Assembly: GCA_040398075.1 (NCBI GenBank)
Contig: JBBAUR010000009.1
Coordinates: 7,702 to 71,701, forward strand
Direction of reading: 5' to 3'
Length of the DNA stretch: 64,000 nt
Source of the DNA: Bdellovibrionota bacterium
GTDB taxonomy: Bacteria; Bdellovibrionota_C; UBA2361; OMII01
Program-made: the position numbers and the translations under genes
Part shown: positions 1-64,000 of the stretch, piece by piece
How positions within the stretch are numbered: the stretch's first letter is position 1
How the letters are laid out: each line of letters starts with the position of its first letter
Notes under the pieces: generated by a model
Seen by the model: only the letters and a program-made list of their open reading frames with translations
What the model was told of the DNA's origin: nothing
Databases searched by the model: none

Positions 1-78
1 AGCTAGGTTGCTCTTGCGCCGTTTAAGCAGATTGAGAAGCGACAGCTTCGGCAAGTTTTTACTCTTTAGTCTCATTTT

Positions 79-366
79 TCACCTGTTGTTCTTTTGAGCA
101 TCAATTTGTAGGAGGACTTCATAGATCGCCTGTTGAAACTGTGGGGACTTTGCGATCACATCGATCCTGTCCTGTGGAACGTCTAGGCCCCAATTGTCGA
201 CCAGCGCCTCTACGAATTTCTTCATCACACGCAACACGTAGTTACGTGCTGACGAATGATTCATCTTGAATCCAATCTCCGTCATCATGCCAGAGATCTC
301 TCTGTAATTAACGCCCTCCTCTTCCGAGACTGTGGCGTAATTGGACTTCTTATTGTCTTTTTTCAT
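79..366 (-). CDS. hypothetical protein, possible HTH DNA-binding protein
   Basis: 95-aa ORF; helical 'YREISGMM...SSARNYVLR' segment; same operon as the sigma factor. Confidence 0.5.
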   Translation of the reverse strand: MKKDNKKSNYATVSEEEGVNYREISGMMTEIGFKMNHSSARNYVLRVMKKFVEALVDNWGLDVPQDRIDVIAKSPQFQQAIYEVLLQIDAQKNNR

Positions 367-373
367 TTGAGAC

Positions 374-607
374 TCACCCTCTCCTCATGCGCATCTGTCC
401 AAACTTAGCACGTTGCAGTTGTTCCAACCTTTGAGTGAGGTCAGTTTCAAAGTCTGATGTTTTCTCATGCCTGTCTCTCAAAGCTCTTAGAATTTCTTCA
501 AGGGCGTCTTCGAAGACGAGAAACTTGCGATACATCACGGTGGTCATGGCAAGCTGCAATACCGTCACGATAGCCACACCCAGAAGCGCAAAGTCGCAAC
601 GTGTCAT
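374..607 (-). CDS. small membrane-anchored coiled-coil protein
   Basis: N-terminal hydrophobic helix; 4-nt overlap with the sigma gene stop. Confidence 0.55.
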   Translation of the reverse strand: MTRCDFALLGVAIVTVLQLAMTTVMYRKFLVFEDALEEILRALRDRHEKTSDFETDLTQRLEQLQRAKFGQMRMRRG

Positions 608-1419
608 GTGAGAGGGTGTCCCGCAGCCATGGCGTCGATTTCAAGACCTGTGATGGAGTACTCGTCTTCAGAGGCGTCGTCTATCAGGCCAAACCTCAAC
701 TTCAAGATCGCCGCCTCTTTGTCTGTAAGAGTGTCGAGGACACGTCTGACGATTCCTAGAAGTTCTTTTGAAGAGGCGACAGCGAATGGATCGCTGTCGT
801 GCCGTGTGTCCTCGATCTTGTCTCGCAGAGAGCCTGAGTCAGGATCAGAGTTATACGTCTGATCAAGCGACACGACAGAGTTCTTTGAGGACATCGTCGC
901 CTTTGCGACGTCTTCAGACACGTCGACGGAGGAGATCAAGAACTCCTCCGTCGCTTCCTCACCCGTCGCACGCTTGAAGTCCTCTGACGCTTGATTGATC
1001 TTCTTTTGAATGCCCGTGATGTAGGCAGGCAGTCTAATCATCCTCTTCCTCTTCAGGATGTGCTGCCCAATCGCCTGCTTAATCCACCACGTGGCGTATG
1101 TCGAGAACCTGAAGCCTTTCTTGTAGTCGAAACGTTCAATCGCCTTCATCAGGCCGATGTTGCCTTCTTGAATGAGGTCCTCAAGGGGCATGTTGTGACC
1201 CTTGTGCCTCTTCGCGATCGAGATCACGAGCCTGAGGTTGCATTCGATCAGTTTCTTTCTCGCCCTCTCAGCCGGGACTCCTCCTGCCTCATAGACCTGA
1301 AAGAGACTGACGACGTCTGGGTGCTTCAGTTGTTCGTATTCTCTCAGCTCGTCGATATACGTTCCTATGATTTCTGAGTTGGAGTTTGAGTTCCTCTTGT
1401 GGCTGACCTTGTCGTTCAT
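604..1419 (-). CDS. RNA polymerase sigma70-family factor (RpoD/RpoS-like regions 1.2-4)
   Basis: NLRLVISIAK, DLIQEGNIGLMKAIERFD..KGFRFSTYATWWI, IRLP, SLD, ILKLRFGL motifs; region 4.2 looks short or divergent. Confidence 0.95.
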   Translation of the reverse strand: MNDKVSHKRNSNSNSEIIGTYIDELREYEQLKHPDVVSLFQVYEAGGVPAERARKKLIECNLRLVISIAKRHKGHNMPLEDLIQEGNIGLMKAIERFDYKKGFRFSTYATWWIKQAIGQHILKRKRMIRLPAYITGIQKKINQASEDFKRATGEEATEEFLISSVDVSEDVAKATMSSKNSVVSLDQTYNSDPDSGSLRDKIEDTRHDSDPFAVASSKELLGIVRRVLDTLTDKEAAILKLRFGLIDDASEDEYSITGLEIDAMAAGHPLT

Positions 1420-1431
1420 GTCTCTTTCAGT

Positions 1432-1737
1432 TCAGTTCATGCTCGAAACGTCTTGGTCGAAGTATCCTCGAACGTCTTCTGACATCGACGAGACGTACTT
1501 CTCGTGTGAGATCCTGCGGGCCTGCCTCAGAGACAGTTCGCGTTGAACATAGCAGATTTCCGTTTCCCATGCCTCAGCCGTGTAGCCGTTCCTGATTGCC
1601 CTGTCCCTGTCGTTGGCGAGATACGAAACTCGTCGAAGAAGCTCTTCGTCCGATGCATAAGACAAGGTGTCCATGTCGATCACGTCAGGCAATGTGACAG
1701 TCTGATGCGAATTCTTCTTAACGATATTCTTCTTCAT
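1432..1737 (-). CDS. hypothetical protein
   Basis: ORF preceded by a TGTAAA-N17-TATCAT promoter (1757-1785). Confidence 0.6.
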   Translation of the reverse strand: MKKNIVKKNSHQTVTLPDVIDMDTLSYASDEELLRRVSYLANDRDRAIRNGYTAEAWETEICYVQRELSLRQARRISHEKYVSSMSEDVRGYFDQDVSSMN

Positions 1738-1797
1738 TTTTCTTACCTTTCCTTTTATGATAACCACGAGAGAAACAGCTTTACACCCTTGCAGCGT

Positions 1798-2001
1798 TTA
1801 TTTCACTTCAAAGTGTTTCCCCACAGCCTGTAGCGCGGTCATTGCTTCAACGAATTCTAGAACAGTGCGTCGACCCATGACTTCTAGTGAAATCCTTCCC
1901 ATGGTAGAGACAGCGATCGTGACGTCACCTTGAGACGATGCGTACGCCTCTTCCCATCGTTCTAGTCTTTCCGTGAGTGATATCACTTGTCCCATAAACA
2001 T
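1798..2001 (-). CDS. hypothetical protein
   Basis: GGAGG SD upstream of ATG at 2001. Confidence 0.5.
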   Translation of the reverse strand: MFMGQVISLTERLERWEEAYASSQGDVTIAVSTMGRISLEVMGRRTVLEFVEAMTALQAVGKHFEVK

Positions 2002-2371
2002 TTCCTCCTGATGAATCGAGATCCAGGACACCCCATTCGTTGTGACCGATGGTGTATACGACTCTTTTGATGCCTGCCGCCTTGAGACGTGTTTGGCACG
2101 GGCTACATGGTTTCGCAATCGCCCATGTTCCATTCTTAAGGACTCTTGCGACCCAGATCGTCGAATTCGGAGTCATCTTCCTGACCAAACGTGCCTCTGC
2201 GTGATGATCAGGGGCGTAGTCGAGTGCTGACACGTTTCGTGACGAAACAATGACACCATCGTTCCTGAGACCCACGGCACCCAATATGAACGTCCTGTTA
2301 TCGACGCTTCTGTTTGAACTACCGATCGCCACCGCAGCGGCCTGGGTCAACATCTTCTTGTCGTTTGCCAT
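1925..2371 (-). CDS. cytidine/deoxycytidylate deaminase-like zinc protein
   Basis: HAE...PCxxC zinc-binding motifs (HHAEARL, KPCSPC). Confidence 0.8.
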   Translation of the reverse strand: MANDKKMLTQAAAVAIGSSNRSVDNRTFILGAVGLRNDGVIVSSRNVSALDYAPDHHAEARLVRKMTPNSTIWVARVLKNGTWAIAKPCSPCQTRLKAAGIKRVVYTIGHNEWGVLDLDSSGGNVYGTSDITHGKTRTMGRGVRIVSR

Positions 2372-2448
2372 GGCGTAAGACCACATTATCATTCGGTGAC
2401 ACGAGATTGCACCGCGTGACAAAAAGAAAAATCACCATAGTTATGGCC

Positions 2449-3153
2449 ATGAATGATCATCTCAAGACTTCTGCTGCTGGTCTGGAAATCATCGCGAAGT
2501 GGGAGGGCTGCGTCCTCAAACCATACAAAGACATCGCCGGCTTGAGGACGATCGGGTTTGGGCACCTGATAAAACCGGGCGAGAATTTCCCAGATGGCGT
2601 CGCAATCACACGTGAAAGAGCCCTGGAGATCTTGGCGAAGGACGTCGAGATCTGCGAAAAGGCGATAAAGAGACACATCAAGGTTCCCCTAAACCAAAAC
2701 CAATTCGACGCGTTGGTGTCCTTTGGCTTCAACTGCGGGGTCGGTGTGTACATCAACTCCGGTGTGGCAATCGCGGTGAACTCTGGGCAGTTCGACAAGG
2801 TGCCCGAGAAGCTCCAGGAATGGAGCAAGGCACGTGTCAATGGAACGATGCAGGTCGTCATAGGGCTTCTGAACAGAAGGAAGCACGAGTCTGAGGTGTT
2901 CATGAGACCTGTCGACGTCACTCCTGCGTGTGACCCAGTCGTCGCGTGGACCAAAGAGTCTCTGATCGAGGCGCAAATAAGCTTGAAGAAGCTAGGCCTA
3001 TATGGCCTGAAGGTCGACGGCGTATGGGGTCCTGGTACATCGACCGCGATTGAGACGTTCGCGAGAGACGCAGAAGTGACCCTCGCGAACCCACAGTCAG
3101 GTGTACCCGCTTCTCTGTTGCAATTGCTGCGCGACAAGACGGCTAACTGTTAG
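2449..3153 (+). CDS. endolysin: GH24 lysozyme plus C-terminal peptidoglycan-binding domain
   Basis: WEG..LKPYKD.AG..TIGFGH, LNQNQFDALVSF, GL.NRR..E; C-terminal 'Q..LKKLG.Y..KVDGVWGPGT..AI..F'. Confidence 0.92.
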   Translation: MNDHLKTSAAGLEIIAKWEGCVLKPYKDIAGLRTIGFGHLIKPGENFPDGVAITRERALEILAKDVEICEKAIKRHIKVPLNQNQFDALVSFGFNCGVGVYINSGVAIAVNSGQFDKVPEKLQEWSKARVNGTMQVVIGLLNRRKHESEVFMRPVDVTPACDPVVAWTKESLIEAQISLKKLGLYGLKVDGVWGPGTSTAIETFARDAEVTLANPQSGVPASLLQLLRDKTANC

Positions 3154-3337
3154 ACTTAGAATAGTTGTCAGTCGCCCATCCGCCACCCTTGAGGACGAAG
3201 GACGTGCTACGTGAGATGAGACGATTGTAGCAAGAAACGTGACATTTTGGGCACTCAGCGTAAGGCTCAGCCTTAACGGATTGTTCAACTTCAAACTCAT
3301 TCTTACAGCAGAGACATCCGTACTCATATGTGGGCAT
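3143..3337 (-). CDS. FmdB-family zinc-ribbon protein
   Basis: MPTYEYxCxxC...CPKC...RLIS...FVLKGGGW..D.Y. Confidence 0.85.
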   Translation of the reverse strand: MPTYEYGCLCCKNEFEVEQSVKAEPYAECPKCHVSCYNRLISRSTSFVLKGGGWATDNYSKSNS

Positions 3338-3351
3338 GACATCACCTATGT

Positions 3352-4104
3352 TCAGACGATTATGTCGATGGGAAACAGCACGAGGATAGGATTCGTCTTC
3401 GGAACACCAGGCTGTCTATCGATCGATAGTGGTCCCTGATGTGAAACGAGAAAGTGAAGGGTTGGATCTTTAAGCAGATCAGAAAATCTGACTTCAATGT
3501 CATCGAGCCAGCATAGCTGAGAAACCAGTTGGCAGATCTGTGAGTAATCAGAATGAAATGGATCATGCGCCGTCGCGTTCGGTTGAATCACCCTGACGTT
3601 TAGACCGGCTTCCTTGGCGGCCGCAGGAAATCCGTTGATGCCCTGGTAAGAAGAACCAGTGAAGTGCCAACCGTAGTTGCAGGCCTTTCCAGGCTTCGTC
3701 TCTAGCTGTTTGTCGAGGACCCAATGTTTTCCAACTGTGGACGCCAATCCAGCACCGGCATCGATTTGTTTTCCGACGTCAGCACTATGCTTAAGCATCG
3801 ACGTGACACTGGTGGATATTGGCATTGGACGAGGCGCCGCTCGACGAACGGCATGTCGATACATTAGATCTGCCACCAACGGTGTTGGCAATGATGCGTC
3901 AAAGAGATCGGCCAATCTCTGGCTCAACTTTGCTGACACGTTGACTCTAACGCCGTCAATCTTCAACGCATCGTCCATCACGTTGAGTTTGAGTCTTCGA
4001 CCCCCAGACTCATGAATGAGTTCTGTCCATTTCGCATCGAAGTCACCAGAGATGACGTGATCTTCGATGTACTTCTCCCTATCTTGCAGGTTCTCAGGAA
4101 ACAT
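3352..4104 (-). CDS. hypothetical protein
   Basis: 250-aa ORF with conserved-looking GKHWV, NYGWH and H...HSDYSQ motifs. Confidence 0.7.
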   Translation of the reverse strand: MFPENLQDREKYIEDHVISGDFDAKWTELIHESGGRRLKLNVMDDALKIDGVRVNVSAKLSQRLADLFDASLPTPLVADLMYRHAVRRAAPRPMPISTSVTSMLKHSADVGKQIDAGAGLASTVGKHWVLDKQLETKPGKACNYGWHFTGSSYQGINGFPAAAKEAGLNVRVIQPNATAHDPFHSDYSQICQLVSQLCWLDDIEVRFSDLLKDPTLHFLVSHQGPLSIDRQPGVPKTNPILVLFPIDIIV

Positions 4105-4218
4105 TTTTCACCACATAGAAAGTAGGTTACTTATCGTCGTGCACGACGACTTTCACCTGCAGCATTTCGCATCATTTAGTATAGTAAGCATGCGATGAAA
4201 GTGCACTTCCACCCGGGG

Positions 4219-4305
4219 AGGAACGAGAGGGATTCGAACCCTCGGTGCCCTTAAGGGCACACAACATTTCCAATGTTGCTTCTTCAGCCACTCGAACATC
4301 GTTCC
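4219..4305 (-). tRNA. tRNA-Ser(GGA)
   Basis: GGAACGA/TCGTTCC acceptor stem, CAACA-TTGGAAA-TGTTG anticodon arm, long variable arm, GGTTCGAATCC T-arm. Confidence 0.92.
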
Positions 4306-4314
4306 GATGAAACT

Positions 4315-4557
4315 TCATGATTTAAACTGGAGCTGTCCACTAGCTTCTGCGACCAAGAGGGCTTCAATATATTCGAGATGCGAGTCTGCACCAAAAATTT
4401 CTGCTCTCTTTTTCGTTAGATTCTCACGAGTCCTAAGAATTTCTTCACGTGTGTTGTTGATGTGAATCTTCTGTCCTGGTTGCAGGTTTGCAATTGCCTC
4501 ACGAAGTTGAGGCAATGGAGTCATGACTTGCGTGTCTAGGTTGTTTACTCTTGGCAT
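4315..4557 (-). CDS. hypothetical protein
   Basis: 80-aa ORF between two tRNA genes. Confidence 0.5.
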   Translation of the reverse strand: MPRVNNLDTQVMTPLPQLREAIANLQPGQKIHINNTREEILRTRENLTKKRAEIFGADSHLEYIEALLVAEASGQLQFKS

Positions 4558-4573
4558 TTCTTCTAGATCCTAG

Positions 4574-4645
4574 CTGCGGAGGCAGGTATCGAACCTGCGA
4601 CCCGGACATTAACAGTGTCCCGCTCTACCACTGAGCTACTCCGCA
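4574..4645 (-). tRNA. tRNA-Asn(GTT)
   Basis: TGCGGAG acceptor, TAGCTCAGTGGTAGAGC D-arm, GGACA-CTGTTAA-TGTCC anticodon arm, GGTTCGATACC. Confidence 0.93.
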
Positions 4646-4830
4646 TCAGAGTCGTCTTCAAATCTAAATCCAATTGTGGATTTCTTGCGTGACGAACCTC
4701 TCAGTTCCTCGATTGCATGAATGACACCAACTACAGCGGCGCCCACCTTAATGAAGGCAACGACCTTGGGAGAGCACAAGGTTTCCCATACGATGTTCTT
4801 CACTCGAGTGATTTTCTTAGCATCGACCAT
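4636..4830 (-). CDS. hypothetical small membrane protein
   Basis: 64-aa ORF with a hydrophobic stretch; its stop lies 10 nt inside tRNA-Asn. Confidence 0.4.
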   Translation of the reverse strand: MVDAKKITRVKNIVWETLCSPKVVAFIKVGAAVVGVIHAIEELRGSSRKKSTIGFRFEDDSDAE

Positions 4831-4875
4831 ATTTCAATTCTACCGCCTCAGGTCGAACAAGTACAACCAAATTAG

Positions 4876-5157
4876 TCAATCAGCTTTTGGAGCGGCTTCA
4901 GCGGCTGCGTCAGCGGGTGTCGATCCCTTTGTCTTGAAGCCGATGTACTCTTCGGCGTCGTCTGGTCGCATTGGGTCACTACTACCCTTGTCACCAGGGG
5001 ACTTGTACCAATACCCATGAATGTCAGTTCCTCTTTCTACATCGTAGGGGTAAAAACCTTTCACATCAGTGGGATCAGAAGTGACTCCTGGGCCACTTGG
5101 ATTCTCTCTCAATATTCTTCTGATAATCCTACGAAGTTCACTAAGGCGTATTTTCAT
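4876..5157 (-). CDS. hypothetical protein with N-terminal LRRxIRE-type motif
   Basis: MKIRLSELRRIIRRILRE. Confidence 0.7.
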   Translation of the reverse strand: MKIRLSELRRIIRRILRENPSGPGVTSDPTDVKGFYPYDVERGTDIHGYWYKSPGDKGSSDPMRPDDAEEYIGFKTKGSTPADAAAEAAPKAD

Positions 5158-5612
5158 CCATTTTTACCTAGTCTGTAGACCTTGTCAATCAACGCTGTAC
5201 CGGTAGCGTACTTCTCTCTACCGTCTTCCCAGTACACAAGCATGTCCTGATCGGGAGGTAGAAACATCGGCGTACCTTTGGAGAAGAAACCTCCTCCGTT
5301 AACGACAAATATGCTGTCTTTAACGACGCTCCTGTATTTTACAGAGATTATGCGATGGAAATCAGGGAACTTCTTCTTGAATTCCTCCATGCTAGAAAGC
5401 TTCAGTTTCTCGCCGGCGAGGTCGGCCTCTCTCAGCACCTGCTCGCTTTGGACTTTCTTCGAACGTCTTCCTAGCCCACCCGTTCCCATTAGTTCGATTT
5501 CGTCAGGGTCGACGGACTCACCATCGTATGGAAACCATTTACCAGGAAGCGCAGCTTCCTCGTTGAGGGCGTCTCTCACCATTTTTCTCAATTGTGACAT
5601 TCTTAGTTTCAT
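5154..5612 (-). CDS. hypothetical protein with N-terminal LRRxIRE-type motif
   Basis: MKLRMSQLRKMVRDALNEE; ATACGTA motif upstream. Confidence 0.7.
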   Translation of the reverse strand: MKLRMSQLRKMVRDALNEEAALPGKWFPYDGESVDPDEIELMGTGGLGRRSKKVQSEQVLREADLAGEKLKLSSMEEFKKKFPDFHRIISVKYRSVVKDSIFVVNGGGFFSKGTPMFLPPDQDMLVYWEDGREKYATGTALIDKVYRLGKNG

Positions 5613-5638
5613 GTCGTTCCTACTTGATACGTATGTCG

Positions 5639-5860
5639 ATGAGGCGGCAAGACGACAATAAATGGATAGACGACGTCGACAGAGAAGGTGAGATGGCGTC
5701 AAGCCAACTCCATAGACTGAATGACGTCACGTCGATGCTGCTTGACATGTTGTCTTCGAATGACGAACTTCCCAGCTGGTTACAGTCGAAGATCACTCGT
5801 GCCTACACGGACCTCAACGACGTCTTCGGTTACCTGGGCCTCGGTCGGACGAAGCGATGA
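5639..5860 (+). CDS. phage hypothetical protein (EGxMAxSQL...LPxWxQSKIT motif)
   Basis: ATACGTA-N5-ATG start; motif recalled from large-phage proteins. Confidence 0.65.
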   Translation: MRRQDDNKWIDDVDREGEMASSQLHRLNDVTSMLLDMLSSNDELPSWLQSKITRAYTDLNDVFGYLGLGRTKR

Positions 5861-5978
5861 TGGAGGGCCGCAGGAAAAAGAAACGCGGCCTCTGGCCAAC
5901 GTCCACGCGAGGCGGAAGGCTGGCAAGAGGCCGCGACAACCAGGAGAGAAGGGTTATCCGAAGTCGCTAGACGTTTGA
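5857..5978 (+). pseudogene. small basic phage protein with apparent 1-nt frameshift (GLW[A]NVHARRKAGKRPRQPGEKGYPK)
   Basis: Frames join if one G is restored at ~5896 (TGG-CC-AAC). Confidence 0.5.
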
Positions 5979-6968
5979 TCGCCTCGAGAAGACCTGATCG
6001 AGTGACAGACCCTCGGTCTCATCGACTTGATGTTCTCCGAGGATACGAGTCCGTAGATCCTTGTCGGGCTTCTTGAACTCCCGAACGAACTTGAAGCGTG
6101 AAGGCCTCTCCTTGATGGCCGGGTCGACCTTGCTCAGGTCGTTGACCGTCATGACGAACACGACTCCCCTATAGTCGTTGTGGACCCCATCCAGGGCGTT
6201 GATGATGGCGTCGTATGTGAACCTCACCTGTTCATTCTTCATGACGCATTCTCGACCGTGGAAGTAGTTGTCGAAGTCCTCCATCAGGAGGATGCAACGC
6301 CGTGGGATCTCAGAGAACATCCTGAGAAAGTCGACGTTGTCGTAGTCAGGGCGTAGACACACGACGTAGACGGGAAGTGAATACTTCCTGGCGAGGTACT
6401 TCACGAACTGCGACTTGCCGTTGCCGGGCTCTCCGTGGAGGAGGCACCCTGTCTTCGATCTACGCCCAAGGACGACGTCGACGACCTCCTTCTCGATGTC
6501 CTCGTAGGACCCCTCGTTGAGGTAGACGGCGGCCCCAGGGTCCGTCGCCAGTTCACCTAGCCTATCGGATCCGTTGGGTCCCAAGGCCGAGATGGGGACC
6601 GTGCCCAGGGACGGGTGCGATCGAACCACCTTGTCGATTCGACGTCGATGCCAACGGAAAAACGTGACCGTGTTGACGTCCTCCTTTCCCTGCCAGCCCG
6701 CTGTCAGCAGGCGCTCGTTTCGAGCTAGGAAGAAGGGAGTTCCATCGATCACGGCGAGGACCTGATAGAGACGTGGAAACTTCGGCTCCTCCACGTGTTC
6801 CGAGTCCAGTACCCAGTGCCACGTTGCGTCCTTCTCCACCCTGACGATGAGACGTTTGGCGACCTCGCTGTTGAGCGAATACGTGCCGAGGACGACGTAC
6901 TTGAAGACGGCCCAGATTGAGACGACGACTGTCCCGATGACGCCGATGAGGCTGATGATGTTTGGCAT
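5967..6968 (-). CDS. membrane-anchored AAA+ ATPase (BCS1-like)
   Basis: N-terminal TM helix; GCLLHGEPGNGKS, LLMEDFD, INALDG, VMTVN...DPAI..RPSR. Confidence 0.85.
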   Translation of the reverse strand: MPNIISLIGVIGTVVVSIWAVFKYVVLGTYSLNSEVAKRLIVRVEKDATWHWVLDSEHVEEPKFPRLYQVLAVIDGTPFFLARNERLLTAGWQGKEDVNTVTFFRWHRRRIDKVVRSHPSLGTVPISALGPNGSDRLGELATDPGAAVYLNEGSYEDIEKEVVDVVLGRRSKTGCLLHGEPGNGKSQFVKYLARKYSLPVYVVCLRPDYDNVDFLRMFSEIPRRCILLMEDFDNYFHGRECVMKNEQVRFTYDAIINALDGVHNDYRGVVFVMTVNDLSKVDPAIKERPSRFKFVREFKKPDKDLRTRILGEHQVDETEGLSLDQVFSRRSNV

Positions 6969-6974
6969 GGTGCC

Positions 6975-7157
6975 TCAGATCGAGTTGCAAACTAGTTCGA
7001 TAGGTGCTGACTCACCGTGCTGAACGATTTGATTTCGTCGTTTAAGACTGGCGACCGACGTGATGAGCCCATCTACGACCTCCTCCAGGCAGTAGATCCG
7101 CTCAAGCAATTCGGCCTTCGTTAGGCCTGACTTCTTCTTCTTCTTACGTTTGCGCAT
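6975..7157 (-). CDS. small basic coiled-coil protein
   Basis: 60-aa ORF. Confidence 0.4.
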   Translation of the reverse strand: MRKRKKKKKSGLTKAELLERIYCLEEVVDGLITSVASLKRRNQIVQHGESAPIELVCNSI

Positions 7158-7307
7158 GAATGACCTCGATGGTATCAGGCACGACCTTTGTGGTTCGTGG
7201 CCGTGGACTGGGTGACGGTGCGAAACTTGACGCCGGGATCTGTGGACAGGTGGGAACCTTTATTCATTTATTCATTCCTTTGTTGTTTTACCATGATATT
7301 TAGAGTT

Positions 7308-7499
7308 ATGAACTATGTGTATATTATTACTTGTCTAGTGAATCAAAAACAGTATGTTGGACAAACAAAAAATCCTGAGGCACGAAGAAGGGGACACTTT
7401 TTTCTTTATCCCAACAAAGAAAAAAGAAAACAGGTTATTCATGAAGCTATAAGAAAGCATGGAGCAATGTTAAGGAAGGTCATAGGACACGAAAGTTGA
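7308..7499 (+). pseudogene. truncated GIY-YIG endonuclease (homing endonuclease remnant)
   Basis: YVYIITCLVNQKQYVGQT...RRRGH...AIRKHG; AT-rich patch; stops after 63 aa. Confidence 0.7.
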
Positions 7500-7514
7500 A
7501 AAAAGAAGTCGCTA

Positions 7515-7853
7515 CTACAGCTTTCCCTTATGATTCATTGGAGCCGATGCAATGATTGTCTTAAACTTAATCCCAGGATCTGTCGAAAGATGAGATCCTA
7601 GTTGACATGAACGTGATTTATGAATCCCGCTGTTGTTGCGCCAGAACGAGGCATAACGGTTACGATCGGCGGCTGACTCGAATGACAGGACGGTGACAGA
7701 CGCCTGCTTGCCGTCGCCGTTCGCCAGGCCCAGGTACTTGACCGCGGGCTCGTCGGAACAGTCTGGGCACGTGCTGATGAGACCCCCGGCACGAATCTTC
7801 GCTGGGGACATGGTGTCGTACTTGGACCCGCAGGATACACAATCTCGCAGCAT
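7515..7853 (-). CDS. zinc-ribbon hypothetical protein
   Basis: CxxC...CxxC at the N-terminus; GGAGG SD; TGCAAA promoter upstream. Confidence 0.65.
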   Translation of the reverse strand: MLRDCVSCGSKYDTMSPAKIRAGGLISTCPDCSDEPAVKYLGLANGDGKQASVTVLSFESAADRNRYASFWRNNSGIHKSRSCQLGSHLSTDPGIKFKTIIASAPMNHKGKL

Positions 7854-7898
7854 GTTACCTCCGTTGATGGTCTTAGTGTATCACATATCACACGCTCA

Positions 7899-8050
7899 GG
7901 TTACTTTGCACGGGTCCGTGGAACAACCCCTCGAGCGCCGGCATCCCCATCGCCCTCGACGGAATCATCCACGCGCGCGTGGAACAACCGAGCGACGGCT
8001 ACATCGTCGCGCCATCGACCGCGAATCATCCACGCGCGCGTGGAACAACC
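7899..8050 (-). CRISPR. type I-E-like CRISPR mini-array: 2 intact repeats, 1 degenerate repeat, 2 spacers
   Basis: Identical 28-mer GGTTGTTCCACGCGCGCGTGGATGATTC at 8023-8050 and 7962-7989, degenerate copy at 7901-7928; exact 61-bp period; 5 nt + 6-bp stem + 4-nt loop + 8-nt tail layout. Confidence 0.7.
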
Positions 8051-8222
8051 CCTTCTCGTTCAGCCAGGAATATGTTTCCTCGTTGATCGATACCAAGAAG
8101 TGGACCATTTCGCTGCCGATGGGAACGAAACGTCTCTCTACGGCGGACCACAAAGTTTCATCTTCGTGAACCAGATGTCCAGATCGCTTGTGCACCCACT
8201 CGATCATGTCGCCTGGCTTCAT
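7965..8222 (-). CDS. small protein whose C-terminus is encoded by repeat-spacer-repeat of the mini-array
   Basis: GAGGAGG SD 8 nt upstream; reads ...GLFHARVDDS (repeat 1), spacer peptide, VVPRARG* (repeat 2 contains the TGA). Confidence 0.7.
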   Translation of the reverse strand: MKPGDMIEWVHKRSGHLVHEDETLWSAVERRFVPIGSEMVHFLVSINEETYSWLNEKGLFHARVDDSRSMARRCSRRSVVPRARG

Positions 8223-8235
8223 GGTCATGGCCTCC

Positions 8236-8556
8236 TCAAATGGTCTGCGAAATCTCAGCGTTACGTCGGGCGACTTCTTCGGAGTCGAAGTCCCAGTTGC
8301 GCATGGCGAAGTCAGCGGCCTTGAGGCGCTTACCTGAACCCCAGCTGTCCCTGATCGTGACCGTCGACTTACCGATGGAGACGATCCGCCCAGTGTAGTG
8401 GAGGTTCCACGAGCCGTGCTCGGCCTCGTCTCCCACCTCGAACCGGCGCATGCTGGTGAACGCGTCGTCGCGGAAGAGTTCCACGAGGACGTACTTGCCG
8501 GGGACGAGTGTGGCTCGGTACCGTCGAAGACCGCTGACGTGCTCGTAGATGTGCAT
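8236..8556 (-). CDS. hypothetical protein, probably leaderless
   Basis: TGCAAA-N17-TATAAC-N6-ATG. Confidence 0.65.
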   Translation of the reverse strand: MHIYEHVSGLRRYRATLVPGKYVLVELFRDDAFTSMRRFEVGDEAEHGSWNLHYTGRIVSIGKSTVTIRDSWGSGKRLKAADFAMRNWDFDSEEVARRNAEISQTI

Positions 8557-8687
8557 GGTCCAGTTATACACCGACCGTCACAGGCTTTGCACCGCGAAGA
8601 TCATCGATGATCTTTGGTGGTCAGGAATATTCGGCAATATTACCGACGTGGGAAACACCTGGACTCAACTCCCGAATATTCCTGACG

Positions 8688-8852
8688 TCACCTGCGGTCG
8701 CAGTTGTAGCTCAGGAACGAGAGGACGAGGGACAGGACTGCGGACATCAAGAGGACCGCCCGGGTGGGACCCACGACTTCGGAGCCGTTGAGGAATCCGG
8801 CGCACAGGAAGGAGAAGCCGGAGACGACTGCGTAGACGTGCCACGTCCTCAT
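8688..8852 (-). CDS. small two-TM membrane protein (paralog of 9399-9560)
   Basis: MRTWHVYAVVSGFSFL...GPTRAV...LVLSFLSYN. Confidence 0.55.
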   Translation of the reverse strand: MRTWHVYAVVSGFSFLCAGFLNGSEVVGPTRAVLLMSAVLSLVLSFLSYNCDRR

Positions 8853-8923
8853 CGGACGACGTCCCACGTCACCATGGTCCCGTGGCACCTCGGGACGTGT
8901 GAGAACGTAGGACTCTGACGACC

Positions 8924-9286
8924 TCATCCACACCCGTGCTCATTCACCGTTCCCTTCAACGACTCTTGAAAAGCCTTCTCTCTCGGACCATAGCTGAACA
9001 TGACGATCCGTGGTGCTCCGTCGATGGTCACCAAGCCCTCGACGAGGTGCTTCGGTCTCACCCGTAGTCCATTCCAAGTCACGCCCCGCTTGCGAATGAT
9101 GACTGCCGTGGTGTTGTGGCGTAGGTCCGTAAGCCCGACAGAGGAATACAGGCGCGGCTCGCCGTCGCTCGTCAACGTGTCGCCCGACGCGATGTCTCGT
9201 TGTCTTTCGTCCTCGATCTCTTCAGGCGACCGGTTGTACCAGATCCACGTTCCCCACGGGAGGACGACGGCTTCGTGTTCACTCAT
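8924..9286 (-). CDS. hypothetical protein
   Basis: 120-aa ORF behind a TGCAAA box at 9317-9322. Confidence 0.6.
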   Translation of the reverse strand: MSEHEAVVLPWGTWIWYNRSPEEIEDERQRDIASGDTLTSDGEPRLYSSVGLTDLRHNTTAVIIRKRGVTWNGLRVRPKHLVEGLVTIDGAPRIVMFSYGPREKAFQESLKGTVNEHGCG

Positions 9287-9398
9287 GACGTCAGCTGTGC
9301 CTCATTCGACTCGGGATTTGCACTGTGGGCCTCACCAGTCCGCGGCCGCTTCGAACTTCTTTCAGTCTTCGAATATTTCCCGAATACCCCGGGATCAT

Positions 9399-9560
9399 TC
9401 AGCAGTCCCTGTTGTAGCTAATGAAGGACAGGACGAGGGCCACCGTGGCAGACGCGAGGAAGACGCCTCGGGTGGGTCCGGCGACGTCGATCCCCTCGAG
9501 GGCCGCGGCGCTCAGGAACGAGAAACCAGAGACCAGGGAGTAGACGTGCCACGTCCTCAT
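9399..9560 (-). CDS. small two-TM membrane protein (paralog of 8688-8852)
   Basis: MRTWHVYSLVSGFSFL...GPTRGV...LVLSFISYN. Confidence 0.55.
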   Translation of the reverse strand: MRTWHVYSLVSGFSFLSAAALEGIDVAGPTRGVFLASATVALVLSFISYNRDC

Positions 9561-10390
9561 CGGAGGTCCCACGACACCATGGCCTCCTTGAGACTGAGGT
9601 CCAGTCCGACGGGGGCCGCGGCGGCCCGTCGAATCGCGGTGCGTGCCCTGTTGCGAAGTTCGTTGGCGAGGGCCGGATGACCGGCAGCCCAACACTTCCA
9701 ACCTTCCTCGTCGAGGGGACCGATGACGCCCGTCGGGGCGTCGGGGTCGAGGGTGCGGACGACTTCCCACATCTCACGGGCGACTGACTCGACTAGCTTG
9801 GAATCACGATCGATCATTGGACATCGGCCTTCCTCCCGGAGGTCCCGGGGACGACGAAATAAGTATTCGGTTCGTAGGGCAACACGCGGGCGGTCAGGAA
9901 CTTTGTGGGTCGTGGGGCGACGACGAGGGGAACGGCGCGTCCCATGACCTCGAGGGTCTGTTGAGACACGCCGTCGTCCCAGTCAGCGGCCGCCATGGAG
10001 TGGGCCGGCACTTCAGTCACCGATGGAGTGACAGCCGTCTTCCACGAAGAGGGTCACCTTTCCGTTCGGATCGCCAGGCTGGACCTCCTCCCTCCGGGCG
10101 GGCTTCCCGGGGAAGAGGGCGTTGAAGCGCATCTCCGCCCGGGCGGCGGCCTCCTCGAGGGGCTTGAGGCGCGAGTACAGCGGATGGAGTCGATATGTGA
10201 CGTACCAACCCGTGCGATCAGTCCAGTCGCTCTGGACCAGGGTGGTGCCGAAGTCCTCCACGATGAGGACGTCCGGATCGAGACCAGAGGACTTTGACTC
10301 CTCACGGAACAGCTTGACGATGGTGCCGAGGACGTCCAGGTAACGGGGACTGGTGGCTGCGTCCTTGACTCGAAAGGGCATCTTGATCAT
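9557..10390 (-). CDS. operon of three hypothetical proteins (9557-9817, 9814-10020, 10013-10390)
   Basis: Overlapping stop/start codons; TGCAAT-N17-TATCAT-N6-ATG at 10390. Confidence 0.55.
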
Positions 10391-10462
10391 GAATATATGA
10401 TATACCTTTTGAGGTGTAGATTGCACCGTTGAGGACATACGTAAGGAACGAGGAGTTCACAC

Positions 10463-10795
10463 ATGAGACTGACTACAAGACAGCTGAAGAGATTGATCGC
10501 CGAGGAAGCTAGAAAGGTCATCGAAGAAGAAGGCACCTTCGCAATACCCCTCGTGAAGATCACCGTTGGGAAAAAAAGCGCTTCAATTATGCCTGAAGAT
10601 ATCGAAAGCGTAATTGCCGTGATCAACAAAGCTAAAAGAACACCTTCTATAGATCAATTCATGGACGCAATGGAAACTTTGGGTTTTGATCTGCCGGGCC
10701 CAGAGACAATAAAGGGCGTAGCGCCTCAAGGCGCCGGTGGGCATGCCCCGCCCAGTGTGTCCGAGAGACGCATCAGGCGCCGCGGCCGTTATTGA
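10463..10795 (+). CDS. hypothetical protein with N-terminal LRRxIRE-type motif
   Basis: MRLTTRQLKRLIAEEA; ATACGTA and GAGGAG upstream. Confidence 0.7.
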   Translation: MRLTTRQLKRLIAEEARKVIEEEGTFAIPLVKITVGKKSASIMPEDIESVIAVINKAKRTPSIDQFMDAMETLGFDLPGPETIKGVAPQGAGGHAPPSVSERRIRRRGRY

Positions 10796-10961
10796 TAAGG
10801 ATACCCGATCGTCGGCGCCGGCAGGCGACAACCGACGACGGGATGGATCCTCCCATACGTGACGTGCCCCGTGCAGGGGTCACGACGTGGGACGTTGAAG
10901 CCGTTGTCGAACTCGGCGTAGCATCCGGAGAAGAGGAGAGCGAAGACGGCGACCCACGACC

Positions 10962-11786
10962 TCATCGCCCTCCTCCCGGATCGGCGCAGCAGCGGAAGCC
11001 CGTCTGGAGCTCGTGGAAGTGTTCGTCGTGGTCCACGGTGACGGGGCGACACCGGTTGCGGAGGTTGCCCCACCAGCCGCCCTTCAGCCCGCTCATCATC
11101 TTCCGCCCGCCGTTCTTGGCGGAGAAGTGGGGCCGATCGAGGACCACCCACTCGTCGATGTTGCCCACCAGGTTGCACACGCCCTCCGGGGTGGAGCAGG
11201 AGTGGAGCTCCGGGTCGTCCACCGGACGACGGTGGTCGCACAGGACGGCGCCGCAGGCCAGAGGCTTACCGATGTCGTGGTTGCACCACTCCGGTCGACG
11301 GGTCCACCCGTGCGGATAGGGGCGGCCGACCTCACCCTCGCAGGCGAAGGTCCACTCGTGTTCCCGACACAGGCGCATCCCTCGGGACTCGCACGTCGCC
11401 ACCGCTGTCGTCCAGGAAACGTCAGCGATCGGCATCCCATGGGGACCGGCGGCCTCCAGCCTGTCGATGCAGACGTCGACGCGGCGTCGGGCCCCGCGGC
11501 ATCGGGTCGGGGTGGCGAAGCGTCGACACCGGGCGTAGGGCAACTTCGAGTCGTCGATCCAGTCGACGCAGTCCTGCTCCGGAGCGAGGCACATCTCACC
11601 GGTCACCCTGACGGAACCAGATGGGCACACCGTGGGTCGTGGTGGGGGAGGCACCGGTTCCGGTGGTGGCGCCGGAGGTGGGCTGGGCGCCGATGTGCTA
11701 GCGATCGAGGGGGTCGGATCGGACGTACCACGCGGACAACCGACGACGAGGACGACGACGAACGGAACGATGGTCTTCGGGTTCAT
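10962..11786 (-). CDS. FGE-sulfatase (SUMF1)-domain lipoprotein
   Basis: Lipobox VVGC, Pro-rich linker, CIDRLE, RLCREHEWTFAC, YPHG, NLVGNIDEW, KGGWW, GFRCC. Confidence 0.85.
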   Translation of the reverse strand: MNPKTIVPFVVVLVVGCPRGTSDPTPSIASTSAPSPPPAPPPEPVPPPPRPTVCPSGSVRVTGEMCLAPEQDCVDWIDDSKLPYARCRRFATPTRCRGARRRVDVCIDRLEAAGPHGMPIADVSWTTAVATCESRGMRLCREHEWTFACEGEVGRPYPHGWTRRPEWCNHDIGKPLACGAVLCDHRRPVDDPELHSCSTPEGVCNLVGNIDEWVVLDRPHFSAKNGGRKMMSGLKGGWWGNLRNRCRPVTVDHDEHFHELQTGFRCCADPGGGR

Positions 11787-11799
11787 GACTCTTTCTCCT

Positions 11800-12084
11800 T
11801 CACATGGAACCGACGAGTTCGGCGAGGTCGACACCGGCGGCGCACAGGGGCATCCGCCAGGCCACGGAGCAGGTCCCACCGACGCAGACCGACTCCGGGC
11901 AGGACTCCCCCAGGACATCTCCCTTGCAGACGAAATGGAAGCACTTCCAGTCGCTCTTCGGTGGACAGTCGGCGGACGACTCGCAGGGAAAGGGGTCGTC
12001 CGGGGCGGGGTGGGGAAGGTCCCGCCCGGAACACGAGGCGACACAAAACGAGAAGAGGACCGCTGCGGTGAGGCGTGGCGTCAT
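11800..12084 (-). CDS. Cys-rich lipoprotein
   Basis: Signal peptide with ASC, CESSADC... Cys array; leaderless promoter at 12091-12119. Confidence 0.6.
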   Translation of the reverse strand: MTPRLTAAVLFSFCVASCSGRDLPHPAPDDPFPCESSADCPPKSDWKCFHFVCKGDVLGESCPESVCVGGTCSVAWRMPLCAAGVDLAELVGSM

Positions 12085-12393
12085 GAGCCAACCTTACCAC
12101 AGGGTACCCGGGCTTTGCACCGCAGGCCATTTCGTCTTTCAACGACAGGATCACGTGAGAGAGTCGGCAAGCGTCGCTTCTCCGGAGAAGTAACAGGGGG
12201 ACGAGGGGCGGCAGGGTGCCGCCCCACCAGGTCCCGTCGACCCAGGCCGGCCGGCCGTCCGACAGGAGGACCCGGACCCACAGGCCCTCGACGTAGAGGA
12301 CGAGGACCACCTGCCCCTGACCCACCACCTCCCCACCGGGGGCGCCGGTCCGGACCCCGACGTGGGAGACCGTGGTCCACAGGGACCCAGGCC

Positions 12394-12672
12394 TCACCGT
12401 CGGTCCCACTCCGGGGCGGCCCCCAGGGCCAGCCATCCGGCCACGGTCCGGTCGGGCTCGGCGGGGTCCCCGTGGCCGTAGGGGACGGCGTTGGTGGACC
12501 ACCCCGGCGGCAGCCGGCGAAAGGGCCCGGCGACGACGGGGGCGTCGTCCAGGAGGTCTCGGGCGTGGCCGTGGTCCTCCAGGACCTCCCGGGCGGCCCG
12601 ATGGGCCCCGTTGGGGTCGTCGGCGAGGACGACGAAGCTGAGGGTGACGTCGACGTTGTAGAGTTTCTTCAT
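12394..12672 (-). CDS. hypothetical protein
   Basis: ATACTTA-N6-ATG start. Confidence 0.55.
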   Translation of the reverse strand: MKKLYNVDVTLSFVVLADDPNGAHRAAREVLEDHGHARDLLDDAPVVAGPFRRLPPGWSTNAVPYGHGDPAEPDRTVAGWLALGAAPEWDRR

Positions 12673-12677
12673 CGACC

Positions 12678-13529
12678 CTAAGTATGGGGGACGAGCCACA
12701 CCGTGGGGACCCACAGGGCCACGTCACCCCACAGGACCTGGGACAAGGGGAAGCCCCCGTCCCAACGGGACCGGGAGACGAGAACGACCCCGGGGCATCG
12801 GGGCACGGGGACGGCCGAGGTCCCCCGTTCCACGTCGGGGTCGACCCGAAAGCCGTAACTGTCCGCCTCCACTCCCACGAGGTCCCCGGGGCTCACCGGT
12901 CCTCCAGGGGGAGGAGCTGCTGCCGGAGGACCCAGCAGACGGTCCCCCGAAAGAGGACCCGGAGGCGCATCGTGTCGGACTCCCAGGGCCCGAGGAGGAG
13001 GACGACGGCCCCGCGGGGCAGGGAGCCGATGGGCTCCCAGCGGATGTCGGTCAGGAGGGCGGAGCCCTCCCGGGCGACGCACATGGCCATCACAGGGCCA
13101 CCGCCCGGACCCAGTCGGTCGGCACCCATCCGACCCGCCGACCGAAGAGGACCCGAGACCAACCGCCGCCCTCCTCCAGCAGGAGGCCGACGTCGTCCAC
13201 GTCGACGTCCCAGTCGTCCCGACGGGCGTCGGAGGGTCGGCGCCAGACGCCGACACGGCGGGCGGCCCCGAAGCGCAGGCGGACGAGGCGGCTCACGGGT
13301 CGGCGCTCCGGACCCAACCGAGGGGCAGCCAGCCCACCACACCGCCGATGACGACGCGGCCCCACGTGGTCCCCGGGGAGCCGCCGCGGACCCCCTCCAG
13401 GAGGAGGCCCACCTCGCCCGCCGCAGGCGTGGCGGCCTCGTCCAGCCGCCGCCAGTCCCGCCACACCTCCACGGGTCGACTGACCCACCGCTCCAGGCGC
13501 ACCACGTCCCCAGGCTCCATCCTCTTCAT
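12678..13529 (-). CDS. operon of four small SH3-like beta-barrel proteins (12678-12896, 12893-13090, 13090-13296, 13293-13529)
   Basis: Each 65-78 aa with PGD.V, G(V/L)(V/L)L and RVL.G..(G)WV patterns; translationally coupled; TGAAAA-N17-TACCAT promoter. Confidence 0.55.
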
Positions 13530-13576
13530 GGGACCGATGGTACACCGGCCGCCGGCGGCTTTTCAACCGGCCCTCC

Positions 13577-13858
13577 TCAGCGCAGCCTGACCTTCTTCTC
13601 GTGCCGGGTGACCTTGGTCAGGGCATCCAGGACGTCGTGCCGCCGGACGACCGGCACCGCGTCGATGATGGCCTCGATGACGTGGGCCAGCTCGGTGGCG
13701 CTGTCCACCTGGGACAGGGCCTGCAGGACGCCGGGGGCGTCGTGCATCTTACGGAGGACGTCGGCCCCGGCGACGGTCCTCTCGTGGGGGGCCCTGAGGT
13801 TCTTGAGGTCCTCCTGGAGGAGGAGGCGGACGTAACGCCTTAGTTCTTCTTGGACCAT
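13577..13858 (-). CDS. hypothetical protein with N-terminal LRRxIRE-type motif
   Basis: MVQEELRRYVRLLLQE. Confidence 0.6.
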   Translation of the reverse strand: MVQEELRRYVRLLLQEDLKNLRAPHERTVAGADVLRKMHDAPGVLQALSQVDSATELAHVIEAIIDAVPVVRRHDVLDALTKVTRHEKKVRLR

Positions 13859-13911
13859 ACAGGTACATAGGCCGCCCCGTCGAAAAAGCCTCTCGGGGGC
13901 AGGGCCACGCG

Positions 13912-14658
13912 TCATCGGCTTCCGAAGCCCGTCCCCATGTCGGGACCGACGCCTCGCAGGGCGCCGGTCAGGACCTTGAGGGCCCCGTTGAACGTCCCGC
14001 GGAATTCTTTGACGGCCCGGACCGCCGGCGCCGGGGCGTCCCGCCCCAGCTCGACGCCCTCGACGCGGAGCCGTTCGATGGCTCCCCTGACCCCCTTCGC
14101 GATGCCGCTCTTCGGATTGACCTCGCTGGTCTGCATCTCTTTCAAGAACGCTTCGTACCCGTTCCGCGCGTCCCTGTCCTCCAGGTCGACGTTGTAAGTC
14201 TCCTCGACCGCCGCGTCGATGGCCCGCCTCATGTCTGCGCTGTAGGTGCGAGACCACAGTTCCCGGCCGGCGGCGTAGAACGCCGCCAGGGTGTTCAAGG
14301 CGGGAAACATCATCCCGAAGTCGTTGGCGTCGCCCCTCATCTCCAGGAGGACCATCCTGACGTAACGCCTGACGACGCTCTCGTTCGTCTCCTTCGCGGC
14401 CGCGATCTCTTTCTTCCCCCAGGCCTCGTGGAGGACCCTGGCCGCCTTCACGAAGCCCTCGAAACCGCCGTCGTGGAGGTCCTTCATGAAGGCGTGCAGC
14501 ATGGCCTGGGCCCCCTCGTCGCCGGTGTTGGTCTGCTGGATCGGGTTGGTCGCCGCCCCGCCGATCGAATCGAGCGAATCGATGCCCCTGTCTTCTCGCA
14601 GGGCCCTCCGCGCCTCCTCGGCGAGGAGCCTGCGCAACTGTCTCTGGGTCAGTCTCAT
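13912..14658 (-). CDS. hypothetical protein with N-terminal and internal LRRxIRE-type motifs
   Basis: MRLTQRQLRRLLAEEA; internal NESVVRRYVRMVLLE. Confidence 0.7.
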   Translation of the reverse strand: MRLTQRQLRRLLAEEARRALREDRGIDSLDSIGGAATNPIQQTNTGDEGAQAMLHAFMKDLHDGGFEGFVKAARVLHEAWGKKEIAAAKETNESVVRRYVRMVLLEMRGDANDFGMMFPALNTLAAFYAAGRELWSRTYSADMRRAIDAAVEETYNVDLEDRDARNGYEAFLKEMQTSEVNPKSGIAKGVRGAIERLRVEGVELGRDAPAPAVRAVKEFRGTFNGALKVLTGALRGVGPDMGTGFGSR

Positions 14659-14714
14659 GTCACGTGTTTTCCCTTCGTGGGGATATATACCGTCCCACGA
14701 GGAAAACGACGCGT

Positions 14715-14850
14715 CAGGATTCCACGGGAAAAAACTTCCCGGAAATTCCTGGAAAGTGTTCCCTGAAATTCCGGGGGAGCGTTCCCGGAAACGGTTCCCG
14801 GGAATTCCTGATGGGTCGGTGAATTCTGAAAAAGCTTCCCGGAAATTCTT
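14715..14850. repeat. cluster of palindromic TTCCNGGAA-like sites
   Basis: Copies at ~14736, 14746, 14759, 14782, 14795 and 14836 in non-coding DNA. Confidence 0.6.
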
Positions 14851-15025
14851 GAGGGCGCTAAGCGCCGGCCGCTCCCAGGAAGCTCCAAACATAATGCCAG
14901 GGGGCCGGGGGGCTGGGGCCCCTTTTTGCCCCTTTTAGGGGGCCCTTTTTGGTCTTTCCAAGGGGGCCCCCTGGGGATCTCTGAGACCTCGGTGAGGGGG
15001 CCCTTTTGGGGCCCCACCCCTTCTG

Positions 15026-15658
15026 TCACTCCCCCTTCTGGGCCAGCCCCCGGCGCTCGATGGCGACCAGCTCCACCTCCACCTCCTCCAGGGAGGTCCG
15101 TGCCCTTCGAGCAGCAGAGGACAGCCACTCCTCGGTGGGACCTGCGCCGGCTCCTAGTCGCTCCAGCCAGTGGCGGACGGAGTACAGGTCCCGGCGCAGG
15201 CAGACCAGGGCTTCTCGTCGGGCGTCAGCGTTCATCGTTGGACCTCCCTGGCATCAGCTGGCTGGGCACACGCTTGTCCACACGGAGGTGGGCGACCAAC
15301 ACCTCCTGACGGGTGTGCCAGTCGAGGCGCGGCAGGTCGTAGTCGTGGTCGTAGCCGCAGGTGGGACAGATCTCATAGACCCGTGGGAAGTCCGGTGGAC
15401 GGGAGGAGCTCATCGGCCCGTCCCCGCCGCGTACTCCAGGAGTCCCTCCACGTCCTCCGCGCTGATCCGCGCAGCCTGACGGGCCGACTCCACGGCCGTC
15501 TGCAGACCGGTCAGGTCGTCGTCCACGGCACCGCTTGCGTTCCACTCCACCGTCCCCAGGTCGTAGAGGATATCGGCCGCCTCCACCAGCATCCGGTGGA
15601 CCCGTCGCAGGTTGTGAGCCTTGACGGCGTAGAACTGTTCCGCTGAACCATCCTTCAT
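15026..15658 (-). CDS. three small hypothetical proteins (15026-15235, 15225-15413, 15410-15658)
   Basis: Coupled ORFs; the middle one has CxxC. Confidence 0.5.
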
Positions 15659-15732
15659 GACACCACGTCCCTTCTCGTTTAATCGGGAATATTCGTCTTC
15701 AAGGTAAGGTGGCCGGTTTATCGGATTAAGTC

Positions 15733-15814
15733 TGGGCGCCGTCGGAGGGGATCGAACCCACGTGTATCCAGCTACCCTTTCGACGGTTTAGGAAACCGAG
15801 GGGATACGACGGCG
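15733..15814 (-). tRNA. atypical tRNA-Arg(CCT)-like RNA lacking a canonical D-arm
   Basis: CGCCGTCG/CGACGGCG acceptor plus CCA, CGGT-TTCCTAA-ACCG anticodon arm, GGGTTCGATCCC T-arm; abuts the CCA of tRNA-Tyr. Confidence 0.75.
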
Positions 15815-15899
15815 TGGTGGAGGGTGTCCGATTCGAACGGACGTAGGCTGTGCCGACAGATTTACAGTCTGCTCCCTTTGACCTCTCGGGCAACCCTCC
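15815..15899 (-). tRNA. tRNA-Tyr(GTA)
   Basis: GGAGGGT acceptor, GCAGA-CTGTAAA-TCTGT, variable arm, encoded ACCA. Confidence 0.93.
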
Positions 15900-15950
15900 A
15901 GGCGACGGACCATCCTACCCGGACCGGTCCGTCTCGTATACTGTCAATCG

Positions 15951-16023
15951 AGCTGACAGGGGGACTCGAACCCCCGACCGCCGGTTTACAAAACCGGTGC
16001 TCTACCGACTGAGCTAGGTCAGC
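15951..16023 (-). tRNA. tRNA-Thr(TGT)
   Basis: GCTGACC acceptor, canonical D-arm, CCGGT-TTTGTAA-ACCGG. Confidence 0.93.
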
Positions 16024-16024
16024 T

Positions 16025-16102
16025 TGGTGCCCGCCGCGGGATTCGAACCCGCACTAGAACGAGTTTTAAGTTCGCCGCCTCTGCCTGTTGGGCCACGCGG
16101 GC
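16025..16102 (-). tRNA. tRNA-Leu(TAA) with short variable region
   Basis: GCCCGC acceptor, GCGAA-CTTAAAA-CTCGT, GGTTCGAATCC, ACCA. Confidence 0.85.
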
Positions 16103-16141
16103 AGGTGGTCGGCGCCCACTCACGGGCGCCGACCAAGGCGG

Positions 16142-16441
16142 TCAGCCGACGTCGATGGTGCCGTCCACCACGAAGGCGAAGGGCGCCCGGGCGTCGCTGC
16201 GCCGGTTGATGTCGTAGGCGCAGCGGTATGCGTCGCGACGGTTGCTGAAGGTGTGGGCCTCCGCCAGGCTGCTCCACATGTCGGTGGCTCGACCCGTGTA
16301 GACGGGGCGGTTGAGGTACCGACGGCCGTCGCGGTTGGCCACCACGTAGACGGGAGCCCGGGCGGCGAAGATGCTGAAGGCGGTGCGCGGGCTGGGGGCG
16401 GCGTTCGAGGCGATGGTCTTGACGTTGTTGTTCTTGCGCAT
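16142..16441 (-). CDS. hypothetical protein within the tRNA cluster
   Basis: 99-aa ORF with high-GC3 codon usage. Confidence 0.6.
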   Translation of the reverse strand: MRKNNNVKTIASNAAPSPRTAFSIFAARAPVYVVANRDGRRYLNRPVYTGRATDMWSSLAEAHTFSNRRDAYRCAYDINRRSDARAPFAFVVDGTIDVG

Positions 16442-16489
16442 GTGTTGTACCGTTCTTTCCTTCGAGTGACGTTGGGGTTTGAGGGTCTG

Positions 16490-16563
16490 CGCGCCCGGCC
16501 CGATTCGAACGGGCGACCTGGGGATTAGAAGTCCTCTGCTCTATCCATCTGAGCTACGGGCGC
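16490..16563 (-). tRNA. tRNA-Arg(TCT)
   Basis: GCGCCCG acceptor, GCTCAGATGGATAGAGC D-arm, GAGGA-CTTCTAA-TCCCC. Confidence 0.93.
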
Positions 16564-16583
16564 AGGTTGGGGGCGTGGTGTCG

Positions 16584-17420
16584 TCACGCCCCCGGGGGAT
16601 CTAACTGGGCGGCCTCCGCGGTGTCAGCGGCGAGGGGGGCGACGTCGGCGCGGTAGAGGTAGAGGGGCTTCGCGACGCCGTCCACCTTCACCTGGACCCG
16701 CAGCTTGTTGACCACCACCAGGGTGCCGACCGCGCCGACGTGCTTCGCCGCACCGCCGACGACCGTCACCGTGTCGCCCACCGCCATCGCGGCGCCGGTG
16801 GCCACCGAGCGCACCGTACGCTCCGTCCGGGCGTGGACCATCAGATGCTGGGCCAGGGCCTCCAGCTGGGCCGCCGTGAACTTGGTGGTCAGGTCGACGA
16901 CGGCCGCGGTGGTGGGACCGTCCAGGGCCGGCAGCTTGCTGCGGGCGTTCTCCACCTTGCGGAGGTGGGCCACCCGCTTCGCGTCGGCACGCTTTGCGGC
17001 GATCTCCGCCAGCTTGGCGGCCTTCGCGGCCGCACGCTCCTCGGCGCGCTGGGCCTTCTTGGCCGCCGCCTCCGCCTTCGCCGCCTCCAGCTTCGCGGCG
17101 GTCTCGGCAGCCTTGGCCGCCTTGGCGTTGAGGCGCTCGACGCGCTCGGCGTCGCGCTTCGTCCGGGCGGCCTCGCGGGCCGCGTCGGCGGCCTTGGGCT
17201 TCGCCTTCGCACGGGGATCCACGTCGTTGAGGTTGTCGAGGATCTCGGCCTTCATCACCTTGAGCTGCTTGGTCTTCGACATCTTCGGCTCCGCCGCGGC
17301 GATCTCCGTGTACATCGCGTCGCGGGCGGCCTTGCGGGCCTTCGCGGCCGCCAGTGCGCGGTCGATGGCGCTCATGGTGGTGTTGGCGTTGTTGGTGGCG
17401 TTCGTCGTGGCAGCGGTCAT
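16584..17420 (-). CDS. Ala/Lys-rich helical protein with C-terminal KOW-like motif
   Basis: AAK repeats; VGDTVTVVGG..KHVGAVGTLV; TGCAAA-N17-TAAGAT promoter. Confidence 0.75.
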   Translation of the reverse strand: MTAATTNATNNANTTMSAIDRALAAAKARKAARDAMYTEIAAAEPKMSKTKQLKVMKAEILDNLNDVDPRAKAKPKAADAAREAARTKRDAERVERLNAKAAKAAETAAKLEAAKAEAAAKKAQRAEERAAAKAAKLAEIAAKRADAKRVAHLRKVENARSKLPALDGPTTAAVVDLTTKFTAAQLEALAQHLMVHARTERTVRSVATGAAMAVGDTVTVVGGAAKHVGAVGTLVVVNKLRVQVKVDGVAKPLYLYRADVAPLAADTAEAAQLDPPGA

Positions 17421-17601
17421 GTGAACCTCTCCGGTTCGAGCGTCGGCACCTCGCCGACCTCGTGAAACCATCTTACCCCATCTTGTACCGGCTTTGCACC
17501 GAGTCGCAAACTTTTTTTCGCAATCGATTCTGAGTGGTTAAACCACAATGATCACAATCGTTTGGATTAATGCTGATTAATCGTCCTCATTTGCATAATG
17601 G

Positions 17602-18173
17602 TCATTTGTTCTGGTTATTCCTGAAGCGAAAGAAGAGTCCCAGGGTCAATCCTACGGAGGCAAGGCTGGCTCCAATGACTGGATGGCCGTCGAGTACGCT
17701 GAAGATACCGACGGCGATCAGCATCGGCGGGAGCAGCTTCGAAGACAGGACGTCGGCCGGGGTCATGACGTAGGCCATCATGGAGGCCGTCCACAGATAG
17801 AAGAGGTATTGCATCGTTCAGTTCTTCCAGGGTTCGATGATGACTGAGAGGAGGAGGGAACAGCCCAGCAGGAGTCGGGCGCAGTCCCAGACGAACGTCA
17901 TCTTCTCAAGGGTCACGACTCCTCCTCGGGGGCGGAACCCTCCTTGACGCCCTTGACGTAGAAACCGACGATGAATGAAGCAACGACGGCGGCGTCGACC
18001 AAGGACAACGAAGGATCAGTCCTCGCCTGGCGCATGGAGAGGAAGCTGCTGCCCGCGAAGAGCAGGGGCAGGAAGTAGTGACGGGCACCAGCACCTCGAG
18101 GCAGCATTCGGGTGGAGACGACGAGGACGCATATCGACAGGAAGATCTCAACTACGGTCATTGACGACCTCAC
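17602..18173 (-). CDS. small membrane proteins (17602-17814, 17913-18173)
   Basis: Several hydrophobic helices; start codons uncertain. Confidence 0.4.
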
Positions 18174-18221
18174 GTACGACGAGGACCAGGATTAGAAGAA
18201 CGAAGACGACCTCAAACAGAA

Positions 18222-18428
18222 TCAAGTCATGATCTCCCAGCCGTCCTGTCCTGGAACCAACCACCTCTCTGATCCGTCGTCCCACTTGACGACGACGATG
18301 CCGTGAGGCAGCACCTCGGTCACCGTTCCCGTCTCGCCTGGAAGCACTTGCTCGTGGAGGTGCAGACAGAAGAGGGCACGAATCCTGTCACCGGGAACGA
18401 CACGAGGGCTCTTGTCTTCGGTCGTCAT
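18222..18428 (-). CDS. DUF4314-like small SH3-fold protein
   Basis: PGDRI...PGETGTVTEV...IVVKWDDGS..LVPG.D. Confidence 0.65.
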   Translation of the reverse strand: MTTEDKSPRVVPGDRIRALFCLHLHEQVLPGETGTVTEVLPHGIVVVKWDDGSERWLVPGQDGWEIMT

Positions 18429-18576
18429 TGTTCCTCCTGCATCCGTCGACGGGCGTCCTTGGGTCGCCGAAGCCGACGGTCGCGCATGGGACCACCCTTG
18501 CGGGTCCGTCCCATCGCGTACGCAACGATGCTCCTCGTCTTCTTCGGCTTCTTCGGCTTCTTCATGACTCACTCCT

Positions 18577-19540
18577 TCACGTTGGAACGCGCAGCGACGA
18601 CGGTGCGAACCACCAGAACGACGGGGGCAGCGGGTTGCCACGCAGGGAGGAGAGGTTCGTCGCCGGCGGCACCGGCACCACCTTGACGCCGACCGCGTCG
18701 TCGATGGGCATGTCTGGGTGACTCTGCATCACCCGTCGCATGTCGATGCTGTCCACCAGGCCGACATCCGACCCGTCGCCCCAAGTAACTTGCTGTCCGA
18801 TCCTGATGTCTTCGTACGTCATGTTGGATATCTATCCTCCTTCAGCAGTCTTCCTCTTCGATCTTCTTCACGGGTGTTGGGACCTCCCACCCTTCGGGGT
18901 CAGGATCCTCTGGGTCCTGTGGCACCACATACATCTCAAAGAGGTCATTCATTGGATACCCTTGGTCGTGTGAACGATCCTCTCAATCATTCTCTTGGCC
19001 AATCGACCACCATCGGAGTCAGTGCCCTCCTTGATGAGGAGGGACAGGACTAGCGCCATCTCCTCGGAGGAGAGCTGGACGCCGTACGAGGCGGGACCGT
19101 AGACCTGTTCTTTCTTCACGACAACCTCCGCAGTTCAGCCAGGGGAACCGTCACCACCTTGCCGACAGACCAGACCTTCCCACACGGGGAGCGGATGTCC
19201 GACGTCAGCTTCAGACTCGCATACGTCACCACGTTGTCCATGTCGTCCTGTCCGTCGAACGTGGACACCACTCGACCTCGAGGGGCTCCCGAACCCCAGG
19301 TCACCTCGTCGCCCAGGAAGATGTTCATCGGTCGTACTCCGCATTGAAGGCGTGGTAGCAATCGGACAGCGGGAGGACGACGTCCTCGTTGTGGAGTCCG
19401 AAGCCGACGAGGTGCGTCTTACCCTCCACCTCGACCGACTCATAGACCTCGAACCACGTCTTGGTTGGGACGTGACGCACCCAGTTACCCGGCTCCCAGT
19501 CCGTACGATCGACCCTACGCAGCTTGGTGAAACGCGACAT
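18577..19540 (-). CDS. run of small hypothetical proteins (e.g. 18577-18822, 19325-19540)
   Basis: Short ORFs with SD sites; GQQVTWG and GDEVTWG SH3-like starts. Confidence 0.45.
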
Positions 19541-19587
19541 GGTAACGACCTCCTGATGTTCCTAACTTATCTCGATTAGAGGAAGCT

Positions 19588-20013
19588 TTACACCGGTGCG
19601 AAGCAACTGAAATCAAGCACCATATAGATGGTGTCCTTGATGAAGAAAGAGTGACGTTCGATCCTGATGGACTGGTTAGACACGTTTAGCTCGGTCACGC
19701 GCACCTTTCCAGTGTACACAGCAAGCTGTCCGACAGCAACAGTCGCGTCGAAGTGGTGGTAACTGAGGAAGAGGTATCGGTGCGGGTGCTGCTGATAGCC
19801 GTTCTCGACAGTGAAGGTGTCGATGATCATCGATGAAGTCGAACGCCACAGCGATCCCACGTTGAAGGCACCGTTGGCCTCCGCCTCCTCCACCATCGCC
19901 TTCATCGCAGGTGAAAGCGAGATGCCCGAGACGAAGGGGTGGGGACGCAGGGGACGGGCCCTGACGTGATCTGGCTCCTTCCACGTGACCTTTGACTTCA
20001 GCTTCGTCTTCAT
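19588..20013 (-). CDS. hypothetical protein, probably leaderless
   Basis: TGCAAA-N17-TAGGAT-N6-ATG. Confidence 0.6.
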   Translation of the reverse strand: MKTKLKSKVTWKEPDHVRARPLRPHPFVSGISLSPAMKAMVEEAEANGAFNVGSLWRSTSSMIIDTFTVENGYQQHPHRYLFLSYHHFDATVAVGQLAVYTGKVRVTELNVSNQSIRIERHSFFIKDTIYMVLDFSCFAPV

Positions 20014-20053
20014 GGGACCATCCTACACGGTTCGAATGTGGCTTTGCACCGCC

Positions 20054-20755
20054 TCAGTTCAGGCGTGATTCTGGCGAGACGTGCACTTGACACTTCGGGC
20101 ACATGCAGATGCGCTGACCCGTCCACGGCATGGAATCGTCCGTGGCCTCCACGCCGAAGACGGGTCCGTGATACTCCTGACCCCACAGGGAACGCCGACC
20201 AATCCAGGAGCGCCAGACTGGTAGCTCGACAGGGACCCACATATCCATGAGCATGATACACATGCCCGTATCGGCCACGGGTCCGTCGTTGAGGACAGGT
20301 CGCTCCACCGCCTGATGAAGCTTGCTGATGATCTCATCCTTGGTATACATGGAAACCTCCTGATGGCTAAAGGGTGGGGTTACTTGGGAGTTGCGAGGGC
20401 TTTTCTTCCCGTTCACCTGCAATTATTTTGCATTATTGCCCTCGTTGATCCGTTTAAGAGCAGGGATGACTAGGTTCCACCGAACGTGGTACGCCACGGC
20501 TCCCTTTCGAAACTTCTTCATCGAACGTGTGGGAAGCGGATTGCCGATGCCGATCTGCGAGACGTAAGTAGCCTTGAGCTTGTGCTTGTCGGCGGCGCGC
20601 CTCCACAGCTTCCTGAACTTGCGCTTCATCTTCCTCGCCTCCTCCGGAGGCAAGCTCTCCATGAGGCGGCCGTAGTCATGATTGATGTTGCCGATGGGAG
20701 CGATGCCCAGCTTCATGTACGTGTGTAGCATCAACAGGTCGTGCATCGGATCCAT
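20054..20755 (-). CDS. two hypothetical proteins (20054-20350, 20423-20755)
   Basis: GGAGG/GAGG SD sites. Confidence 0.55.
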
Positions 20756-20759
20756 GGTC

Positions 20760-21302
20760 TCACACCTCGTTGGGTTTCGCAGCCCACTTGACGTAGGAGC
20801 GCAGGCAGTCGACGCGGACTTCGTCGAAGTAGTCGCGAGTGACGGACAGGTTGAGTTTGGTTGCGATCTTCCAGCCACGATGCCACGCCTCTATCTCTTC
20901 TTCCAGGCAGGAGATCCTGTGCTTCATGCTTCGTTTCATGTGGGGACGAGTCTCTGGATAGCCTGCGAGGAAACGACCGTGACTGTCAGACGCGCCACAC
21001 AGGTGGTGGCCGCACTCGTGGAGGAGGACGGCAACCTGCTTCCTGGGCGAGAGACGTGACGAGATCCTGATGTGGTCGTCCCCCATGACGTAAACCCCGA
21101 GTTGTTCCGTCACGAATTCCACCGTCAACCCCTTCGACCTGCACCAGTCCAACAGCCTCCGCATGTCCTCGATGGCGACGGTCTCCAGGTACCACCGCTT
21201 CTCCAGGCGAGAGACGACTGGGTCGTCAGAGGCGCGACCTCGGGTCGCCCGAGTGAAGCGCGCCCACGCCCTGTTCCTCCACTTCTGTGGTTCGAACTCC
21301 AT
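20760..21302 (-). CDS. HExxH zinc metallopeptidase-like protein (ImmA/IrrE-like)
   Basis: VLLHECGHH ... EEIEAW. Confidence 0.7.
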   Translation of the reverse strand: MEFEPQKWRNRAWARFTRATRGRASDDPVVSRLEKRWYLETVAIEDMRRLLDWCRSKGLTVEFVTEQLGVYVMGDDHIRISSRLSPRKQVAVLLHECGHHLCGASDSHGRFLAGYPETRPHMKRSMKHRISCLEEEIEAWHRGWKIATKLNLSVTRDYFDEVRVDCLRSYVKWAAKPNEV

Positions 21303-21317
21303 GGGCGCGCCTCCCTC

Positions 21318-22421
21318 TCACTTCTTGCCCTTCTTGGTCGGCGCCTGCTGTAGGGCCTTGGCCGCTGCCGAGGCATCGACCCCGAAGACCTCCAGGACCG
21401 ACTCCACACACCACTTGTGGACCGACTTCACCAGCTCCAGGTTGTCGGTGCCAGCGCCCTGGGTCACCTTGGACCAGGCTGCCACGCGGAGCTCGCCGGG
21501 CATGTCCTTCATGAAGGCCTGCAGGTTCTTGCCCTGGGCGTCGTCGAGGACCTTGCCCTGCTTCACCAGGAAGTCGGTCACCTTCTCCACGAGGATGTTC
21601 TGCTTCTCCTGGCCCAGCTTCTCCACGCGCTTCTTGATCTTCGCGTAGTCGCGGAGGACCTCCTCGCCGGACACCTGGTCCTCGATGGTCTTCGCGAAGG
21701 AGTGGAAGGCGATGGTGGCCTCCGTGCCGACGTAGCCGAGGCACATGGGGTAGAAGAGCTCGTCCTTGGGGTCGTCAGCGATGCCGGAGCCGATGAGGGC
21801 AGTGCTGAGGCGTTCCCAGCTGCGCCGCGACGGCGACACCTTGCCGGGCTCCGCGTCCTTGGGACAGTCGAGCCAACGCTCGTTCGTGGCGATGAACTCC
21901 ACCACCGTGGAGTGGACGCCGCCGTCGCGGGCCCAGGTCACCCAGTCCTCCACCGTCGGGGTGAGATCGATCGTCCAGAAGCGGTCCAGGAGCGCGGGGT
22001 CCATCTCGTTGACCGTGTAGGCCGCTGAGGCGTTGATGGCGGCGAAGACCCGGGCCTGGGGGTGAAGCCGCCACCCGTTGAGCTCGCGGTCCAGGACGAT
22101 CTGGAAGGCCGCTTGCATCACCTCCGGGGTGGCGCGGTTGATCTCGTCGAGGAAGAGGCAGGTGGGCTTGTCGCAGGCCGCCTTGAACCAGTCCGGCGGG
22201 TTGAAGCGGGTCACCTCGCCGTCCGTCGACGGCAGACCCACCATGTCGCCCTCCGTCATCTGCGAGAGGCGGCGGTCGGTGACGGGCAGCTTGAAGTGCT
22301 GCGCCACCTTACGCACCACCTGGCTTTTGCCGATGCCGTGTGGGCCGCGGAGGAGGACGGACGTCTCCACGGGCAGGCGGGCAGAGACGTTGATGAAGGT
22401 CTTGATGGACATGGTCGTCAT
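21318..22421 (-). CDS. MoxR-like AAA+ ATPase
   Basis: LLRGPHGIGKS, GDMVGLP, LFLDEINRA, MDPALLDRF, SRRSWER. Confidence 0.9.
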   Translation of the reverse strand: MTTMSIKTFINVSARLPVETSVLLRGPHGIGKSQVVRKVAQHFKLPVTDRRLSQMTEGDMVGLPSTDGEVTRFNPPDWFKAACDKPTCLFLDEINRATPEVMQAAFQIVLDRELNGWRLHPQARVFAAINASAAYTVNEMDPALLDRFWTIDLTPTVEDWVTWARDGGVHSTVVEFIATNERWLDCPKDAEPGKVSPSRRSWERLSTALIGSGIADDPKDELFYPMCLGYVGTEATIAFHSFAKTIEDQVSGEEVLRDYAKIKKRVEKLGQEKQNILVEKVTDFLVKQGKVLDDAQGKNLQAFMKDMPGELRVAAWSKVTQGAGTDNLELVKSVHKWCVESVLEVFGVDASAAAKALQQAPTKKGKK

Positions 22422-22481
22422 GCTGGGTTCTCCGTTGCGAGGTGTGAGTCCACTCTATCCTAAAGAGACGGGGCTTTGCAC

Positions 22482-23303
22482 TCAGTCGACCTCTTTGACG
22501 AGGACGCGGAATCGCTTGCCGTCGGCTTCGACGACGAAGGCATACGGGTTGGTGGCGTCAGGGCGGATGGCGAAGCTCTCCAGGTGCTGCGGGCACTCGT
22601 CGCCCTCCCTGTTCGAGACGAGGCCGCGGATGAACTCTGACACGATCTTACGGATGTTCTTGTTAGCCATGGTGTCCTCCTGTTCTGCTTTCGTGATCAA
22701 ACCAACGAGAGACCGTCTGCGTAGAGCTTCTCCACCTCAGGACCGAGGAGCTGGTACGCCGTGCGCCAGTCGCGGTGGGCCGTGCTGCAGGCCACGACGC
22801 CGTCGACGAGGAGCGCTGCCCAGAACGTCTCACCCGACGTCCACCCCTTGCTGGTGCGCATCTGCACGCGCTTGGAGACCTTGCGACCGACCACCTTGAG
22901 GTCGTGACCGTGGCCGAAGAGCTCGCGAAACTTCTTGACTGCGACGTCCTTGGGATAGGGCTTCATCTTCGTTTCCTTTCGCCGATTGACAGGATCATCC
23001 TACCACGGTCGGTGGCGGCTTTGCACCGCACAAGCTTCACGTCTGATCTAGTGCCGAAAGGCCATCGAAGGCGATCGCCGTGGCCATCTCGGGGTCCATG
23101 CCGGCGTCCACCAGGGCGTCAGCGATGTGACGCGGGTACTTCAGCGCCGGGGCGAGGACCTGGGCGTACTTCGCCTCGAAGCCGGGTCGGTCGATGAGCC
23201 GACCTTCGCCGTCGAAGAACTTGGAGAGGGCCTCGGACACCAACACGATGACTTCGTCCATGGTTCCACCTACGGGTCGTTCTGGAAGGGTATAGGAGCT
23301 CAT
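22482..23303 (-). CDS. three small hypothetical proteins (22482-~22671, 22697-22966, 23037-23303)
   Basis: ORFs behind TGCAAA promoters. Confidence 0.5.
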
Positions 23304-23650
23304 TGGTATTCGTGGGCCTTTCCGCTGAGGAGGTCGTACGTCGTCCAGGCTGTGCCGTCGAAGACGTGGACATACTCAAAGTTGGTGTCTTTGATCGCTT
23401 CGATCGAAGTGAAGACGAAGGGCAGGGACATCTCTTCCTTCCTGTCGCGGCAGTAGGCGATCGTGTCGTTGAGCTCAGGCCCAAGCATCGAGATGTCGCC
23501 TAGAGCGAGCAGGGAGTCGACCTTGGCCGGATCGCTGTAGTTGTCGATCAACTTGCGGCCGACGCCGTCGGGATATCCGTCCCAGTGACAATAGATCCCG
23601 GTCAGGTTCCCGTCGTTGGAGCACTTCAGGATGAGAGAGCGTGTTGCCAT
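23300..23650 (-). CDS. hypothetical protein (IYCHWDGYP family), leaderless
   Basis: IYCHWDGYP..VG..L motif; TATAAC-N6-ATG. Confidence 0.7.
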   Translation of the reverse strand: MATRSLILKCSNDGNLTGIYCHWDGYPDGVGRKLIDNYSDPAKVDSLLALGDISMLGPELNDTIAYCRDRKEEMSLPFVFTSIEAIKDTNFEYVHVFDGTAWTTYDLLSGKAHEYQ

Positions 23651-23827
23651 GGTTCAGTTATACCTTGTTGAGAGGGAGGTTTGCATCGAATCGGTGAACA
23701 ATCTTCGCGCCCCACGCCCGGGCGTACCAGCGAACGCCGTTGGAACCTTCGACATAGAGTTGGTGGATGATGTCGCGGTCGTCCACCTCGAGGACGAGGT
23801 CCACGGTGATCTGATCTAAGAGCTGCT

Positions 23828-24118
23828 TCAGCAGACCATTCGAAGACCATTCGAGTCCCCGCTCTCACCGTTTTCCAGGAAACGCTCGACGGCGCTCTCG
23901 GGAAACCGAGCGACCACCTTGCCCTTGGCGACAAAGCTGTAGGTGTCCTCACCGCCATAAGGAGCTGCCAGACGGAGCGTGTATACCGTGCCGTCCTTCA
24001 ACCCCTTCGCAAAGACGCCCATGGCCTTCACCTTGAGGCCGTCCTGCACCTTGACCTTAGCGGTCTTCACGGGGACGTAGTTCGGGACCATGCCGCCGAC
24101 CTGGATCTTGTTCTTCAT
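23828..24118 (-). CDS. hypothetical protein (MKNKIQVG)
   Basis: Leaderless start after the promoter repeat. Confidence 0.6.
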   Translation of the reverse strand: MKNKIQVGGMVPNYVPVKTAKVKVQDGLKVKAMGVFAKGLKDGTVYTLRLAAPYGGEDTYSFVAKGKVVARFPESAVERFLENGESGDSNGLRMVC

Positions 24119-24177
24119 GGTTCAGTTATACCTTATTGAGAGGGAGGTTTGCACTCAGGCGATCTGAATGTTCGACG

Positions 24178-24405
24178 TCATCCTGCCGCCTCTTCGGCCT
24201 TGCGACGGTTATCGATGGCGTGAAGAAGCGGAGAGATCTTCGCGATCGCCTTGGTGAGCGCGGCGACCTCCTGGGCCTCTGCGAAAAATTCCTCGTTATC
24301 GTAAGTCGCGACTACGTAGTCCCAACCACCCAGGTCATCTGCGCGGGCGGCGTACTTACGCAGGGCGGAGGCGATCTCTTTCAGCGACATTTCGGTGTTC
24401 TTCAT
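24178..24405 (-). CDS. hypothetical protein, paralog of 24666-24887
   Basis: EIASALRK...GWDYVV...KISPLL. Confidence 0.7.
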   Translation of the reverse strand: MKNTEMSLKEIASALRKYAARADDLGGWDYVVATYDNEEFFAEAQEVAALTKAIAKISPLLHAIDNRRKAEEAAG

Positions 24406-24444
24406 GGTCTCAGTATACCTTGCTGAGAGGGAGGTTTGCACAGG

Positions 24445-24621
24445 TCAGCAAACAATCTGCGTGCCCTGTGATCGGGCCCACCAACGAACGCCGTTGGAAC
24501 CTTCGACATAGAGTTGGTGGATGGGACGGTCGTGCACCTCGAGCACGTAGAACTTGCCCCGGCCGAGGCCGTTCTCGGGAGCGAGGGTAACCTTGTCGCC
24601 GACTTGGATCTTGCTCTTCAT
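24445..24621 (-). CDS. 58-aa SH3-like protein (MKSKIQVGDKV...), not in the supplied ORF track
   Basis: Translated by hand; leaderless start after the promoter repeat. Confidence 0.6.
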   Translation of the reverse strand: MKSKIQVGDKVTLAPENGLGRGKFYVLEVHDRPIHQLYVEGSNGVRWWARSQGTQIVC

Positions 24622-24665
24622 GATTTAGTTATACCTTGTTGAGAGGGAGGTTTGCACTGGTCTTG

Positions 24666-24887
24666 TCACCACCTCGTCGCTTCGATGTCCTTGCGACGAC
24701 CGTCGAGGGCGCGGAGGAGCGGGGAGATCTTCTTGATGGCCTCCTCGAGTGTGGTGGCACCCTTGATCTCCTCGAGGAGCTCCTGATCGTCGAAGGTCTC
24801 GACGACATAGTCCCAGCCGTCCGACTCGTAGTTCTCGGTGGCGTGCTTGCGCAGGGCGGTGGCGATCTCGTTCAGCGTCGTTTCCAT
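24666..24887 (-). CDS. hypothetical protein, paralog of 24178-24405
   Basis: EIATALRK...GWDYVV...KISPLL; GGAGG SD. Confidence 0.7.
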   Translation of the reverse strand: METTLNEIATALRKHATENYESDGWDYVVETFDDQELLEEIKGATTLEEAIKKISPLLRALDGRRKDIEATRW

Positions 24888-24905
24888 GATCCAACCTCCT
24901 TCGTG

Positions 24906-25661
24906 TCACTTCGTCCAGCGTGAAGCGTCGATCCAGCGAACCTCGCCCTTCGCGTCCTTGACGCCGGCGCGGGCGTTCCACTTGCCGTAGTACTTGGAGA
25001 CCCCGGTCCAGAAGACCTTCCCGGTGAAGCCGTCCACCGTGACGGTGGTGCCCTTGGCGGGGATGTGGGCCAGCAGCGCGCGGGCCTCGGCCTCGGCGGC
25101 GGCGAGCTTCGCAGTCTTCGCGGCGGCCCGCTTCGCACGATCGGCCTCGGCCTTCGCCTTCGCAGCGGCGGCCTCCTCGGCGGCGGCGCGGCGCTTCGCC
25201 TCGAGGGCGGCCTGGTAGGAGCGCCAGGCGATGAGGTTCATCCACATCTCCGGCTCCCCGACGTAGTGGGCCGGGTCGGCGTCGACGGTCGGCTCGACGC
25301 GGTAGCCGTTGCGATCGGAACAGATGTTGGTGCAGTCGATCCAGGCGAACTGCTCGTGGAACGCCAGGTCACGAGTGTCGCGCTCGATTCCCCACGCGCT
25401 GTTCTCCAGGAAGGCAATGGGCATGTCGCCGTCGGTGCGAGCCGGAACGTTGCGGGTCCCGAGCCACACCAGGGCGTAGGTGCACTCCGTGCGGCGCCAG
25501 TCGCTGTAGTCCATCGTGTCGGAGTGGTTGCGATCGGCGAGGAACTTCTTGACCTCGATGACGCGGCCGACGAAGTGCGCCTCCGGGGCGCGGTGCTCAC
25601 GCGCCGGCTCGGCAGCGGCGGTGTAGTAGGTGTGCGGGAAGTAGGTCTTCGTGATCGGCAT
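24906..25661 (-). CDS. hypothetical protein with Ala-rich coil and C-terminal SH3-like domain
   Basis: KGTTVTV..GKVFW.G...ARAGVKD..GEVRW. Confidence 0.7.
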   Translation of the reverse strand: MPITKTYFPHTYYTAAAEPAREHRAPEAHFVGRVIEVKKFLADRNHSDTMDYSDWRRTECTYALVWLGTRNVPARTDGDMPIAFLENSAWGIERDTRDLAFHEQFAWIDCTNICSDRNGYRVEPTVDADPAHYVGEPEMWMNLIAWRSYQAALEAKRRAAAEEAAAAKAKAEADRAKRAAAKTAKLAAAEAEARALLAHIPAKGTTVTVDGFTGKVFWTGVSKYYGKWNARAGVKDAKGEVRWIDASRWTK

Positions 25662-25747
25662 GTTCCTCGTCCTTTCGATGATTACATCCTACCAGGATCC
25701 CCGGTGACTTTGCACCGAGGACCCGCTTTTTTTCGCGGGCGATCTCC

Positions 25748-26185
25748 TCAGATCTTCACCTTGTCGAAGGTGTAGAACTGGCGGAAGGTCATCCCGAACT
25801 CCTTCAGCATCTCGTAGTTGCGGAGGAGGCAGTACGCCTGGCTCGGCGTCAGGAACTCCCGCGCACCGTTGTGGTAGTTGACGACGATGGTCTCCTCGTC
25901 GACGTTGAGCGCGCCCAGTTGGTGGGTCGCGCGAAGGGCCTTGACGAGGTCGCCGTTGGTGTAACCGTTGATCATGACGTTACCTTATCCCTTTCTTCAG
26001 TGACTTTGCACCGTTCAACGCTTTTCGTTACGCTTCCAGTCAGCCTTCGCGAGCGCAATCGCCTCGGCGCGAGTGTCGGCCTCACCGTGACCGAGCTGCT
26101 CGAGCCCGCACCACACGTTGGCGTAGTACTTGGAGTTGTAGCTACCCTGCCGGCACGACACGCGGATTTTCTTGGAGTTATTCAT
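25748..26185 (-). CDS. two small hypothetical proteins (25748-25975, 26015-26185)
   Basis: Each has its own TGCAAA promoter. Confidence 0.55.
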
Positions 26186-26236
26186 CGTTTCCACCTTACA
26201 GAACCACTCTACCAGGTTCGTTCGAGACTTTGCACC

Positions 26237-26670
26237 AAAATCCTTATTGAAAGCGCTTTTCGACCGTGGTTTAACCAATTGACTGGTTTAACCACCGTCA
26301 ATTGGTTTAACCATTACGACGTTCTCTTTTAAGACACTTTCCGGGTCGGTCCTTAGGTAACCCCATCCCGGGTCCAAAACGGTCTTTAAAGAGAACGTGG
26401 ATAAACCAATGACCCAGAATGGCCCTACGCGGGGGCGTACGGGGAGGGATCCTGTGAACGTTTGGTTACACTGTGAACGGTTGATTACTGTGAACGGTCG
26501 TTCATATAAACTATTGATTACAGTAATCAACCGTTCACAGTGTGAACTCTATGATACACTGTAACCGAAAGTTCATAGTGTTAACTATTGATTACAGTAA
26601 CCGAAAGTTCATATGAACTTTCATTCACAGTTCGATCCTTATTGAAAAGCACTTTCAATAAGGATTTCGG
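26237..26670. other. AT-rich non-coding divergence point with dense inverted and direct repeats (origin- or terminus-like)
   Basis: 24-bp perfect IR 26468-26491/26520-26543; 20-bp palindrome 26603-26622; 13-bp IR 26635-26665; three TGGTTTAACCA; gene strand switch. Confidence 0.7.
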
Positions 26671-26743
26671 TGAAAAGTTACGTTTCGATGGGGTAAGATG
26701 GGTCTGTAAGGTGGCGGTGACGGTCGACGAAAGGAGTCTACGT

Positions 26744-28700
26744 ATGAGAGATCACAGGCTGGTGTACGACTTCGGGACTCACGAGTTCACGGACAACGAG
26801 CTCCCGTACCCTCCGTCAGAGGTGACGCGGCTGGGTCTCCCCCTCTACGAGGGTGCGAAGGAGTACGCGGTGGCCTACGGGGACCTCATCGCGATCGACG
26901 CGGCGGGGGCCGAGAAGGCCTACTACGACGGCTTCACGAACGCGTGGTTCCCCCTCCGCTGAGGGAATTTCGCGGCGCGGTGCAAAGTCTCGAACGAACC
27001 TGGTAGAGTGATTCCTGGAGGTAACGAAGATGATCGCAAACCTGAACGTGATGGCTACGTACGACGAGTTCACGGCGGTGATGAACGACATGTCGGTGGA
27101 GGACGAGACTCTCATCGAGAAGGCCTACGACGAGTACCGCGCGTTCCAGCGTGGCGCCGACGAGGAGCGTGGTGAGGGGAACGTGGGGACCAGCATCGAG
27201 GTGACCTGGAAGAAGCCTTGGATCGTCCCCACGATCGAGATGGTCTCCTACGAGATCGAGTTAGGGGTGGGACGGGGTGGGGGCCGAAAGGCCCCCGTGC
27301 CCGAGAACCGTCCACCTCACGGCGCGAGCTTCGTGTTCGAATCGTGAGGTGGACGGTTCGCCGCCCGGTGCAAAGTCACGAACAAAAGTGGTAGAGTGTC
27401 TTCAGGAGATGACGAAGATGAACACGACGAGCCCCATCGCACGATTTCCCCAGGCCCACAAACTCCCCCTGCGCGTACGCAACCGCCTCATCGGTGAGGT
27501 GGTCGACTCCCTGCAGACCTCCAACGCGGCGGTGGAGAAGGCCATCAGGATCCTCTTCGAGCGCCAGACCTACGCCGAGCGTCAGGCGAACGCGACCCTG
27601 GAGAACAACAGTCTCGGGGTGCGACACAACCACGGTCACCGCGTGGCCTACTACGGGCGCTGGTTGGCCTCCGGACGCAAGCTCACCGGGTGGCACCTGG
27701 ATCGGGCTCGTGAGCTGGCGATGACGTACTCTCGCACCCAGCTGATGGAGCTGGCGGCCCTCAAGGCCGGCCTGATCTGAAGCGCACGCATACCTCACGG
27801 AGGCAACTATGAAAAGAAAGTCCACAGTAAAAACGATTGAGACCCCCGTCGAGGATCTCATCATCAACGTCGTAAGCGAGCCCGCGATGCGAGATCCCAT
27901 GGGCCGCAACCTACCTGAGGTGCACAAGGCGTCCCTGCGCACCACAATCCCAAACGCGACCAAGGTGATCGCAAACGCATTCACGACGAGTGACCCCGAC
28001 GAATTCTATCTCGACCTCGCCGGCCTCGGAAGCACAATGAAGGGTGCGATCGCCAAGCTGGGCGCACAGATCAAAGGCGGCGTCGCGCGCGCAGAGGAAG
28101 AGCTAGCTCGCATCGAGGGAAAGAGGACGCTGAGCCCGAACGACGATCGCCGAATGGCGATGTTGGAACAGCGCCTTCAACTGTTGCACGACTACCTGTA
28201 CGCAATCGGCAGAATGTGACTCTCCTTGAGAGTGGTTTAACCACTTCCCAACGAAAAGATTCGAACCCGGTGCAAAGCCGCCGGGCAACCTGGTAGGATG
28301 GTCTCAAGAGGTGAACGTGATGAACAAGCTCAACGACAAGAACGCGACCGTGAAGATGTACACCGACGCCGCCGCGGCCCTCGCCGACTTCGACCTCCAG
28401 GCCCGCCTGGACCGCGCGATGCGCAAGGCCGGCATCACCACCGCGGTGACCCTCCGTCCAGGCACCCTCACCATGTCCTACGACGACGCGGAGGGCATCG
28501 AGATCGACTGCGCGGACTACGCCGTCCAGAATCGAGCGGCCATCTGGGTGCAGAAGGCCCTCGCGACGGCCGGCGTCCGTCTCACCCGCACCGGTGGGTC
28601 GTGGGGGCGTCTCCCGCAGGCCGTCGGCCCCACCTTCGTGAGCTGGGCCGACGGCGAGAGGGTCGTCGTCGTGACCAGCATGTGCTCCATCGGGGAGTGA
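26744..28700 (+). CDS. five small hypothetical early proteins (26744-26962, 27030-27347, 27409-27780, 27809-28219, 28320-28700)
   Basis: SD sites; TG(C/A)AAA promoters at 26671, 26981, 27369 and 28271. Confidence 0.6.
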
Positions 28701-28825
28701 CCCGCGGGAGTGGTTTAACCACTCCCTCCGAGAAAGATTCGAGTCCGGTGCAAAGTCGGTGAGGAACCTGGTATGATGGTTCTGTAAGGTGGCCCGATGG
28801 ACGGGCCCCGAGAGGAGAGCGCGTC

Positions 28826-29620
28826 ATGAGCAAGATGAACCTCAACGTCGGCGTCAAGAACCTCAAGGTCGGCACCAGCATCCTGGACATCAAGGTGCCG
28901 GATGCCCTCCGCGCCCGCAAGAAGGTGGGCATCGCCTGGTTCGACGACGCGCTCGGCGGCGAGGGGTTCGTCCCCTCCTCGGTGATGATGCTGACCGGCA
29001 CCCCCGGCGCCGGCAAGACCACCCTCCTCCTCCAGCTGGCCGACGCCATCACCGGCGCGGGTCACATCTGCCTCTACAACACCGGCGAGGAGTCCCTCTA
29101 CCAGGTGAAGATGGTGACGGAGCGCCTAGGCCTGCGCAACGGCTTCTACGTCGGTCAGGACACCCTGGTGACGGACCTCCTGGCCCACGCGGACAAGCTC
29201 AAGAAGCTCAACCCCGGCAAGCAGGTCTTCGTCCTCCAGGACTCCCTCCAGACCCTGGACGACGGCAAGTACGGCGGTGCCACCAACTCCATGACCCCGG
29301 TCCGCTGCGTCGAGGCCCTGACCGACTGGGCGAAGGCCGGCTACGGCGTGGTGGTCTTCATCGGCCAGGTCACCAAGGGCGGCGACTTCGCGGGGAAGCA
29401 GACCATCCTCCACGCGGTGGACGTCCGCGGCCAGCTCTACATCGACGAGGAGAAGAAGTCGGAGACCTTCGGGGAGCGGATCTTCGAGGTGACGAAGAAC
29501 CGGTTCGGTTGCAGCGGTCGCACCTACGTCCTCGGCCTCGCGAAGGCCGGCCTCTACGAGAAGGGCTCCTTCGGCAAGGAGGAGTTAGGGTCGGCGTGGG
29601 GGGCGGTGCAAAGTCTCTAG
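28826..29620 (+). CDS. RadA/Sms-like RecA-family ATPase (ATPase domain only)
   Basis: DDALGGEG.VPSSV.MLTGTPGAGKTTLLLQ, LYNTGEES..QV, DSLQT, GQVTK.G..AG, KNRFG. Confidence 0.88.
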   Translation: MSKMNLNVGVKNLKVGTSILDIKVPDALRARKKVGIAWFDDALGGEGFVPSSVMMLTGTPGAGKTTLLLQLADAITGAGHICLYNTGEESLYQVKMVTERLGLRNGFYVGQDTLVTDLLAHADKLKKLNPGKQVFVLQDSLQTLDDGKYGGATNSMTPVRCVEALTDWAKAGYGVVVFIGQVTKGGDFAGKQTILHAVDVRGQLYIDEEKKSETFGERIFEVTKNRFGCSGRTYVLGLAKAGLYEKGSFGKEELGSAWGAVQSL

Positions 29621-29647
29621 AGTTCCTGATAGAGTGGAGGTATCAAC

Positions 29648-30340
29648 ATGGCGACGAAGAAGACCACCAAGACCGCGAAGCCGCTCCTCAACGCCCCGGA
29701 CGCCCCGTTCGAGCCGATGTTCCCGACGGGGGACGTGGACCTCGATGCGGTCAGCGACCGGGTCACGCCGGAGATGACGGCGAAGCTGGCCGGCGCCGCC
29801 CGCGGCAACAAGCCGGACATCAGCGGCCTGCCGGACGCCATCGCCGACGGTCGGCCCCTCTTCAAGGTGGGGGACAAGATCGTCATCGAGCAGTACGCCA
29901 CCATCCTGGAGACGAACCCCTACCTCCACACCCGCACCTACAAGGTGATGGCCATCAACCCCCAGACGGGGGACCTGAAGCTGTGGGACGAGTCCCTGTG
30001 CCAGTGGGGCATGGACAACTACGTCAAGGGTCCGATGTTCGGCCAGGTCTACAAGCTGGCGAACGGGGCCGTGGTCGGCAAGCGGAAGCGCGGTCGTCCC
30101 CGCAAGAACCCCATCGCCCCGGTTGTCGTCACCACGGAGAAGCCGGCCGGGGAGAAGAAGGGCCGCGGTCGCCCCAAGGGCAGCAAGAACCGCCCCAAGG
30201 ACGTCATCGCCGCGGAGCGCAAGGTGGTGGCCGAGGCCCGACGCGCCCGCAAGGCCAAGGCGACGAAGCGGGCGGCCGTCAAGGCCGTCAAGACCACGGC
30301 CGCGGGGAAGAAGACGGCGGCGGTCAAGAAGGCCCGATGA
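29648..30340 (+). CDS. AT-hook-containing basic DNA-binding protein
   Basis: KRKRGRPRK and KGRGRPKGSK motifs; Lys/Ala-rich tail. Confidence 0.75.
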   Translation: MATKKTTKTAKPLLNAPDAPFEPMFPTGDVDLDAVSDRVTPEMTAKLAGAARGNKPDISGLPDAIADGRPLFKVGDKIVIEQYATILETNPYLHTRTYKVMAINPQTGDLKLWDESLCQWGMDNYVKGPMFGQVYKLANGAVVGKRKRGRPRKNPIAPVVVTTEKPAGEKKGRGRPKGSKNRPKDVIAAERKVVAEARRARKAKATKRAAVKAVKTTAAGKKTAAVKKAR

Positions 30341-33221
30341 ACCGGACGCTAGCCGACTACGGCGTCGGCTCCGTCTGGACGACGGTCGGGTCGTGGCACC
30401 TCTACAACCCGCACGGCGACCTGGTGGCCAACCTGTCGACGGGGACGACGGTGACGGTCATTCGAGTCCACTCCATGGCCGATCGGTGCGAGGAGCACAG
30501 GCAGTGCGACTGCCTCGGTTGGATAGAGGTGCTGGACTGTCGGGGTCGAACGGGGCTCCTGGTGCAGACGGTCCACATGCGAGGGATCCCCACGCTCTCT
30601 CCCAGCGGCTTCGGACTGCGGTGGCCGGGACCGATGGGAAAGCCTAGATACCTACAACCCATGGTGACACCGTGACGAAGTTCGTCAGACCGGCAGTCGG
30701 CTCCCTCCTCCGCCTGAAGTACCCCAGGTCGGCCTACGGCGCGGTGGGCGTCGCAGTCGCCGAGATGCCGGCAGGTTCATACCTCCTCGTCTTGGAGCAC
30801 TGCAAGGCCTCCATGTGGTTCGCCGCGGCCTGTACGGGACCCGAGGGCGTCTACCACTTCCTCACTCCCCAGGTCACGAACCCCCAGATGTGGGAGGAGA
30901 TAACCCCGGGCGACGGGTCGGTCGCGACGGTGGGACGCCGGCGGCGACACATGTGCCCCTGGGACACGTGGAAGACACTCGACGACGAACCGACTACAAT
31001 TCGCGACGGGAAACGTCTGACTCCCGGCGCCTCCGGAGGGACGAAGTGACACGGGAGACCCCCAGGACCACTTCGGCTCCCGGCCGACTACTTTGCGCGA
31101 CGGGAAACGCTGAACCCCGCCGCATGCTCAGGGGCAAATGTGCCCCCACCGACGAGGAGTGAAGGCCGTGTCCAAACTTACTACTTTGCGCGACGGGCGG
31201 AGACCCAAAATTCACTTGGGAAGTGGTGCTAAGCCGTCCCCTCCCCTCGGGCGGCCCCCCGCCGGCCCCCAGAAGCCCCCAAATTGTGTCCCTGGGTCCC
31301 GCCCAGGTCACTTTTCTGACGGACTCTCCGGACCGCCCCCTCCGGACTCCGAGACCGCAGCCGGCCCCGGACCCAATGTACAAAGATCCATCGATGAGGG
31401 CCTGAGGTGTTGGGGAGGGGCCCACGACGGCGGCGGGGGGTGCTGCGACGTCCTCCTGGGACGGTTGGTCCGTGCCCGGTGGCCCCTCCCCATCGACCTG
31501 TTCGATGGACACCGCGGGGAGCCCATAGGCGTCATGGAGCGGGGGGAGGCGGGGTTGGTGCTGGGACGGAGTGAGCGGTATTGGCTGTTGATGGACCCTC
31601 GGGGACGCATCGGGTGGACGGTGGTCTCCCGTGTCCTGTGGGAGGTGCATGCACTTCCCCTGCGGGAGGTCGACCAGTGAGGGGTGTGGGGTGTCTCGTC
31701 GTCGTCACCGGGGGACCGGGACACCTCTATGGGGCGCCTGAACCCTACCTCTCTGAATGGCTGTGCACTGTCCCCCCGTGGAGCATCGGATTGGTGATCG
31801 AGGGACCGAAACGGGGTTACTATCGCGTCGTCTTCCCCGGGGTGACTGGATGGATACGTCGTGGACATGTGGAGGAGTGTCGATGAGGTTCTCTGATTTG
31901 GTTCCCGGCCGGCTCGTCTTCTTCCGCCTCACCGATGGGAACAGGGAGTTCATCGAGCGGCTCTACTGGGACGTCGTCCCCACCGACGCCCTCCTCGTCG
32001 TCCCGGGAGTCGACCTGCCTCCGGAGTGGGTCGCCGTCCTCACCTCTGGGGGTGAGATCGTCCACGTCCACGCATCAGACTGCGTTCCGTTGGTCCTTGC
32101 ACCGGAGTCGTCGCCATGACGTGTTCATTTCATCGGGGTCAGTTGGTCACTCCCAGGTTCTTCGGCTCCATCATCGTCGACACCGGGTCGACGATACCCC
32201 TGTCGCAGTTGCGGCACGGAGACATCTACGTCGTCCTTGGAGTCGTCGCTTCGAGGCGCGGCGGAGGTGAGACGTGGTTGACCGTCGTCGACCCTCGAGG
32301 CCTCGTCGGAGACGCCTTCGAAGGTGACCTTCAAGCCGTGGAGGCGTCATGAGCGATCGATTTCGTCCCGGCCAATTGGTCGTCCCGTGGGGCGGCCTCA
32401 ACTACCTTCTGTTGGACGACGGTCGTCGTGTCGTCCTCCGGAACGAGTGTCTCTATCTCGTCCTGTGGCACCGTGGATCTTGGGTCCGCCTGTTGGGCCC
32501 CGACTGTCTGTTGGGGCGGGCGTATGTCACCTCCATGGTGCCGGCGTGATCGGTCGAGTCGTTCGTTCAGTCGTCCTCGACCTCGTCGTCTATGACGGTG
32601 AATGGGGCAGGATCCATCTGCCCCCTGACGTCTTGTGTCTCGTGATGGGGGAAAAGATGGCCTCCCACGGTTTCAAGTGGCTTCAATTGCTTCTTCCGGC
32701 CGGCCAATTGGTTTGGTTGTACGAGCAGGAGGTCAAAGAACGTCGCGTGGTGGTGGTGGTGTGATGAAAGAGGTGAAGTTCATGAGAGGCGACCTCGTCC
32801 GCCCCGTCCTGTGGAGATCGAGGAACAAGATGGGTCACCTGGTGCCAAGTCACGACATTCCGGCCCTCGTCGTCTGTGACGACGACAATGATCCGGTCGA
32901 GACATATCTCATCCTGCTGGGTGACGGTAGGGTGAGGTGGCAGCTATGTACATTCATCGATCCCCTGGAGGAAGATTCATGAGCCTATTGGGAGCCCTCT
33001 TCAAGGGCACAGGTGCCGAGAGGTACGAGTACTACGTCGTCGTCGAAGAGTTCACGTCGTCCCACGAAGACAACGACGTCATCAGCGTGATGCGCAACAA
33101 CGGACGGACGGAGAGGTGGGGCCTGCCGTTCTTTCTCAAGTACACCCGAAGGATCGACGACTTCAAATCAGGGATCCGTGTGTCGACACGACCGACACGA
33201 ACCTCATACTTACGTACATGA
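30337..33221 (+). CDS. array of ~10 small SH3-like proteins (30337-30675, 30672-31049, ~31440-31680, 31677-31886, 31883-32119, 32116-32352, 32349-32549, 32546-32764, 32764-32982, 32979-33221)
   Basis: Mostly 4-nt ATGA/GTGA overlaps; recurring G(Q/D/R)LV...VL...G..GW pattern. Confidence 0.55.
30993..31197 (+). repeat. three ~18-bp direct repeats ACTAC(A/T)(A/T)T(T/G)CGCGACGGG spaced 93-94 bp
   Basis: Starts at 30993, 31087 and 31180. Confidence 0.7.
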
Positions 33222-33751
33222 AGTTCACCGAAAGAGCGTTGCGCGACCTGATCAGGGAGTCCATTGGAAAAGACCGAATCATCAAGGAGAGGCCATGGTC
33301 AGTGGAGTACGAGTTCAAGTTGTCAGGTGGGATTGCGTCTGACTCAGAAGGGAAGGGACCTGATGGATTCGCGATCGTGATGAGGAGTTCCTCAGGACAA
33401 ACTGCTAGAGTGTACGTGGACTCTTATTGGAACCCTCAGGCGGGGGACGTCAACGGCAACTCGCTCAGGATTGAGATGGAAGACAATCAATCAACTGAGG
33501 GAACAAAAGACTTCGTGACATCGACTTACGTGCCCATCCGCTTCGACGATGGAAAGCGACACTCATTGACGATATCCAACTCTCCTACGGCAAACGTGCT
33601 GTGCGTCTCTCACGGTCACCTCAACGAAGTGCCGATAGTCTATTTGGCCGTTGAGAACCCATTCGAAGAGGGGGAGGACCTAGAATTCGAAGTTGAGACC
33701 GTTGGAAATGGGGAAGCTGAAGTCACGTTGAAGAGGCATGTCAACCTATGA
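33218..33751 (+). CDS. LRRxIRE-motif protein with legume-lectin-like domain
   Basis: MKFTERALRDLIRES; WSVEYEFKL...GPDGFAIV; ATACTTA-N5-ATG. Confidence 0.7.
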   Translation: MKFTERALRDLIRESIGKDRIIKERPWSVEYEFKLSGGIASDSEGKGPDGFAIVMRSSSGQTARVYVDSYWNPQAGDVNGNSLRIEMEDNQSTEGTKDFVTSTYVPIRFDDGKRHSLTISNSPTANVLCVSHGHLNEVPIVYLAVENPFEEGEDLEFEVETVGNGEAEVTLKRHVNL

Positions 33752-33780
33752 AGTGAATAGCTACATTTCCACGTGATACG

Positions 33781-34288
33781 ATGAGAGTGATGCTGGTCAC
33801 TCCTCTTCCGATACCCAACAACAGCGGAAGTTGTTATCGAATCTATAACGTCAACAAGTACGCAAAGGAGATAGACGCACAGGTGTTTCTCAACACCCGC
33901 ATGGTGGACAAGCTATACCACGGTGAGGTGGCCGTCCTTCTGGAGATATCGGAGGACGACGGTAGTTGTAGGATCCTCACTCCGCGTGGAATCGCAGGTT
34001 GGTGCCGAAACATCAATTTGAGGTCGATCGATGAAGTGGACCAGTAAATTCAAACCGGGCCAGATTTTGAACATCGTTCCGGCGACTATGATCGGTCACG
34101 AGTCCCTCATGGTCGGTTACAACACATATCCAGGCGAATATGGTCCTCATAAGAGCGTCCTCGTGGGGAGATGCATCGGCGTCGTGATGAAAGAAAGAGG
34201 ATCGTGTTGTCAAGTCCTAATTGAGGGACGACTTGTGTGGTTTGAATGGTTTAGATTGGAACAAGTCGCCTCTATCGTCACGTCATGA
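33781..34288 (+). CDS. two small SH3-like proteins (33781-34047, 34031-34288)
   Basis: GEVAVLLE...RILTPRG..GW; FKPGQIL...GVVM...VLIEGRLVW. Confidence 0.5.
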
Positions 34289-34619
34289 ATGGAACGGCAA
34301 GGCCTTCCTTCAGCAACCAATCGTTGACGCATTCCTCGCCGAGGAACACCTCGGCCAACATTCGACCGTACTTGTCCTCACCGCTCCTGAAGGTACGAAG
34401 GACGACTTCCTTACCTTCAAGCTTCTTCTTCAATTCTTCTTTTGAGCGTAGGCCCATGGGCGCCGTGTCACCTTTAGTCTCTGGGGCGTTGACACGTGCC
34501 ATTCGCAGGGTCTGACCGGTCAACGTCATGTGGAAACCTAGATCGATATCGACGACCAATGTGTCGCCGTCTACGACTCTTTTCACCGTCGCTTTATACG
34601 TGTAGGGATTGCAGCTCAT
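34278..34619 (-). CDS. thermonuclease (SNase-like)
   Basis: RVVDGDT..VDIDLGF, R.A.VNAPE, DKYGRMLA, VN..LLKEGLA. Confidence 0.9.
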   Translation of the reverse strand: MSCNPYTYKATVKRVVDGDTLVVDIDLGFHMTLTGQTLRMARVNAPETKGDTAPMGLRSKEELKKKLEGKEVVLRTFRSGEDKYGRMLAEVFLGEECVNDWLLKEGLAVPFMT

Positions 34620-35392
34620 TCGTAATGCTTATCAAAGAAGAGAACGCCAGCAGAGTCAAAGATGTCGTTCAAGCTTCCGTCAGTCGGAATGCCCAACTTA
34701 GAAGCCAGATATTCCGACACGAAGTTTTCATGAGCATGTCGCATACCTTCTATGTCGTACCCCATGGTACCCATGGCATACGCCCGATTGACGGCGTCGA
34801 CGTAACGTGGATCGAGACGGTTGACTCCCCGGACGTTCCTGAATGCGACATCACCTGGAACCCCAGTAGTATAGATCAAACAATCATCACTTGGGTCTTC
34901 TGTGTGATGCAGGTCGTGGAACGGTTCTCGACCAGGTCGTGGATGGGTCTTATCGTCCAACGGGATGGAAGACGATTTGCCCACCTTACTCCACGCTAGC
35001 ACGGCGTCCTGTGACAGTGAAAACCTGTCAGGAATCAACCTACCCGTAGGAGACATGTAGTATCCCATCGCGTAGACCAATTTGCCGTATTTCGGTCCTG
35101 CGGAACCCGTGACCTCCCAGGCCCCGGCACAAGGACCTGTTTGATCCGGTGTAGCTCTGATCATTATCGTGCCAAGAATGCAATCGACGAGGGTCGTCTT
35201 CAAGTGAGACGTGGGGTCTCCTGACTTCTTCGATAGAACGTCAGCCAATTTATCGGCATCGTAAGCTATCGCCACTCGCATGCGAGGACCGAGCATTTTC
35301 ATGTAGACGCAAGTGCCATAGGAGTCTCCCCGCGTCGATTCAAACAACAGCCTTTCAAAGACTCTTTCAGTCAATCTTCTCATGTGGTTCAT
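34616..35392 (-). CDS. hypothetical protein, possible GNAT-like fold; related to 54670-55335
   Basis: KYGKLVY...DR.SLS.DA..AW. Confidence 0.65.
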   Translation of the reverse strand: MNHMRRLTERVFERLLFESTRGDSYGTCVYMKMLGPRMRVAIAYDADKLADVLSKKSGDPTSHLKTTLVDCILGTIMIRATPDQTGPCAGAWEVTGSAGPKYGKLVYAMGYYMSPTGRLIPDRFSLSQDAVLAWSKVGKSSSIPLDDKTHPRPGREPFHDLHHTEDPSDDCLIYTTGVPGDVAFRNVRGVNRLDPRYVDAVNRAYAMGTMGYDIEGMRHAHENFVSEYLASKLGIPTDGSLNDIFDSAGVLFFDKHYE

Positions 35393-35432
35393 TGATACTT
35401 ATGCATGAAGACGCGTTCTTGAGGAGGTCTTC

Positions 35433-35708
35433 ATGATCAAGGTGCCAAAGGGGTCTCTGGTGGTACCCGACAAGGGAATGAGTGGCGGGTGTTATAAACT
35501 ATCCGAGAGCGGACACGCGAAACAGCGCTTCTCACTTAAACCTCAGCACTTCCCCGCCATGGTCATCGACGACGACAAGCAGGACATCTGTACTTCCTAC
35601 CGAAGGATACTCCTTGCCTCAGGAGAGATCGTGGGAGTGACGATGCTGTGTCTTCTCTTCGCATTGCGAGTGGTGGATGTCAACGATAGTCGAGACGAAG
35701 ACGCCTGA
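35433..35708 (+). CDS. small SH3-like protein
   Basis: GGAGG SD; KGSLV...PAMVI...ILLASGE. Confidence 0.5.
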   Translation: MIKVPKGSLVVPDKGMSGGCYKLSESGHAKQRFSLKPQHFPAMVIDDDKQDICTSYRRILLASGEIVGVTMLCLLFALRVVDVNDSRDEDA

Positions 35709-36609
35709 TGGTGACAGTGTGCCCGGCAGATTGCACACCATATGTGATGGGAGCGACGAGGATGGCCATTTGTGTCGTGCCGGAGGCTATGCCAGATGAT
35801 CCATGGTTAGCAGCAATTGAAGCCATGCCATTGACGATGTAATAACCAAATCCTTGAATAGACCACACCATCCTCTTGGCAGCGTCATCGAATGTTTCCC
35901 CAGGAGCCATCGAGAAGTGATACCAATCACATTGCTGCTGTTGACGTAGGTGGATCATGTTGCCACTGATGTAAGAGTTGTTTATGCCGTGATCGTATGT
36001 TCTCATGTTAACGGCAGCCCATTGGCTAGCGTCGCCGTTGAGGGCCTTGTTAGGTGACTGTAGAAGACTCGATGTGTCGAAGTATCTACCGTCTTCAAAG
36101 ACGATCGTAGGTTTAGCATACGCATTCCCAGTTCCAAAGGTGTTGTTTCCGATGCCGATCCTGAATCCTTGATAGTTGGCCACGGCACCTGTCAATTCGT
36201 ATTGCGCCCATAGGCGAAGTTCCTTAGTGTAGTCCCAGCCTGATATCACGTCCACGATCGGCAACCTCAACACAGGTGAGGTAATGTCGGAGAGATAACC
36301 AGGAAATGCGCTGCTGCCTGTACCATGTGCTATCACCATTCCTACACCCGGTTCAATTCCCACGGAGACGAGGTTTGTGGAATTCCACAACTCCCAGTCT
36401 AGTCCTGCGATGGATGCAGTTCCATCCGTCGTGTAGCTACAAGACACGGCTGTCGTCATGTCGATGTCGAAGGCTGTGTTCCACGTCACCTTGGCGGAGA
36501 GGGTACCGTTGGACTGTTCCACGCCACCTCCAAGAGGCAAAGTCTTCGTCTTGCCGCTTGAGTCAACAGCGAGGACTGAATTGTTTGCAAGCTTACCTGT
36601 ATATGACAT
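35680..36609 (-). CDS. putative virion or fibre-like protein, paralog 3 of 3
   Basis: Shares WNTAFDIDMTT, ELRLW.QYELTG, MIHLRQQQQCDWYHFSM and TIRRLRLDYR with its neighbours. Confidence 0.75.
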   Translation of the reverse strand: MSYTGKLANNSVLAVDSSGKTKTLPLGGGVEQSNGTLSAKVTWNTAFDIDMTTAVSCSYTTDGTASIAGLDWELWNSTNLVSVGIEPGVGMVIAHGTGSSAFPGYLSDITSPVLRLPIVDVISGWDYTKELRLWAQYELTGAVANYQGFRIGIGNNTFGTGNAYAKPTIVFEDGRYFDTSSLLQSPNKALNGDASQWAAVNMRTYDHGINNSYISGNMIHLRQQQQCDWYHFSMAPGETFDDAAKRMVWSIQGFGYYIVNGMASIAANHGSSGIASGTTQMAILVAPITYGVQSAGHTVTIRRLRLDYR

Positions 36610-36624
36610 GAAATTTCCTCGATT

Positions 36625-37560
36625 TCAACGATAGTCTAGACGAAGACGCCTAATGGTGACCGTGTGACCTGCGGCTTGGGCGGCGTAATTGATCGGTGCC
36701 AACAAGATGGCCATTTGATTGGAACCTGATGCCATTCCTGTCGTTCCATGATTCGGTTTTATTCCGTACAAATAACCTATGGGGTTCAAATAACCAAATC
36801 CTTGACAAGTCCACACCATCCTCTCAGCGGCATCTGCGAAAGTCTCACCGGGGGCCATCGAAAAATGATACCAGTCGCACTGTTGCTGTTGGCGTAGGTG
36901 GATCATGCTACCGCTGATTTGAGAATTACTGATGCCGACTGATGTCGCTGCAAAATTGACGTACCAACCTCCTGATGATGAATTTCCGTAATTGGTCTTG
37001 TCTGGGTAGTTGGTAATAGTTCCATCAAGATAGAATCTACTGTCTTGAAAGATCAATTTCGGTCGATTGGTAGCATCGCCTGTTCCAAAGTCGTTGTTTC
37101 CAATGCCGATCCTCATGCCCTGATAGTTGGCCACGACACCTGTCAATTCATACTGGGTCCACAGCCTCAACTCCTGAGTGAAGTCCCAACCAGGGATAAC
37201 TCCTGTTATGGGCAAACGCAGAACTGGTGCGGATATGTCGACACCGTTTCCTGGGTAGTTACTTTGGGCCGTGCCCAAGCCGATCACCATTCCCACCCCA
37301 GGTTGGATACCGACTGAGACTAGGTTGGTGGAATTCCAGAGGTCCCAATTGAGACCTGCCATGGAGGCAACACCATCCGAAGTATAACTACACGTCACCG
37401 CTGTCGTCATGTCAATGTCGAATGCGGTGTTCCAATCGACCTGGGCCGTCAATGATCCTTGCGTCTGTGTCAACCCACCGCCAAGCGAGAGAGACTTGAC
37501 ATTTCCATTTTCATCGGCGCCAAGGATTGAATCATTTTCTAGTTTGCCTATGTACGACAT
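36625..37560 (-). CDS. putative virion or fibre-like protein, paralog 2 of 3
   Basis: Same shared blocks; start MSYIGKL. Confidence 0.75.
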   Translation of the reverse strand: MSYIGKLENDSILGADENGNVKSLSLGGGLTQTQGSLTAQVDWNTAFDIDMTTAVTCSYTSDGVASMAGLNWDLWNSTNLVSVGIQPGVGMVIGLGTAQSNYPGNGVDISAPVLRLPITGVIPGWDFTQELRLWTQYELTGVVANYQGMRIGIGNNDFGTGDATNRPKLIFQDSRFYLDGTITNYPDKTNYGNSSSGGWYVNFAATSVGISNSQISGSMIHLRQQQQCDWYHFSMAPGETFADAAERMVWTCQGFGYLNPIGYLYGIKPNHGTTGMASGSNQMAILLAPINYAAQAAGHTVTIRRLRLDYR

Positions 37561-37579
37561 TGTTGACCTTTGAGACGGT

Positions 37580-38524
37580 TCATCGATAATCCAATCGAAG
37601 TCTTCTAATAGTAACGTTGTGACCCGCTGTTTGAGAACCGTAATTGATGGGTGCCAACAGTATTGCAATCATGTCAGGTCTTTCAGTCATCCCTGACGAC
37701 GCAATGACATCAGAAGGTTTGATGCTACTTGCATTTTGTGACGTGTAATAACCCATGAATTGACCTGTCCACACCATCCTCTTGGAAGCGTCATCGAAAG
37801 TCTCACCGGGAGTCATCGAGAAGTGGTACCAATCGCATTGTTGCTGTTGGCGTAGGTGGATCATGCTACCGCTGATGTGCTGAACGTCAATTCCATAATT
37901 GTTAGAGGTTATAACTTGATGTTCACCAAAAGGGCTTGAATTGCCCCATTTAGTCTTGTCGATAGCGTTAACGATTCCAGAATAACTACTGTTGTAATAC
38001 CTGGAGTCTTCGTACACCAATTTCGGTCTACTGCTAGCATCGCCTGTTCCAAAGTCGTTGTTTCCGATGCCGATCCTAAAGCCTTGATAATTGGCGACGG
38101 CACCGGTGAGTTCATATTGGGTCCACAGCCTCAACTCCTGAGTGAAGTCCCAATTGGGAATGACTCCGGTTATCGGAAGTCGTAGGACAGGAGACGTGAT
38201 GTTGGTGAAATATCCCGGGTATTCACTGGAGGCCGTACCCAAGGCAAACACCAATCCTACGCCTGGTTGGATTCCAACGGAAATGATGTTGGTGGAATTC
38301 CACAACTCCCAATTCAGGTCTGCTATCGTCGCTGTTCCATCCGTCGTATAACTGCACGACACGGCTGTCGTCATGTCGATGTCGAAGGCTGTGTTCCACG
38401 TCACCTTGGCGGAGAGGACCCCCGCCGATTGTGACATTCCTTCGCCGAGCGACAGGGCCTTCGTTTTTCCGGCGGCATCTGTCCCAAAGACGGCGTCTGC
38501 ATCCAACTTTCCTACGTGAGACAT
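37580..38524 (-). CDS. putative virion or fibre-like protein, paralog 1 of 3
   Basis: Same shared blocks; ATACTTA motif at 38541-38547 upstream. Confidence 0.75.
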   Translation of the reverse strand: MSHVGKLDADAVFGTDAAGKTKALSLGEGMSQSAGVLSAKVTWNTAFDIDMTTAVSCSYTTDGTATIADLNWELWNSTNIISVGIQPGVGLVFALGTASSEYPGYFTNITSPVLRLPITGVIPNWDFTQELRLWTQYELTGAVANYQGFRIGIGNNDFGTGDASSRPKLVYEDSRYYNSSYSGIVNAIDKTKWGNSSPFGEHQVITSNNYGIDVQHISGSMIHLRQQQQCDWYHFSMTPGETFDDASKRMVWTGQFMGYYTSQNASSIKPSDVIASSGMTERPDMIAILLAPINYGSQTAGHNVTIRRLRLDYR

Positions 38525-38556
38525 CGTGTTTCCTCACAGGTAAGTATGCAGCGACG

Positions 38557-39489
38557 TCATGACATGACATGCTTAAGCAGGGCCATCCTGACATGGAGAC
38601 CAGACTTCACCTGTCTGAAATACGCCGCACGTGGATCACCGTCGATGGACGTGGGAACCTCATTGACACGAGGCAGGGGATGTAGCACACGTGCCTCCTG
38701 CTTCATCATCGACAACAATTCGAGATCGAGGAGGCAGGAGTCCTTCACCTGTCGATACTCCTCCGGATCGCAGAACCTCTCCTTCTGTACCCGGGTCATG
38801 TAGACCACGTCAGACCTCACCAGAATATTCTTCGCTTCACGGAGACTGTTACCTACGTGGAGTATTTCTCCAATATTCTTTTTGACCTTGTCGTACAACG
38901 GACGACCCTCTATGCCCAACGAAGAGGGGCTGACGAGGTGGAAACGATTGTCGGGGTACATCGACAGGAGACGTAGAAGGCTGTGGACCGTGCGACCGTT
39001 GGCCAGGTCTCCGACGAAGCATACCTCGAGTCCACGAGTCCTCCCAAGTTCTGAGTCGATCGTGTATAGGTCAAGCAAGGCCTGGGTCGGATGTTCACCC
39101 GTTCCGTCGCCGGCGTTGATGATCGGCACCGGACTGACCGCCGCTGCCCGGGCGGCAGATCCGATTTCAGGATGTCTCAAGACGATGGCGTCGGCGTATT
39201 GTCCCAACGTGACGATGGTGTCCTCGAGGGTCTCTCCCTTGGAGACGGAGGAGTATTGGACTCCCTGAGTGATGGGAATGACGCCGCCGCCTAGCCTATT
39301 CATGGCTGCGATGAAGCTGGCGCTCGTTCGTGTGGATGGCTCATAGAACACGCATGCCAGGACTGACCCACATAGGACCTCGGTCGTGTCACGACGTTGG
39401 GCTCGAGAATATTCCCGTGCCGTTCTGAATATTCCATCCACGTCATTTACGTCGAATTGTCCTGCCTCCAAAATGTGACTGTGTCTCAT
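38557..39489 (-). CDS. pyrB: aspartate carbamoyltransferase catalytic subunit
   Basis: FYEPSTRT, SKGETLEDT, NAGDG.GEHPTQALLD, YMTRVQKER, HPLPR. Confidence 0.97.
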   Translation of the reverse strand: MRHSHILEAGQFDVNDVDGIFRTAREYSRAQRRDTTEVLCGSVLACVFYEPSTRTSASFIAAMNRLGGGVIPITQGVQYSSVSKGETLEDTIVTLGQYADAIVLRHPEIGSAARAAAVSPVPIINAGDGTGEHPTQALLDLYTIDSELGRTRGLEVCFVGDLANGRTVHSLLRLLSMYPDNRFHLVSPSSLGIEGRPLYDKVKKNIGEILHVGNSLREAKNILVRSDVVYMTRVQKERFCDPEEYRQVKDSCLLDLELLSMMKQEARVLHPLPRVNEVPTSIDGDPRAAYFRQVKSGLHVRMALLKHVMS

Positions 39490-39545
39490 CGTCTTCACCT
39501 CGACTTCGTTATACAACTTCTTCGAAGTCGTTTACATTAAGACCC

Positions 39546-39764
39546 ATGAGAACGTACGTAACGTTTGTCGCATTCCTCGCCTTGGCATGCGCGCCGGGGA
39601 CGGTGGAACCACCAAACAACAAGCCATCTCCTCCCACAGAAGAGACAAGGACACTCGTCACCACGGTGCTTGAACTAGACTGTGAGGCCTCTTGTTCCAC
39701 CTTGTGTCCCGTTCAGGACATCGACTATGAGATACAGGAGGTCGACGTTTGTGCTACAGAATGA
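39546..39764 (+). CDS. small lipoprotein
   Basis: Lipobox LALAC. Confidence 0.5.
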   Translation: MRTYVTFVAFLALACAPGTVEPPNNKPSPPTEETRTLVTTVLELDCEASCSTLCPVQDIDYEIQEVDVCATE

Positions 39765-39889
39765 CGTGTAGGAAGTGTGGACGCCCAACCTGGGTAGGTT
39801 GTGGGGCACACATCGAGTTCGTCCTCAGGGACGTACCGAAAGAAGACAGATGCGTGTGCCCAAGAGAGGAGGACGAGGAAGACGATTGA
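39761..39889 (+). CDS. 42-aa Cys/His zinc-binding protein (CxxCGxPTWxGCGxH)
   Basis: Translated by hand: MTCRKCGRPTWVGCGAHIEFVLRDVPKEDRCVC... Confidence 0.6.
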   Translation: MTCRKCGRPTWVGCGAHIEFVLRDVPKEDRCVCPREEDEEDD

Positions 39890-39900
39890 GTTAAAGTGAC

Positions 39901-39979
39901 GCGGGCGTCGCCAAGAGGTATGGCAGAAGATTTCCAATCTTCCGCGAAAGCATCGTCGGTTCGAATCCGTCCGTCCGCT
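39901..39979 (+). tRNA. tRNA-Gly(TCC) with extended variable arm
   Basis: GCGGGCG/CGTCCGC plus T73, GAAGA-TTTCCAA-TCTTC, 12-nt variable region with GC-GAAA-GC hairpin, GGTTCGAATCC. Confidence 0.85.
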
Positions 39980-40006
39980 CCGAAGGCAGTGATCGTCGTG
40001 AGACTT

Positions 40007-40207
40007 TCACTGCCTCTTTGCTTTTTTGGCCGCCTGTTCTCCCTTTTCGATGGCCTCGTCGTCTGACATGCCTGAAGCCATCATACGGGCTATCATGACG
40101 TCTTCGAAGTCGTTCTCGCCGTCGTCGTTGAGGTCTTCGGCCTCCTCAACTGTTTGTTCGACAGCCTCACGCACCATTCGACGCAACTGTGACAATGTGA
40201 TTCTCAT
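40007..40207 (-). CDS. LRRxIRE-motif protein with EF-hand-like loop
   Basis: MRITLSQLRRMVREA; DLNDDGENDFED; ATACTTA-N6-ATG. Confidence 0.7.
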   Translation of the reverse strand: MRITLSQLRRMVREAVEQTVEEAEDLNDDGENDFEDVMIARMMASGMSDDEAIEKGEQAAKKAKRQ

Positions 40208-40225
40208 GTCACGTAAGTATGCTCC

Positions 40226-40540
40226 TCAACGCTTGATTTGAGGCGTCGGAATGACGTGATAGTCCTTCGCATATGGATCGGGGATCGCATATGGATTCTG
40301 ACCGGTGGGAGGAACAGGTCCCCAACATTCCTCTTCGTCATAGACAGGGTCCCTGAGATGCGGAGACACGTCGTCAGGTTCTATTTGTCTTATCGAATTC
40401 TTTCCAATCCTCTCACGATCAGGCATGCTTGGAGCCATCGGATTAGAAGTGGTAGGCTGACGTGGCACCGTGATGCCGCCGCCAGCCTCCATCAAAGAAA
40501 TCCTGATCATCCTTCTCAACTCACCGATAGTCATCCTCAT
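40226..40540 (-). CDS. LRRxIRE-motif Pro-rich protein
   Basis: MRMTIGELRRMIRISLME; ATAGTTA-N5-ATG. Confidence 0.7.
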   Translation of the reverse strand: MRMTIGELRRMIRISLMEAGGGITVPRQPTTSNPMAPSMPDRERIGKNSIRQIEPDDVSPHLRDPVYDEEECWGPVPPTGQNPYAIPDPYAKDYHVIPTPQIKR

Positions 40541-40562
40541 CTCGATAACTATGGTGAGACGA

Positions 40563-40829
40563 TCACATTCTCCACATGATTCGACCTCGAGTCGTGTCGT
40601 AGGGGCTAACCTCAATTGTCACATTATCGTTTGGAAGTATGTGAATGTGATTTTGTCTCATCTTGCCTGACAAAGTGCATAGCACGTCAAGTCCGTTGTT
40701 TGCCTTTACCTTGAACCACGTTCCTGGAAGGGCATCGATCACCGTTCCCTGCATCTCAATCTTGTCTTGTCGATCTTCTTCTCTTGTCGACTCTTGGAAT
40801 GAATTGTGTTTTTTCCTGTTCTTTGCCAT
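40563..40829 (-). CDS. infA: translation initiation factor IF-1
   Basis: IEMQGTVIDALP..F.V...SGKMRQNHI.ILP.D.V.IEVSPYD.TRGRI. Confidence 0.95.
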   Translation of the reverse strand: MAKNRKKHNSFQESTREEDRQDKIEMQGTVIDALPGTWFKVKANNGLDVLCTLSGKMRQNHIHILPNDNVTIEVSPYDTTRGRIMWRM

Positions 40830-41628
40830 ATTCCTCTTGTGTCTCTACTCTTTCTTCGTCTCCCAGATGAATAGGAGAAATCTCAGCACTGCCTCTTCCA
40901 CGGCCAGCTAGACCGCTGCCCATGCAAAAACCTGCCGATCGACGAACTAGTCGATCGACTTCTTCACGTACGTAGTCCCTCAATGTCTTCATGTTGTTTT
41001 TCATAGGCAGAACTTTCAATGTCTAGCTCACATACGTATCTGCCATCGATTGACACTGACGCTGAAGACACTGCGTCAGTAGACATTCTCTTCACGATTC
41101 TGGCGTTGAGACCTTGAATTCCTAGTTCATCTTCGAAGGACACATATATCATTTCACCATTCCAAGAAGGAAAGGCAGACATCAGTTTGTGTTTCTCGGT
41201 AGACTTAATGATTCCAACATAAGACGTCAAGGTGACGAAATACAAGGTGTTATCTTTTGGATCGACGCCGCACGAGATTATCCTGTCAACGTTTTTGATT
41301 TCCTGATTGATTATTTCGATAAAAGACTGCGGCAACGTGACCATGTATTCAGGGACTTCTATCTCATTGCCTTTCACGAATACCCTTCTCTTTTCATTCA
41401 TGTCGTTTCATGAACTTTCTTCAATTCAGACTCATAATATGGTCCTTCCTTTCTAGGATTTTCAGGAAACAGAACGTAATAAACGTCAAAGTAATTTTCA
41501 GACAACCTGCTAGTGTGTTGTGAGGCATGAATAGACAAAGGTTTCTTTTTTTCTACAATTATTCCTGGTAGGAATCCACAAGCTGTGTATACGAGGTCTC
41601 CTACCTTAAGGTTGGACATGTAATTCAT
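40756..41628 (-). CDS. three hypothetical proteins (40756-40992, 40964-41401, 41398-41628)
   Basis: Overlapping ORFs between groEL and infA. Confidence 0.5.
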
Positions 41629-43205
41629 TCTTCTTCGACAACGACTGCATCAAGTGAGAGGAAGGTAACAGCCACGGAAGAGGCATTCCTCAAGGCAGTC
41701 CTAGTCACCTTAACAGGATCAATGATTCCTTCCTTCAGCATGTCGACGTATTCTCCCGTAGACGCATTGAATCCAAATTTGTCGATTCCTTCTTTTTCGT
41801 TCCTCATCCTATTGAGTTCGTTGACAACGACCTCATGACTGAGACCAGCATTCTTGACTATCTTTTCAATGGGTGCAAGGCATGCTTCAAATGCTACCTT
41901 TTCTCCTTGAGTGAGATCTGGACCTTGCACGCTCTTCCACACGTTATAGAGCGCCATGCCTCCACCCGGAACTATGCCGCATTCGACTGCGGCGCGAGTT
42001 GCATGTAGGGCGTCTTCGATCCTATGCTTCCTTTCGATCATTTCCATCTCAGTGGATCCACCGACCTTGATCAATGCGACACCGCACGACAATTTTGCTG
42101 CCCTCACCTTCAACTTGTGCAGCTCCTCTGATGACAAGGTGATGTCTTGCGCCTGTGTCTTCAATTCGGACAACCTAACGTCCACGGCTGATTTCGTACT
42201 GCCATTTGCTACGAATGTGGCTGTCTTCGAATCGATCACGGCTTTCTTCAATGTCCCCAGATCGCTCATCTGCAACTGAGCCACCTTCAAACCAGTCGAA
42301 GCAGACGCTATCTTGGCTCCTGTCAAACAGGCTATGTCTTGAAGAAGTTCTTCCTTATGTTGTCCATATCCTGGAGACTTGATTGCGACGACGGGTAGAT
42401 TTGCATTGACTTTATTGACCACCAGACCTTGTAGGGCCTCTCCTTCAACATCGTCAGCTATGATGAGAAGTGGAGTCCTACTCTGCATCACCTTCTCCAA
42501 GAGGGGCAACAGGTCCCGCATGCTAGACAGCTTATGGTCTGCCAACAACACCTTGACGTCCGAGTAAGAAACGTGCATTTTCTCAGGATTGGTGACGAAG
42601 TAAGGGGACAAATAGCCCCTGTCGATCTGCATTCCTTCGACGACTTCCAATCCAGTAGAAGTTCCTTTAGCTTCCTCTACTGAAACTATTCCGTCTTGAC
42701 CAACTTTGGTCATGGCGTCTGCAATGAGCTCTCCAATCTTACGATCACCGTTGGCACTGATAGTGGCAATTTGCGCAACTTCTTCGGAAGTCGAGAGTTG
42801 TTTAGCTGACATCGACAGCAACTTATCGATCCTGTCAGCACCTCTCTGAATTCCGTCACACAGTTCTTTCGTTGAATAACCCGCCTCCAACAATTTGAGG
42901 CCTGATTTCACCATCGCTTGTGTCAAGATAGTGGCTGTCGTCGTCCCGTCTCCTGCAGTCTCATTAGTTTGTGAGGCGGCCTCCTTTATCAATTGGGCAC
43001 CCATTCTCTCGATTGGGTCCTTCAGTCGAATCGACTTGCTGACTGTGACACCGTCCTTTGTGACGATTGGAGACTCACCCTCTTGTTGAATGAGGACCAA
43101 CTTTCCTTTTGGTCCAAGGGTAGAACCAACCGCATGCGCTACCGTGTTCAGCCCTTTCAAAAGACCTTTTCTAGCATCAGAACCGAATATGACCTTTGTC
43201 GACAT
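41625..43205 (-). CDS. groEL: chaperonin GroEL
   Basis: TLGPKG, TKDGVTV, AGDGTTTAT, EGMQIDRGYLSPYF, GIVPGGG, GIIDPVKVTR. Confidence 0.97.
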   Translation of the reverse strand: MSTKVIFGSDARKGLLKGLNTVAHAVGSTLGPKGKLVLIQQEGESPIVTKDGVTVSKSIRLKDPIERMGAQLIKEAASQTNETAGDGTTTATILTQAMVKSGLKLLEAGYSTKELCDGIQRGADRIDKLLSMSAKQLSTSEEVAQIATISANGDRKIGELIADAMTKVGQDGIVSVEEAKGTSTGLEVVEGMQIDRGYLSPYFVTNPEKMHVSYSDVKVLLADHKLSSMRDLLPLLEKVMQSRTPLLIIADDVEGEALQGLVVNKVNANLPVVAIKSPGYGQHKEELLQDIACLTGAKIASASTGLKVAQLQMSDLGTLKKAVIDSKTATFVANGSTKSAVDVRLSELKTQAQDITLSSEELHKLKVRAAKLSCGVALIKVGGSTEMEMIERKHRIEDALHATRAAVECGIVPGGGMALYNVWKSVQGPDLTQGEKVAFEACLAPIEKIVKNAGLSHEVVVNELNRMRNEKEGIDKFGFNASTGEYVDMLKEGIIDPVKVTRTALRNASSVAVTFLSLDAVVVEEE

Positions 43206-43241
43206 TTGACAAAGATCTTACTTCATCATCGAAGTTTTGTT

Positions 43242-43517
43242 TCATAAACTCAATTCGTTAGTGATGTTTATCCAAACAGGTTGACCTGACCGCCAAGCGA
43301 CGGCAACCCTACCTTTCTTATAGTCTTTCAGCACTTGCTTCAAAAGGTCTTTCTCGTGCTCTTCCTTCAAGGAAGCAATATAGGAGACCAATTTAACAGA
43401 CGTAAAATCAATGACGAAACGACTGATTGTCGCAGGAAAAAGTTGTGACTTGTGCAACTGAAACTCAGTGCTCGAAGATATTGCTACGTTATTGACCTTT
43501 CGTTTACGAGTCGACAT
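43242..43517 (-). CDS. hypothetical protein
   Basis: 91-aa ORF. Confidence 0.5.
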   Translation of the reverse strand: MSTRKRKVNNVAISSSTEFQLHKSQLFPATISRFVIDFTSVKLVSYIASLKEEHEKDLLKQVLKDYKKGRVAVAWRSGQPVWINITNELSL

Positions 43518-43558
43518 TTTTCCACCATGAAAGTAACTATGATGTTGCTTGCCCATAA

Positions 43559-44491
43559 TCAGAGAGGAATGTTGAAGTCTTGTGCCATCTTAAACACGCC
43601 GATGTTCTTCATCTTACATTCCACCTCAACATCGATCTCGTCATTCATGAGTCCTTCAAGCTGCGGTTGTGTGACATAGTGAATCATGTCACTGTGTTTT
43701 CTACGGTCAGAAAAAGAACCATTAGACAATGACGGTTCAGTGTTGCTGATGTGTTGCAGCGGTTTGACGTCGATGGGCCATGTTTCAGCGGTTGCAGCAT
43801 GCGCCTCGTCGGTGGAGATTCCTCCGTCATTAAAGACGTGGTGATGCGTGTCGAAACAAATGGGGATACCTGAACGTTGATACACTTCCAACAGGTCGAT
43901 AACGTTGTAACAACTTTCATCATTCTCAAGTGTGAGTCGACCCCTCACGTTTTCTGGTAGCTTATCGATCCGGTTCAACAACGCCTCAGTCTTATTCATC
44001 TTTCCGCCATGGATATTGATCGCCCATTTTGGGGACACTTCGAGCCCCATACAATCCATCATCCATGCGTGGATGGAAAGTTCACGAAAGGCGTTGACAA
44101 CGACAGTCTCTGAGTCAGAGGAAAGGACGCAAAACTGGCCGGGATGCGTCGTCAGTCGCATGCCATTTGACTTTACGAAGTCACCAACTTTCTTTAGAGA
44201 AGAAATCAGGTGTTCATTGTCCCACAAGGACCGGTCGACTTGATCTGCGAGAGGCAGAAGAGCAGAAGACATCCTAAAAAGCCTGACTCCACTAGATCTG
44301 ATCTTTGGAAGCATTCGTGCAAGACTGTCGACGTTGTGAAGGTAAGTCTTTCGAATGTAGTCAGGTGCGTATTTGCCGGATCGATATCGGCCAAGCTGAA
44401 GCGACCTCTCTTCCATCTCGTTCACGAGGATCTTTTGGCCCGATTTTGGTTTCACTTCTTCACGCAACCAATGACAACAAATTCCTAGCAT
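43559..44491 (-). CDS. uvsE: UV-damage endonuclease UvsE
   Basis: FRMSS, RLTTHPGQFCVL.S, NIHGG, RLTLENDE, FDTHHH, HSD, EVECK. Confidence 0.92.
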   Translation of the reverse strand: MLGICCHWLREEVKPKSGQKILVNEMEERSLQLGRYRSGKYAPDYIRKTYLHNVDSLARMLPKIRSSGVRLFRMSSALLPLADQVDRSLWDNEHLISSLKKVGDFVKSNGMRLTTHPGQFCVLSSDSETVVVNAFRELSIHAWMMDCMGLEVSPKWAINIHGGKMNKTEALLNRIDKLPENVRGRLTLENDESCYNVIDLLEVYQRSGIPICFDTHHHVFNDGGISTDEAHAATAETWPIDVKPLQHISNTEPSLSNGSFSDRRKHSDMIHYVTQPQLEGLMNDEIDVEVECKMKNIGVFKMAQDFNIPL

Positions 44492-44526
44492 GTCTCCATG
44501 ATATCATGGGTCATGGAGACATTGCA
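44490..44526 (-). promoter_or_regulatory. leaderless uvsE promoter overlapped by a 12-bp inverted repeat
   Basis: TGCAAT-N17-TATCAT-N6-ATG; ATGTCTCCATGA-N9-TCATGGAGACAT. Confidence 0.65.
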
Positions 44527-44528
44527 CA

Positions 44529-45791
44529 TCACTTGAACAAATTCACCATCTTCTTTTTCTTAGAAGGTCGACCGAAGAAGTCATTTGTCTTGGAGGAACG
44601 ATGACGACCATTGAGCAAGGCTCCTGTCATGACTTTATCGTCATCGTCGTACTTAGACAATCTTTGAACCCTGTGAGCAAGTTCTCTGACGGACTTTTCA
44701 GCCTCTTCGGGATTCATGAACCTCAACCTCTTGACATATTCCTGAATGAAAGCAATGGGCCATTCTTTGACTAGTTCAAAGTGTTCTTCGAGTTTCTCAC
44801 CAAGGATTTTCTTGACAACGTCTTCGTCCATGAGTTTGATTTGAACTAGTTCATCGAACCTACCTGGACGTAGGATTGCCTCATCCAACATGTTTTTGTT
44901 GTTGACGGTGGCGACGACCAACTTGACATGTCTTTGAAAGAATTCGAGAGTCTCAAGCAAACTGGCTTGTTCCGTTGATCGATCGAAGTCATCGAATATG
45001 ACGGCGTCGGGCTCAAAGATGCTGATGGCCTCAAAGATTGTAGATGAATCGATGCAACCAATGTCCTCCACCCTAATTCTGAAAGACTTCATCCCCAAGT
45101 TGTTGATGATCGTGCGGGCCATGGTTGACTTACCTGTTCCAGGTGGACCGTACAGCAGGACAGACCTAGACACCCCTGCATCAATACATTTCTTCAGATA
45201 TGAAGCATATTCACTTGCTCTTTTTGAAGGCAAAGGAAGGAAAGCGTCGTCTGTCTCGAGTAGGACTACGTCCTCTTTGTTGGGAGAGGTCTTCGATCGT
45301 CTAAGGACGATGTTGTCGTTTTTCAACAGTTTCCACAATTCCTTCTTTAGAACCTCTTTAGCCTTCTTCGTGTTGTCAGGCTCAACATAGACAGCACCAA
45401 CGTGATCGGTACGAGTGTTTAGGACATATCCAAACTTGATGCCTTCAAGATGAACGATGTGAATTACGATGGAGTCTTCTGAGGTTCGAATCACATTGAA
45501 AGGATTGCCAATCAAGGCAGCGCGAATCATCTTACTGAAGTCACCTGTGTATGGCATCTCCCAGTTTTCGAAATAATCATCAGGCCAAATTTCAAGGTCG
45601 TCAACGACCACTTTTCCTACTAGAAATGCCGACTTCAATGCGTTGAGGGGTGTTTGTTTCTCAATGAATGGTGAGAGAGCATTGAAGATCTCAGATCCCA
45701 TCCTGAACATTTTCTTGATCTTTCCCACGTTGAAAAAGTCTCTGATGTCGTCAGAAACGGATGAGGCAATTCTGTTGTCTTCATTGGACAT
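44529..45791 (-). CDS. AAA+ ATPase
   Basis: LLYGPPGTGKS, IFDDFD, ATVN...LDEAILRPGRFD. Confidence 0.88.
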   Translation of the reverse strand: MSNEDNRIASSVSDDIRDFFNVGKIKKMFRMGSEIFNALSPFIEKQTPLNALKSAFLVGKVVVDDLEIWPDDYFENWEMPYTGDFSKMIRAALIGNPFNVIRTSEDSIVIHIVHLEGIKFGYVLNTRTDHVGAVYVEPDNTKKAKEVLKKELWKLLKNDNIVLRRSKTSPNKEDVVLLETDDAFLPLPSKRASEYASYLKKCIDAGVSRSVLLYGPPGTGKSTMARTIINNLGMKSFRIRVEDIGCIDSSTIFEAISIFEPDAVIFDDFDRSTEQASLLETLEFFQRHVKLVVATVNNKNMLDEAILRPGRFDELVQIKLMDEDVVKKILGEKLEEHFELVKEWPIAFIQEYVKRLRFMNPEEAEKSVRELAHRVQRLSKYDDDDKVMTGALLNGRHRSSKTNDFFGRPSKKKKMVNLFK

Positions 45792-45824
45792 GTAGTTTAA
45801 CCTACCACTCTTGTTTTCAGTTGT

Positions 45825-46664
45825 TTATTTCTGACAATTTTCACACCACCACATCATTCTACCGTCGTCAGAATTCATTCTGAAAATGGCATGACCTTGC
45901 GGACAATTTTTCCTTCCATAGACCTCGAAGTCGAATTGAGTCTGACCCTTTGAACCGTCCACGGTCCTATATGTCGATATCGATGCTCCATTAGAACGAT
46001 ACGACATGTCAGCCGTCTCAATCGTATGCTTGCATAGGTCAACGTATTCAGAAGCCGTGACATCGACGACAGGTCTCCACGGAGACAAACGGGCCCGATA
46101 GAGTATTTCAGCTCGTAGATAGTTTCCAACACCAGAAACAGTTGTCTGGTCCATCAGAGCTTCACAGATTCTTCTGTTTTGTTTTCTGAGAATTCTTACA
46201 GTGAAGACTTCAGGCGTCAGTCCGCCTGTGATGATACACGGTCCAAGACTATTCAATTTCTTGAGATGGAGTCGTTCATCATCGACAAACTTCAACGTCC
46301 CAAAGTGACGAGGGTCATTGAAGAAAGTTTGAATCACCTGCTTGTCCTTTTGAGATTCGATCACGAAAGCTGTGTGCTTTGACGGTCTTTTCATCCACTG
46401 TCCGGACATTCCATAAGTGGACCACATGTACCATGTTTTCGTGGTGTTCTTCATGGTCCACCACATGAATTTCCCCTTGGTGTCGACGGAGGAAATTGTC
46501 AGATGTTCTTCCAATTTAACATCGGATAGAAATCTTTGGAAGCCTTCAGGGTGGACGCCTGAATAACGTCCTGATCCGGTGGGAGTCGCATCAGTCACAG
46601 ACGAATTCAGCAAAGAATTTCTTAGCACGTCTCTGCTGTGTGCTAGCTCAGGTCCTTCAGGAAT
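45825..46664 (-). CDS. mutM: formamidopyrimidine-DNA glycosylase (Fpg/MutM), probable ATT start
   Basis: PEGPE, KGKFMW, YGMSG, FNDPRHFG, LMDQ..VSGVGNYLRAE, C-terminal zinc finger. Confidence 0.9.
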   Translation of the reverse strand: MPEGPELAHSRDVLRNSLLNSSVTDATPTGSGRYSGVHPEGFQRFLSDVKLEEHLTISSVDTKGKFMWWTMKNTTKTWYMWSTYGMSGQWMKRPSKHTAFVIESQKDKQVIQTFFNDPRHFGTLKFVDDERLHLKKLNSLGPCIITGGLTPEVFTVRILRKQNRRICEALMDQTTVSGVGNYLRAEILYRARLSPWRPVVDVTASEYVDLCKHTIETADMSYRSNGASISTYRTVDGSKGQTQFDFEVYGRKNCPQGHAIFRMNSDDGRMMWWCENCQK

Positions 46665-46702
46665 GGTACACCTCCTCATGAGGAGAATAACATGACTGTC
46701 TT

Positions 46703-47335
46703 CTACTTTTCACTAGTTACAACAATTTTCTGTTCTGACAACCACGACCAAATATTCTTCATCCAGAATCCATAACCCAATCCAGTAGTATGAATTCCAT
46801 CTATTAGAGGAATATGATATTTCTCTGATGGAAAGTACAGGGGAGAAATTTCTTTTATCATTTCTCTGACTTCGTTGATTTTGACGACTTTTTCCTTTCG
46901 TATGTCGGGAGGTGCGATCCACACCAACATCGCACCTGAGTCTATGACCATGTCGATCATTCTTCGATAATGCGTCGGTACAGGACTGTGTTGCCCGACA
47001 CCATATGAGTCGTTAGTTCCTAGTGACACCAACACCAACTTCGGTGAATGTTGCTTCAGGAGTTGATCCATCCTCTTTAGCCAATAAGTCGTTGCCGTAC
47101 CAGACAAAGTGTGACTAACAGGTACATAGCCGTTTCTTTTTGCCTCGGAGTGAAAATGGGATCCTAGACCGACTGCCAAAGAGTCGCCGACCAACATGAT
47201 CGTTGAACCTCTTGATATCGACGTCACGTCTAGATAATCACAAACATGTTGTGACGATTCAACTCTGCAAACTTTTGGTTCTGACAAGAGAGCCGCCAAT
47301 GCGGTGAAGATGAGAGTCTTAATTTCGATCGACAT
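46703..47335 (-). CDS. SGNH/GDSL hydrolase
   Basis: LVGDSL, SLGTND, DGIH; N-terminal signal-like segment. Confidence 0.85.
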   Translation of the reverse strand: MSIEIKTLIFTALAALLSEPKVCRVESSQHVCDYLDVTSISRGSTIMLVGDSLAVGLGSHFHSEAKRNGYVPVSHTLSGTATTYWLKRMDQLLKQHSPKLVLVSLGTNDSYGVGQHSPVPTHYRRMIDMVIDSGAMLVWIAPPDIRKEKVVKINEVREMIKEISPLYFPSEKYHIPLIDGIHTTGLGYGFWMKNIWSWLSEQKIVVTSEK

Positions 47336-47373
47336 TTCCGATCCTGTTCCTCCAGAATAGTTATGATCTAGAT

Positions 47374-48549
47374 ATGTCGATTTTTAAAGAACACAAGACA
47401 AACGCCGACAGAGTCGCATCCGACAGGAGACGTCACAAACAAAAAATCGATAAGGCAATCAGAGAAGGAATACATCACATCGTTTCAGATGAATCGATAA
47501 TTGGAAATAACGGAAAACAGAAATTCAGGATTCCCGTCAGAGGAATAAAAGAACACAGGTTCGTCTTCGGTGACAACGGAAAACAAGTTGGATCAGCTCC
47601 TGGTCGTGATGTGACACGTGGCCAGAAGATCGGTGGCAAGGACAAACATCTACCGGGACGTCCGGATAAACCTGGTGCTGAGAGCGGAGAAGAGTATTAC
47701 GACGTCGAGATGTCGCTGGACGAATTGGCGCAATATCTCTTCGATGACCTAGGGCTACCTGATCTCGAAAAGAAGAAGCTTTCAAACATCGATTCGAGTC
47801 GATTCAAGCGTTCAGGTTACAGACCTGAAGGAATCCTACCAAGGCTCGACAGGAAGAAGTCAGCCATCGCACGAATCAAGAGGATGAAGGCCGCCGGTTT
47901 CGATCCGGAGGCGGCGAAGGAAGGTGAGACATTCCCCTTCCATGAAGACGACCTGAAGTATCGGCACTACAAACTGAAGAAGGAACCAAACACGAACGCC
48001 GTTGTGTTTTTCGTGATGGACGTTTCTGGGTCCATGGACCAGGATAAGAAGTTCCTAGCAAGATCATTCTGTTTCCTGATGTATCACTTCATCCGAACCA
48101 AGTATGAAAACGTTGAGGTCGTCTTCGTGACCCACGACATGGAGGCACGAGAAGTGGACGAGAATGCATTCTTCACCGTGGGGACGAACGGTGGAACTTT
48201 CGCTTCGACGGGACTCACTTTGGTGAACAAGATCGTTGAGGAGAGGTACAGTCCTGACTCATGGAACCTATACGCGATCCACCTATCGGATGGAGATAAC
48301 TTCGACTCTGACAACGGAAAATACCTAGAAGAACACGCGAAATTGGAATCCATCGCACAACTCTTCGGCTATTGCGAATTGGAACCGCCCAATGCTTGGG
48401 CCTCCTCTTCCTACGAGAACAACAAACTCTCCAGCATCCTGAAACCGAGGATTCGGGAAAATTCACGTTGCGTCCTCATCAAGGAGAAGGACGATGTATG
48501 GCCGGCCTTTCGTGAGATGTTGGGCGCTGTTTCGCAAGGAGACGATTGA
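47374..48549 (+). CDS. yeaH: YeaH/YhbH (DUF444) family protein
   Basis: DR.RH..K, LF.DLGLP.L..K, DDLKYR, AVVFFVMDVSGSM, GGT..S, SDGDN. Confidence 0.92.
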   Translation: MSIFKEHKTNADRVASDRRRHKQKIDKAIREGIHHIVSDESIIGNNGKQKFRIPVRGIKEHRFVFGDNGKQVGSAPGRDVTRGQKIGGKDKHLPGRPDKPGAESGEEYYDVEMSLDELAQYLFDDLGLPDLEKKKLSNIDSSRFKRSGYRPEGILPRLDRKKSAIARIKRMKAAGFDPEAAKEGETFPFHEDDLKYRHYKLKKEPNTNAVVFFVMDVSGSMDQDKKFLARSFCFLMYHFIRTKYENVEVVFVTHDMEAREVDENAFFTVGTNGGTFASTGLTLVNKIVEERYSPDSWNLYAIHLSDGDNFDSDNGKYLEEHAKLESIAQLFGYCELEPPNAWASSSYENNKLSSILKPRIRENSRCVLIKEKDDVWPAFREMLGAVSQGDD

Positions 48550-49853
48550 TGGACTACAAACTTTCTGAACTTGAAGAGTGGGACGAGCGGATTTGCGACA
48601 TAGCGAAGAGACACGGCCTCGATTGGTTTGAGATCGAATACGAGTTCATCGATTTCTTCTCGATGATAGGTGCGATGGCCTTTCACGGCCTGCCTTCACA
48701 CTTCAACCACTGGTCGTTTGGTAAGTCCTTCGAGAGGACACATCGAATGTACAACCTCGGAATGGAAGGTCTTCCTTACGAACTCATCATCAATTCCAAT
48801 CCTTCGGTTGCCTACATGATGAGGGAGAATCCCCTCTACCTACAAATCCTGATAATGGCCCATTGTGTAGGCCATTCTGATTTCTTCAAGAATAATCGTA
48901 CCTTCTCTGGTACACGGCCTGACACTATCGTGGGAAGGTGTAGGGCGGCCAAGAAGAGGTTTCAGGAGTACGTTGAGGACCCATCAATCGGCATCGAAAA
49001 GGTGGAAAACGTCATCGACGCATGTCATGCAATTCAGTTTCAGATATCACGTCCCGGTTGGATCCGGCGGACTCGTGAGGAGATAATCGAAGACCACAAG
49101 TCGAAGATCAAAGAGGACCCAAAGATCGCTGACATAGACACCAGTAAGAATCCACTCGAACCTGACTACGACATACTAGGTTTCATCTCAGAAAATGGCA
49201 AGCTGCCTTCATGGAAACGTGACATCATCGAAGTGTGTCGTGACGAAGGAAAGTATTTCTGGCCGCAGATACAGACGAAGATAATGAATGAAGGATGGGC
49301 TTCATACTGGCACTACACGATCCTTCATGAGTTGGAACTTCCAACGGAATTGCACGTCGCGTTCATCAAGTCACACAACCAAGTGATACGCCCACACATC
49401 GGTGGGATCAATCCCTATCATCTTGGTTTCCACCTCTTTCAACGAGTCAAGGAGAGGATGGGCATCTCTGAGTGCTTCCTTGCTCGTGACGTCCACAACG
49501 ACGCTTCGTTCATCAGACAGTATCTGAAACAGGAAGACTGCGAGGAGCTCAACCTGTTCTCCTATTCACGTAAGAAGAGTGACGACACTACCGTGGACGA
49601 CGTCTCTGACGAGATGGGATGGGAACGGGTTCGAAACGACCTCGTCAAACAGGTGGGCGGCGGTTCGATACCTGTCTTGAACGTCAGCGAAGCGAGGAGA
49701 AACGGCACGTTGATGCTGGAGCACGAATTCGACGGAAGAGAATTGGAACTCAATGAGACGAAGGCCGTCCTCAACCACGTCTATAACCTATGGGACGACA
49801 GGGTCGTCCTCAACACAATAATCGATGGAAAACTTCAGCAGATAGAACCTTGA
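48546..49853 (+). CDS. spoVR: SpoVR/YcgB family protein
   Basis: HWSFGKSF, YELIINSNP, AHC.GH.DFFKNN, PQIQTKIMNEGWASYWH, NPYHLG. Confidence 0.95.
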   Translation: MMDYKLSELEEWDERICDIAKRHGLDWFEIEYEFIDFFSMIGAMAFHGLPSHFNHWSFGKSFERTHRMYNLGMEGLPYELIINSNPSVAYMMRENPLYLQILIMAHCVGHSDFFKNNRTFSGTRPDTIVGRCRAAKKRFQEYVEDPSIGIEKVENVIDACHAIQFQISRPGWIRRTREEIIEDHKSKIKEDPKIADIDTSKNPLEPDYDILGFISENGKLPSWKRDIIEVCRDEGKYFWPQIQTKIMNEGWASYWHYTILHELELPTELHVAFIKSHNQVIRPHIGGINPYHLGFHLFQRVKERMGISECFLARDVHNDASFIRQYLKQEDCEELNLFSYSRKKSDDTTVDDVSDEMGWERVRNDLVKQVGGGSIPVLNVSEARRNGTLMLEHEFDGRELELNETKAVLNHVYNLWDDRVVLNTIIDGKLQQIEP

Positions 49854-49874
49854 TGTATAATCGGAGACGAAAAC

Positions 49875-51809
49875 ATGAGCACACGTGACAAACTCCTCAA
49901 TAAGATCTCAGAAGCACGCACGAAGTCAGAGTCGGAAAAGAAGTTCAGCGGTTCCTTGATGGACTACGTCGACCTCGTGGAGAAGGAACCCTCCATCGTG
50001 AAGACGGCCCATCAACGACTCTACGAGTCGATCACGGAACGTGGATCGTACGTCATGCCTGACTCCGATCCGAGAAAGAACAAGATATTCGATGGTGACT
50101 CTGTCAGGATCTACAACTACTTCGAAGGAGAGTTCTTCGGCATGGAGAACGTCATCTCAAAGATCATGTCGTTCCTCGCCTCAGCCGCACATCGTGGTGA
50201 GGAGTCGCGACAAGTCCTCCTCCTGATGGGGCCCGTCGGCGCCGGTAAGTCGGCACTCACGGAACACATCAAGCGTGCATTGGAGGGAAAGAAGTTCTAC
50301 CACCTGAAGGGAGACACCCATAGGGGCGAACCCCTCCAGCTGATACCTCGCTCACTTCGTCCTGAATTCGAGAAGACGCTTAACGTGAAGATCGAAGGTG
50401 ACATCTCTCCGATAGCCCGTTACAAGTTGCTCAACGAACTCGGAGGCAAGTACGAGGACTTCGAGGTGGAGGAATCGAGCTTCTCACAAAGGGCTCGAAG
50501 GGGTGTCGCATCAGTTCCCCCAATGGACGCCAACTCGCAGGACGTCTCGGTCCTCATCGGTTCAGTCGACATCTCCAAGTTGGACAAGTTCTCCGAGGAC
50601 GATCCGCGGGCACTGTCGTTGACCGGTGCCTTCAACGTGGGCAACAGGGGCATCGTGGAACTCGTCGAGGTGTTCAAGAACGAGATCGAGTTCCTCCACA
50701 CCATCATCACGGCCACCCAAGAGAAACGAGTGCCTTCGCCCGGCAAGTCTGACATGTTGCACTTCGACGGCGTCATCTTGGCCCACTGCAACGAGGCCGA
50801 GTGGAATCGATTCCAGAGTGAACACACCAACGAGGCCATCATGGACCGCATCGTCAAGGTCGCTGTTCCATACTGTCTCGAGTTGAACCAGGAGATGAAG
50901 ATCTACGAGAAGATGTTGGGTAAGTCTGACTTCAAGGTCCACGTCGCTCCTCACACCCTAAAGGTGGCCTCGATGTTCTCTGTCATGTCACGTCTGAAGC
51001 CTTCTGCCAAGTGTGATCCTCTCACCAAGATGAAGCTGTACAACGGCGAAGACGTCCTTGAGAAGGGACGTGTCAAGAAGATCGACGTGAAGGACCTACG
51101 TGAGGAGGCCAAGCACGAGGGAATGGACGGTATCTCCACACGTTTCATCACGAAGTCCATCGACAATGCGCTGTCCAACTCCGACAAGAAGATGGTGACT
51201 CCGATCTCTGTCATGGACTCCTTGACGAAGATGGTGAAGGAACAGATAACCGATGAGGCCTTCAAGAAGAACTGCCTGGAGCTACTCCAAAAGACTGTGC
51301 GTGACGAATACCTGAAGATCCTGGAGAGCGAGATATCCAAGGCTTTCGTCAATGCATATGAGGAGAATGCCCAATCTCTCTTCGAGAATTACCTCGACCA
51401 CGCCGAGGCCTACACGACACGTGCCAAGGTGAAGGACAAGGTGACAAAGGAAGAGCGTCGACCGGACGAGGACTTCATGAAGTCGATCGAGGAACAGATC
51501 GGCATCAGCGGTTCAGCGAAGGACGGATTCAGGTCCGACGTGACTGCCTACATGTTCGCCAAGATGCGCCGCGGCGAGAAGGTGGACTACAAGGCATACG
51601 AGCCTCTCAAGGAGGCAATCGAGACCTATCTCATCAACTCAGTCAAGTCCTTCGCTCGCATCGTCACCAAGTCGAAGACCCGGGACAAGGAACAGCAACA
51701 GAAGTACTCCGAAATGGTGACGACACTGTGCAAGGACTACGGCTATACCCCAGAGTCCGCTGAGGAGATCTTGGTTTTTGCCTCAAACAATTTGTGGAGA
51801 GACAGCTGA
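49875..51809 (+). CDS. prkA: PrkA/YeaG family AAA+ protein (annotated Ser kinase)
   Basis: EE.RQVLLLMGPVGAGKS, DPRA, NRGIVELVEVFK, EGMDGISTRF. Confidence 0.95.
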   Translation: MSTRDKLLNKISEARTKSESEKKFSGSLMDYVDLVEKEPSIVKTAHQRLYESITERGSYVMPDSDPRKNKIFDGDSVRIYNYFEGEFFGMENVISKIMSFLASAAHRGEESRQVLLLMGPVGAGKSALTEHIKRALEGKKFYHLKGDTHRGEPLQLIPRSLRPEFEKTLNVKIEGDISPIARYKLLNELGGKYEDFEVEESSFSQRARRGVASVPPMDANSQDVSVLIGSVDISKLDKFSEDDPRALSLTGAFNVGNRGIVELVEVFKNEIEFLHTIITATQEKRVPSPGKSDMLHFDGVILAHCNEAEWNRFQSEHTNEAIMDRIVKVAVPYCLELNQEMKIYEKMLGKSDFKVHVAPHTLKVASMFSVMSRLKPSAKCDPLTKMKLYNGEDVLEKGRVKKIDVKDLREEAKHEGMDGISTRFITKSIDNALSNSDKKMVTPISVMDSLTKMVKEQITDEAFKKNCLELLQKTVRDEYLKILESEISKAFVNAYEENAQSLFENYLDHAEAYTTRAKVKDKVTKEERRPDEDFMKSIEEQIGISGSAKDGFRSDVTAYMFAKMRRGEKVDYKAYEPLKEAIETYLINSVKSFARIVTKSKTRDKEQQQKYSEMVTTLCKDYGYTPESAEEILVFASNNLWRDS

Positions 51810-51829
51810 AAATTTTGACGCGTTATGCG

Positions 51830-52615
51830 TCAAAATTTCTCAGTTTTGTACAAAATGTCAAAGTTCTTCTTGGTGATTCCATAATCAAGAAGAACTAGAC
51901 ATCCACCAGGAGTTATTCCCCAAGAATCAAGTCGTGCCAAGTCACCTTTCAGCATGCCTTGATACCTCATCATGAATCCTTCAAGGTAATCAAGAAATTC
52001 TTGTCCTCTGAGACAATTCGGATTGCCTGCTGAAATAACACCTGTTTTTCCGCTTGTCATCGGTGGAGTATCAGCTGTCCATCCATCACCTATGTCTATT
52101 CCATGATTTCCTGGATTTGTGGATGACATATCCATGTCGGGATCTCTTTTCAAGCCGATAATTTCACGTACATCATTCCAAGAAACCCCTATCACTTTTT
52201 CAGCTGTCGTAAATTCGTCTTCGTCCAACGGCTTCACCAGATCAGAAACGATCCAGGAGAAATCATCCGCGGCATCCCAAGCCCCTGCAAGCAATTGTTC
52301 AGTGTACGGATCACGTCCCGCAAATATTTCCAATTCGTTTTGTGCAAGGCCTTTTTTGTTAAGGGCGACCTTCACTACTTGTTTTTGGTTAAGTTTGAAA
52401 ACTATTCTTGAAGATCCCTCACCCAACAGTTGCAATCCAAATTCTTGTGCCGCGATTTTCATGGCGTCAAATGGATTTTTTGTACCCCATTCTTCGGGGT
52501 CCTGGTACGCTACAGTCAACCAATCCAATGGGTCATCTGAAGTCGCGACGTCGTCTCTCGTCATCTCCCGAATGATCTTTCTAACGTATGACCTCAAAGC
52601 GACGTAATTTCTCAT
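51830..52615 (-). CDS. LRRxIRE-motif protein with protein-kinase-like domain
   Basis: LGEGSSRIVF, VVKVA, QNELE, GDL...WG...LVLLDYG; ATACTTA-N5-ATG. Confidence 0.75.
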   Translation of the reverse strand: MRNYVALRSYVRKIIREMTRDDVATSDDPLDWLTVAYQDPEEWGTKNPFDAMKIAAQEFGLQLLGEGSSRIVFKLNQKQVVKVALNKKGLAQNELEIFAGRDPYTEQLLAGAWDAADDFSWIVSDLVKPLDEDEFTTAEKVIGVSWNDVREIIGLKRDPDMDMSSTNPGNHGIDIGDGWTADTPPMTSGKTGVISAGNPNCLRGQEFLDYLEGFMMRYQGMLKGDLARLDSWGITPGGCLVLLDYGITKKNFDILYKTEKF

Positions 52616-52630
52616 GCGGATAAGTATGCT

Positions 52631-53185
52631 TCAAGTTTTTGGTTTCTCGGATGCGTACTTGACACCCATGATGGTGCCGATGATACTGAACGAGTTCGTC
52701 AGGAGTATGCTAACGATGTTGCTCCACACGTTACCAGTCAACGTCGTGTCAGACTTTGTGACCATACCTGTTATGTACATTCCCGTGGACAGAATTCCTA
52801 CACCAACTATCATCCATAGAGATACCTTGACGATAATATTGATCAACTCAAATTGATTGCGCTTCTGTAGGTTGTCGAGGTCGTTCTCAACGATCTTCTT
52901 TGCGTCTTCGGCCTTTTGTAGGGCTACCTGAAGGTCAGACATCAATTTCTCATTTTGCTGTTGAGCGAAGATCAATTCCCTGTTCTGGTTTTGGACCTGT
53001 TTGGTGACTGACAGCCTCTTCGATCGAGCTGCCTTGTCTCTATCGATGGCAACGTCGACGTATTTCCTGAACTCTTGGTCGTCACCTGGGTCGAACAACT
53101 TGAGTATGTTGCCCTCGACGTACATGTCTTGCTTCTCAGCAATGTCTATCAACATACGCTTGGCGTCTTCTGCGACTTGAATCAT
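52631..53185 (-). CDS. coiled-coil plus two-TM membrane protein in the two-component operon
   Basis: 4-nt overlap with the response regulator; two C-terminal TM helices. Confidence 0.7.
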   Translation of the reverse strand: MIQVAEDAKRMLIDIAEKQDMYVEGNILKLFDPGDDQEFRKYVDVAIDRDKAARSKRLSVTKQVQNQNRELIFAQQQNEKLMSDLQVALQKAEDAKKIVENDLDNLQKRNQFELINIIVKVSLWMIVGVGILSTGMYITGMVTKSDTTLTGNVWSNIVSILLTNSFSIIGTIMGVKYASEKPKT

Positions 53186-53613
53186 GAGTAGACCTTGAAG
53201 TTGGCAGTCCTCGACTTGTAACCTGGATAGTCGTTCTTGAACTCCTCCAACCGTGGTTCTATCTCGTCGCTCTTGACTATCCAAAACTGTGCGCCTGCGG
53301 CAACGGCCTTCGACATCTCTTTCCTGTCGTAGGAAGAAGAGATGATGCCGATCACCACACCGTTTCCGTGCTCATAGTTGATCCTCCTGATCAACTCGGC
53401 ACCGTCAAAGGACGAACCGACGATGTTGAGGTCGACGAAGACACACTCAGGTTTCAAATCAGGAGTATTTTTCCACGCCTTGAACAACCTGTCGGCTTCG
53501 TCGGCTGAGGAGAGGGCCTGCAACTTGAGAGATATGTCGAGTAGGCTACAAGCGTCCTCGAAGACCAGATGGAACAAGTTCTCGTCGTCGACGAGTAGGA
53601 TGGAGTCTATCAT
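53182..53613 (-). CDS. single-domain response regulator (REC)
   Basis: ILLVDDE, VFVDLN, ISSS, WIVK. Confidence 0.88.
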   Translation of the reverse strand: MIDSILLVDDENLFHLVFEDACSLLDISLKLQALSSADEADRLFKAWKNTPDLKPECVFVDLNIVGSSFDGAELIRRINYEHGNGVVIGIISSSYDRKEMSKAVAAGAQFWIVKSDEIEPRLEEFKNDYPGYKSRTANFKVYS

Positions 53614-54653
53614 CGTATCTTCACCTTTATCATCGACCCCACATCCAACTTTTCGCATGAGACGTGGAACCCATGTTCATTAAGTATGGCGACGCAGATG
53701 TTGAGACCCAAACCTGTCCCTTTTTCCTTTTGCATCTGGTTACGGACATAAGGCTGGGAATATTTCTCAAATTCGGCTTGAGTCATTCCCCTCCCATTAT
53801 CGATGACAACAACCGTGTCATCGTCGATCATCTCAACAACAACGTATTTCGCCTCAGAGTCGTTGTATTTCAGCCCGTTCCTTATCAGATTGTCGATGGC
53901 TGTGCAGAATAGAGATTCATTGACGCACAACTTCGTGAGCTGTTTTATCTCGACTTGGTCACGATAGGCCGTCGTCGACAAGAAGTTGTCGAGTATCTCC
54001 TTCAGGTCGTGCTCCAGTTTTGGAAGGCATTTGTCTGTCTTGACGAGGTTAGTGAAGTCATAGACTCCCCTGTAGACTTTCTGAGAGTGTCTCAGACCGT
54101 CCTTCATGAGTTTGAGAGGCATGTCCAACTTGTAATTTTCTATGATTTCTTGGGGCAGACGTCTCTCAAGCGACATGATGCCACGTGGAATATACGTGTT
54201 GATGCCGCTGTGCATGTCATGTCTGATGATCTTGGCCGCATGTTCAAGATAGACATTCTTCTTTCCTATCTCGTTCATGGCGTCGATGATTTGCGTCACG
54301 TCCTGTCTGACTGATGCGTAACCCTGGATTCTTCCTCTCTCGTCGACCCGGGCCGCTATGTAGGTGTCGACGTGATACAGGTCACCACATTTCTTCTTGT
54401 TCGTGACGACTGAGTTCCATATGTTGCCGGCGGACACGCACTGATACATCTCAGACCAAAATTCAGGTGGATGGAATCCGGAGTTGACTATGTTGTGGTC
54501 TTTTCCGATCAGTTCTTCTCTGTCCCATCCCGATATCTTCACGAATTGATCGTTGACATACGTTATCTTTCCTTGCGAGTCCGCGATGGAAATGATGCAT
54601 GCCTTGTCCATGAGATCATTTATCTGCCACAATATTTCTTCATCGAGCGCCAT
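53610..54653 (-). CDS. PAS-domain sensor histidine kinase
   Basis: PAS (ITYVNDQF..ISG), IRHD H-box, NLIRNGLKY, DNGRG, GTGLGL. Confidence 0.9.
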   Translation of the reverse strand: MALDEEILWQINDLMDKACIISIADSQGKITYVNDQFVKISGWDREELIGKDHNIVNSGFHPPEFWSEMYQCVSAGNIWNSVVTNKKKCGDLYHVDTYIAARVDERGRIQGYASVRQDVTQIIDAMNEIGKKNVYLEHAAKIIRHDMHSGINTYIPRGIMSLERRLPQEIIENYKLDMPLKLMKDGLRHSQKVYRGVYDFTNLVKTDKCLPKLEHDLKEILDNFLSTTAYRDQVEIKQLTKLCVNESLFCTAIDNLIRNGLKYNDSEAKYVVVEMIDDDTVVVIDNGRGMTQAEFEKYSQPYVRNQMQKEKGTGLGLNICVAILNEHGFHVSCEKLDVGSMIKVKIR

Positions 54654-54669
54654 ATAGGTAATTACGCCT
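54654..54669. promoter_or_regulatory. bidirectional palindromic promoter GTAATTAC
   Basis: GTAATTA-N5-ATG on both strands (ATG at 54653 minus and 54670 plus). Confidence 0.65.
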
Positions 54670-55335
54670 ATGAGAATAACTCTAAATGAATTGAGGTCTT
54701 TGATCAGGGAGCATCTGATCAACGAGGGGGCCGTCACACCGATTCAGGCCGCCGGAGATGGAATCGCCCTCTTCTCAAGTGAGAATGAGCTCTTCGCCAC
54801 GTACGTGCTGTATCGAGCGACAGGACACGTCAACTCTGTCGTTGAATCAACGCTCTCTCAGAAAACTGACAGCGTTGAGACGACGGTGAGATGGTCTCTG
54901 GTGGGAGCCATCAAGGTCGCGAAGGGGCAAGGAGGAGAACCGTCCTACATCGAGGAGGTCACCTCGAAGGTCAAGGGATACGGTCCCCTCCTCTATGACA
55001 TCGCTCTCAAGTATCACAGCCCGCTTCTGGATCGGAGAGGTGACGTGGAAAACGCAAACGTGTCAACTGACGCCGAGAAGGTGTGGGACTTCTATGTCAA
55101 CAAGAGAAAGAAAGACACGAGTTATTCCAAGAAGACTCGACAGTTGTCGCTCAAGAGTAAGCTAAGCGTCGACGTCAGACCTCTCGTCATCGCCCACGAT
55201 AATCTTCCCAACAAGATATACACCAATCCCAGGTCGTTTCAAGCCAATTTGCCCCCCATGTCCACGTTCGTGAAACAACTGGAGGAAGCCCTTCATGCGA
55301 CGTCGAAGGACCTCCTCAGGACGCTTCACATGTGA
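54670..55335 (+). CDS. LRRxIRE-motif protein, possible GNAT-like fold
   Basis: MRITLNELRSLIREHL; KGYGPLLYDIAL...S.DAEKVW. Confidence 0.7.
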   Translation: MRITLNELRSLIREHLINEGAVTPIQAAGDGIALFSSENELFATYVLYRATGHVNSVVESTLSQKTDSVETTVRWSLVGAIKVAKGQGGEPSYIEEVTSKVKGYGPLLYDIALKYHSPLLDRRGDVENANVSTDAEKVWDFYVNKRKKDTSYSKKTRQLSLKSKLSVDVRPLVIAHDNLPNKIYTNPRSFQANLPPMSTFVKQLEEALHATSKDLLRTLHM

Positions 55336-55336
55336 C

Positions 55337-56086
55337 TCACCAATTCACGTATGTGACTGACTCAACCCTGTCGACAGTTCCTCCCCTCCTCAAGTTAGGA
55401 ACCTTTCTAACGCACACCTTGTTCCACGTGTACTCTGGAAAGAGTCTTTCGGCTCCGTCTCCATACGTGAAGACGACAGGATTGGAAGTCGACGAGATCA
55501 GCGACTTCGTCTCCTTGAAGTCGTACGTCGACTCATGACTCTTCTTGCCCTTCTCCTCGTAACCCGCGGTGGTGCCCAAATACGGAGGATCAACGAAGAG
55601 TAGGTCGCCATCAGAATGAACATACTCGTTTGCAGATCCATGTACGACGTCGATGTCCTTCAGACGTGGAAGGCACCGAACCGTGTTTTCCACGGGCAAT
55701 GAGTACTGTGGATAGATCTTCCAGGCCGTCAATTGCCCAACGATGACGCCTGTGACGTTGATACGAACGTATGTTTCCTGACCAAGGGACAGGCCCAACC
55801 TTCTGACGTCTGGTTTTCCAACGTTGCTTGGGTCCACCTTGATGGACTCGACCGCCTCTGACAGGTCGTTCAATTCCTTCGGCGTCGTGGTCTTCAACCA
55901 CTTCCACATGGCTACGACGTCTCCGTTAGCCTCATATCCAAGACATGGAAGGTCGGTGGAGAACCAATAGGCTCCACTGCCAAGATAAGGCTCTACTATC
56001 CTCTTCGTTCCCGCCAGAGGCCTTCGGTAATACTTGATGTACCTGTGCTTGTTACCGCTGTACCTAAACAACTTCAAACGATTCAT
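55337..56086 (-). CDS. D12-class N6-adenine DNA methyltransferase (Dam-like)
   Basis: FRYSGNK, VEPYLGSGA, FVDPPY. Confidence 0.85.
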   Translation of the reverse strand: MNRLKLFRYSGNKHRYIKYYRRPLAGTKRIVEPYLGSGAYWFSTDLPCLGYEANGDVVAMWKWLKTTTPKELNDLSEAVESIKVDPSNVGKPDVRRLGLSLGQETYVRINVTGVIVGQLTAWKIYPQYSLPVENTVRCLPRLKDIDVVHGSANEYVHSDGDLLFVDPPYLGTTAGYEEKGKKSHESTYDFKETKSLISSTSNPVVFTYGDGAERLFPEYTWNKVCVRKVPNLRRGGTVDRVESVTYVNW

Positions 56087-56409
56087 TCAGCCCTCTTCAA
56101 GACCTTGATGATCAGGTTGTGTTTGTGTATCTGTGAAGGATTGAAGCAATACCAATATTCCATCGTCTCGTCCCAGCAACTGACGAGGTCTTCATCTATT
56201 CTCTTGACGATGCACGTGCATTTCATCACCTCTGTGCTGTATGTCCTCACGGTCAACAACTTGCTATCGACAGGAACAACGATCTTGCCGTCGACGACTG
56301 CGTCCTCTAGCGCATCGATGTCGACGTTGGCACCTACTTTCGTTGACGTGGAGACGGCCCTCGGCTTCTTCTCCTTTGTTTTCGTCTTTTGGACTTTTCT
56401 AGCTGCCAT
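56083..56409 (-). CDS. hypothetical protein
   Basis: 108-aa coupled ORF. Confidence 0.55.
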   Translation of the reverse strand: MAARKVQKTKTKEKKPRAVSTSTKVGANVDIDALEDAVVDGKIVVPVDSKLLTVRTYSTEVMKCTCIVKRIDEDLVSCWDETMEYWYCFNPSQIHKHNLIIKVLKRAE

Positions 56410-56878
56410 GTTTCTTTCTCCACATGTAGTAGGCAGTCAAGGCGTGGTCCTTCGGAGGTTCAGGTGGCAAGATGCCTTGAATGAATATCTCCCATGCCGC
56501 AGCCGCGTATTCACCAACCCCAGGCAATTCACTGGCATGTGTCCATTCATTTTTCACGTAAGCATTAGACATCTCAATGAGCGACTTCGATCTTCTATTC
56601 CGAAATCCAAGACATCCAACCAATTCAGCGACTTCCGTCGGATCAGCGTTCGCCATCGACGCCGCGTCAGGATATCTTTCAAACAGGGGTTTCACAATCT
56701 TCTCCATCGACTTACGCGTCGTGCAATTCAACAACATACACGCAACAAGCGTCTTCCATTCGTTTGGCCACAGAGTCTCTTGGATTAATCCATACGGGCT
56801 GACAGGTGGAACATGGTCATTTTTTTCTTGATTATTCTTGGATCGACCTTGTGTCTCTTTATAACGCATGTTTGCCAT
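56399..56878 (-). CDS. MBD4-like HhH-GPD DNA glycosylase
   Basis: SPYGLIQETLW...W..LVACMLLN.T, LPGVGEYA, PKDHAL. Confidence 0.88.
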   Translation of the reverse strand: MANMRYKETQGRSKNNQEKNDHVPPVSPYGLIQETLWPNEWKTLVACMLLNCTTRKSMEKIVKPLFERYPDAASMANADPTEVAELVGCLGFRNRRSKSLIEMSNAYVKNEWTHASELPGVGEYAAAAWEIFIQGILPPEPPKDHALTAYYMWRKKHGS

Positions 56879-57815
56879 TAAAAGGCAATGCTACATACTC
56901 TGTTTTGAAGTCTGAAGTCAAATCAGCAAGAAATCTTTCGTGTTGAATGAACAACATACCGTTTGAAGTCCTCTTCATCCTATGCCATGGTGTAGAGATC
57001 CCAGGGTCAGCCAATTCCATCCTTAGAACCATGAAATTTGGAACCCAACTCTCTTCAAATTCGTCGCGAAGAAATCTAGATTTTTCGATGATTTGCTTGA
57101 CACCGTCGCAGTCACACAGAAATTGCCTAGAAGAAAGTTGATCTTTCTTCATGACGCAGCATGTGATAGGAACTTCACTCCTGACGTGTCTACCAACAAC
57201 ACCTGGCACAAGTTCTGCATCAGCATCGATGACAACAATACTTTTGCCTCCTTCATTCAAGAATGAAGTAACAACATTTGACTCTCTCATGGAAGGAAAA
57301 ACGTCACCGTCTCCACACCAATGAAGTGTAGGTGAACCGTCAGCGAAGTGAACCGTATTGTCAGGCAGCAACCTGAAAGACTCGAATCCTTTCAGCGCGA
57401 CGACGTCATGATGCTCATCTATGCGCGCTGAGCATTCTGAAAATATTTCAGGAGGAACCAGAATCCACTTTGTCTTCACGTAGGACAATGAATTCAGGAC
57501 AGATGACAACTTACCGCTGTGGATGATTTCACGATTTCTCAGCACTAGACAGCATCCAACCGTGCCCAATCTCAAGGACTCCAATCCACGATTGACATCA
57601 TGTTCAGACAGCTCTTCAATGGAGAGGTCAGGCTCAGCCCCTTTTTGTCCCACGACTGTTTGATCAACGGGATGTGATATCAACTCAACTAGTTCAGCTA
57701 TTTCTAGGCCACCGATTCTGTCATTTTTCATCAGCGTCGTCTCATCCATTTTTTCTAGCTGAGACAAAAGTTCTGCTAGTGAACCCATGATGCAAACCTT
57801 ATACGGTAGACTCAA
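56859..57815 (-). CDS. divergent UDPGP-type sugar-phosphate nucleotidyltransferase-like protein
   Basis: GLESLR.G.VG, CGDGDVF, QHERFL; glycine-rich loop appears degenerate. Confidence 0.45.
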   Translation of the reverse strand: MSLPYKVCIMGSLAELLSQLEKMDETTLMKNDRIGGLEIAELVELISHPVDQTVVGQKGAEPDLSIEELSEHDVNRGLESLRLGTVGCCLVLRNREIIHSGKLSSVLNSLSYVKTKWILVPPEIFSECSARIDEHHDVVALKGFESFRLLPDNTVHFADGSPTLHWCGDGDVFPSMRESNVVTSFLNEGGKSIVVIDADAELVPGVVGRHVRSEVPITCCVMKKDQLSSRQFLCDCDGVKQIIEKSRFLRDEFEESWVPNFMVLRMELADPGISTPWHRMKRTSNGMLFIQHERFLADLTSDFKTEYVALPFNGKHAL

Positions 57816-58321
57816 AAAAGTTCAATATTCAACTTCTTGACCATCTTCATGAAGAATCGACCATGCGTGGAATTCAGCAATTCATCAGGGGTGACCCAAT
57901 CGACGTAGCCTTCATCAGAAGGCCTAAGCTTCCCTGAACAGGCAGTAACCTTGTACACGGCAACCAATTTCCCATTGTCGGCCAGAGCTGTGTAGACTGG
58001 ATGCATTCGATGTACTTTCAGACCTGTTTCTTCCCACAACTCCCTCATCGCGGCCTGCGCCGGCTCTTCGCCCAATTCGATCTTGCCACCTGGCAAATTC
58101 ATGTCAGTGACGTCCTCACCACGTGAAACGGCAAGAAATCTACCACGCTTGTCTCTGACTATGAGTATCGCAGCATGCGGTGCTTCGTCTTCTTCCTCAA
58201 GGTCAAAGATGGACGACCTAGCGCCCCTAGTCGGCTCACCAGCACGTATGTTACCGGGACCTTGCATCCTCCTGGTCCCAGACATGCTAAAGTCTCCCAT
58301 GAATTCACGCAAGAATTTCAT
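57812..58321 (-). CDS. Nudix hydrolase (MutT-like)
   Basis: PGGKIELGEEPAQAAMRELWEETG. Confidence 0.92.
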   Translation of the reverse strand: MKFLREFMGDFSMSGTRRMQGPGNIRAGEPTRGARSSIFDLEEEDEAPHAAILIVRDKRGRFLAVSRGEDVTDMNLPGGKIELGEEPAQAAMRELWEETGLKVHRMHPVYTALADNGKLVAVYKVTACSGKLRPSDEGYVDWVTPDELLNSTHGRFFMKMVKKLNIELF

Positions 58322-58812
58322 TTCGGTTTTTGTTTACCTTTGTTTTCAGGGCTTCTTTGCGGCTGAATCTTTCTCCTATCGACACGTCGTGAAGGATTAC
58401 GACTGTAGTCATCATCATCATCGTCGTCATCATCATCTTCTTCGTATGCTCTAATCCAGGCCCTTATTTGATTTCCAAATCTGTAACTTACGGCTGCCTT
58501 TATCTTTTCCTTAGCTTTTGACTTATTGTTTTTTGCCTTGTCGAGGATGACTGGAAACTTTTCCTTAACAAAAGCGGTTATATTTTCCTTTATTTCATCA
58601 GGAAGTTCGACGTCGTATTTTTCCTCAATTTCATTCACGATATCATCAGCTAGATTCGAAACGTCACCTGTAAAAAAATCCTTGATTTTTCTAAACTTAG
58701 ATTTCACATTCTTGATTTGTGTAGGAAGATCTGTCAAACTGTAATAGTCAGACAACGCCTCTTGAATTACGTGAGAGACATATCTTCTCAATTGCTTTTC
58801 TTCTTCTTTCAT
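58318..58812 (-). CDS. LRRxIRE-motif protein with poly-Asp tract
   Basis: QLRRYVSHVIQE; EEDDDDDDDDDD. Confidence 0.65.
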   Translation of the reverse strand: MKEEEKQLRRYVSHVIQEALSDYYSLTDLPTQIKNVKSKFRKIKDFFTGDVSNLADDIVNEIEEKYDVELPDEIKENITAFVKEKFPVILDKAKNNKSKAKEKIKAAVSYRFGNQIRAWIRAYEEDDDDDDDDDDYSRNPSRRVDRRKIQPQRSPENKGKQKPK

Positions 58813-58820
58813 CTTTTAAC

Positions 58821-59180
58821 CTATTTTGCGGTTGGACAAGAGTCAATCATTGAACAAGAGGACACCCTTGCAACGCAGGTTGGATCGAGCCATACTCCTC
58901 TGTCCTCTGTGTCTACGCAGAACTTCTCACAAGAGACGAGACATACGCCTGCTGAACACACGGCTCCACGTCCACATTGAGAGTCGACGATACAGGAGAC
59001 GTTGGTTTCAATGGGTTGTGCCTCTTCACATCCCAGCTTCCTCAAGTTTGAACATGCGTTTGGGCATGCAGCTTGATCTGTCACGATTGGAGGCATTGGA
59101 GTGACGGGTTTCTCACGACACCCGATTGTGAGACAGGAAGTCACAGCGGCAATGAATTTTGTGGTCGATTCATTCTTCAT
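58821..59180 (-). CDS. Cys-rich lipoprotein
   Basis: LTIGC lipobox; many Cys residues. Confidence 0.65.
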   Translation of the reverse strand: MKNESTTKFIAAVTSCLTIGCREKPVTPMPPIVTDQAACPNACSNLRKLGCEEAQPIETNVSCIVDSQCGRGAVCSAGVCLVSCEKFCVDTEDRGVWLDPTCVARVSSCSMIDSCPTAK

Positions 59181-59182
59181 GT

Positions 59183-59980
59183 TCACCTCAGGGCCGTCAA
59201 GACCCAAAAATCGTCTGCATCTCCTACGTCCAAATAGTCATACGGCATCAGGCAATAGCCACCTGAACCCCAACCAGTTCCCCAAGAATTTCTGACTATG
59301 AGGCTCTTCTTTCCGTCATCGTATCCACAGATCATCATTGCATGGGCGCCAACGACTTCTCTCTTGTTCAGCATGGGGACCGGTTCATTCCTCAATTCGA
59401 GGAACTGCTTATCTATGGAGACACCAAAGACCACTGGGTTGGACGTCTGTGTGGCGACCTTTATCTGCCGTATCCTTTCTTCACCTGTCCCAACGATTCG
59501 ATAGTAAGAGCCGACCTTGTTGGCATACGCCTCACGATACGAACCCCAACTAGGTCTGACGAAGACCTTCGATATATCGTATGGCCACTTCTGTTCTGAA
59601 CAGGTGCCGAGAGAAGAAAGAGTGCCGATCGCCAGCCTGATGTATGTTCCTCCATCGACTTCTTGTGATCCATGCATCAGGCGTGAATTGTAATAGACGA
59701 AAAGGCGTGACAAGTCCTTGTGCGCAATTCCTTCACGGACCTGTAGAAATTCTAGGGCTCCCACGACCGAGTTGCCGACGCAAGATCCCAATTCACGTTG
59801 ATTCTCCACAGGTGAGCACCACCTTCGTAGATCGATGACTCCGTTCTTCTCAGTCACGGTCGTTGTGGCTGCGACGACGACGTCCTGGTGATCAGCGAAA
59901 ACTAGATCGACATTGTTCGCAGCGTCAGGTTGTGAAGAGTCTGTGAGCCATCCACCCACCCTCGGCGTCAAGTCTGTCAT
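59183..59980 (-). CDS. papain-like C1 cysteine peptidase
   Basis: DLR..C.PVENQ..LGSC, LSRLFVYY, GAHAM...GYDD, RNSWG..WG..GY. Confidence 0.92.
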   Translation of the reverse strand: MTDLTPRVGGWLTDSSQPDAANNVDLVFADHQDVVVAATTTVTEKNGVIDLRRWCSPVENQRELGSCVGNSVVGALEFLQVREGIAHKDLSRLFVYYNSRLMHGSQEVDGGTYIRLAIGTLSSLGTCSEQKWPYDISKVFVRPSWGSYREAYANKVGSYYRIVGTGEERIRQIKVATQTSNPVVFGVSIDKQFLELRNEPVPMLNKREVVGAHAMMICGYDDGKKSLIVRNSWGTGWGSGGYCLMPYDYLDVGDADDFWVLTALR

Positions 59981-60450
59981 TTTTGTTCCTCAAACTTCTC
60001 TTTGAGTTTTTTTGTCACCCCTACTACATCAATGACCTGACCTGCGGCCCGTCGAGCATCGATCTCCATCGGGTTGTCGTAATATGGGTGACTGTCAGGA
60101 CATCCTAGTTTTATCGCTAGGAAATTTACGACATACACCAGAGGCTGAAATACACCGAGTCTCATGCATTGCTCCACGTGTCGCTGTTCGTGGCACAATA
60201 TTGTTGACTTCTCACCTGGTTGATTGCGCAAGACGATGACGTTGCCAATCGCGTGACCTCCCCATCCCTTCCACAGCCACGCCAGTGGAAGGGGCATTTT
60301 CTTCTCAGCGACCCACACCATAGAGTGACCTAGGATGCCGTGCCATCTGTACCACCTGAAGACCTCAAACGAGAAGGCGTACGTCACGCCCAGCAGCGTC
60401 AGAGGCGATGCCCACACGTAACCCAGGAAATTCTTGACCTTGTCGAGCAT
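59977..60450 (-). CDS. HExxH membrane-associated hypothetical protein
   Basis: CHEQRHVEQ...NPMEIDAR. Confidence 0.65.
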   Translation of the reverse strand: MLDKVKNFLGYVWASPLTLLGVTYAFSFEVFRWYRWHGILGHSMVWVAEKKMPLPLAWLWKGWGGHAIGNVIVLRNQPGEKSTILCHEQRHVEQCMRLGVFQPLVYVVNFLAIKLGCPDSHPYYDNPMEIDARRAAGQVIDVVGVTKKLKEKFEEQK

Positions 60451-60515
60451 CGTTCCTACTCCTTCGGCAGGTAAATAGGCGTCGAAGTCCAATCGTGACG
60501 CGATAGTTATCCGCC

Positions 60516-61115
60516 ATGAGCACGTTGAGAAACCTGAAGGAATCAATCATACACATGGTCAACGAAGTGCGTGAAGAAGAGGGCCTCCTTTCAGAAGGCA
60601 CCCTGTGGCACATCGAAGAAGGTATAACTTTCGACAAACCTGTCTACAGGGCAGGCACTCAAAAATACTTCAAGTTGATGCGTGAGGCACGAACGCTGTA
60701 TCGAAAGGGCCTGTATACGCCTCGAACTGATTTTGAGGCTGACCTATTGGAATCTGATCTAGGGTCCTGGGACTTCTATGAGGGTCGACTGGTCCCCTTG
60801 GACTTTCCAATGAAGGTGGAGGACCTCAATGAGGCGAAGTACAAAGGGAAGGAAGTAGAACTAGGTAAACCGAAACGTGGTTCCGGTGGAAGGTCATACG
60901 TGTATGTCAGGGATCCAAAGTCAGGAAACGTGAGGAAGGTGTCCTTCGGTTCCTCGATGCCTGACGCGATGGGCGACTCCGACACGGCGAGGGCACGCCG
61001 TAAGTCCTTCGGCGAGAGACACAAATGCGCACAGAAGAAGGACAGGACGAAACCTGGATATTGGGCTTGTAGATCGACTAAGTTCTTTGGCCGAGACATC
61101 TCGGGGTGGTGGTGA
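60516..61115 (+). CDS. phage protein (EAKYKG..V.L.KP.R...YVYV.DPK.GNV.KV.FG family)
   Basis: Motif recalled from large myophages; ATAGTTA-N6-ATG. Confidence 0.75.
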   Translation: MSTLRNLKESIIHMVNEVREEEGLLSEGTLWHIEEGITFDKPVYRAGTQKYFKLMREARTLYRKGLYTPRTDFEADLLESDLGSWDFYEGRLVPLDFPMKVEDLNEAKYKGKEVELGKPKRGSGGRSYVYVRDPKSGNVRKVSFGSSMPDAMGDSDTARARRKSFGERHKCAQKKDRTKPGYWACRSTKFFGRDISGWW

Positions 61116-61453
61116 GTCGACATCCCTTTTCTGAAGTCACAGAAGGAAACGTCAAAGTGCGAACCTTCTCTGCAGACTCAGACCCGGATGAGATGGTGTG
61201 GCACCGTGACGACGAAGACAGGATCGTCAGGGTGCTGGAAGGAGAAGGATGGTACTTTCAACGTGACAACGAATTGCCCATGAGGATGAGGATAGGCGAC
61301 GTCATACAGATACCACGCCGGTCATGGCACAGGGTCATCATGCGTGAAAAAACACGTCTAGTCGTCGAGATAGCTTCTCAGCCCCACAAGGGGTCGAAAG
61401 TGCCCACGAATTTTGACCAGGAATCAGGGTTCACCAAGGACTTGAATTCGTAG
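61106..61453 (+). CDS. cupin-fold protein
   Basis: WHRD.EDR...LEGEGW...GD.I.IP...WHRV. Confidence 0.7.
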   Translation: MVVSRHPFSEVTEGNVKVRTFSADSDPDEMVWHRDDEDRIVRVLEGEGWYFQRDNELPMRMRIGDVIQIPRRSWHRVIMREKTRLVVEIASQPHKGSKVPTNFDQESGFTKDLNS

Positions 61454-62211
61454 GATTCAAACGTAGACTTGACAAAGTCCCAATCCTTGGTTGGACTTGA
61501 CGAAGTCATCTCAGCTGCCTCCTCAGGCGTCCACTCAGCGAACTGGATGAGGTCCATGTTGCGTTGAAAAACAGTCGCATTGTCTCCCTCAGCGAGGAAA
61601 TCAGCGAACTCCTGTGAGTCCACTGCTGACGCCAACCGTGCCGCAGTCTTATCGCCGCAGCCATCGAGGCCTGGAATGTTGTCTGAAGGATCACCACGAA
61701 GTGCCTTCCACACCACGTAAGGATACTCCTCAGGAGGTGAGAGGAACTCCTTGCGAACTGGATTGTAGAGCCTGACGTTTCGTCCCATCTCGAGGAGTTG
61801 AATGAAGTCGGTGTCCGATGACACGACCACCCAATCGGCCGACGTTGAAGAGTTACGAATCACGTTTGCGATGGTGTCGTCGGCCTCGAATTTCGGATGT
61901 CGCACGACTGACACGGGGAAGTGGGTCGACAAGAGCGACTTCACGACGTCGACCTGCTTGAAGAACTTCTGCAAGTCGGCGGTTCGAGGATCTTCAGGCG
62001 CCACGACCCTGTTGGCCTTGTACTCACCCATCAGTTGACGCTTCGCCACCGCTTTGCCTTCGAGTACGACGTAGAGACGGGTAGGCTTGAATTGCTCAAC
62101 AAGCGACCTCAAGCCGCGGAAGAAGTTGAAGACGACAGGATGGTCTCCGGCCTTGAAACCGCTACGGGCCCGATGCGCAGCATTCATGAAGTCCAACACG
62201 AGGATGGGCAT
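61378..62211 (-). CDS. 5'-3' exonuclease / flap endonuclease (PolI N-terminal or T4 RNase H-like)
   Basis: VLD, YKANR, EADDTIA, SSDTDF.Q, GD.SDNIPG..G.G.KTA; leaderless promoter. Confidence 0.92.
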   Translation of the reverse strand: MPILVLDFMNAAHRARSGFKAGDHPVVFNFFRGLRSLVEQFKPTRLYVVLEGKAVAKRQLMGEYKANRVVAPEDPRTADLQKFFKQVDVVKSLLSTHFPVSVVRHPKFEADDTIANVIRNSSTSADWVVVSSDTDFIQLLEMGRNVRLYNPVRKEFLSPPEEYPYVVWKALRGDPSDNIPGLDGCGDKTAARLASAVDSQEFADFLAEGDNATVFQRNMDLIQFAEWTPEEAAEMTSSSPTKDWDFVKSTFESYEFKSLVNPDSWSKFVGTFDPLWG

Positions 62212-62250
62212 GTTCTTACCTTATTACTGCTAGGTTGGGATTTGCACTCG

Positions 62251-62285
62251 GGCACAAAAGGGAACTCATGGTTCCCTTTTGTGCC
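62251..62285. terminator. perfect 15-bp hairpin between genes
   Basis: GGCACAAAAGGGAAC-TCATG-GTTCCCTTTTGTGCC. Confidence 0.6.
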
Positions 62286-62723
62286 TCACGGTTGGACTGG
62301 AATTTGCATCGACGTTGGGAGATAGACCTCACCGCCACATGACTTGATTTTCATGATGAAGTCGCGAAGCGTCGTGCCGGCATAGATGTGAGTTGAGACG
62401 TTAACGATCCCTCGCCTCGTCGGTGAAGCCAACCAAGCGACCTCTCCCCCGTTGATCCTTTGTACTGAATATGGAGAGTTGACGTACGCCTCAGACGGCA
62501 TCATGTGCTCAGAGCGCCAGGCGACCTCGACGAGTCGATGTTTGACACGTTCACCATCAGGTGATGGTTTATGGTCGTCGTAAGGTTCTCCTGCGTTGTG
62601 TTCATAGGGGGCGTCGTCCCAGTCGTCACCCCATTGCTTCTCCAGCGGAATCGAAGTGAACCACGCAAACTTGTCTCGTGAGTCGACGTAACACAGGCAA
62701 AAATCGAGGGGATCGGTGCTCAT
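62286..62723 (-). CDS. hypothetical protein (QWGDDWDDAPYEHNAG family)
   Basis: Coupled to polX by a 4-nt overlap. Confidence 0.65.
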   Translation of the reverse strand: MSTDPLDFCLCYVDSRDKFAWFTSIPLEKQWGDDWDDAPYEHNAGEPYDDHKPSPDGERVKHRLVEVAWRSEHMMPSEAYVNSPYSVQRINGGEVAWLASPTRRGIVNVSTHIYAGTTLRDFIMKIKSCGGEVYLPTSMQIPVQP

Positions 62724-63304
62724 TTGTTCCTCACGTAACGCTTGATGACGTTTTTGCTCGTCCTCTCCTCGGGCGGCACGAAGTCCATCTCGAGGAGATC
62801 GAAGAAGTCCTGTTCCTCCGGAACCCACAACTGCTCACCGGTGGGCATCGTCGGCATCACGTTGGTCATGCGGCCGCCCCCAGAGAGTTTCTTGAATCGA
62901 CCGAAGATACCGGGTACGAAGCCGTCATATGCGTTTCCATCGGGACCAGTGGCCCCGCCAGTGCGCATCAGGAAGAGTCCACCCCAATTCTCGGGTGTCG
63001 CGACGAAGAGGTCGAGGTTCATACCCTGATTGAGGCGGGCCCTGATGTACCTGGAATCTGGTCTGGGGGTCCATGGGACCACGCCTGGGACCCCCGGTTT
63101 AATCGTCTGTCCTACATCAGACACCAATTTCAGGAGTTTATTCCGGGAGCCGATGAGGGCCACGATCTCGATGTCACCGACGATAGACTTACGACGGCGA
63201 ATGGAACCTGCGATTTCCGCCCTGTCCATCGCTGGTTTCAGATGCGTCAACACATCAGATGCGATCTTCTCGGCTTCTTTCAATTCGATCTTTCCGATGC
63301 CCAT
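62720..63304 (-). CDS. minimal DNA polymerase X (palm and thumb only)
   Basis: AGSIRR...GDIEIV, LDLF, RTG, EEQDFFDLL...FVPPEER. Confidence 0.85.
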   Translation of the reverse strand: MGIGKIELKEAEKIASDVLTHLKPAMDRAEIAGSIRRRKSIVGDIEIVALIGSRNKLLKLVSDVGQTIKPGVPGVVPWTPRPDSRYIRARLNQGMNLDLFVATPENWGGLFLMRTGGATGPDGNAYDGFVPGIFGRFKKLSGGGRMTNVMPTMPTGEQLWVPEEQDFFDLLEMDFVPPEERTSKNVIKRYVRNK

Positions 63305-63371
63305 GGTTAGACTCTACACTGTTTGTGAGTAACTTTGCACCGCAAGGAAATACCGGGATCAAGGATTGACT

Positions 63372-63782
63372 TCACAATGTTGTAGGTAGTTTCACATTCG
63401 CCACTGTTCCATCTGGTAGCATCACTGAAGACGTTATGGGTTCTGGTTCTGATTCGTCGAGGTCTTCGAGGGGTACCTCTTCGTTCTTTTTTGAGACGCC
63501 ATACCATTCCTTCGATTTCGCGACGGCGGCGTCGACCAATCTCGCAACCTGTGTGGTGGCCCTCTTCGTAAGCGTCGACTTCGCCTCGTCAGCAGACTTA
63601 AAGATTTCACCTTCGATTTGATCGAGCATCACCGTGCTGGTACCGTCGGAACCAGCCTGAAGTAGGTATCTCACCTCTTCTCCTTTCAAAGACTTCTTGG
63701 TGATGACCTCTATGACTCGCATGGGATATACGTGACTCTTCTTTGTGAAGACCACGAAGAGAATTTGACCTATCTGGTACAT
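63372..63782 (-). CDS. hypothetical protein
   Basis: MYQIGQILFVV; GAGG SD. Confidence 0.6.
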   Translation of the reverse strand: MYQIGQILFVVFTKKSHVYPMRVIEVITKKSLKGEEVRYLLQAGSDGTSTVMLDQIEGEIFKSADEAKSTLTKRATTQVARLVDAAVAKSKEWYGVSKKNEEVPLEDLDESEPEPITSSVMLPDGTVANVKLPTTL

Positions 63783-64000
63783 CTCATTCCTCAAGAGGAT
63801 TGTCTTCGGAATCTTGCTGGGGTGTTGGGTCCGTCGCCAGTTGAAACACACCCAACGTAGGGGTGCTTGTTGAAGCGATCAAGAAGTCAGGAGCGTCGTC
63901 GCCGAAAGGAATTTCAGCCTCTTCAACGAGGTCTGACACCTTCTTCCACAAAAGAGACTCGATGACTGGGCGGTTCTCAGACTCAGCGAGTGCTTGACTC

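Follow-up and report, generated by a model that had tools for sequence, protein, structure and literature searches.

The locus analyzed here raises the question of whether a gene with the acceptor stem, anticodon arm and T arm of a tRNA, and with no D hairpin, can serve in translation. It is located on the minus strand of a window (the whole stretch of DNA that was analyzed, 64,000 nucleotides in length), and the reverse complement of positions 15733-15814 is the string quoted in a preliminary description of this DNA. That description had claimed that the D loop follows the anticodon arm instead of preceding it, and that tRNA shape and arginine identity may be kept. This view is supported by the covariation of three base pairs in a long-range helix, a conserved GG, covariation of an R15-like base and an A following the GG. 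Based on comparative sequence evidence, the gene probably encodes a functional elongator tRNA-Arg(CCU) of non-canonical architecture, and we assign a probability of roughly 0.75 to this reading.

The rewired gene comprises 77 nt (15737..15813, minus strand), with G1 at 15813, the discriminator G at 15737 and a tail reaching to 15733; RNA position p equals window coordinate 15814−p, and all parts described below lie on the same strand. The 5′ strand of the acceptor stem (RNA 1-7, 15807..15813) pairs with 15738-15744, and within the family of relatives described below all seven pairs change on both sides. The 3′ strand (15738..15744) closes this stem, GCCGUCG pairing with CGACGGC, and is followed by the discriminator G. 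Downstream of the 5′ acceptor strand, the connector U8-A9-U10 (15804..15806) places U8 and A9 at their canonical positions; its UAU was set by the search patterns, and a freer regular expression returned UAC in one of 159 members. The 5′ strand of the long-range helix follows (RNA 11-13, CCC, 15801..15803), for which the descending D-stem strand (positions 23-25) is the proposed equivalent. The anticodon arm (15784..15798) consists of a 4-bp stem (15795-15798 with 15784-15787) plus a U.U and the 7-nt loop UUCCUAA with U33, a purine at position 37 and the anticodon CCU at 15790-15792; all four stem pairs covary in the family. Only eight bases (U A U C C C C U) separate the acceptor and anticodon stems and contain no D hairpin, as had been stated in the preliminary description.

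On the other side of the anticodon arm, the connector U-C-G-A-A-A (15778..15783; family consensus U-N-G-A-A-A) leads to the 3′ strand of the long-range helix (RNA 37-39, GGG, 15775..15777), the proposed equivalent of D-stem positions 10-12. The anticodon arm is thus nested inside a helix in which the three bases following U8-A9-U10 pair with three others downstream of the arm, and a single strand with a D-loop signature (U-A-R-N-N-G-G-N...A-Y) leads straight into the T stem. After the anticodon arm, the window gene shows U-A-G-C-U-G-G-A-U-A, and the complete displaced strand reads U A G C U G G A U A C A C (15762..15774). Here, A15773 would correspond to A14, G15772 to R15, G15769 and G15768 to G18 and G19, A15767 to the arginine identity base A20 and C15762 to Y48. 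The T arm (15745..15761) has the stem GUGGG/CCCUC, with a U.U mismatch at the second stem pair, and the loop UUCGAUC, which fits the UUCRANY form of canonical tRNAs. The tail after the discriminator G15737 is C-C-C-A (15733..15736) and holds no exact CCA if the acceptor stem is read with 7 bp; a metagenome copy (contig L296) carries the same tail. An 8-bp acceptor stem with encoded CCA, as initially proposed, is not supported, as the relatives have a 7-bp stem plus discriminator and the window gene reads G-CCC-A.

As had been expected in the preliminary description, a standard scanner missed the gene. ARAGORN did not call it at default, relaxed, mitochondrial or intron settings, and called one of the 118 listed loci that matched a pattern for the family. 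The Rfam tRNA model RF00005 reached 25.2 bits, which is below its 29-bit threshold; while acceptor stem, anticodon arm and T arm all fit the model, the D arm (15 model positions) is deleted, and 18 nt are inserted in the variable region. With the tRNA-Sec model RF01852, a score of 19.6 bits versus a cut-off of 47 was obtained. The resemblance is not due to chance: the motif TAGCTGGATA-N(3-8)-GGTTCGA had a single occurrence in the window and none in 100 shuffles, and the covariance model R1, which was built from the family alignment, scored the gene at 83.3 bits versus at most 24 bits for canonical tRNAs of the same genome. The minimum-energy structure from single-sequence folding was not tRNA-like and not more stable than shuffled sequences (z = −0.96); such a fold is uninformative for a long-range helix of 3 bp.

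Relatives of the gene were collected with several patterns. The first, a D-loop-like string joined to a T arm, returned nine viral loci, with the same layout in L024 (UCU) and L025 (CCU). In the second pattern, two connector motifs were fixed, while one helix position per side, the anticodon arm and everything after U-A-G were free; in IMG/VR, it matched at least 118 viral loci, and among those listed, all but two were tRNA-like with the same layout and mostly UAU or GAU anticodons. Two further patterns required a non-C at helix position 12 or 13, with the remaining helix free, and added 64 and 3 viral loci from IMG/VR; another IMG/VR scan yielded eight loci. The helices of the tRNA-like matches to the non-C patterns were all complementary (CGG/CCG, CUC/GAG, CGC/GCG, AGG/CCU, AGA/UCU, AUC/GAU, CCG/CGG and CCU/AGG), whereas the few matches that were not tRNA-like had no complementary helix. 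In a metagenome scan that fixed G-G-A behind the beginning of the D loop, 53 loci were matched, among which 36 unique tRNA-like members could be distinguished. Among cellular genomes (one per prokaryotic species), 28 loci were found, 23 of them tRNA-like, and the helix was complementary in 23 of 23 of these versus 0 of 5 random matches. The cellular members include Achromobacter anxifer (CCG), a Rhodoferax MAG (UCU) and several Cytophagales (Chryseolinea, Chryseosolibacter, Ohtaekwangia and others), which carry UAU and one conserved acceptor stem and are mostly found in chromosomal tRNA arrays. In total, relatives are present in well over 150 viral contigs, approximately 40 metagenome contigs and 23 cellular genomes. 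A location within tRNA arrays is further indicated by the 721 canonical tRNAs that ARAGORN detected in 124 scanned loci. The preliminary description had regarded a lack of homologs with this topology, along with an RNA that is neither processed nor aminoacylated, as a sign of a decayed tRNA; many homologs clearly share the topology, and the family is one of real tRNA-like genes and not of decayed tRNAs.

The layout is supported by the long-range helix. In 159 unique members picked by a regular expression blind to the helix, the 3-bp helix was complementary in 158, with 15 sequence versions, and the lone exception (L048) pairs in a shifted register. On alignment A2 with 102 members, helix columns 11-13/37-39 were 100% paired and all three pairs changed on both sides; on alignment A3, the helix was 99.1% paired. 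The four proposed helices together were 98.6% paired on A2, and the covariation score of approximately 0.87 compares with 0.18-0.19 in shuffles and 0.10-0.18 with the partners slid. Changes on both sides were found in 19 of the 20 pairs tested on A3, and RNAalifold, unprompted, predicted exactly the same 19 pairs. The acceptor stem of the family was 98% paired on A3 and covaries, and the anticodon and T stems covary strongly as well. The initially suggested CCCU/AGGG pairing was right in that a long-range helix exists, but its register was one base off, as the covariation points to CCC/GGG at 11-13/37-39. A second nested pairing, of U8-A9-U10 with the A-U-A in GGAUAC, fitted the first three Arg-type sequences and was rejected, since the Ile-type members have no complement. 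The displaced 13-nt strand itself forms no conserved hairpin, and the conservation of C14-U15 and of U-N-G-A-A-A is no independent evidence, since both were fixed by the search patterns.

Family members are 76-78 nt long, with a 7-bp acceptor stem followed by the discriminator. Model R1 scored most of them at 79-100 bits and a few defective or truncated copies at 50-72 bits, while canonical tRNAs reached at most 24 bits in the genome of the window and about 25-29 bits at phage loci. Matches at 33-55 bits came from divergent members, which share the layout but differ in their connectors or contain an additional hairpin. As for the checks suggested in the preliminary description, a covariance model could be built, the helix covaries, and nine anticodons occur in the family. 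In 32 of the 39 Arg-type members, the base before G1 can pair with the discriminator; many of these members are close relatives, and we make nothing of it.

Turning to the displaced strand, the family continues after the helix with U-A-R-N-N(-N)-G-G-N, two to four bases, C-A-Y and the T stem. Conservation of the G-G was also seen with patterns that did not specify it. The R15-like base and the base before the T stem occurred as G-C in 130 cases, G-U in 11, G-G in 10 and A-U in 8, with A-C and A-G in none; on A3, the counts for the R15-like base and N48 were GC 121, GU 10, AU 7 and other 10. More A...U cases were found among divergent members and in the phages EGole and Kehishuvirus. We take this covariation to be the behavior of an R15-Y48 Levitt pair.

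The base following the GG is linked to the amino acid class of the anticodon. It was A in all 39 members with Arg anticodons (CCU 21, ACG 7, UCU 5, CCG 3, UCG 2 and GCG 1, all N-C-U or N-C-G), whereas the 120 members with UAU (87), GAU (25) or CAU (8) had U in 119 cases and C in one. The discriminator was G in 30, A in 8 and U in one of the Arg members, whereas all 120 Ile/CAU members had A. This association holds in both directions: the scan with fixed GGA and free anticodon returned Arg anticodons in 36 of 36 members, and patterns that left the base after the GG free gave the same result. Bacterial tRNA-Arg is recognized by A20, C35, U/G36 and A/G73, with A20 as a major ArgRS determinant. 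The window gene carries C35 and U36 within its CCU anticodon, and its discriminator G is allowed. We infer that the A after the GG takes the spatial position of A20. That a base in the displaced strand tracks the amino acid class of the anticodon is most simply explained by synthetase recognition, and the original proposal that this string matches the D loop of bacterial tRNA-Arg is strengthened by the conserved GG and by an A in 39 of 39 Arg and 0 of 120 Ile/CAU members.

These observations can be accommodated by a normal tRNA core with a reconnected backbone, in which the block equivalent to positions 10-21 would be swapped with that equivalent to 22-47; the three-dimensional equivalences are a model derived from general tRNA architecture. 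Leaving the acceptor stem via U8 and A9, the chain would enter the equivalent of positions 22-25, which in a canonical tRNA descend from the D loop, and continue into the anticodon arm. A connector of 5-6 nt would then lead from the anticodon arm to the canonically ascending strand (10-13), followed by A14, R15, G18, G19 and N20, an A21-like A and a Y48-like base, and finally the T stem. Since the new junctions join residues that are neighbors in the canonical fold, the stacking layers, the contact of the D-loop-like strand with the T loop and the arm length can be kept. The predicted contacts comprise a D-stem-like helix stacked on the anticodon stem, U8-A14, R15-Y48 and the interaction of G18 and G19 with the T loop, and the identity base would be presented at position 20. 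If these core contacts form, the L shape and the distance from the anticodon to the acceptor end would be maintained. The host ArgRS may then charge the RNA via the A20-like A15767, C35 and the discriminator G, and the charged tRNA would read AGG for a GC-rich integrated phage-like element.

Among the alternatives to a decoding tRNA, the one that survives best is a conserved tRNA-shaped RNA without a decoding role, i.e., a decoy or competitor for anticodon nucleases or defense toxins, a sponge for modification enzymes, or a regulatory or primer RNA, whose topology keeps it off the ribosome or the synthetase. The architecture is indeed unlike that of all canonical tRNAs, and the restriction to two amino acid classes (Ile and Arg) could reflect a specific host target. 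Furthermore, a CCA directly after the discriminator is encoded in only 19 of 39 Arg-type and 19 of 121 Ile/CAU members; however, canonical phage tRNAs often have no encoded CCA either. We consider this explanation unlikely, as the features that track the anticodon class, namely the position-20-like base and the discriminator, are synthetase identity elements, and a decoy for anticodon nucleases would need the anticodon loop alone. In addition, each class comprises several anticodons (six in Arg, three in Ile/CAU), which correspond to codons that are rare or favored by phages, and the acceptor stems are intact and covary.

The window belongs to a bacterial assembly of 4.15 Mb with 54% G+C. From approximately 38 kb onward, it contains cellular genes (chaperonin, PrkA/DUF444/SpoVR, carbamoyltransferase and histidine kinase), while its left part encodes a phage lysozyme, a sigma factor and AAA ATPases, along with many ORFs that matched no family. 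We read this left part as an integrated phage-like element. The ORFs neighboring the rewired gene gave generic ATPase or FGE-sulfatase matches or none in Pfam and PHROG scans. For the tRNA-Gly-like gene at 39901-39981, no direct repeat was found on contig C9, and this search did not yield the element borders. The rewired gene is directly preceded by a canonical tRNA-Tyr(GUA) (15815-15899, minus strand), and a single base (C15814) lies between the encoded CCA of the tRNA-Tyr and G1. That the gene adjoins tRNA-Tyr had already been pointed out; both are part of a same-strand cluster, located in a stretch with 58-72% G+C, with the canonical neighbors tRNA-Thr(UGU) (15950-16023), tRNA-Leu(UAA) (16025-16102) and tRNA-Arg(UCU) (16489-16563), all on the minus strand. 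AGG is used at 20.1 per 1000 codons in the ORFs of the 8-33 kb island compared with 7.0 in host ORFs, in a comparison that is based on crude calls (longest ORFs, not called genes). This approximately threefold use is consistent with a demand for the rewired tRNA.

Within a functional family, the window copy could nonetheless be a decaying remnant in an old integrated element. It has a CCC in place of the CCA and the T-stem U.U mismatch, the host carries its own canonical tRNA-Arg(CCU) on contig C56, and these features, together with a long-range helix of only 3 bp, are also among the points that weigh against a functional tRNA. Moreover, model R1 found no copy in 35 other genomes of the host's family, where at most 133 candidates were scored per genome and copies could be missed. 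A DNA search among relatives of the host genome matched the tRNA-Tyr part alone, and a BLAST search of the window gene against the phage collection gave no match. Nevertheless, decay appears quite improbable: the score of 83.3 bits falls within the range of other Arg-type members (78.7-85 bits), all four helices and every conserved single-stranded base are intact, and 29 of 160 members (12 of 39 in the Arg class, 17 of 121 in the Ile/CAU class) have the same U.U mismatch. In addition, the independent metagenome contig L296 holds an identical copy, including the tail. The 281 bases at 15600-15880 were found in DNA contigs of four runs from four studies with 0-3 differing letters, none of the differences listed falling inside the rewired gene, while the nearby stretch 16100-16490 showed dozens of changes and indels in the same comparison. 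None of the runs listed for this stretch of DNA is recorded as RNA. As an identical copy exists elsewhere and the surroundings of the gene are nearly invariant next to variable DNA, the window copy looks maintained.

To our knowledge, tRNAs of the cytosolic type are universally taken to fold into a cloverleaf with a 5′ D hairpin, and the exceptions known so far are mitochondrial losses or altered stem lengths. The rewired gene shares with canonical class I elongator tRNAs (RF00005), and with tRNA-Arg in particular, the 7-bp acceptor stem, the 5-bp T stem, the usual T loop and the 7-nt anticodon loop with U33 and A37. The GG, the U8- and A14-like U and A, the discriminator G/A and the location in a tRNA array are likewise those of a canonical tRNA-Arg, as would be, by common identity rules, the A at the proposed equivalent of position 20. 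In contrast to canonical tRNAs, there is no D hairpin between positions 9 and 26, and the anticodon arm is followed, not preceded, by the complete D loop and one strand of the D stem, which results in a three-way junction with the anticodon arm nested in the D-stem-like helix.

Permuted and split tRNA genes are known from the red alga Cyanidioschyzon and from Nanoarchaeota, where the mature tRNA is canonical after processing. With these genes of a red alga and archaea as a precedent, the rewired gene might likewise encode a precursor in rearranged order, from which splicing, trans-splicing or circular permutation would produce a canonical cloverleaf. The segment order is non-canonical in both cases, but here the gene ends are the acceptor ends, so no permutation of the termini is needed and the odd order must persist in the mature RNA. 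The sole anticodon hairpin precedes the D-loop string, and the removal of any single segment can therefore not restore the canonical order. As, in addition, the long-range helix itself is under selection and the intron mode of ARAGORN gave no sensible model, we regard processing into a cloverleaf as highly implausible. A tRNA pseudogene or att-site fragment does not fit with the two-sided changes in 19 of 20 pairs tested on A3, the full length and the presence of both acceptor strands.

Two further groups of described tRNAs are close to the rewired tRNA. According to the consulted passages of a review on non-canonical tRNAs, mammalian mt-tRNA-Ser(AGY) and nematode mt-tRNA-Ser have no D hairpin, possess a short connector between acceptor and anticodon, and are flexible (PMC7609411). 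The rewired family resembles these D-armless mitochondrial tRNAs, as far as the passages describe them, in the missing D hairpin and the short connector; unlike them, it retains a D-stem-like helix and, on the 3′ side, a full D-loop-like GG strand next to a canonical T loop, and its full-sized members of 76-78 nt come from phages and bacteria. Since the D-loop strand and its T-loop partner are retained, it does not belong to this mitochondrial type. Allo-tRNAs and tRNA-Sec-like molecules, as presented in passages of Mukai et al. (PMC5389517), combine 8/4 or 9/3 acceptor/T branches with a D stem-loop plus a long V arm, and were found in metagenomes and phage tRNA clusters. A non-canonical architecture in metagenomes and phage tRNA clusters is shared with the allo-tRNAs of those passages, but with a 7/5 acceptor/T branch, in place of 8/5, 8/4 or 9/3, and a reconnected D domain, the family is neither allo-tRNA nor Sec-like. 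In a term search of the review, the word 'phage' occurred 0 times and no such topology appeared in its passages (PMC7609411), and the passages of the allo-tRNA study contained 8/4 and 9/3 tRNAs only (PMC5389517). Full-text literature searches and Rfam 15 gave no description of the layout; subscription journals and supplements were outside their reach, so a prior description is possible. The family of Ile and Arg tRNAs in phages and some bacteria is large and apparently undescribed.

A wider interpretation, which we put forward tentatively and at slightly less than even odds, is that these RNAs form a structural class of translating tRNAs with a backbone-permuted D domain that keeps all core tertiary layers, of which the window gene would be the member noticed first. 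This class would have a single origin, and anticodon switching would have extended it to at least nine Ile, Arg and CAU anticodons; its carriers would be crAss-like phages, actinobacterial phages and many large uncultured ones, as well as chromosomal tRNA arrays of Cytophagales. It may persist as the altered connectivity changes the view of host factors such as defense nucleases and modification enzymes, and not that of ArgRS, IleRS, EF-Tu and the ribosome. A possible benefit is the evasion of host nucleases that target tRNAs; this idea and the decoy role, both suggested in the preliminary description, are speculative. Across hundreds of phage and bacterial genomes, selection keeps a different backbone connectivity, with the tertiary core and identity bases apparently preserved. 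Should these RNAs be charged and take part in translation, an internal permutation would be compatible with the tRNA fold, with consequences for models of tRNA origin, for the way in which the D domain is recognized by synthetases and RNase P, and for orthogonal tRNA design. Under the same assumption, phage tRNA inventories for AUA, AUC/U, AGG, AGA and CGN codons would be systematically undercounted.

Cultured carriers among Streptomyces, Rhodococcus and Bacteroides phages make the question directly testable, and at least 83 records of cultured phages hold a member. A BLAST search with one member matched 83 records, of which 82 belong to Streptomyces phages (~131-135 kb) and one to Rhodococcus phage Peregrin. 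Searches with further members led to Streptomyces phage Coruscant, to a crAss-like phage from macaque and to Kehishuvirus 'tikkala', a cultured Bacteroides phage; the Coruscant member reached a borderline 29.8 bits with the Rfam tRNA model. The members are located at about 73025-73101 in Coruscant (MT711976), at 75265-75341 in EGole (MK494112) and at about 93496-93571 in Peregrin (MH153807). Among the matches listed, 23 of 25 phage records had no annotation at the site of the member. In the phage EGole, one of four records inspected, the gene is annotated as a tRNA-Leu reading UUA, while its anticodon loop reads GAU.

Members of the rewired family, the tRNA-like genes whose D-stem strand and D loop are placed 3' of the anticodon arm, were also found on cellular chromosomes. 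Chryseolinea, Chryseosolibacter, Ohtaekwangia and their relatives among the Cytophagales carry a chromosomal member with a UAU anticodon and a single conserved acceptor stem (loci L227, L229, L231, L232, L235, L236, L238, L245 and L251). Most copies lie within tRNA arrays, the largest with 17 genes; at two of these nine loci no tRNA was called by ARAGORN, and some of the loci have flanking protein genes in common. The UAU member may serve these cells as a decoder of AUA codons.

Some viral contigs hold two family members, 7-180 nt apart (L155, L164, L167, L178, L182, L194, L197, L204 and L209). Where both members were read, one was of the GAU type and the other of the UAU type. Within the proposed Levitt pair, which joins the displaced D-loop strand to the base before the T stem, the second copy has A at the R15-like and U at the Y48-like position.

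Cultured phages carry the family as well. Inspection of the record of Streptomyces phage EGole (MK494112, 75265-75341; L310) revealed that its member is labelled as a tRNA-Leu recognising UUA, whereas the anticodon loop actually contains GAU; the label is probably an annotation artefact that arose from forcing a cloverleaf. In the copy of the crAss-like phage Kehishuvirus 'tikkala' (OQ198717, about 95576-95652; L311), the acceptor stem contains two U.U mismatches. This copy is unannotated and sits between a tRNA-Trp and a tRNA-Met inside a tRNA array, of which the part examined has 10 annotated tRNAs.

At six sites the nested layout recurred in divergent tRNA-like genes that have different connectors: L208:1610-1698, L208:4577-4657 and L212:1681-1759 on the minus strand, and L187:5614-5692, L048:5487-5565 and L122:9511-9585 on the plus strand. 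In one of the six, an extra hairpin of roughly 20 nt separates the D-loop-like strand from the T stem. These genes suggest a class broader than the search patterns captured. A 59-nt tRNA-like sequence (L077:1125-1183, plus strand) has an acceptor and a T arm but a very short middle part and scored 30.4 bits with R1, the covariance model of the family.

A second family member was not found in the window's own assembly. ARAGORN reported two further dense tRNA arrays there, with 15 genes on contig C35 (23278-31295) and 10 on contig C72 (6106-8531); it called all of them canonical, and two tRNA-Ile(UAU) and several tRNA-Arg(UCU) are among them.

Within the window, G+C is 58-72% across 8000-33000, compared with 54% for the genome and 45-52% for the adjoining flanks, and most ORFs of this region match neither a Pfam nor a PHROG family. 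Where the phage-like part borders on the cellular genes, ARAGORN called an 81-nt tRNA-Gly(UCC) (39901-39981, plus strand). Its variable region is long and class II-like, an unusual feature alongside a glycine anticodon. The tRNA-Leu(UAA) at 16025-16102 (minus strand; Rfam alignment, 41.4 bits) measures only 78 nt including CCA and resembles a leucine tRNA of class I type, since its variable region is short in that alignment.
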